Source: Tumidithrix elongata BACA0141
GTDB lineage: Bacteria > Cyanobacteriota > Cyanobacteriia > Pseudanabaenales > Pseudanabaenaceae
Reading direction: 5' to 3'
NCBI RefSeq assembly: GCF_036349135.1
Contig: NZ_JAZBJZ010000053.1
Location: 1 to 24,000 of the forward strand
DNA length: 24,000 nt
This document shows, piece after piece, positions 1 through 24,000 of this stretch. The notes below the pieces were generated by a model. It had not been told where the DNA came from. It worked only from the letters and a program-made list of their open reading frames with translations, and did no database searches. A program made the position numbers and the translations under genes. Every line of letters begins with the position of its first letter. Position 1 is the stretch's first letter.

Positions 1-77
1 AGTTTGTGCCAAGCACCTGCTGCCTTTTTTTCTTTTTTTAGTCCAAAGTCCAGTAAGATCTCTACCAATGCTAATGT

Positions 78-115
78 AACCAACTAGCCGCTTACGCATA
101 AGCGGCTAGTTGGTT
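78..115. repeat. Perfect 17-bp inverted repeat forming a stem-loop (AACCAACTAGCCGCTTA / loop CGCA / TAAGCGGCTAGTTGGTT); role unknown
   Basis: All 17 pairs from 78:115 to 94:99 were checked by hand and are Watson-Crick. No U-run follows on either strand, so it is not a canonical intrinsic terminator. It sits 33 nt upstream of the ATG at 148. Confidence 0.8.
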
Positions 116-147
116 TGCTAAAGCTGAAATGGGTGAAAACTACGTAA

Positions 148-984
148 ATGACTATTAAATTTACCGCGCACAACATTCGTCTTGATGATGGTACTTTCAC
201 AAAACCCGAGCTTGGATTCACAATGGAGTCACATCCATGGTTCGTTTCTTCGAGACGAGTTCTAGAGACCGTTTTCCCGGGGGACAAGAGACACCTTCGG
301 CTAGCTGACCTTGGGTGTTTGGAAGGAGGTTTTGCTGTCGAATTCGCTCGTATGGGATTTCAAGTCTTGGGAATTGATGTTCGCGATACAAATATCAAAG
401 CGTGCGATTACGTTAAGCTGAGAACTAGTCTACCAAACTTAACTTTTGTAAAAGACAACGTGTTAAATATTGCGGAATATGGCATGTTCGATGCCATATT
501 CTGTTGTGGACTCCTGTATCACCTAGATCAACCTAAAGCTTTCCTTGAAACAGTTTCATCGGTAACGACAAAATTATTGATTCTACAGACACACTTTTCA
601 ACGGATACTGTTTATTCACGGTTACCATTCCCCCTCTGGATACGAAAGGTTTTGGGAAAGGCAGCCAAGAACCAAGACGGCAAATTTGCACTGTCAAGCA
701 TGAGTATCAACGAAGGTTTGCCTGGTCGATGGTTTACAGAATTCAAAGATGACAAATCGTTTAGCAGGCGAGAAGAGCTTAACTGGTCTTCTTGGGACAA
801 CCGTCGTGCTTTCTGGATTCAACGGGAATACCTACTTCAGCTAATACAAGATATTGGCTTTGATTGCGTATTTGAGCAGTTTGACAGCTTGGGATCAAAT
901 ATTGCAGAAAGCATGCTACAGGGGTACTACCAAGCGGAGACGAGAGGAACCTTTATTGGTATCAGGACTCATACAAAGTTGTAA
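148..984 (+). CDS. Class I SAM-dependent methyltransferase, substrate unknown
   Basis: ATG-initiated 278-aa ORF. It has the Rossmann motif I LADLGCLEGGFAVEFARMG, followed by VLGIDV (motif II-like acidic end) and FDAIFCCGLLYHL (motif IV-like). The ~130-aa C-terminal extension could not be assigned. Confidence 0.7.
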   Translation: MTIKFTAHNIRLDDGTFTKPELGFTMESHPWFVSSRRVLETVFPGDKRHLRLADLGCLEGGFAVEFARMGFQVLGIDVRDTNIKACDYVKLRTSLPNLTFVKDNVLNIAEYGMFDAIFCCGLLYHLDQPKAFLETVSSVTTKLLILQTHFSTDTVYSRLPFPLWIRKVLGKAAKNQDGKFALSSMSINEGLPGRWFTEFKDDKSFSRREELNWSSWDNRRAFWIQREYLLQLIQDIGFDCVFEQFDSLGSNIAESMLQGYYQAETRGTFIGIRTHTKL

Positions 985-1009
985 TCAGGGATTTGCCATA
1001 AATTAGAGT

Positions 1010-1071
1010 CTCAACGTTGGCTGAGTGGATGTCAGTAAGCGATGCCGAACTGAGTCAAAGCCAATGTTGAG
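1010..1071 (+). other. Long stem-loop in the convergent spacer between the methyltransferase and hisZ
   Basis: CTCAACGTTGGCT (1010-1022) pairs with AGCCAATGTTGAG (1059-1071). That gives 13 bp including one G-U pair (1016:1065), which is a C-A mismatch on the opposite strand, so the structure favours the + transcript. The loop is 36 nt and no adjacent U-run is present. Confidence 0.4.
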
Positions 1072-1151
1072 CTTATCGATAAAATATTTTTGCGCAAGTC
1101 CCTAATTCATACAAAGTTTGACTATCAGCCTGTTTGAGCTTGGATTCAAGA

Positions 1152-2360
1152 TTACAGCTTTTCCAACGCGATCGCTTCACCATCGCGCACCCAAGCAATT
1201 TGTTTGATCCCCCGCGATCGGGCATAGTCTCGTATAAGTTGTTCTGAGCGAAATGCTAACTCTAGCTCTACAGATGGGCGTTCCGCAGAGGTGCGTAACT
1301 GGTCTGCATGAACAAAAGCGAGATGCGTTGCCTGTGGGGTACAGGGAACCACTAAATAGTCTGTGGTTTGGGTGCTTTGAGGCAAGGTTGTCAGTAAAAC
1401 TTGGTGCAGATCTTCCAGATTCAAGCAAAAGCCGATACTGGGGTATGTGATTCCTTGGGGATGATAGACCCCTAATAAGCGATCGTAGCGCCCACCTTGA
1501 GCGATTACATGGTTCTCACAAACTACTTCAAACACAATGCCTGTGTAATAGTCAAACGTTTGAACTAAGCTCAGATCTAAAACCAGCGCATTTGCAAAAC
1601 CAGCAGATTCTAACAAATCGACCAAAGATTTAACGTGGTTGATTGCGTTGCTTAACTCTGATGCCCAGGCAAAGGTAGACAGCCTCGCTAAAACTGCTTG
1701 GGGACGACCGCGCAGGTCAATCAATTGCAAAGCCCTTTCTTTAACCGCATCTGGAATCTCTAGGTTCTCTAGCTGAATCCGATCTAAATGAGCTAAGCAG
1801 TGACGGATTTTTTCACGATATTGCGATGGGAATGTCTCAATTAGCGTCCCAGTTAGTCCAGCATCTCCTAGAATCACCTGCCAATTGGTCAGTTCAACCT
1901 GCTTGAGACACTCAGCTAAGAGCAACAAAATCTCACCGTCAGCCAGTAAGCCTGCGCCACCCAGTAACTCCACACCTGATTGGTAATACTCTTGCAGACT
2001 CGCCAATAATGGTGAGCCTGACTCACTTTTGCGACGAAAGACATTGGCACTGTAATAGAGCCTTTGGGGGCAATTTGTGACTTCTCTACTTAAACGGGCA
2101 GCATAGGCACGGGCGATCGATGCGGTGAGTTCGGGTCTGAGTCCCAAAACATCCATCCCACTACCATAGAGTTGAATTACGGACTCTGGCTGTACAGTAC
2201 CGCCTGCTGTCAATGTCTCTAGTCGTTCGAGGGTTGGTGTGATGATTCTCTGATAACCCCATGATTGAAATACGTTTTGCAAACGACTCTCAATCCACCG
2301 CTTTTGAGCGACATCTAGCGGCAATAAATCTTTGGCTCCGATCGGAAGCTGATGCACCAT
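1152..2360 (-). CDS. hisZ: ATP phosphoribosyltransferase regulatory subunit (HisRS-like paralog HisZ)
   Basis: 402-aa ORF with an ATG start. The N-terminus LPIGAKDLLPLDVAQKRWIESRLQNVFQSWGYQRIITPTLERLETL fits the HisZ pattern (LP.G.rDlLP ... WGY..i.tP.lE). It has a class-II aaRS-like core and no anticodon-binding tail. Confidence 0.8.
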   Translation of the reverse strand: MVHQLPIGAKDLLPLDVAQKRWIESRLQNVFQSWGYQRIITPTLERLETLTAGGTVQPESVIQLYGSGMDVLGLRPELTASIARAYAARLSREVTNCPQRLYYSANVFRRKSESGSPLLASLQEYYQSGVELLGGAGLLADGEILLLLAECLKQVELTNWQVILGDAGLTGTLIETFPSQYREKIRHCLAHLDRIQLENLEIPDAVKERALQLIDLRGRPQAVLARLSTFAWASELSNAINHVKSLVDLLESAGFANALVLDLSLVQTFDYYTGIVFEVVCENHVIAQGGRYDRLLGVYHPQGITYPSIGFCLNLEDLHQVLLTTLPQSTQTTDYLVVPCTPQATHLAFVHADQLRTSAERPSVELELAFRSEQLIRDYARSRGIKQIAWVRDGEAIALEKL

Positions 2361-2433
2361 GTGTTTTTGTTACGCTTTACACAAGAATCCTAGATCGATT
2401 TCGCCACCAATTGATTCTTCAAGCTAAGGATCT

Positions 2434-3618
2434 TTACTTGCGATCTTTTCGATCGGGCGTACGCAGACCTAACAATCCAAAAAACCAACCTTTTGGGGCG
2501 TCGGCTTTTTTAGGCTCAGTTTTAGAGTTTGTCGTACTGCCTTTATTCAGGCTACTCATATACTGTAAGGCTAAAGGCTCTTTGGGGTTCAACTTCAGTG
2601 CTTGCTGAAAGCTAACCTTTGCCATGCTGGGTTGGTTGATATTTTTATAGACAACCCCTAACATTGCCATACATTTACTATCTTGGTTATTAAGCTGAAT
2701 GGCGATGCGAAGTTCCCGCAGTGCCTGCAACCATTGCTTTTGGCTCATATATTCTTCTGCCATAGCCACACGGGTCGCAAAACTTACATCAGACTGTGGA
2801 TTTAGCGGAAATTGTTCTCGCGACTGAATAAAAGTTTCGTCTTGATTGGATGCTGGTTGAGGGGGAGGACTGTAAGTTCGGCTCAGGTTTTGGTTATAGG
2901 TAGATTGTTTCGTCTGAGCGTTAGCTGGTGGTTTGGCTTGGGAAATCTGTGAAGTTGTTTTCTCTTTTGCAGGTGGCTTGATAGGGGAGGTTTGAACGAT
3001 CGTTTCATCGCCCGTTTGAAAGATTGTTTGATCGTCGTCGCTATTACTGCTATCACTAACTCGATTTTTAGGGTTGGCGTAGGTTAGAACGCTAGAAAAG
3101 TCTGGATCGCTGAACCGATAACCCTCTCTGTACAAAATATAAACTAGATTAAGCTCGCTCAACTGAGCAGTATATTCCAAGATTTTGTCTAGGGATTTGT
3201 ACTGACGATCGGCAACGGCAAAAACAAATTTTTCGTAGGCTGCTTCGTTGGGATTAAGCAACAATTGTTTCGCGATCGCAGATTTTATGCCAATATTACG
3301 AACTTTTTGCATGAGACGCTTTGCCAACAGTTTAAAGATGGCTCGGTAAGCTTCTCGTTCTCTTTCCTGCATGAGTATGTCATAGGCAGGATTCACCATT
3401 TTTGCTAGGTACTGCGTGGCAATTTCTTTTTCTTGCAGAGGGCGACCATAAACGTCAGGATGCAAAATCTTGGCGATGTCTATATACATATGGCGGATTA
3501 GGTTAACGTCCGCTGTAATGGGAACGCCCAAAGCCGCATAGTAGTCATGATTAAACTGACTAATCCCTCGATCAATCCGAATAACGATTGGCGAGCTTGC
3601 CAGTTGCCCTTCTGTCAT
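2434..3618 (-). CDS. J-domain / TPR protein, paralog 1 (atypical type-III J protein)
   Basis: J domain DYYAALGVP...AKILHPDVYG with HPD intact. Two TPR-like units follow (QKQWLQALRELRIAIQLN...MAKVSFQQALKLNPKEPLALQYM). The C-terminus is KGWFFGLLG plus a 10-aa basic tail. The ORF track starts at TTG 3624; the ATG at 3618 is preferred. Confidence 0.8.
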   Translation of the reverse strand: MTEGQLASSPIVIRIDRGISQFNHDYYAALGVPITADVNLIRHMYIDIAKILHPDVYGRPLQEKEIATQYLAKMVNPAYDILMQEREREAYRAIFKLLAKRLMQKVRNIGIKSAIAKQLLLNPNEAAYEKFVFAVADRQYKSLDKILEYTAQLSELNLVYILYREGYRFSDPDFSSVLTYANPKNRVSDSSNSDDDQTIFQTGDETIVQTSPIKPPAKEKTTSQISQAKPPANAQTKQSTYNQNLSRTYSPPPQPASNQDETFIQSREQFPLNPQSDVSFATRVAMAEEYMSQKQWLQALRELRIAIQLNNQDSKCMAMLGVVYKNINQPSMAKVSFQQALKLNPKEPLALQYMSSLNKGSTTNSKTEPKKADAPKGWFFGLLGLRTPDRKDRK

Positions 3619-3737
3619 GACCAAAAGCTGTTAACAACGATTTACATATCCTAACCCTAAAATTCTAGAAACAATAGCGTGATTTGTTTGAGGTATGTAC
3701 AGGTATTTTGTGTGATTTCAGGAATTTTTTCTACTAC

Positions 3738-4748
3738 TTACGAGCCGCCTCCAAGCCAACCAAAGAAACCACCTTTCTGTGGCTTTTGTGCTTTGGCGTC
3801 GGCGTCTTTGGCCAGGTTAAGTTGTTTGAGATATTGCAATGCTAGCGGCTCTTGTGGGTTAAGTTTAAGTGCCTGCTGAAAACTGACTTTTGCCATGCTG
3901 TTTAAGTTTTGCTTTACATACACCAGACCGAGCAAGGCGTGACACTTACTGGAGCTTGGGTCAAGCTGTAGAACAGCCCGCAATTCTTTGAGTGCAAAAG
4001 CCCATTGCTTTTGCTCGATATATTGTTCTGCTAGATGAATTTGGCTTTTCGCTTGACTGCTATTGCTACTTTGACTATTTCCTGATGCTTTCACTTCAGG
4101 CTCTGAAGAACGATAGGAAGAAGTAGGTGGCTTATAAGCGGAATGTTGGAAAGAATTGGTTTTAAGAACCGAACTATCGCTAGTAGAAGAGGTTGAGGTT
4201 TTGATCGAGCTACCTACAGTCGGACTGCTAACAGCAATGATTGGTGAAGCAAAGGGTTTATACCCAGATTGAGCTAAAACATAGACAAGGTTTAATTCGC
4301 TCAGTTGCCCAGTATAGTCTAGGGCTTTATCGAGAGATTGATACTGCATCTCAGCAAGCGATCGCACAGCTTTCTCATAGTTCAGATCGTTTGGGGCAGT
4401 AGCGAGCAAACGCGCAACATCTGACTGTGGTTCTAGCCCCTCACCTCTTTTCATCAACCGTTTGGCAATAAGCTTTAGTAGCGCTTGATATTCAACGCGT
4501 TCGCGCTCTTGCATGAGCGTGTTATAGGCAGGACTGACTAATTTAGCGAGGTAAGTGCAAGCGCGATCGCTTTCCTGTGGCGACTTTCCATAGACATCAG
4601 GATGTAAGATTTTGGCAATATTGAAATAACGCTTACGGATTTGAGAAGCCTCCGCATGAACGGGTAAACCCAGTACTGCATAGTGATCGCCTGAGCTATA
4701 TTTACCAATTCCTAAATTAACCTTAAAAGCCAGTGATTGGTTTACCAT
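3738..4748 (-). CDS. J-domain / TPR protein, paralog 2
   Basis: ATG start at 4748 with AGGAAG 9 nt upstream. It is collinear with paralogs 1 and 3: DHYAVLGLP...ILHPDVYG, LSELNLVYVL, MAKVSFQQALKLNPQEPLALQYL, and a C-terminal KGGFFGWLGGGS. Confidence 0.85.
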   Translation of the reverse strand: MVNQSLAFKVNLGIGKYSSGDHYAVLGLPVHAEASQIRKRYFNIAKILHPDVYGKSPQESDRACTYLAKLVSPAYNTLMQERERVEYQALLKLIAKRLMKRGEGLEPQSDVARLLATAPNDLNYEKAVRSLAEMQYQSLDKALDYTGQLSELNLVYVLAQSGYKPFASPIIAVSSPTVGSSIKTSTSSTSDSSVLKTNSFQHSAYKPPTSSYRSSEPEVKASGNSQSSNSSQAKSQIHLAEQYIEQKQWAFALKELRAVLQLDPSSSKCHALLGLVYVKQNLNSMAKVSFQQALKLNPQEPLALQYLKQLNLAKDADAKAQKPQKGGFFGWLGGGS

Positions 4749-5089
4749 GGCGAACTTCCTATCTATCTAAAAGTATTTTGAATATTTTGATGCGAGTAGA
4801 TATATCTTAAGTGAAGTTTCAGTTTATTTACACTAGATGAATCTATTACAGAGCTTTGTTAGTAAAATTGCAACCCCTATGGGTTATATAAAAGTTACCC
4901 ACAACCTGCTCACAAGTTACACAAAAATTACCGAAAATATGGATTCTAAGTGAAGCAATTCCCGAACCTGAAGATTCCTGCCGTTCTGTGGCGAAGAGGA
5001 AGAATAGCGGGAAATCTACGAGATGCATGCTTGAACCTCCTAGAATAGGTAGTGTCAGCGAAAGTCCATTGCTATGCGTTTAGTTGTTG

Positions 5090-6232
5090 CTACTGTCCAC
5101 CCAGCCAGCCAAAAAAACCACCTTTTTTATTTGAATCTTTCTTGTTTGTATTGGCATTTGCCTGCGTTGTAGATTGTGAAGATGAATCTTTGCTACCTAA
5201 CTGACTCATATACTTGAGCGCGATCGGTTCTTGCGGGTTTAACTTGAGTGCTTGCTGAAAACTAACTTTTGCCATGCCAGCAAGCTTTTGATTTACATAA
5301 ACTACACCCAAGAGCGCATGACATTTACTATTGTTACAATCAATTTGGATAGCACTACGAAGCTCTTTTAAAGCAGAAGACCATTCTTTTTGGGCAATAA
5401 AGAGTTCAGCTTGTCTAATATTCTGTTGAATTGAACTGCTTCCACTATTCGATGCTGCGTCTGCTGTATCTTGGCTAGCACGGTACTGCGAAGAATTAGA
5501 TTGAGATGCTCCAGTTGGTCGTGACTGGGTTGAACCTGATTGTGTTGACTTAGACTGAGTGAAGCTAGTCGTATTGCCTGTATTTGGGTAGCTTGCGTTT
5601 GTACCGCTAGTCTGACGATAGCTAGAGCCACTACTACTAGAACTAGAGGTGTAGTTTTTAGATGTGTAGCTAGGTGGCTGAATTGTCGTTGTGTCTCCAT
5701 TCATTGAAGAAGATTTAGCTACTTCTTCGGAAGTAAAGGGTTTGTACCCTTCTTGGAGTAAGACATAAACTAGGTTGAGTTCGCTGAGCTGGGCTGTATA
5801 TTCTAAGATTTTATCGAGCTGCTCGTATTGAATTTTGGCAATATCTTGTACTGCCTGCTCGTAACTAGAAACATTCGAGATCTGCAAGAGTTTTTTAGCA
5901 ACCTCAGACTGTGGAACAAACTTTTGGTTGCGTTTCATCAATCGCTTTGCTAGTAACTTGAGAATCGCTGAATATTCTGTGCGCTCGCGCTCTTGATTTA
6001 AAACGTTGTAGGCAGGGTTGACCAGTTTAGATAAATATTGACCTGCAATTACTTTTTCGTCGGGCGATCGCCCAAAAATGTCAGGATGTAGGTTTTTGGC
6101 GATGGTTAAATAGCGTTTACGCACCAACCCAGCGGTTGCCGTAACAGGGAGCCCCAAAACAGCATAGTAGTCATTAAAATCATATTGACCAATACCGCGA
6201 TCGATGCGGAATGTTTTGGGCTGTTGCACCAT
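5090..6232 (-). CDS. J-domain / TPR protein, paralog 3
   Basis: The track ORF begins at TTG 6283. The ATG at 6230-6232 gives MVQQPKTFRIDRGIGQY..., which aligns with the N-termini of the other two paralogs. HPD codons lie at 6080-6088. The C-terminus is KKGGFFGWLGGQ. Confidence 0.8.
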   Translation of the reverse strand: MVQQPKTFRIDRGIGQYDFNDYYAVLGLPVTATAGLVRKRYLTIAKNLHPDIFGRSPDEKVIAGQYLSKLVNPAYNVLNQERERTEYSAILKLLAKRLMKRNQKFVPQSEVAKKLLQISNVSSYEQAVQDIAKIQYEQLDKILEYTAQLSELNLVYVLLQEGYKPFTSEEVAKSSSMNGDTTTIQPPSYTSKNYTSSSSSSGSSYRQTSGTNASYPNTGNTTSFTQSKSTQSGSTQSRPTGASQSNSSQYRASQDTADAASNSGSSSIQQNIRQAELFIAQKEWSSALKELRSAIQIDCNNSKCHALLGVVYVNQKLAGMAKVSFQQALKLNPQEPIALKYMSQLGSKDSSSQSTTQANANTNKKDSNKKGGFFGWLGGQ

Positions 6233-6777
6233 CTGTTTCTGTGCCTTGAAATTTAGAACAAGATACTTTAACTTACCCGCCAAGGCTTAGGCTTCGATCT
6301 CAACACCTCAGAGATTTCACCAAGATTTGGAAACCACTAAATTATGTTGCGAGAAATTTTAGTTGGGCATATTTTTACCACATCCTACCGCAAATTCTAA
6401 TTTTATTAGTATTGTTAGCCACACAAACTTAACAGAGCTGCTTCACCATTGATGAATTTGGGTGATGAGTTTTGACAGGAGCAATGCTGTGCGATCGTAA
6501 GCAAAATTTAAGTAGAAGAAGAATGAAGGAATTGCAGAATATTTGTGAAGATCTAACTTGAGGTCTGACAGTACGATTTGAGAATAAGGATGCGTGGGTG
6601 TGAGGATACCTCCCTTAAATCATACAGAATGGAATATTGGCAAGTGGAAGAAAGAAAAGAGAAGCGAAGAACTGACGAAAACGGGAGGAATCATAATTAA
6701 GGGAAAGGCTTTTGCCTGACCTTTGACGAGATTGTGACATTTTGCCCATACTCTTCCTGACTATGAGAGCTTCACAT

Positions 6778-6791
6778 GTATAGAAAGCTAC
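6778..6791. promoter_or_regulatory. Candidate NtcA-type site (GTA-N8-TAC)
   Basis: The sequence tGTAtagaaagcTACt matches the core NtcA consensus GTAN8TAC. No correctly spaced TAN3T -10 box was found on either side. Confidence 0.2.
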
Positions 6792-6816
6792 TCAGTCTTA
6801 GGCAGATTTCGTTGCT

Positions 6817-6850
6817 CAAGAATACATAGACTTTTGACTATGCATTCTTG
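6817..6850 (+). other. Imperfect 15-position hairpin in the long spacer
   Basis: CAAGAATACATAGAC / TTTT / GACTATGCATTCTTG. 13 of 15 positions pair: 7 bp, a mismatch, 5 bp, a mismatch, then 1 bp. It is followed by TCTATTCATT, only a weak U-tract. Confidence 0.4.
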
Positions 6851-7103
6851 TCTATTCATTAGACTTCTTCCTTTCTCCATGTGCAATGAACAAAGTGTGG
6901 TAGGCGATTAATTCTGTTAGCAAGAATGGCACAATTTCTCAAACCCAAGAAATTGCAATGTTACTTATATTTAAGATTAGTTGTACTTACTAACAAAATA
7001 TTAAACCTCTTTAACAACTGTTTGTTCAGTTCTGTTTATGTGACATATAAATTATTTCATTGCCTCATTTTTGTACAAATAAACCTTCCTAAAATGCCAA
7101 TTT

Positions 7104-7117
7104 GTAGGTAAATCTAC
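7104..7117. promoter_or_regulatory. Candidate NtcA-type site (GTA-N8-TAC)
   Basis: The sequence tGTAggtaaatcTACt matches the core consensus. The nearest TAN3T (TAGGGT at 7130) is only 12 nt away, shorter than the usual ~22 nt. The site lies 640 nt upstream of rbcL. Confidence 0.2.
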
Positions 7118-7573
7118 TTAGAATTTCTTTAGGGTCTAGTAGACCTCAAATACATTAGTGTCCTTTCTGGGTAAAGATTTCAGGTGATTGGATATGTCGG
7201 ATCGCTCTATGGAATTTCGTCATAATCTCTTGTCAATTTAGCCAAAGAATTCGCAAAGATAACTAACGTAACGATCGCTCATTCTATGTTTAAATTAAAA
7301 GCATCGATCAGAATTTAATTGGTTCCCTTACTTACTAGGATCAACCTGTACAAGTTCTATCCATCGGCTCGGATTTAGAAAATCTGATTGGTTGGTTAAA
7401 ACAGACTGGTAAAATCAGACTTAAAATTTAGCAAATGGTTTTGTTTGCTCAAAATACAGTTCAAGATGCAGTAGTTCAAGACACAAGTATGGTGGTGAGT
7501 CAGGGTAGCAAATTGCAAAACTACTCAAATCACACGGCCTTATGGATGCCTTGCTGACCTTAGATAACTTGAA

Positions 7574-7589
7574 AGTCTTTTAAAAGACT
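7574..7589. promoter_or_regulatory. Perfect 16-nt palindrome AGTCTTTTAAAAGACT upstream of rbcL (candidate operator)
   Basis: Checked base by base. A shortened copy AGTCTTAAAAGCT lies at 7604-7616. The palindrome is centred about 175 nt upstream of the rbcL ATG. Confidence 0.3.
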
Positions 7590-7744
7590 ATAGAGATCTG
7601 CTTAGTCTTAAAAGCTGTCAGTGCAAATCTAAAAAAATTACACCAAACCAGAAATAAAAATCTAAATTCGACCTATCACTTGCTTGTGTCAGTGCTGCCT
7701 AAGGCTGCCCAAGTTTTACAAAGCCATTGTTTATCTAACCTCTT

Positions 7745-7750
7745 AAGGAG
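7745..7750 (+). promoter_or_regulatory. Shine-Dalgarno sequence of rbcL
   Basis: AAGGAG lies 6 nt upstream of the ATG at 7757. Confidence 0.7.
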
Positions 7751-7756
7751 ACCCAA

Positions 7757-9187
7757 ATGTCTTACTCGCAAACACAAACTCAGTCTAAATCTGGGTACCA
7801 AGCGGGCGTTCAAGATTACAAATTAAAGTACTATACTCCCGATTACACCCCCAGAGATACAGATATTCTGGCAGCATTCCGCTTCAGTCCTCAGCCAGGC
7901 GTGCCTCCTGAAGAAGCTGCAGCAGCTGTTGCCGCAGAATCTTCGACAGGTACTTGGACAACTGTATGGACAGATTTGTTGACCGACCTCGATCGCTACA
8001 AAGGTCGTTGCTATGATGTGGAATCCGTTCCCAACGAAGACAACCAATTTATCGCTTACATCGCTTATCCTCTCGACTTGTTCGAAGAAGGCTCTGTAAC
8101 CAACCTATTGACTTCATTGGTGGGTAACGTATTTGGTTTCAAAGCCCTACGTTCTTTGCGTTTAGAAGATATTCGCGTTCCCATTGCTTACCTCAAGACG
8201 TTCGAAGGACCTCCTCACGGGATTCAAGTTGAGCGCGACAAGTTAAACAAATACGGTCGTCCTCTCCTCGGTTGCACGATCAAACCAAAGCTCGGTTTGT
8301 CTGCAAAGAACTACGGTCGTGCCGTGTATGAGTGCTTGCGTGGCGGTCTAGACTTCACCAAAGACGACGAAAACATCAACTCTCAGCCTTTCATGCGCTG
8401 GCGCGATCGTTTCCTCTTCGTTCAAGAAGCGATCGAAAAGGCACAGGCTGAAACCGGTGAAGTTAAAGGTCACTACCTCAACGTTACCGCTCCTACCTGC
8501 GAACAAATGCTCGAACGTGCTGATTTTGCGAAAGAAATCGGCACACCGATCATCATGCATGACTTCCTAACCGGTGGTTTTACTGCTAACACAACCCTCT
8601 CGAAGTGGTGCCGTCGTAACGGTGTATTGCTTCACATTCACCGTGCTATGCACGCTGTTATCGACCGTCAAAAAACTCACGGGATTCACTTCCGCGTACT
8701 TGCTAAGTGCCTACGTATGTCTGGTGGCGACCACCTACACTCTGGTACGGTTGTGGGTAAACTCGAAGGTGAAAAGGAAATCACCATGGGCTTTGTTGAC
8801 CTCATGCGTGAAGATCATATCGAGCAAGATCGCTCTCGTGGTATCTACTTTACCCAAGACTGGGCTTCTATGCCTGGTACGATGCCTGTGGCTTCGGGTG
8901 GTATCCACGTATGGCACATGCCAGCACTCGTTGCCATCTTTGGTGATGACTCCTGCTTGCAGTTTGGTGGTGGCACACTAGGTCACCCATGGGGTGCAGC
9001 TCCTGGTGCAGCAGCTAACCGCGTTGCTTTGGAAGCTTGTATCCAAGCACGTAACGAAGGTCGTAACCTATGGCGTGAAGGTGGAGATGTTCTCCGCGAA
9101 GCTGGCCGTTGGTCACCTGAGTTGGCTGTAGCTCTAGAACTCTGGAAAGAGATCAAGTTTGAATTTGAAGCAATGGATACCCTCTAA
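7757..9187 (+). CDS. rbcL: RuBisCO large subunit, form IB
   Basis: 476-aa ORF with unmistakable RbcL sequence: [85 protein letters not shown] and [13 protein letters not shown]. All catalytic-site motifs are present. Confidence 0.99.
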
Positions 9188-9198
9188 TCGATGGGCTT

Positions 9199-9248
9199 AG
9201 GTTAGGGTCTGTTAGTATAAATACTTATTTTATCAATAGCCCTAACCT
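9199..9248 (+). other. Intercistronic stem-loop between rbcL and rbcX
   Basis: AGGTTAGGG (9199-9207) pairs perfectly with CCCTAACCT (9240-9248), and a G-U pair (9208:9239) is possible. The loop is AT-rich, about 30 nt. The structure starts 12 nt after the rbcL stop. Confidence 0.55.
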
Positions 9249-9271
9249 TTCACTCTTGGTCGATCAAGCCT

Positions 9272-9721
9272 ATGAATATCAAGCGCACTACCAAGTCCAC
9301 AGCGAGTATGCTCATAAACTATCTGACCTATGAAGCTGTGAAGACGGTTTCTGAGCAGTTGCAAGAAACAGATTTGTTAAAAGCTCACTGGTTCAACCAA
9401 TTCTCATCGCGCGAGAAAATTCAAAATGGCGATCTCTACATTCAAGAATTGCTTGAAGTTCACCAAGAGTTAGCTTTTCGAGTGATGACCGTTAGAGAAC
9501 ATCTCGCCAATGAAATTTTAGATTTCTTGCCTGAGATGACTCGAACGGGGATCCAACAATCAAATATGCAGCATCGGTGTCAGCACCTCGAACGCATCAT
9601 GAGCGTTCAGGCGACCCAGGGGTATGCGGAATGCGAGGATCTAGCAACTAATTTAGATAGCGATTCAACCAGCGATTCCAATGAAGAGTTAGATTCTGAT
9701 AGCGATCGCACAACCACCTAA
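9272..9721 (+). CDS. rbcX: RuBisCO assembly chaperone RbcX
   Basis: 149-aa ORF between rbcL and rbcS. It carries the conserved RbcX blocks YLTYEAVKTV, FRVMTVREHLANEILDFLPEMTRTGIQQSNMQHRCQHLERI. The C-terminal tail is rich in acidic, Ser and Asp residues. Confidence 0.92.
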   Translation: MNIKRTTKSTASMLINYLTYEAVKTVSEQLQETDLLKAHWFNQFSSREKIQNGDLYIQELLEVHQELAFRVMTVREHLANEILDFLPEMTRTGIQQSNMQHRCQHLERIMSVQATQGYAECEDLATNLDSDSTSDSNEELDSDSDRTTT

Positions 9722-9757
9722 TTTCGTTCTATTCATCACTGTAATCACGAGAAAATA

Positions 9758-10093
9758 ATGCAAACTTTACCTAAAGAGCGTCGTTACGAAACGCTTTCCT
9801 ACTTGCCACCCTTGAGCGATGCTCAAATCACTCGTCAGATCGAGTACTCCCTCAAGCAAGGTTTCTACCCAGCGATCGAGTTTAACGAAAACTCTGACCC
9901 TGCTGTCCACTACTGGACTCTGTGGAAGCTGCCTATGTTTAACGCCAAAACTCCTCAAGAAGTTTTAAGCGAAGTTCAAGCTTGCCGTTCTAGCTATCCT
10001 GGTAGCTACATCCGTGTTGTTGGTTTTGACAACATCAAGCAGTGCCAAGTATTGAGCTTTATCGTGCACAAGCCTAACACTCCTCGCTACTAA
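9758..10093 (+). CDS. rbcS: RuBisCO small subunit
   Basis: 111-aa ORF with RbcS blocks [30 protein letters not shown] and [14 protein letters not shown]. Confidence 0.97.
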
Positions 10094-10161
10094 TGCTAAC
10101 TGTGCGCTGACTTTAACGTAGCTGCACGATCTGTAAATTGTTAATCTTGGGAAAAATTAGA

Positions 10162-10203
10162 GGTAGCGTGGTTCATGCCATGCTGCCTTTAGTTTTTATT
10201 TGA
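10162..10203 (+). terminator. Intrinsic terminator of the rbcLXS operon
   Basis: GGTAGCGTGG / TTCATG / CCATGCTGCC forms a 10-bp stem. Two of the pairs are G-U and are valid only on the + strand. The stem is followed directly by TTTAGTTTTTATTT and lies 69 nt after the rbcS stop. Confidence 0.7.
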
Positions 10204-10217
10204 TAAATTTCTGATAC

Positions 10218-10829
10218 GTGATAGCACAAGACGTGAATATTCCTGAAGACTTAGAAATCGGGTTGGGGTTGCCAGAGCCTTTGCGGGCTGAAGCAGCCGA
10301 GATGTTTTACGAGGCATTTGGTCAAAAAATTCAGCCGTTGTTTGGCTCTAAAGAAAGTGCTGTAGCTATTTTTCGCAAAGCGATCGACCCCGAGCTGACG
10401 ATGGTGGCGCTTTGTCAAGATCGATTTGTGGGGCTGGCAGGCTTGCGCTATGATGATCGCAGCTTTTTACAGTTTAATCTCTCTATTTTTACCGAAGAAT
10501 TAGGGACGATCAAAGGAACGCTCAGTTTCTTTCTATATACCTCGTTTAAGCATCGCGTCAGACAGGGTGAGTTGTTTCTAGACGCACTCATCGTTAAAGA
10601 TTCAGCTCGTGGGCAGGGCATTGGCACATTTTTGTTGCAAGAGATTTTTGAATTTGCCCGACAGAACCAGTTCGATCGGATTAGACTCGATGTTGCTGCT
10701 GCCAACTCTAGTGCCCGCAGGTTATACGAACGTATGGGCTTTACCTGTTTTAAAACTCGTAGCTATCTTTATTTGCAGCGAATTGTTGGTGCTACAGCGA
10801 TCGGCATGATGCAAAAGCAAATGAATTGA
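10218..10829 (+). CDS. GNAT-family N-acetyltransferase
   Basis: The acetyl-CoA binding motif is LIVKDSARGQGIGTFLLQEIFEFARQNQFDRIRLDV...NSSARRLYERMGF (Q/R-x-x-G-x-G/A). The start is uncertain: GTG at 10218 or GTG at 10233. Confidence 0.75.
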   Translation: MIAQDVNIPEDLEIGLGLPEPLRAEAAEMFYEAFGQKIQPLFGSKESAVAIFRKAIDPELTMVALCQDRFVGLAGLRYDDRSFLQFNLSIFTEELGTIKGTLSFFLYTSFKHRVRQGELFLDALIVKDSARGQGIGTFLLQEIFEFARQNQFDRIRLDVAAANSSARRLYERMGFTCFKTRSYLYLQRIVGATAIGMMQKQMN

Positions 10830-10887
10830 TATAATTGCTCTCACTCATAGATCCACCTGACTCTACATAAAATTTGGCGGATAAGTT

Positions 10888-11289
10888 ATGAACTTTATCA
10901 AGAAAATACCCGCACTCTCTGTATTGTTGCTATTAGTTAGCTATGCAGCATTTGGTTGGTTGCTTTCGATTCATGGTGCAGACTGGCGCATTTGGATTGG
11001 ATCGGGGTCTCTTGCTTTCGCTACGGCATGGATTTTGGCGATCGCTTGGGCTTTGGCAGCGATTCTCCTTGTTTTTCTCAAGCAGACGCAGATCCTTTTT
11101 TTGTCAATCGGAATTTCCGTGGTGTGGGCGATGTTGATGTATGTGGCACGGGTCGAGTTGCAAGCCTTTACCAACAATAAAGTTGTCAGCTTTTTTACCT
11201 TGGCAATCTTATCGGCGCTTGGTTTGGGACTGGGCTGGTTTGCCGATTTATCCTTAATCCACAGCTTTGGGGCTTCGATGATTAAGTGA
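10888..11289 (+). CDS. Small integral membrane protein (about 4 TM segments), unknown function
   Basis: 133-aa ORF with an ATG start and four hydrophobic stretches (ALSVLLLLVSYAAFGWLL, SLAFATAWILAIAWALAAILLVFL, ILFLSIGISVVWAMLMYV, FFTLAILSALGLGLGWF). The overlapping alternate-frame ORFs are judged spurious. Confidence 0.6.
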   Translation: MNFIKKIPALSVLLLLVSYAAFGWLLSIHGADWRIWIGSGSLAFATAWILAIAWALAAILLVFLKQTQILFLSIGISVVWAMLMYVARVELQAFTNNKVVSFFTLAILSALGLGLGWFADLSLIHSFGASMIK

Positions 11290-11354
11290 AAATCTCGCCC
11301 AAAAATTGTTAAGATCCTTACGCATCAAAGTAATTCACGCATAGCGGTTTCAAA

Positions 11355-11990
11355 ATGGTTCAATATACGCTCGCTCAAAGTCCTGAAGTTATTCTCACTG
11401 TTTCTGGTAGGGACTCTCTTAAAGCCCGCGAAAAAGCGATGGCGCAACTGATTGAACTCATGGATGAGGGAAAGTTAGACACAGATTTGGCTGATGGGTT
11501 TAGTCCTCAGCAATTTATTGAAGTAAAGGAGCCAGCCATGACAGTCACCAGCGATCAAGATGATGCCGTAACGCAAGCTGTACAGTTGTTAAACAACTTG
11601 GCTACGCTCAAAATTAAGGTACAAGAGCTTCGCACTGAAGCAATGAAGATCCGCGCCCAAGTCGATATTCTATTTAGTGATGCCCCCGTCAGCGAAGAGG
11701 AAATCAACAGCCTCAAAGAAGGCTTTAAGGTTTTAAAGAATTTTGCCCAATTTAATTTGCGTTATTTGGATGCGCGATCGCAGGCAGAGCAAGCTCGTAT
11801 CGTTCTCGACCAAGCACTAAATGGTTCTCTTGCCGAACCTGCACCCACCAAGGTAGAGCCCTCAAACCCTGAAGCGCTTCCTCAAGCAGAAGTAGAGCTA
11901 CCCGATGCTGTTGATGAGACACCCGCACAGTCCACTGACACTGAAGTTGAGACTGTCTCTGAAAAAGCAACTGGAAAAGCGAAAAAGTAG
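11355..11990 (+). CDS. Hypothetical protein with a helical central region and an acidic, Pro/Glu-rich C-terminus
   Basis: 211-aa ORF with an ATG start. The composition looks coding and no family was recognised. Confidence 0.55.
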   Translation: MVQYTLAQSPEVILTVSGRDSLKAREKAMAQLIELMDEGKLDTDLADGFSPQQFIEVKEPAMTVTSDQDDAVTQAVQLLNNLATLKIKVQELRTEAMKIRAQVDILFSDAPVSEEEINSLKEGFKVLKNFAQFNLRYLDARSQAEQARIVLDQALNGSLAEPAPTKVEPSNPEALPQAEVELPDAVDETPAQSTDTEVETVSEKATGKAKK

Positions 11991-12027
11991 TTTTTGCTTG
12001 AATCGTATCTAGTTCTAAAGCCCAACG

Positions 12028-13329
12028 CTAAAACATGGTTAGTTGCTGGGTAGGGATCTCCTGAGTTTTAGACAACTCGGGAGCATTCTCATCTGCCCCA
12101 TCCATTTCCCCGCCAACTTCTCCTAGAAGTTCTCTGGCTGCAATCAGTAGATCGACTTCGCAGTTTTTTAAATCTTCGCGCGTACTGAGGTAGGCTCTGA
12201 GTGCGGCGATCGGGTCGAGGGCTTCAACCGTGTTTAACTCAGCCGCACGGGTACGCGTTGATTGGTTAATGACTTCGGGGGCGATCGCGTAGTTATGGGC
12301 AGGGGCTAATGCTTGATGCAATTCCCGATCGTCAATTTGGCTCAACTGTTCGGGTTTGGCTTGGTAGATCAGCCGCACCACGGCATCGGTGATTTGACTG
12401 GTGGCGATCGCTTTCAGCAAAAGAGCTTGCGGTTTTTCGCTGTCAGTAACATCGATCTCTATCGTCCGAAATGGTCGTGCGGGTAAGGGACAAAACTCAA
12501 ACTTGGTTTCTCCCTTGTCTACTTCGAGCCAGCAATATCCTTTTTCTTCTTTTTCTTCGCCAAAGTCTACGCGCTCAATGCTGCCCGGATAAACCACTAA
12601 AGGATGTTGGCAAAGCACTTGATGGCGATGGACATGTCCTAGGGCAACATAGTCAAAGGCATCTTTTGCCAATAAAGAGAGCGGAATTGTAAATCCTTTT
12701 CCTGCTGCTAGAAACCGCTCTGAGCCATAGGTAGCCGAGTCAACCATCAGATGCGCCAAGAGAATTGTCGGTAGCTTGGGATCGAGTTGGCGAATTTCGG
12801 CTTCTAAAACTACCGTGAGGCGATCGATTAGTAACTTCCCAACTTCAGTCATTGATAACCCGTCTGTTTCTTGACGGGTGAGTAACGCCGATCGCGTCAA
12901 CCAAGGCAGCGTAATAATTTGAATTGCTCCTGCCTCTGTGGAGATGAGATGGGTCTCAATGCGATCGCCGACGATAAACCCCGGCACTGCCAAACTTCGA
13001 TAAATCGCCAGACTCGCGCCTCCCTGTCCTTGCGAATGCTGATCGTGGTTTCCCACCAACAACACTGTAGGAATGTTGGCATCGGCAAGACGCCGAAACT
13101 GCCTTGCGAATGCCTGCTGCACGAGCGGCGGCGGCGTAGCATCTGGAAAAGCATCCCCACCAAATAAGACCAAATCCGCAGGTTCGTGAATGGCGCGATC
13201 GATGCAGAGGGTTAAGGCTTTGACAAAATCCTCAAAGCGCGTATTTAGTCCCGTCTTGGGATTTACCCGCCCATGGGTCGTACTTCCCAGATGGATATCT
13301 GATAAATGCAGAACCTTGATCGCAGCCAT
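12028..13329 (-). CDS. sbcD: SbcD/Mre11-family metallophosphoesterase nuclease
   Basis: Calcineurin-like phosphoesterase motifs occur in the expected order: LHLSDIHLG, GGDAFPD, GNHD, and GHVH late in the protein. The 433-aa length is typical of SbcD. Confidence 0.8.
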   Translation of the reverse strand: MAAIKVLHLSDIHLGSTTHGRVNPKTGLNTRFEDFVKALTLCIDRAIHEPADLVLFGGDAFPDATPPPLVQQAFARQFRRLADANIPTVLLVGNHDQHSQGQGGASLAIYRSLAVPGFIVGDRIETHLISTEAGAIQIITLPWLTRSALLTRQETDGLSMTEVGKLLIDRLTVVLEAEIRQLDPKLPTILLAHLMVDSATYGSERFLAAGKGFTIPLSLLAKDAFDYVALGHVHRHQVLCQHPLVVYPGSIERVDFGEEKEEKGYCWLEVDKGETKFEFCPLPARPFRTIEIDVTDSEKPQALLLKAIATSQITDAVVRLIYQAKPEQLSQIDDRELHQALAPAHNYAIAPEVINQSTRTRAAELNTVEALDPIAALRAYLSTREDLKNCEVDLLIAARELLGEVGGEMDGADENAPELSKTQEIPTQQLTMF

Positions 13330-13370
13330 CGTTTATTTCCCAATTACGTACAATACCTCAATCCAAATTT

Positions 13371-13976
13371 TTAGAATGAGAGGGGTTGAAAAAGACTACT
13401 AATAGGGTACGAAAAACCAGGAATAACATCTTCACCATCCAGTGAATCTACCGATTTGAGCAAGCGATCGGGTTCTTGAGCGGAACGGTAGACCATCACG
13501 TAGTGCTGTGTTGGACTAACCACCCAAACTAGGCGCGAACCATTCTCAAAATATTCTCTGATTTTGTCATCAATTTCTTCAACGGTATTGCTAGGAGACA
13601 GCACTTCAACAGCAAGATCGGGTGCACCTTCTAAGAAACCAGAGGGTAGCTCTGTCATACCTTGTAGACGTGCTTTGGCAAAAAAAGCAATGTCAGGAGA
13701 GCGTTTATTACCATTTTTCATTTTGAACGCGGTGCTGGAATCAAACATGGCTCCAAGATATTGCAGTCGAACATACCCACCTAACAAAATCATCAGTGTG
13801 CTGCAAATATAGCCGTGTAATGCGCCAGAGTTTCCCATGTCAATCAATTCTCCGTTCACAATTTCATAGCGATGTCCATCATCGGGAAGTGCCATGAATG
13901 CTTCATCAGTCCAGACTTTTTTTTCGGGAACTTCAATTTCTAAGGTTTCTATGGATTGCTGAATTAGAGTAGACAT
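13371..13976 (-). CDS. Uma2-family (DUF820) PD-(D/E)xK endonuclease-like protein
   Basis: YEIVNGELI near the N-terminus. The core is PDIAFF...APDLAVEVLSPSN....E...K..EY...G....WVV.P, characteristic of the Uma2 family that is abundant in cyanobacteria. Confidence 0.8.
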   Translation of the reverse strand: MSTLIQQSIETLEIEVPEKKVWTDEAFMALPDDGHRYEIVNGELIDMGNSGALHGYICSTLMILLGGYVRLQYLGAMFDSSTAFKMKNGNKRSPDIAFFAKARLQGMTELPSGFLEGAPDLAVEVLSPSNTVEEIDDKIREYFENGSRLVWVVSPTQHYVMVYRSAQEPDRLLKSVDSLDGEDVIPGFSYPISSLFQPLSF

Positions 13977-13986
13977 GTGATTCTCC

Positions 13987-14391
13987 TTACTTAGCTTTAT
14001 CCTTACATACCCAACGCCAGAGGGGGTGAGCTTTGCCTTGCTGCTGAATTTTTTGCACCTGTCGGATCAGCGATCGCTTCTCGCGTTTACTAATTCCCCA
14101 AAGAATTTGCGAGCTTTGCCAAACTAACGTCGCGAGGGTCATGGCAACGCAAAAAGTTATCCCTAAAAAAGCTAAACGATGGGATTGCATACTAGAGCGT
14201 ACTGCCGCCCAAGTGAAATATTCAATCCAGATGGCAATATCAAAACGTAGGCTCCAAATACTTGCGGCTCCAATTGTCAGCCATAAGCATAGGTTAAATA
14301 GCCATCGTCCCCAAGTTTGGACGTCAATAAGCCGTTCGACTTGAGATTCAATTTGGCGTTCTAAAATTTCTTGCTCATCTTCAAACTGCAT
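13987..14391 (-). CDS. Small membrane protein (about 3 TM segments), unknown function
   Basis: 134-aa ORF with an ATG start 7 nt downstream of the secF stop. It has an acidic N-terminus, three hydrophobic segments and a basic C-terminal tail. Confidence 0.55.
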   Translation of the reverse strand: MQFEDEQEILERQIESQVERLIDVQTWGRWLFNLCLWLTIGAASIWSLRFDIAIWIEYFTWAAVRSSMQSHRLAFLGITFCVAMTLATLVWQSSQILWGISKREKRSLIRQVQKIQQQGKAHPLWRWVCKDKAK

Positions 14392-14398
14392 GAGTTCG

Positions 14399-15391
14399 TT
14401 ATACAGCGTTCGTGCCTACGCTAGGAGTCTGATTGGTTTTGTTATTGCGATTGCGCCACCATGCCAATAAGATACTGGCGTTAAAAATGCTGGAATAGGC
14501 TCCAGAGAGGAATCCGATAATTAAAGCAAGCGAGAAGTACTTGAGGGTCGCACCGCCAAAGATAAAGATCGCGATGAGCGGCAGCGTTGCCGTCAAGGTT
14601 GTATTGATCGAACGCGCTAAAGTTTGATTTACGGATAGGTTAACTAGATCGTTAAAGTCATGGTCTCTGCCTTGGATTTTGAGATTTTCGCGGATGCGGT
14701 CGTAGATAATTACGGTGTCATTGACCGAGAAGCCGCAAACGGTCAGCATTGCCACGATAAACAAGCTATCGACTTCCACACCCATGGTTAAGCCCAGAAT
14801 AGAAAAAATACCCACGGTGACAAAAATATCGTGGAACAAGGCAATCACGGCAAAAATGGCATAGTCTGCCTGAAAACGAAATCCTAGGTAGATAGCGATT
14901 CCTAGGAAAGAGATTCCCAGTGCCTGCAAGCCAGAGGTGAGAAGCTGATTGCCGATCGCGGGCCCCACTCTTTCAATCTGCGATTTTTTAGGATCGATCT
15001 GCCCAAATCCTTTTAGGATGCTTTCTAGTAGGGTTTGTAATTCTGTCCGCTTTTCGACTTCTAGATCGCCCGTTTGCACGATCACGCCACGACCGTTATC
15101 GAGTTGCTGCACAACGCTATTGGTATAGCCTTTCGCTGCGATCGCTTGGCGCACAGCCACAATGTCAACCAGCTTGCTACAGGTATTTGCTGCTGGATTC
15201 CCCGCAGGTTTCGTGGTATCGCCACAATCTAACTCAAGGGTGAGTCGCGTCCCCCCCGTAAAGTCAATGGCTGGGCGCAAAGGTAACCCGATCTGTTGCC
15301 AAGAGACAAACATGGCAATGATACCCGCCAAGATAAACAATCCTGACAGAGAGAGATACAGGCGACTATGTTTAATTACGTCTAATTTCAT
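14399..15391 (-). CDS. secF: Protein translocase subunit SecF
   Basis: IDFTGGT motif, followed by a six-TM RND-like domain (FHDIFVTVGIFSILG...GFSVNDTVIIYDRIREN). It lies directly downstream of secD. Confidence 0.93.
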   Translation of the reverse strand: MKLDVIKHSRLYLSLSGLFILAGIIAMFVSWQQIGLPLRPAIDFTGGTRLTLELDCGDTTKPAGNPAANTCSKLVDIVAVRQAIAAKGYTNSVVQQLDNGRGVIVQTGDLEVEKRTELQTLLESILKGFGQIDPKKSQIERVGPAIGNQLLTSGLQALGISFLGIAIYLGFRFQADYAIFAVIALFHDIFVTVGIFSILGLTMGVEVDSLFIVAMLTVCGFSVNDTVIIYDRIRENLKIQGRDHDFNDLVNLSVNQTLARSINTTLTATLPLIAIFIFGGATLKYFSLALIIGFLSGAYSSIFNASILLAWWRNRNNKTNQTPSVGTNAV

Positions 15392-15451
15392 CGATAACCT
15401 CTTGCATTGATAACCGCAGAAATACCCTCAGAGCTAATCTCAGAGTCAATC

Positions 15452-16969
15452 TTAAAGCGTTGCACCTTTTGTTTTGTCATTTGCCGAGCGATCGCTCTCG
15501 TCGGCTGCATCATTTTCGACAGCTTCGGATGGAACTGTGATTTCGGCTTGGGCGGAACTAACACCATAATTATTGGGCTTACCGATCGCTCTCACGCCAT
15601 AAAAACTCGGCTTCCGCAGATTCGGATAGGTAATCACGGTTAGTAGAAGCGATCGGCTACAGGTTACTGCTGTAAATAAACTCACCGCTACGCCTAACCC
15701 TAACGTCACAGCAAATCCCTTAACTAGACCAGAGCCGAGCCAAAACAGGGCTACACAAGAGATAATCGTGGTGACGTGACCATCCAAAATACTTGCCCAA
15801 GCGCGATTAAATCCAGCCTCTACGGATTTGTATAAGCTCCGCCCCGATCGCAGCTCTTCCCGAATCCGCTCGAAAATTAAGACGTTGGCATCGACAGCAA
15901 TCCCAATACTGAGAATGAAGCCAGCAATACCAGGTAAAGTGAGGACTACGCCTAAAACACTAAATGCAGCGTAGGTAATCACGGCATAGACCAACAGAGC
16001 CACATCTGCCACAACCCCTAGCAATTTGTAGTAGGCAACCATAAACACCAGCACCAAAACTAGTCCAGCAACACCCGCATAGATACTGCTTTGGACGCTG
16101 TCTGCACCTAATGTGGCGCCAACCGTGCGGTTCTCCACGAGTTTCACAGGTACGGGTAAAGCTCCCGCTCGTAGTTGAAGCGCCAGTTCAGTCGCTCCTT
16201 CTAGATTTTTACTTCCAGTAATCACAGCATGGTTGCCTGTGATACCTTTACCTTGAAATTCAACGCCCACGCTAGGGTAGCTAATCAGTTCGTCATCTAA
16301 AAAGATTCCCAAGCTTCTACCTGTGCCACCCAATTCACCCGTTGTCTTGGCAAACAAATCGCCGCCTTTATCATCGAAAGTGAGGGCAACGTCCCAAGCA
16401 CCTTGAGATTGACCTGTGACTGCGCCAGCATCCTTCAGATATTGTCCCGTCAAGCCTGTGCGATCGAATAGACCTCTAATGGCTTCTTTATTCCGCTTAA
16501 TCGCCGCTTCATTCTCAGCGATCTCAGCTTGATCGGCGCTAGCTTTGAGATATTGTTGCTTGATCTGCAAATCTTTTTGGACTGTCAGCTCTGCCCGAAA
16601 CTGTCCTTCAGTACCTTGTCGTTGCTTGCGAAAATCTAATTGGGCGGTTTTGCCGAGCACCCGTTCTGCTTGAGCTGGATTGTCAACGCCCGGTAGCTGC
16701 ACAGACAACTGGGTTTCACCACTGACTACAATGGTGGCCTCGGCGACACCTAAACCATTAATGCGCTGCTCCACCACGTATTTAGCGGCTTCCATGATCC
16801 GTGGTGTAATTTTAGGAATTCCCTCCTCTGGCTTTGGCTCTGCTTGGAGCGTGAGTTGAGCACCTCCACGCAGATCGAGCCCTAACTTAGGGGGATGCGA
16901 ACCGATCCAATAGATTGCGCCGATCACGAGCGCCAAAACTAGGGCAAGCAGGCGACTTTGTTTACCCAT
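15452..16969 (-). CDS. secD: Protein translocase subunit SecD
   Basis: GLDLRGGAQLTLQ motif, a periplasmic domain, then the conserved TM block GIAGFILSIGIAVDANVLIFERIREELRSG. Confidence 0.93.
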   Translation of the reverse strand: MGKQSRLLALVLALVIGAIYWIGSHPPKLGLDLRGGAQLTLQAEPKPEEGIPKITPRIMEAAKYVVEQRINGLGVAEATIVVSGETQLSVQLPGVDNPAQAERVLGKTAQLDFRKQRQGTEGQFRAELTVQKDLQIKQQYLKASADQAEIAENEAAIKRNKEAIRGLFDRTGLTGQYLKDAGAVTGQSQGAWDVALTFDDKGGDLFAKTTGELGGTGRSLGIFLDDELISYPSVGVEFQGKGITGNHAVITGSKNLEGATELALQLRAGALPVPVKLVENRTVGATLGADSVQSSIYAGVAGLVLVLVFMVAYYKLLGVVADVALLVYAVITYAAFSVLGVVLTLPGIAGFILSIGIAVDANVLIFERIREELRSGRSLYKSVEAGFNRAWASILDGHVTTIISCVALFWLGSGLVKGFAVTLGLGVAVSLFTAVTCSRSLLLTVITYPNLRKPSFYGVRAIGKPNNYGVSSAQAEITVPSEAVENDAADESDRSANDKTKGATL

Positions 16970-17099
16970 ATGCGGTTAAACCAAACTGTTAGCTATAGAC
17001 ATTTTTCAGACATCTGCCATCATAGCTTACTCAGCTCTAGCATTATTAAGTCGGAGCGATTATTCCCAAAGCTTTGCTTGTCGCCGACCATGAAAAAGT

Positions 17100-17130
17100 G
17101 ATTAATTTTTCAAGATTAATTTTTCGATTC
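17100..17130. repeat. Tandem direct repeat GATTAATTTTTC x2 (spaced by AA) plus a partial third copy GATTC
   Basis: Perfect copies lie at 17100-17111 and 17114-17125, followed by GATTC at 17126-17130. The repeat is in the divergent secD / thrC promoter region. Confidence 0.85.
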
Positions 17131-17198
17131 TGAGAATGTAATGGGTTGGCGTTAAACTAGCATTAGCAATTCATTAACTGTTTTATCTAAACATCAGC

Positions 17199-18329
17199 GT
17201 GATTTCTATTCGTCCCGACCTTCATCCTGCTCCTAGCTCTCTCCCACATGGCGCTCCCCATCATGGCTGGCCTGGTTTGATCCACCGTTACGCCGACTAT
17301 TTGCCCGTAACCGAAAAAACCCCAGTTGTGACCTTGCATGAGGGCAATACGCCTCTGATCCCAGCGATCGCGCTGAGTGCAAAGATTAGTTCCCAAACGG
17401 GTCGTCAAGTTAAGGTGCTGCTAAAGTTTGATGGGCTTAACCCCACAGGCAGCTTTAAGGATCGGGGCATGACGATGGCGATTTCTAAGGCCAAAGAAGC
17501 GGGTGCTAAAGCCGTAATTTGTGCCAGCACGGGAAATACCTCAGCGGCGGCAGCAGCCTATGCCAAACGCGGCGGACTCAAGGCATTTGTACTGATTCCC
17601 GATGGCAAAATCGCGCTAGGAAAACTCAGCCAAGCTTTAATCTATGGTGCAGAAGTGATTGCTGTGGAAGGTAATTTCGATCAAGCGCTCACGATCGTTC
17701 GACAAATGGCGGATCACTACCCGATTACCTTGGTTAACTCGCTCAACCCTTACCGTCTAGAAGGACAGAAAACAGCGGCGTTTGAGGTTGTAGAGGTTTT
17801 AGGCGATGCCCCCGACTGGTTGTGCATCCCCATGGGAAATGCGGGTAATATTTCTGCTTACTGGATGGGGTTCAACCAGTATCACGCGATCGGCAAGGCC
17901 AAAAAACTGCCCCGTATGATGGGATTTCAGTCTTCAGGAGCTGCACCTCTGGTGACGGGTGAAGTGTTCGAGCATCCTGAAACGATCGCTTCGGCAATCA
18001 GAATTGGTAACCCTGCCAACTGGGACAAAGCCAATGCTGTGCGCACTGAGAGTGGTGGGGAATTTCACAGCATTACCGATACTGAAATTCTTGAAGCCTA
18101 TACATTTCTCGCTGCCGAAGAAGGTGTTTTCTGCGAACCTGCCAGTGCTGCCTCTGTGGCAGGGTTGCTAAAAGTAAGCGACCAAATCCCCAACGGCGCT
18201 ACGGTTGTGTGCGTGCTGACGGGCAATGGGTTAAAAGATCCTGACAATGCGATCGCCAATGCCAGTGCCAAATTTCATCAAGGCGTAGCACCCGAACTTG
18301 CCAGCGTTGCCAAAGTAATGGGCTTTTAG
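17199..18329 (+). CDS. thrC: Threonine synthase
   Basis: PLP-lysine motif [11 protein letters not shown], plus [13 protein letters not shown] and TGNGLKDPD. The start is GTG, and no in-frame ATG precedes the conserved WPGLI..Y..YLPV block. Confidence 0.92.
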
Positions 18330-18341
18330 GATTTAAACCCC

Positions 18342-19049
18342 TTAGGCTTCAAGGAAAGGAACCTGTCCTAAACCTTGTCGTACAATCCTTGGTCGATCTT
18401 CAGTCAAGTCTACGATCGTCGAAACTTGATAGCTAGGTTCTGAGCCATCATCGATGATGATATCGACCAACTTGTCAAAGCGATCGAATAGCTCGGCTTG
18501 GGGCAATTCGCAAGCATTTTTAGATTTATTCGATTTATTCGATTTAAATTTACCGAAACTTGGAATGTCCTCTGAGTCTTCAAAATCTTCTTCGCTGCTA
18601 TCTTCGCTCAAATTTGCTGATGTAGAAATGATCGGGTTGGCGATCGCTTCAATCAGTAACTGAGACACCAGATGATCGGGGACGCGAATGCCTGTAGTTT
18701 TGCGTTTGGGATCCATGACGAGGCGTGGTACTAACTTGGTGGCTGGCAAAATAAATGTATAGGCTCCGGGTACTAAACTTTTCATGATGCGGTACGAAGC
18801 ATCACTGACCAGAGCATATTGAGCGATATTCGATAGGGAAGAGCACAAAAACGTTAATGGCTTGTTGTTTGAGAGTTGCTTAATCTGTCGCACCCTTTGC
18901 ACGGCAGACTTAGAGGTCATGTCGCAACCGATCGCATAAACCGTATCTGTGGGGTAAAGCATCACAGCCCCCTGCTGTAGCGCAGACTTGATTTGCTCGA
19001 TCGTGCGCGATTGAGGCGAACTCGGATGTAATTTGTAAATCGTAGCCAT
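18342..19049 (-). CDS. tsaC: YrdC/TsaC-family L-threonylcarbamoyladenylate synthase, with an internal charged insertion
   Basis: YPTDTVYAIGCD, KPLTFLC, PGAYTFILP, GIRVPDH and ISTSANLS motifs, then STIVDL near the C-terminus. Confidence 0.8.
   Translation of the reverse strand: MATIYKLHPSSPQSRTIEQIKSALQQGAVMLYPTDTVYAIGCDMTSKSAVQRVRQIKQLSNNKPLTFLCSSLSNIAQYALVSDASYRIMKSLVPGAYTFILPATKLVPRLVMDPKRKTTGIRVPDHLVSQLLIEAIANPIISTSANLSEDSSEEDFEDSEDIPSFGKFKSNKSNKSKNACELPQAELFDRFDKLVDIIIDDGSEPSYQVSTIVDLTEDRPRIVRQGLGQVPFLEA
18523..18547 (-). repeat. In-frame 9-nt tandem repeat inside tsaC (encodes KSNKSNKSK)
   Basis: On the + strand GATTTATTC occurs twice and is followed by GATTTAA. The 9-nt period preserves the reading frame. 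Confidence 0.85.
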
Positions 19050-19122
19050 ATAAAAAAATCTTAAAACTCTAGGCTACAGAAGATCGCGATCGTTACGCAA
19101 ATTTGGTTGCGGATTCAATAAC

Positions 19123-19167
19123 ATGATTTCGGAGCAATGATTTTGGCATAATGATTTCGGCACAATG
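19123..19167. repeat. 14-nt tandem repeat, about 3.2 copies (ATGATTTCGGAGCA / ATGATTTTGGCATA / ATGATTTCGGCACA / ATG)
   Basis: Copies start at 19123, 19137 and 19151, each preserving ATGATTT.GG.A.A. The array lies 74-118 nt upstream of the tsaC start on the opposite strand. Confidence 0.85.
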
Positions 19168-19204
19168 CAAGTCAACTTGTTGTAATCAAAGGGTTCGATC
19201 CCCC

Positions 19205-19238
19205 TGCCCTATCGGGCATCCCCCTTACAAAAGGGGGA
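19205..19238 (-). terminator. Pair of GC-rich hairpins just downstream of rpiA (possible terminator region)
   Basis: TCCCCCTT/acaa/AAGGGGGA (19219-19238) forms an 8-bp stem. TGCCC/tatc/GGGCA (19205-19218) forms a 5-bp stem. No U-run follows immediately; the nearest, TTTGATT on the minus strand, comes after a third weak GGG/CCC hairpin. Confidence 0.4.
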
Positions 19239-19253
19239 CAAGACAAATTCTCC

Positions 19254-19964
19254 TTAGAATTCCCGAATGATGGGATTGCCGTCTTTAAACTCGCCTACCA
19301 AAATCAAATCGGCGACACCCACAAATAAGCCATTTTCTAGCACCCCAGGGATGTTGTTCAGCGTTTTTTCTAGCTCAGCAGCATCAGGAATGTTGTCAAA
19401 GGTGACATCCAAAACCATATTGCCCTGATCGGTAATTACGGGGCCGTCTTTTTTAATCCCCATCCGCAATTCGGGCTTACCACCCAGCTTTTCTACGGCT
19501 CTGGTGACAGGAGCGATCGCCATCGGTAGTACTTCTACAGGAACGGCAAAGGTAGAGCCGAGCTTGTCCACCAACTTGGATTCATCAACCACGACAATAA
19601 ACAATCCTGCTAGAGAATCGATCACTTTTTCGCGGGTATGGGCAGCACCACCACCTTTGATCAAGGTTTTTGCAGGGTCAACTTCATCTGCGCCATCGAT
19701 CGCGATATCAATGCGATCGACATCATCTAACGTTCTCAGGGGGATGCCATATTTTTTCCCTAATACCGAGGCTTGAAACGATGTGGGGATGCCGACAATA
19801 TCCTTTAACTCGCCCCCAGCCAGCCTTGCTCCTAACTCAGCGATCGCAAAGGCTGTGGTTGAGCCAGTACCAAGTCCAACGACCATTCCAGACTTGACTC
19901 GTCGTGCCGCCGCAATGCCGACCTCTTGTTTTAGTTGCTTAATTGCCTCAGGGGAGATTGTCAT
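19254..19964 (-). CDS. rpiA: Ribose-5-phosphate isomerase A
   Basis: [20 protein letters not shown] and [11 protein letters not shown] motifs in a 236-aa ORF. Confidence 0.93.
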
Positions 19965-20116
19965 ACGTTATCCTAAACACAGCATTCTCGATCCTAGAGC
20001 GATCGTTGACCAATGTCTATGATTGAATGTTCGGATTATCCAGAGTATCGGAGTAGAGCCCCAGTGCCTGCCCCTACCTAAATTCAGGCTGAATACCCAA
20101 ATTTATATCAAAATTA

Positions 20117-21031
20117 ATGCCAACTTTAAACGATCGCATTCGTCAGTTTTATGATCAGTCCTCTCTGCTTTGGGAACAGGTGTGGGGAGAGCACATGCAC
20201 CACGGCTACTACCAAGCGGGCGAAACTAGTCGCAATAAAGATCGTCGGCTGGCTCAGATCGATCTGATTGAAGAATTATTAACTTGGGCAAATCTGGGAG
20301 AGGATTTCAGCAATTCAGCGCGGCAGGATGCATCCCGATCGCGAAGCGTTTCCGAAGGAAATAGGGAATCGCCGATTCAGGTCTTAGATGTGGGCTGCGG
20401 CATTGGTGGTAGTTCGCTCTATCTCGCCAATAAGCTGAATGCCAAGGTAACAGGAATTACGCTCAGCCCCGTGCAAGCCCAGAGAGCCACCCAAAGAGCA
20501 AAGGAATTTGGACTTAGCGATCGCACCCAGTTTCAAGTGGCGGATGCGTTGGCGATGCCCTTTGGCGATCGGCAATTCGATCTGATCTGGTCGCTAGAAA
20601 GTGGCGAGCATATGGCAGATAAAACCAAGTTTTTACAAGAATGTTATCGGGTGCTTAAACCCAACGGCAGACTAATTTTTGCTACTTGGTGTCATCGTCC
20701 CGCCGATCGGGATAAACCTTTATCCGTTGACGAGAAGGCACACCTACAGCGCATCTACGATGTTTACTGCCTGCCCTACGTGATTTCCTTGCCTGAGTAC
20801 GAAGCGATCGCCCAGAGCCTCAACTTTCAAAACATCCAAACCGCAGACTGGTCAAAGGAGGTAGCCCCTTTTTGGGATGTTGTAATTGATTCTGCACTTA
20901 CACCTGCGTCAATTTTAGGGGTTTTGCAGTCTGGACTATCCACAGTCAATGCTGCCCTCTCCTTACGCCTGATGTCACGCGGCTACGCCAGAGGCTTAGT
21001 AAAATTTGGTTTGTTGACCGCTTCAAAATAG
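20117..21031 (+). CDS. Gamma-tocopherol methyltransferase-like SAM-dependent methyltransferase
   Basis: The protein matches, block for block, the Synechocystis slr0089 gamma-TMT sequence as recalled from memory: FYD.SS.LWE..WGEHMHHGYY, LD.GCGIGGSSLYLA, WSLESGEHM, RVLKP.GRLI.ATWCHR, IYDVYCLPYV.SLP.YEAIA, ADWS..VAPFWD, FGLLT. Confidence 0.75.
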   Translation: MPTLNDRIRQFYDQSSLLWEQVWGEHMHHGYYQAGETSRNKDRRLAQIDLIEELLTWANLGEDFSNSARQDASRSRSVSEGNRESPIQVLDVGCGIGGSSLYLANKLNAKVTGITLSPVQAQRATQRAKEFGLSDRTQFQVADALAMPFGDRQFDLIWSLESGEHMADKTKFLQECYRVLKPNGRLIFATWCHRPADRDKPLSVDEKAHLQRIYDVYCLPYVISLPEYEAIAQSLNFQNIQTADWSKEVAPFWDVVIDSALTPASILGVLQSGLSTVNAALSLRLMSRGYARGLVKFGLLTASK

Positions 21032-21081
21032 CATTCAGCTTTCAGCATTCAGCTTTCAGGAAATCGCTAACAGCTAACAGC
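21031..21081. repeat. Two adjacent short tandem repeats: GCATTCAGCTTTCA x2, then GCTAACA x2
   Basis: Perfect 14-mers lie at 21031-21044 and 21045-21058, and each is itself two related heptamers (CATTCAG/CTTTCAG). GCTAACA occurs at 21066-21072 and 21073-21079. The repeats sit in the convergent spacer and overlap the last base of the methyltransferase stop codon. Confidence 0.85.
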
Positions 21082-21096
21082 CCTTTTAACAAATAA

Positions 21097-21867
21097 CTAA
21101 ACGATTGCCGTTCCTACTTCAGGGGGTATGTCCTGCCATCTGCCATTGCTGACAGCCTTCAGAGCTTCTTCTAGGCGAATATCGCCCGTGTAAATGGCTT
21201 TACCTACAATGGCTGCGGATACGCCTAAGGGTTCTAAAGACAAAAGGCTGAGTAAATCAGCGATCGAACTAATTCCACCCGAAGCAATCACGGGGACGTT
21301 CACGCTCTCTGCTAAATGTTTGAGGGCATCTAGGTTAGGCCCCTGCATCGTGCCATCGCGATGGATGTCTGTATAAATAATTCCTGCTACGCCCACATCA
21401 GTCATTCGCTTCGCCAGATCGGCAGCAATCACCTCCGAAGTAGTCAGCCAGCCTCGGGTGGCGACACGTCCTTCACGGGCATCAATGCCCACTAAAATTT
21501 GTCCGGGAAATTCAGCACAAATATCGGCAACCAACTGCGGCTGTTCTACGGCGATCGTGCCTAAAATTACGCGGCTCACCCCTGCGCCAAGCACTGCCAT
21601 GATCTGATTGCGATCGCGAAGCCCTCCGCCAACTTGGACGTGAATGGGAATAGAACGTGCGATCGCTTCAATCACCTTGAGATTTTTAGGTTCTCCCTCT
21701 TTTGCCCCGTTTAAATCAACAACATGAAGATACTTGGCTCCCTTGCTATACCAGTTCTGTGCCATTTCTACTGGGTCTTCACCAAATACCTCTGAGCGAG
21801 CATAATCCCCTTGGTATAGCCTCACGCAGCGTCCATCTAAAATATCAATCGCCGGAATTACATCCAT
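21097..21867 (-). CDS. hisA: ProFAR isomerase HisA
   Basis: [39 protein letters not shown] and ASGGISS motifs in a 256-aa ORF. Confidence 0.92.
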
Positions 21868-22094
21868 GTTGTCTACCTCGTTTCCAGATGCCTATTCTAG
21901 CTAGATAAGGGCGATCGTGGTGTAAATGTAGTTGAAACTCTAAATACTGGAATACCTCTTGAGAAATCTGTGAAGTATCAGTCGGCTCGTGATTATGAGG
22001 AGGTTAATATCATTTATGCTTAATTTATCTATGTTTTTCCATTTATATATTTTTATCAATTTCCATAAATTTGACGGTCAAATCTAATAAAAAA

Positions 22095-23213
22095 ATGATT
22101 TCTATGACTACTTCTTCGGACGAACCTTTTGCAAAACAAAATTTAGCTTTAGATATAGATTCACCCACCAATTCCTTAGCCCAAATCTGGGCGAAAAAGT
22201 ACGTTCAAGACTTGTTAGTCGATCCTGCGACAGAAGAGGTTCCATCGGACACCTCAAACCTAGAGGTGGTTCTTTCTAGCCAAGGTAGAGCCGCAACGGT
22301 TGAAAAATTGCAACAGGCGCTACGTTTTACCAGTGCCCAAGCTTGGGCAAAAACCGAAGAACTTTTGGCGCAGCAAGTACAAAGGCATCGGATTAATCCA
22401 GAACTGATCGATCCTTGGCAAATTGCGGTAGATTCTCGGTTCCTGTTTGAAAAGGCGCTAGGTGTTTATACAGAGCAAGCTCCTACCCGTGCCGTTTCAC
22501 TCATGCTAGGCACTGTACATACATCTACTTCCCTAGAGAGCGCGACAGAATTGCCTGCCCCCAGCCGTCTTTCTGTCGCGATCGCGCAAGATGTTGGCAA
22601 GATTCGGCATAAGTACACCTCTGTCGATCCGAGAATTATTGGCTTTGTGAGTATGCAGTTTCACTATAGCGGTCAGTTACTTTTAGATTTGCTTTCTCCT
22701 GTGGAGCGAGCCGTTGTTGCCTCTTACTTTAAGGTGATTGACGATCATCTTTACATGCCTTTACAACGTTCCTATGAGGCTGCTGCTAACCAATCGGACT
22801 TTAATTCGGCCGCACTATTAGCTGTGCGGCAGTTATTGCCCATTAGTAGTGAAATCGCCAAAGCGGTGTGTGATAAAGTGGCTGCCATGTATCCAACCTA
22901 TCGCTGCTATAGTGGCGAACTAAGCTCCGCCGCCATTAAAATCTCTAGCCTCAGAGACACAGAAATGTTTCAGGTTTACCTTTGCCTCTGTGTGCTCGAA
23001 GGAAACTATGCCTCCTTGCAACAAGAGTTATTCCCTCTCTGTGTGATGCTATATCCCCCTTTGCAGGTTAGCTGGGAGTTAATCCGAAATATGTTGCGTT
23101 TGGTGGGACAAGAAATTAGCGATCGCCTTTCCGAAGAGCATATTAAAGAATTTAGACCCTATATTCGAGCTTTGTGGGAAATGTTTTCAAACGATGTGGT
23201 ATCTCAAGCTTGA
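22095..23213 (+). CDS. Hypothetical protein; the C-terminal half resembles a phycobiliprotein-type globin-like domain
   Basis: The ORF is open from TTG 22071, and the first ATGs are at 22095 and 22104. The C-terminal segment EIAKAVCDKVAAMYPTY...KISSLRDTEMFQVYLCLCVLEGNYASLQQEL aligns by eye with the phycocyanin helix B/E region. The domain call is tentative; the coding call is firmer. Confidence 0.6.
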   Translation: MISMTTSSDEPFAKQNLALDIDSPTNSLAQIWAKKYVQDLLVDPATEEVPSDTSNLEVVLSSQGRAATVEKLQQALRFTSAQAWAKTEELLAQQVQRHRINPELIDPWQIAVDSRFLFEKALGVYTEQAPTRAVSLMLGTVHTSTSLESATELPAPSRLSVAIAQDVGKIRHKYTSVDPRIIGFVSMQFHYSGQLLLDLLSPVERAVVASYFKVIDDHLYMPLQRSYEAAANQSDFNSAALLAVRQLLPISSEIAKAVCDKVAAMYPTYRCYSGELSSAAIKISSLRDTEMFQVYLCLCVLEGNYASLQQELFPLCVMLYPPLQVSWELIRNMLRLVGQEISDRLSEEHIKEFRPYIRALWEMFSNDVVSQA

Positions 23214-23243
23214 TAATAGCGATCGATCTAAAAGTAGTTAAAC

Positions 23244-24000
23244 ATGACCTGCAACTGTTCAATTAGCCAAGCTGCCGCTGCGATGGCAGCCACTGCTGTA
23301 TATATAGACCCAAGTACGAGACTTAATGGGGTTAGCACCGACAGTCGAAAGCTCAAGCAAGACGAGCTTTTTGTGGCTTTAACAGGTGAAAATTTTGACG
23401 GTCATGGCTTTGTGTCCAAAGCGATCGCCCAAGGCGCAGTTGCCGCAGTAGTGAGCAAGCAATGGTGGGAAGATTGGCAAAAACAACAGGTCGATCCGAT
23501 CGCTTTACCGATGCTAGTTGTGGCAGATACGCTCAAGGCATACCAAGACTTAGCCAGATGGTGGCGGCAGCAAACAAATTTGCCAGTAATCGCTGTTACA
23601 GGATCCGCAGGGAAAACCACGACTAAAGAGCTGATTAGTGCCTTGCTCGGTTGTTGCACCCAAGCCGATAAACGCGTTCACAAAAGTACGGCAAACCATA
23701 ACAATGATATTGGTGTCGCCCAGACGTTATTGGCGATCGATCCGCAGCAGCACCAATTTGTGGTTGTAGAGATGGGTATGCGCGGCAAAGGGGAAATCGC
23801 GCGGCTTGCCAAGGTTGCCTATCCAACCGTGAGCGTCATTACCAATATCGGGACTGCCCACATCGGTAGACTGGGTTCTCAAGAAGCGATCGCTTCGGCA
23901 AAATGCGAACTACTGGCTGAGATGTCCGCAGAGGGAATTGCGGTATTAAATGCCACGGATTTACTGCTCCTGTCAACCGCAAAACAGGTATGGCATGGGC
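23244..24000 (+). CDS. murF: UDP-N-acetylmuramoyl-tripeptide--D-alanyl-D-alanine ligase, 5' partial (runs off the window)
   Basis: Hand translation from ATG 23244 gives STDSRKLKQDELFVALTGENFDGHGF, IAVTGSAGKTTTKE, NHNNDIGV, VVEMGMRGKGEI and NIGTAHIGRLGS. The frame stays open to position 24000. Confidence 0.9.
   Translation, partial: MTCNCSISQAAAAMAATAVYIDPSTRLNGVSTDSRKLKQDELFVALTGENFDGHGFVSKAIAQGAVAAVVSKQWWEDWQKQQVDPIALPMLVVADTLKAYQDLARWWRQQTNLPVIAVTGSAGKTTTKELISALLGCCTQADKRVHKSTANHNNDIGVAQTLLAIDPQQHQFVVVEMGMRGKGEIARLAKVAYPTVSVITNIGTAHIGRLGSQEAIASAKCELLAEMSAEGIAVLNATDLLLLSTAKQVWHG

Follow-up and report, generated by a model that had tools for sequence, protein, structure and literature searches.

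J domains dock on DnaK and trigger its ATPase. A class C (type III) J-domain co-chaperone has been described in cyanobacteria as Sll1384 of Synechocystis and as DnaJ3 of Nostoc punctiforme. The latter is a TPR-containing DnaJ homolog orthologous to Sll1384 (PMC12288463, which also treats the function of the family), and work on type IV pili uses the name DnaJ3 for Sll1384 as well. In the DnaK1/DnaJ3/GrpE system of N. punctiforme (McDonald et al. 2022, PMC9239167) the role of DnaJ3 has been defined by experiment: it shows a static bipolar localisation at the type IV pilus motors, has DnaK1 as an interaction partner there and acts in hormogonium polysaccharide secretion. Both the Nostoc and the Synechocystis orthologs interact with DnaK1 in two-hybrid assays, and deletion phenotypes in the family affect motility and polysaccharide secretion (PMC9239167, PMC11407516, bioRxiv 2026.02.12.705559).

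The gene dnaJ belongs to a published gene cluster, cluster c, which consists of fed2, nuc, suhB, dnaJ and hisZ; fed2 is sll1382 (PMC4284462). Synechocystis listings give SuhB for sll1383 and a DnaJ-like protein of 314 aa for sll1384. From these consecutive locus tags we infer that sll1384 is the dnaJ of the Synechocystis cluster.

The window analysed here is a 24,000-nt stretch of DNA from Tumidithrix elongata BACA0141. It contains three tandem genes (J1 to J3) which are likely to be lineage-specific co-orthologs of Sll1384 and N. punctiforme DnaJ3, with only an incidental adjacency to rbcLXS. The genes of the locus are as follows.

1152..2360, minus strand: hisZ, encoding the regulatory subunit of ATP phosphoribosyltransferase (NCBIfam NF008940: 535 bits, cut-off 450)
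2434..3618, minus strand: copy 1 (J1), 394 aa from the ATG, a clade B paralog with the C-terminal end KGWFFGLLGLRTPDRKDRK
3738..4748, minus strand: copy 2 (J2), 336 aa, tail KGGFFGWLGGGS
5090..6232, minus strand: copy 3 (J3), 380 aa from the ATG, ortholog of the main Pseudanabaena clade A3, tail KKGGFFGWLGGQ
7757..10093, plus strand: rbcL-rbcX-rbcS (Pfam), with rbcL at 7757-9187

The maximal minus-strand open reading frames are 2434-3624 and 5090-6283, both with TTG starts, and 3738-4748. ATG starts at 3618 and 6232 are consistent with NCBI protein P0016 (380 aa) and with the T. helvetica orthologs; J2 matches NCBI protein P0001 (Tumidithrix elongata RA019) at every residue. A sequence-only reading of this DNA had described three intact, co-oriented minus-strand genes with collinear products, and this is borne out: all three frames are present and free of internal stops, and the proteins share 44-52% pairwise identity. 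The 113-nt first spacer of that reading holds if J1 begins at TTG 3624; counted from ATG 3618 it is 119 nt. Downstream of J1, hisZ follows after 73 nt. Pfam confirms rbcL, rbcX and rbcS, which are divergent from the array as described, with a gap of 1524 nt to J3.

Each copy has the same layout. An N-terminal motif precedes the HPD-bearing J domain; a helical module of about 85 aa, a disordered linker and two TPRs with a capping helix follow, and the protein ends in a basic/aromatic tail. The segments below are given for J2, for which an AlphaFold2 (AF2) model was used, with the equivalents in the other copies.

4506..4697, minus strand: J domain (residues 18-81, HPD 49-51), Pfam PF00226 above cut-off; equivalents 3364-3552 (copy 1) and 5990-6181 (copy 3), minus strand
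4254..4505, minus strand: family-specific helical module (residues 82-165, with LSELNLVY), from AF2; equivalents 3100-3363 (copy 1) and 5738-5989 (copy 3), minus strand
4074..4253, minus strand: disordered linker, 60 aa, S/T/N/Q/P-rich, pLDDT < 50; equivalents 2794-3099 (copy 1, 102 aa) and 5444-5737 (copy 3, 98 aa), minus strand
3792..4073, minus strand: TPR domain (residues 226-319), two repeats and a capping helix, from Pfam TPR_2/TPR_11, AF2, Foldseek and PDB profiles; equivalents 2509-2793 (copy 1) and 5141-5443 (copy 3), minus strand
3741..3791, minus strand: Lys-rich tail with a G/F/W/L motif, from alignment; equivalents 2437-2508 (copy 1) and 5093-5140 (copy 3), minus strand

The J-domain and TPR assignments stand: Pfam DnaJ (37.2, 43.1 and 41.2 bits for copies 1-3; gathering cut-off 27.8) and TPR_2/TPR_11 exceed their gathering cut-offs in all three copies, and HPD is intact in each. 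Matches from PDB profiles and Foldseek are confined to these two domains; the J domain matches those of DNAJA3 and DnaJ (best E 7e-11). The helical module is modelled with a pLDDT of about 90; it has no match in Pfam or PDB sequences and no significant fold match in the PDB. In J2 the linker spans residues 166-225. The linkers cannot be aligned between any of the three copies, as the sequence-only reading had noted; its range of 70-110 aa is corrected by the measured lengths of 102, 60 and 98 aa. The TPR region is modelled as five helices (pLDDT about 95) and carries a near-invariant MAKVSFQQALKLNP motif.

The architecture had been regarded as uncharacterised; it is in fact that of an already known cyanobacterial Hsp70 co-chaperone family. 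At E < 1e-30 the family is matched by 189 clusters (50% identity), with named members in Nostoc, Calothrix, Scytonema, Kamptonema, Gloeocapsa, Chroococcidiopsis and Leptolyngbya. A Pseudanabaenales profile aligns end-to-end with the broad-family profile in hhalign (probability 100%, E 4.5e-83, 307 columns), and J2 shares 35% identity with the member from Gloeocapsa PCC 7428 (E 4e-56). Sll1384 likewise carries an HPD-containing J domain at its N-terminus and a TPR of four helices at its C-terminus, the latter preceded by a variable region of low confidence; it has 314 aa in a family that typically has 305-330 aa. Nostoc species possess members of the array's family. The proposed equivalence with Sll1384 and DnaJ3 is based on domain architecture, protein length, homology at the family level and synteny rather than on direct alignment. 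The J-box motif, in the form used for the search, has no match upstream of any of the three genes.

Other J proteins are less similar. Eukaryotic TPR-J proteins (DNAJC3/P58IPK, DNAJC7, plant DJC31/DJC62) also use TPR and J domains to couple client binding to Hsp70; in contrast to the array, they place the TPRs at the N-terminus and the J domain at the C-terminus, their TPRs are far more numerous and their sequences are unrelated (PMC3720927). The structure 2y4t gives a single weak match, which covers the J domain only. HscB has an all-helical module directly after its J domain but lacks the TPR domain, linker and tail; NCBIfam HscB models score 15-26 bits against the three proteins (cut-offs 47-198).

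The chromosomal context is shared with Sll1384: in cluster c, dnaJ directly precedes hisZ. The order Fer2-SNase-Inositol_P-[J-TPR]-hisZ-Fer4-ABC is found in Nostoc sp. KVJ3, Gloeocapsa PCC 7428 and Kamptonema. In Pseudanabaenales the hisZ adjacency is kept while the remaining cluster c genes are lost; across several clades, 15 loci (the window, T. helvetica and 13 further Pseudanabaenales loci) have hisZ about 70 nt downstream of a family gene. Since the array is directly upstream of hisZ, its three genes are positional co-orthologs of Sll1384. Sll1384, of which no more than one copy is seen, sits in a full fed2-nuc-suhB-dnaJ-hisZ cluster, whereas the array has three tandem copies and retains hisZ alone, with rbcLXS in the place of suhB.

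Pseudanabaenales contain at least four old paralog clades, mostly dispersed through the genome. In a neighbour-joining tree their copies form one group against 12 broad-family outgroup sequences (bootstrap 100/100); J1 falls within clade B+D (100/100) and J3 within clade A3 (77/100), and support inside clade A is weak. The duplications had been judged old and all copies maintained, and both judgements are upheld: paralog DNA identity is 63-72% in conserved blocks, with no long identical runs and saturated dS, and dN/dS against the T. helvetica orthologs is 0.10 (J1), 0.11 (J2) and 0.09 (J3). There is no sign of gene conversion among the three copies. The ancestral gene would have been placed in the conserved fed2-nuc-suhB-dnaJ-hisZ cluster. 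Duplication in Pseudanabaenales, probably in tandem and upstream of hisZ, would then have produced the clades with their differing tails and linkers; Tumidithrix would have retained three tandem copies while the Pseudanabaena copies became scattered genome-wide. The ancestral array was probably tandem, to judge from Tumidithrix, one two-copy locus and the hisZ adjacency across clades.

The sequence-only reading raised a link to RuBisCO from gene position. Among 79 Pseudanabaenales loci (flanks of up to 10 kb, on many contigs shorter), rbcLXS occurs near a family member only in T. helvetica, the sister species; the other 78 have no rbcL match, nor is rbcL found within 8 kb at the Nostoc, Gloeocapsa and Kamptonema loci or on the 6.7-kb contig with the J3 ortholog of the nearest outgroup bin. 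Homologs elsewhere thus lie away from rbcL, with hisZ as the conserved neighbour, and the family already has a characterised role in motility and polysaccharide secretion; both points go largely against the functional idea as the sequence-only reading framed it. An adjacency peculiar to one genus, here common to two Tumidithrix species, says little about function, and divergent orientation over 1.5 kb rules out an operon; rbcLXS beside the array is probably a genus-specific juxtaposition and not a functional unit with the J-TPR genes. Synteny lends a RuBisCO role no support; what support there is comes from the literature. Of the Synechocystis DnaJs, only Sll1384 bound RbcL in its unfolded state; together with DnaK2 it made RbcL more soluble and improved its assembly in E. 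coli, and RuBisCO activity was lower in the delta-sll1384 strain (PMC9948308); SpkC-dependent Sll1384 phosphorylation has also been discussed for a low-CO2 context (PMC11863333). This published interaction keeps the idea alive, so the adjacency is not to be dismissed outright. The RbcL link comes from a single study, however, and the main phenotype of the sll1384 mutant is a motility defect; that at least one paralog is a dedicated DnaK adaptor for nascent RbcL, with proximity reflecting coupling, is unlikely.

The motility role is likewise without synteny support, because no type IV pilus, dnaK1 or grpE genes are near any family member examined. A role in histidine biosynthesis (HisZ/HisG assembly) or ferredoxin-linked redox would fit the embedding in fed2-nuc-suhB-dnaJ-hisZ-fed8: cluster gene order is kept across distant orders, the loci of Nostoc, Gloeocapsa PCC 7428 and the Kamptonema formosum genome show a 1-nt overlap of the dnaJ stop with the hisZ start, hisZ adjacency outlasts the other cluster c genes in Pseudanabaenales, and a two-hybrid assay pairs Fed7 with Sll1384 (PMC4284462). 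Conserved gene order can nevertheless last without shared function. No experiment ties the J-TPR family to histidine metabolism, the deletion phenotypes point elsewhere, and most Pseudanabaena paralogs are away from hisZ, with QueG, REC-GGDEF and BlaI/BlaR1 as new neighbours; this role is quite improbable. Many homologs are labelled 'curved DNA-binding protein CbpA' in JGI annotation, and models of DnaJ and CbpA do hit the J-domain region. These matches cover the J domain alone and are far below cut-off (NCBIfam CbpA 19-25 bits against 403; DnaJ_bact 29-35 bits against 377), and the G/F region, zinc finger and DnaJ C-terminal domain are missing from all three proteins, as had been described (no Pfam DnaJ_C or zinc-finger match). 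A CbpA or general DnaJ identity is consequently rejected at the domain level. Paralog lineages are also conserved separately, each with its own tail and neighbourhood, and it is scarcely credible that the copies are merely redundant general-purpose co-chaperones.

The tail is conserved family-wide. Of 586 family members, 39% carry a phi-phi-x-x-phi-phi spacing within their last 22 residues; among shuffled tails the share is 0.5%. Broad-family tails read GGLFGGLFGGKKK, compared with KKGGFFGWLGG or GWFFGLLGL... in the array; the GGFFGWLGG end once ascribed to all copies does not apply to J1. The C-terminus of E. coli MinD, read directly off the genome, is KKGFLKRLFGG. Its membrane-targeting sequence is similarly short and C-terminal, flanked by Lys and with hydrophobic residues in pairs; the family tails are much richer in glycine, and the likeness is one of composition and spacing, not homology. 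The tail may be a membrane-targeting or a DnaK-binding peptide.

The array adds a new member to a known pan-cyanobacterial class C family and represents a lineage-specific expansion of it. The earlier idea of specialised DnaK-targeting adaptors fits the published orthologs, DnaJ3 with DnaK1 (PMC9239167) and Sll1384 with DnaK2 and RbcL (PMC9948308). The HPD J domain of each copy would dock on a DnaK and stimulate its ATPase. The two-repeat TPR, with its almost invariant surface motif, probably binds a conserved partner or client, and the linker would act as a flexible tether of paralog-specific length. Tentatively, the Lys-flanked aromatic/Gly tail would anchor the protein, most likely on the membrane in the manner of MinD; just as tentatively, it might dock in the DnaK substrate site. 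The paralogs would most likely differ in the site or client to which they direct one and the same Hsp70.

The three J-TPR genes lie on the minus strand and encode proteins that align collinearly at 44-52% pairwise identity. The ATG starts at 3618 and 6232 match NCBI protein P0016 (380 aa) and the Tumidithrix helvetica orthologs, and the copy 2 protein matches one from Tumidithrix elongata RA019 (Pseudanabaenaceae) at 100% identity. The 113-nt spacer between copies 1 and 2 in the sequence-only reading holds with the TTG start of copy 1 and not otherwise.

Features of the window
2434-3624, minus strand: copy 1, intact ORF including a TTG start; likely ATG start at 3618
3738-4748, minus strand: copy 2, intact ORF
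5090-6283, minus strand: copy 3, intact ORF at its maximal extent; likely ATG start at 6232
4871-4886, minus strand: terminator-like hairpin TAACCCATAGGGGTTG plus T-rich tract, within the 341 nt that separate copies 3 and 2
12028-13976: metallophosphoesterase gene of SbcD/Mre11-like appearance (Pfam Metallophos only) and, adjoining it, a Uma2-family endonuclease gene
22071-23213: 380-aa ORF

All three copies match PF00226 (DnaJ; cut-off 27.8 bits) with scores of 37-43 bits, the HPD motif is intact in each J domain, and a TPR model scores above the Pfam gathering cut-off in all three. Searches for the zinc finger (PF00684) and the DnaJ C-terminal domain (PF01556) gave no matches at E values up to 1 in any copy. 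Modelling of copy 2 with AlphaFold2 (80 sequences in the alignment, mean pLDDT 77) places a confident helical module at residues 82-165, directly after the J domain, with no adjacent G/F region. Residues 166-225 then form a disordered linker; after them come five confident helices (residues 226-319) that make up two TPRs and a cap, and a low-confidence tail. With an HPD motif and without a G/F region, zinc finger or DnaJ C-terminal domain, the three proteins are, by their sequences, class C (type III) J-domain proteins.

The architecture proposed in the sequence-only reading (J domain with intact HPD, helical module, linker and TPR units) is thus confirmed by Pfam and by the model. Its linker is also present, but the proposed range of 70-110 aa does not hold: alignment-mapped lengths are 102, 60 and 98 aa in copies 1, 2 and 3, a range of 60-102 aa, with S/T/N/Q/P/G/A making up 64-79% of residues. 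Nor do all tails end in GGFFGWLGG, as had been stated; copy 1 terminates in KGWFFGLLGLRTPDRKDRK.

The helical module has no relative in Pfam, PDB sequence or PDB fold searches. Foldseek returned nothing for the module alone (best E 1.8) and only generic TPR domains for the whole copy 2 model (best E 5.5e-3). Several other assignments were rejected. CbpA, the automatic label of many homologs, scores 19-25 bits against 403 with NF007618, and type I/II DnaJ scores 29-35 bits against 377 with TIGR02349; in both cases only the J domain is covered. HscB reaches 26 bits at best against a cut-off of 189, and the helical module is without a fold match.

The three genes are members of a known family, and the gene-cluster position that they occupy is likewise known and conserved. 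An exhaustive profile search returned 189 clusters (50% identity) at E <1e-30 and 1572 at <1e-10. A second search shows the broad family to be pan-cyanobacterial, with members in Nostoc, Calothrix, Scytonema, Chlorogloeopsis, Fischerella, Kamptonema, Oscillatoria, Gloeocapsa, Chroococcidiopsis, Leptolyngbya and Trichocoleus; the proteins are typically 305-330 aa long and have the consensus C-terminus GGLFGGLFGGKKK. Profiles of the Pseudanabaenales proteins and of the broad family align over 307 columns, from N-terminal motif to tail (hhalign, probability 100%, E 4.5e-83). BLASTP of copy 2 against the cluster-c gene of Gloeocapsa PCC 7428 gives 35% identity (E 4e-56).

Nostoc sp. KVJ3, Gloeocapsa PCC 7428 and Kamptonema formosum share the gene order Fer2-SNase-Inositol_P-[J-TPR]-hisZ-Fer4-ABC. 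This order corresponds to the published 'cluster c' (fed2, nuc, suhB, dnaJ, hisZ), with fed8 after it; fed2 is sll1382 (PMC4284462). In the Synechocystis listing, sll1383 is SuhB and sll1384 is a DnaJ-like protein of 314 aa and 34.545 kDa. The consecutive locus tags imply that sll1384 fills the dnaJ place in cluster c, which would make this the Sll1384 family. In the window, a gap of 73 nt separates copy 1 from hisZ downstream, a gene that scores 535 bits with NCBIfam NF008940 (cut-off 450); the array thus fills the dnaJ slot of cluster c. At all Pseudanabaenales loci examined, including the window, the cluster lacks fed2, nuc and suhB; the J-TPR-hisZ pairing is found at 14 related Pseudanabaenales loci and at loci in three other orders. 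At the Nostoc, Gloeocapsa and Kamptonema loci (L080:8001-10165, L081:8001-10153 and L083:8001-10186), the J-TPR stop overlaps the hisZ start by one base, an arrangement that suggests translational coupling.

Assignment to Sll1384/DnaJ3 was made by synteny, architecture description and family-level homology; among the matches listed in family database searches there was no Synechocystis or N. punctiforme entry. Sll1384 is described as having an N-terminal J domain, a variable low-confidence region and a C-terminal four-helix TPR (PMC9948308, PMC3720927), and the layout of the window proteins (J domain, variable region, TPR of about four helices) is that given in PMC9948308. Among the fetched proteins, only a metagenomic one in a JGI-only cluster matches the mass of 34.545 kDa; its identity with Sll1384 was rejected and the match judged a coincidence. 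Papers on type IV pili treat Sll1384 and N. punctiforme DnaJ3 as equivalents, the latter described as a DnaJ homolog that contains a TPR domain (PMC12288463; bioRxiv 2026.02.12.705559), while 'DnaJ3' is Sll1933 in the thylakoid/DnaK3 papers of the Schneider laboratory (PMC7281324). One name for two Synechocystis proteins could mislead annotation transfer.

Copy number varies between lineages. A scan of one genome per species yielded 79 loci, all from Pseudanabaenales. Among these, the same three-gene array is found elsewhere only in T. helvetica PCC 7403; one further locus, L032, has two adjacent copies, and within single Pseudanabaena genomes three or four copies lie scattered at separate sites. 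In three other orders, one J-TPR copy was present at every locus examined. In a neighbour-joining tree (100 bootstrap replicates, 12 broad-family outgroup sequences), the Pseudanabaenales copies form one group against the outgroup sequences (bootstrap 100). Copy 1 falls within clade B+D (100), copy 2 groups with the orthologous T. helvetica protein and a single metagenomic bin (100), and copy 3 joins the main Pseudanabaena clade, A3 (77); there is also a short clade C (100).

C-terminal tails vary by clade (KKGGFFGWLGGG; GWLSNLLGW...D/K; WLSHLLKWAFSKKS; KKGGLFGWGKK), and so do the conserved neighbours: QueG lies directly downstream in clade A3, a REC-GGDEF regulator downstream in clade C and BlaI/BlaR1-like genes upstream in clade B. 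Pseudanabaenales have four or more old paralog lineages, each separately conserved, which differ in linker length, tail and neighbourhood. This lineage-specific paralog expansion was previously undescribed; its tandem state survives in Tumidithrix. Adjacency to hisZ is found in several clades and, together with the tandem loci of Tumidithrix and L032, suggests an initial tandem duplication upstream of hisZ with dispersal at a later stage.

Copy 3 orthologs in clade A3 (L004-L030, e.g. L021:11054-12016) have QueG a few nucleotides downstream at 22 Pseudanabaena loci, followed by a gene for a pentapeptide-repeat protein and by what look, judged by sequence, like LarC-type genes. This J-TPR/QueG neighbourhood looks operon-like; the arrangement is absent from Tumidithrix. 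The clade C paralog (L046-L079, e.g. L059:10942-11955) is about 297 aa long and carries the KKGGLFGWGKK tail. A response-regulator/GGDEF gene lies about 64 nt downstream of it at 12 loci and hints at a link to c-di-GMP signalling. Locus L003 (CALRKB020000066.1), which includes hisZ, and protein P0412 are labelled 'Rhizobium sp. Q54' and 'Methylacidiphilales bacterium', yet have cyanobacterial J-TPR genes; both contigs are probably mis-binned MAG contigs. Protein P0372, labelled 'Waterburya sp.', groups with Coleofasciculaceae and Microcoleus.

All three copies in the window are old and under purifying selection. Synonymous divergence between the paralogs is saturated, and dN/dS against the T. 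helvetica orthologs is 0.09-0.11 per copy; with the ORFs intact, these values uphold the earlier view that the duplications are old and maintained. Recent gene conversion among the copies is ruled out, since DNA identity in their conserved blocks is no more than 63-72%.

A promoter and terminator scan gave no signal above shuffled sequence; the sole terminator-like hairpin, between copies 3 and 2, suggests separate transcription of the copies. The motif GGGAATACT, which we take to be the 'J-box' of Nostoc SigJ, matches at chance level, with no match upstream of the three genes. Rfam has no match anywhere in the window, and the 211-aa ORF at 11355-11990 has no Pfam match. Between copy 3 and rbcL (6233-7756) lies 1.5 kb of AT-rich DNA (38-39% GC) with no ORF longer than 61 aa, no Rfam match and no promoter signal above chance; the promoter and leader of rbcL presumably lie here. 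RbcX (9272-9721, 149 aa) continues past the match to the 111-position Pfam RbcX model with about 35 C-terminal residues in which Asp, Ser and Glu are abundant (…DSDSTSDSNEELDSDSDRTTT).

The sequence-only reading had raised a link to RuBisCO from the position of the array next to rbcLXS. In the flanks retrieved (up to 10 kb where the contig allowed), rbcL was found at 1 of 79 related loci, that of the sister species T. helvetica (PCC 7403, the sole scanned locus with rbcLXS), and at none of three loci from other orders. At these loci the family does not show the recurrent rbcL linkage of the accessory chaperone genes rbcX or raf1. Adjacency to rbcL is genus-specific and divergent over the 1.5 kb of AT-rich DNA, and position gives the RuBisCO idea no support. 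A RuBisCO role of the J-TPR copies is retained as an unlikely alternative because one study, independent of gene position, reports that Sll1384 binds unfolded RbcL and promotes assembly jointly with DnaK2, and that RuBisCO activity falls when Sll1384 is deleted (PMC9948308); against it stands the confinement of the divergent rbcL adjacency to one genus. It is quite improbable that the Tumidithrix paralogs have split the DnaK1/type IV pilus/polysaccharide and RbcL-folding roles reported for single-copy Sll1384 between them, with the copy nearest rbcL (5090-6232) as a RuBisCO-dedicated DnaK adaptor and the tails setting the sites of action.

For the three genes, the analysis shows domain composition, its conservation and positional orthology; the mechanism proposed here is drawn from established J-domain biology and from the orthologs. 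The HPD J domain would recruit and activate a DnaK. Two-hybrid data indicate DnaK1 as the partner in Nostoc and Synechocystis (PMC9239167), and DnaK2 is the Hsp70 used in the RuBisCO study of Sll1384 (PMC9948308). The TPR domain, whose face MAKVSFQQALKLNP is nearly invariant, would bind a partner or client, and the disordered linker would provide reach. The tail is rich in Gly, Phe, Leu and Trp and flanked by Lys; of 586 family tails, 39% have a phi-phi-x-x-phi-phi motif, compared with 0.5% after shuffling, and the spacing resembles that of the E. coli MinD C-terminus, KKGFLKRLFGG (read from the genome), which targets MinD to the membrane. The tail may act as a membrane or pole anchor. Alternatively, it may be DnaK substrate-like; the general DnaK substrate pattern is a hydrophobic core with basic flanks, which the motif fits. 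An anchor of this kind would agree with the static polar localisation seen for Nostoc DnaJ3 (PMC11407516). None of pil, dnaK and grpE adjoins any family member examined.

These results correct a likely over-reading: the array is not an unknown chaperone architecture linked with RuBisCO. It consists of extra copies of a known Hsp70 co-chaperone, with hisZ as the conserved neighbour. The novelty is modest, in that a gene found as a single copy at the examined loci of three other orders has become four or more lineages in Pseudanabaenales. The N-terminal motif, the helical module of ~85 aa and the MinD-like tail are three conserved, undescribed features found family-wide, and may account for the localisation at the poles reported for Nostoc DnaJ3. 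The paralog lineages are a natural system for how the non-J parts of a J protein direct Hsp70.
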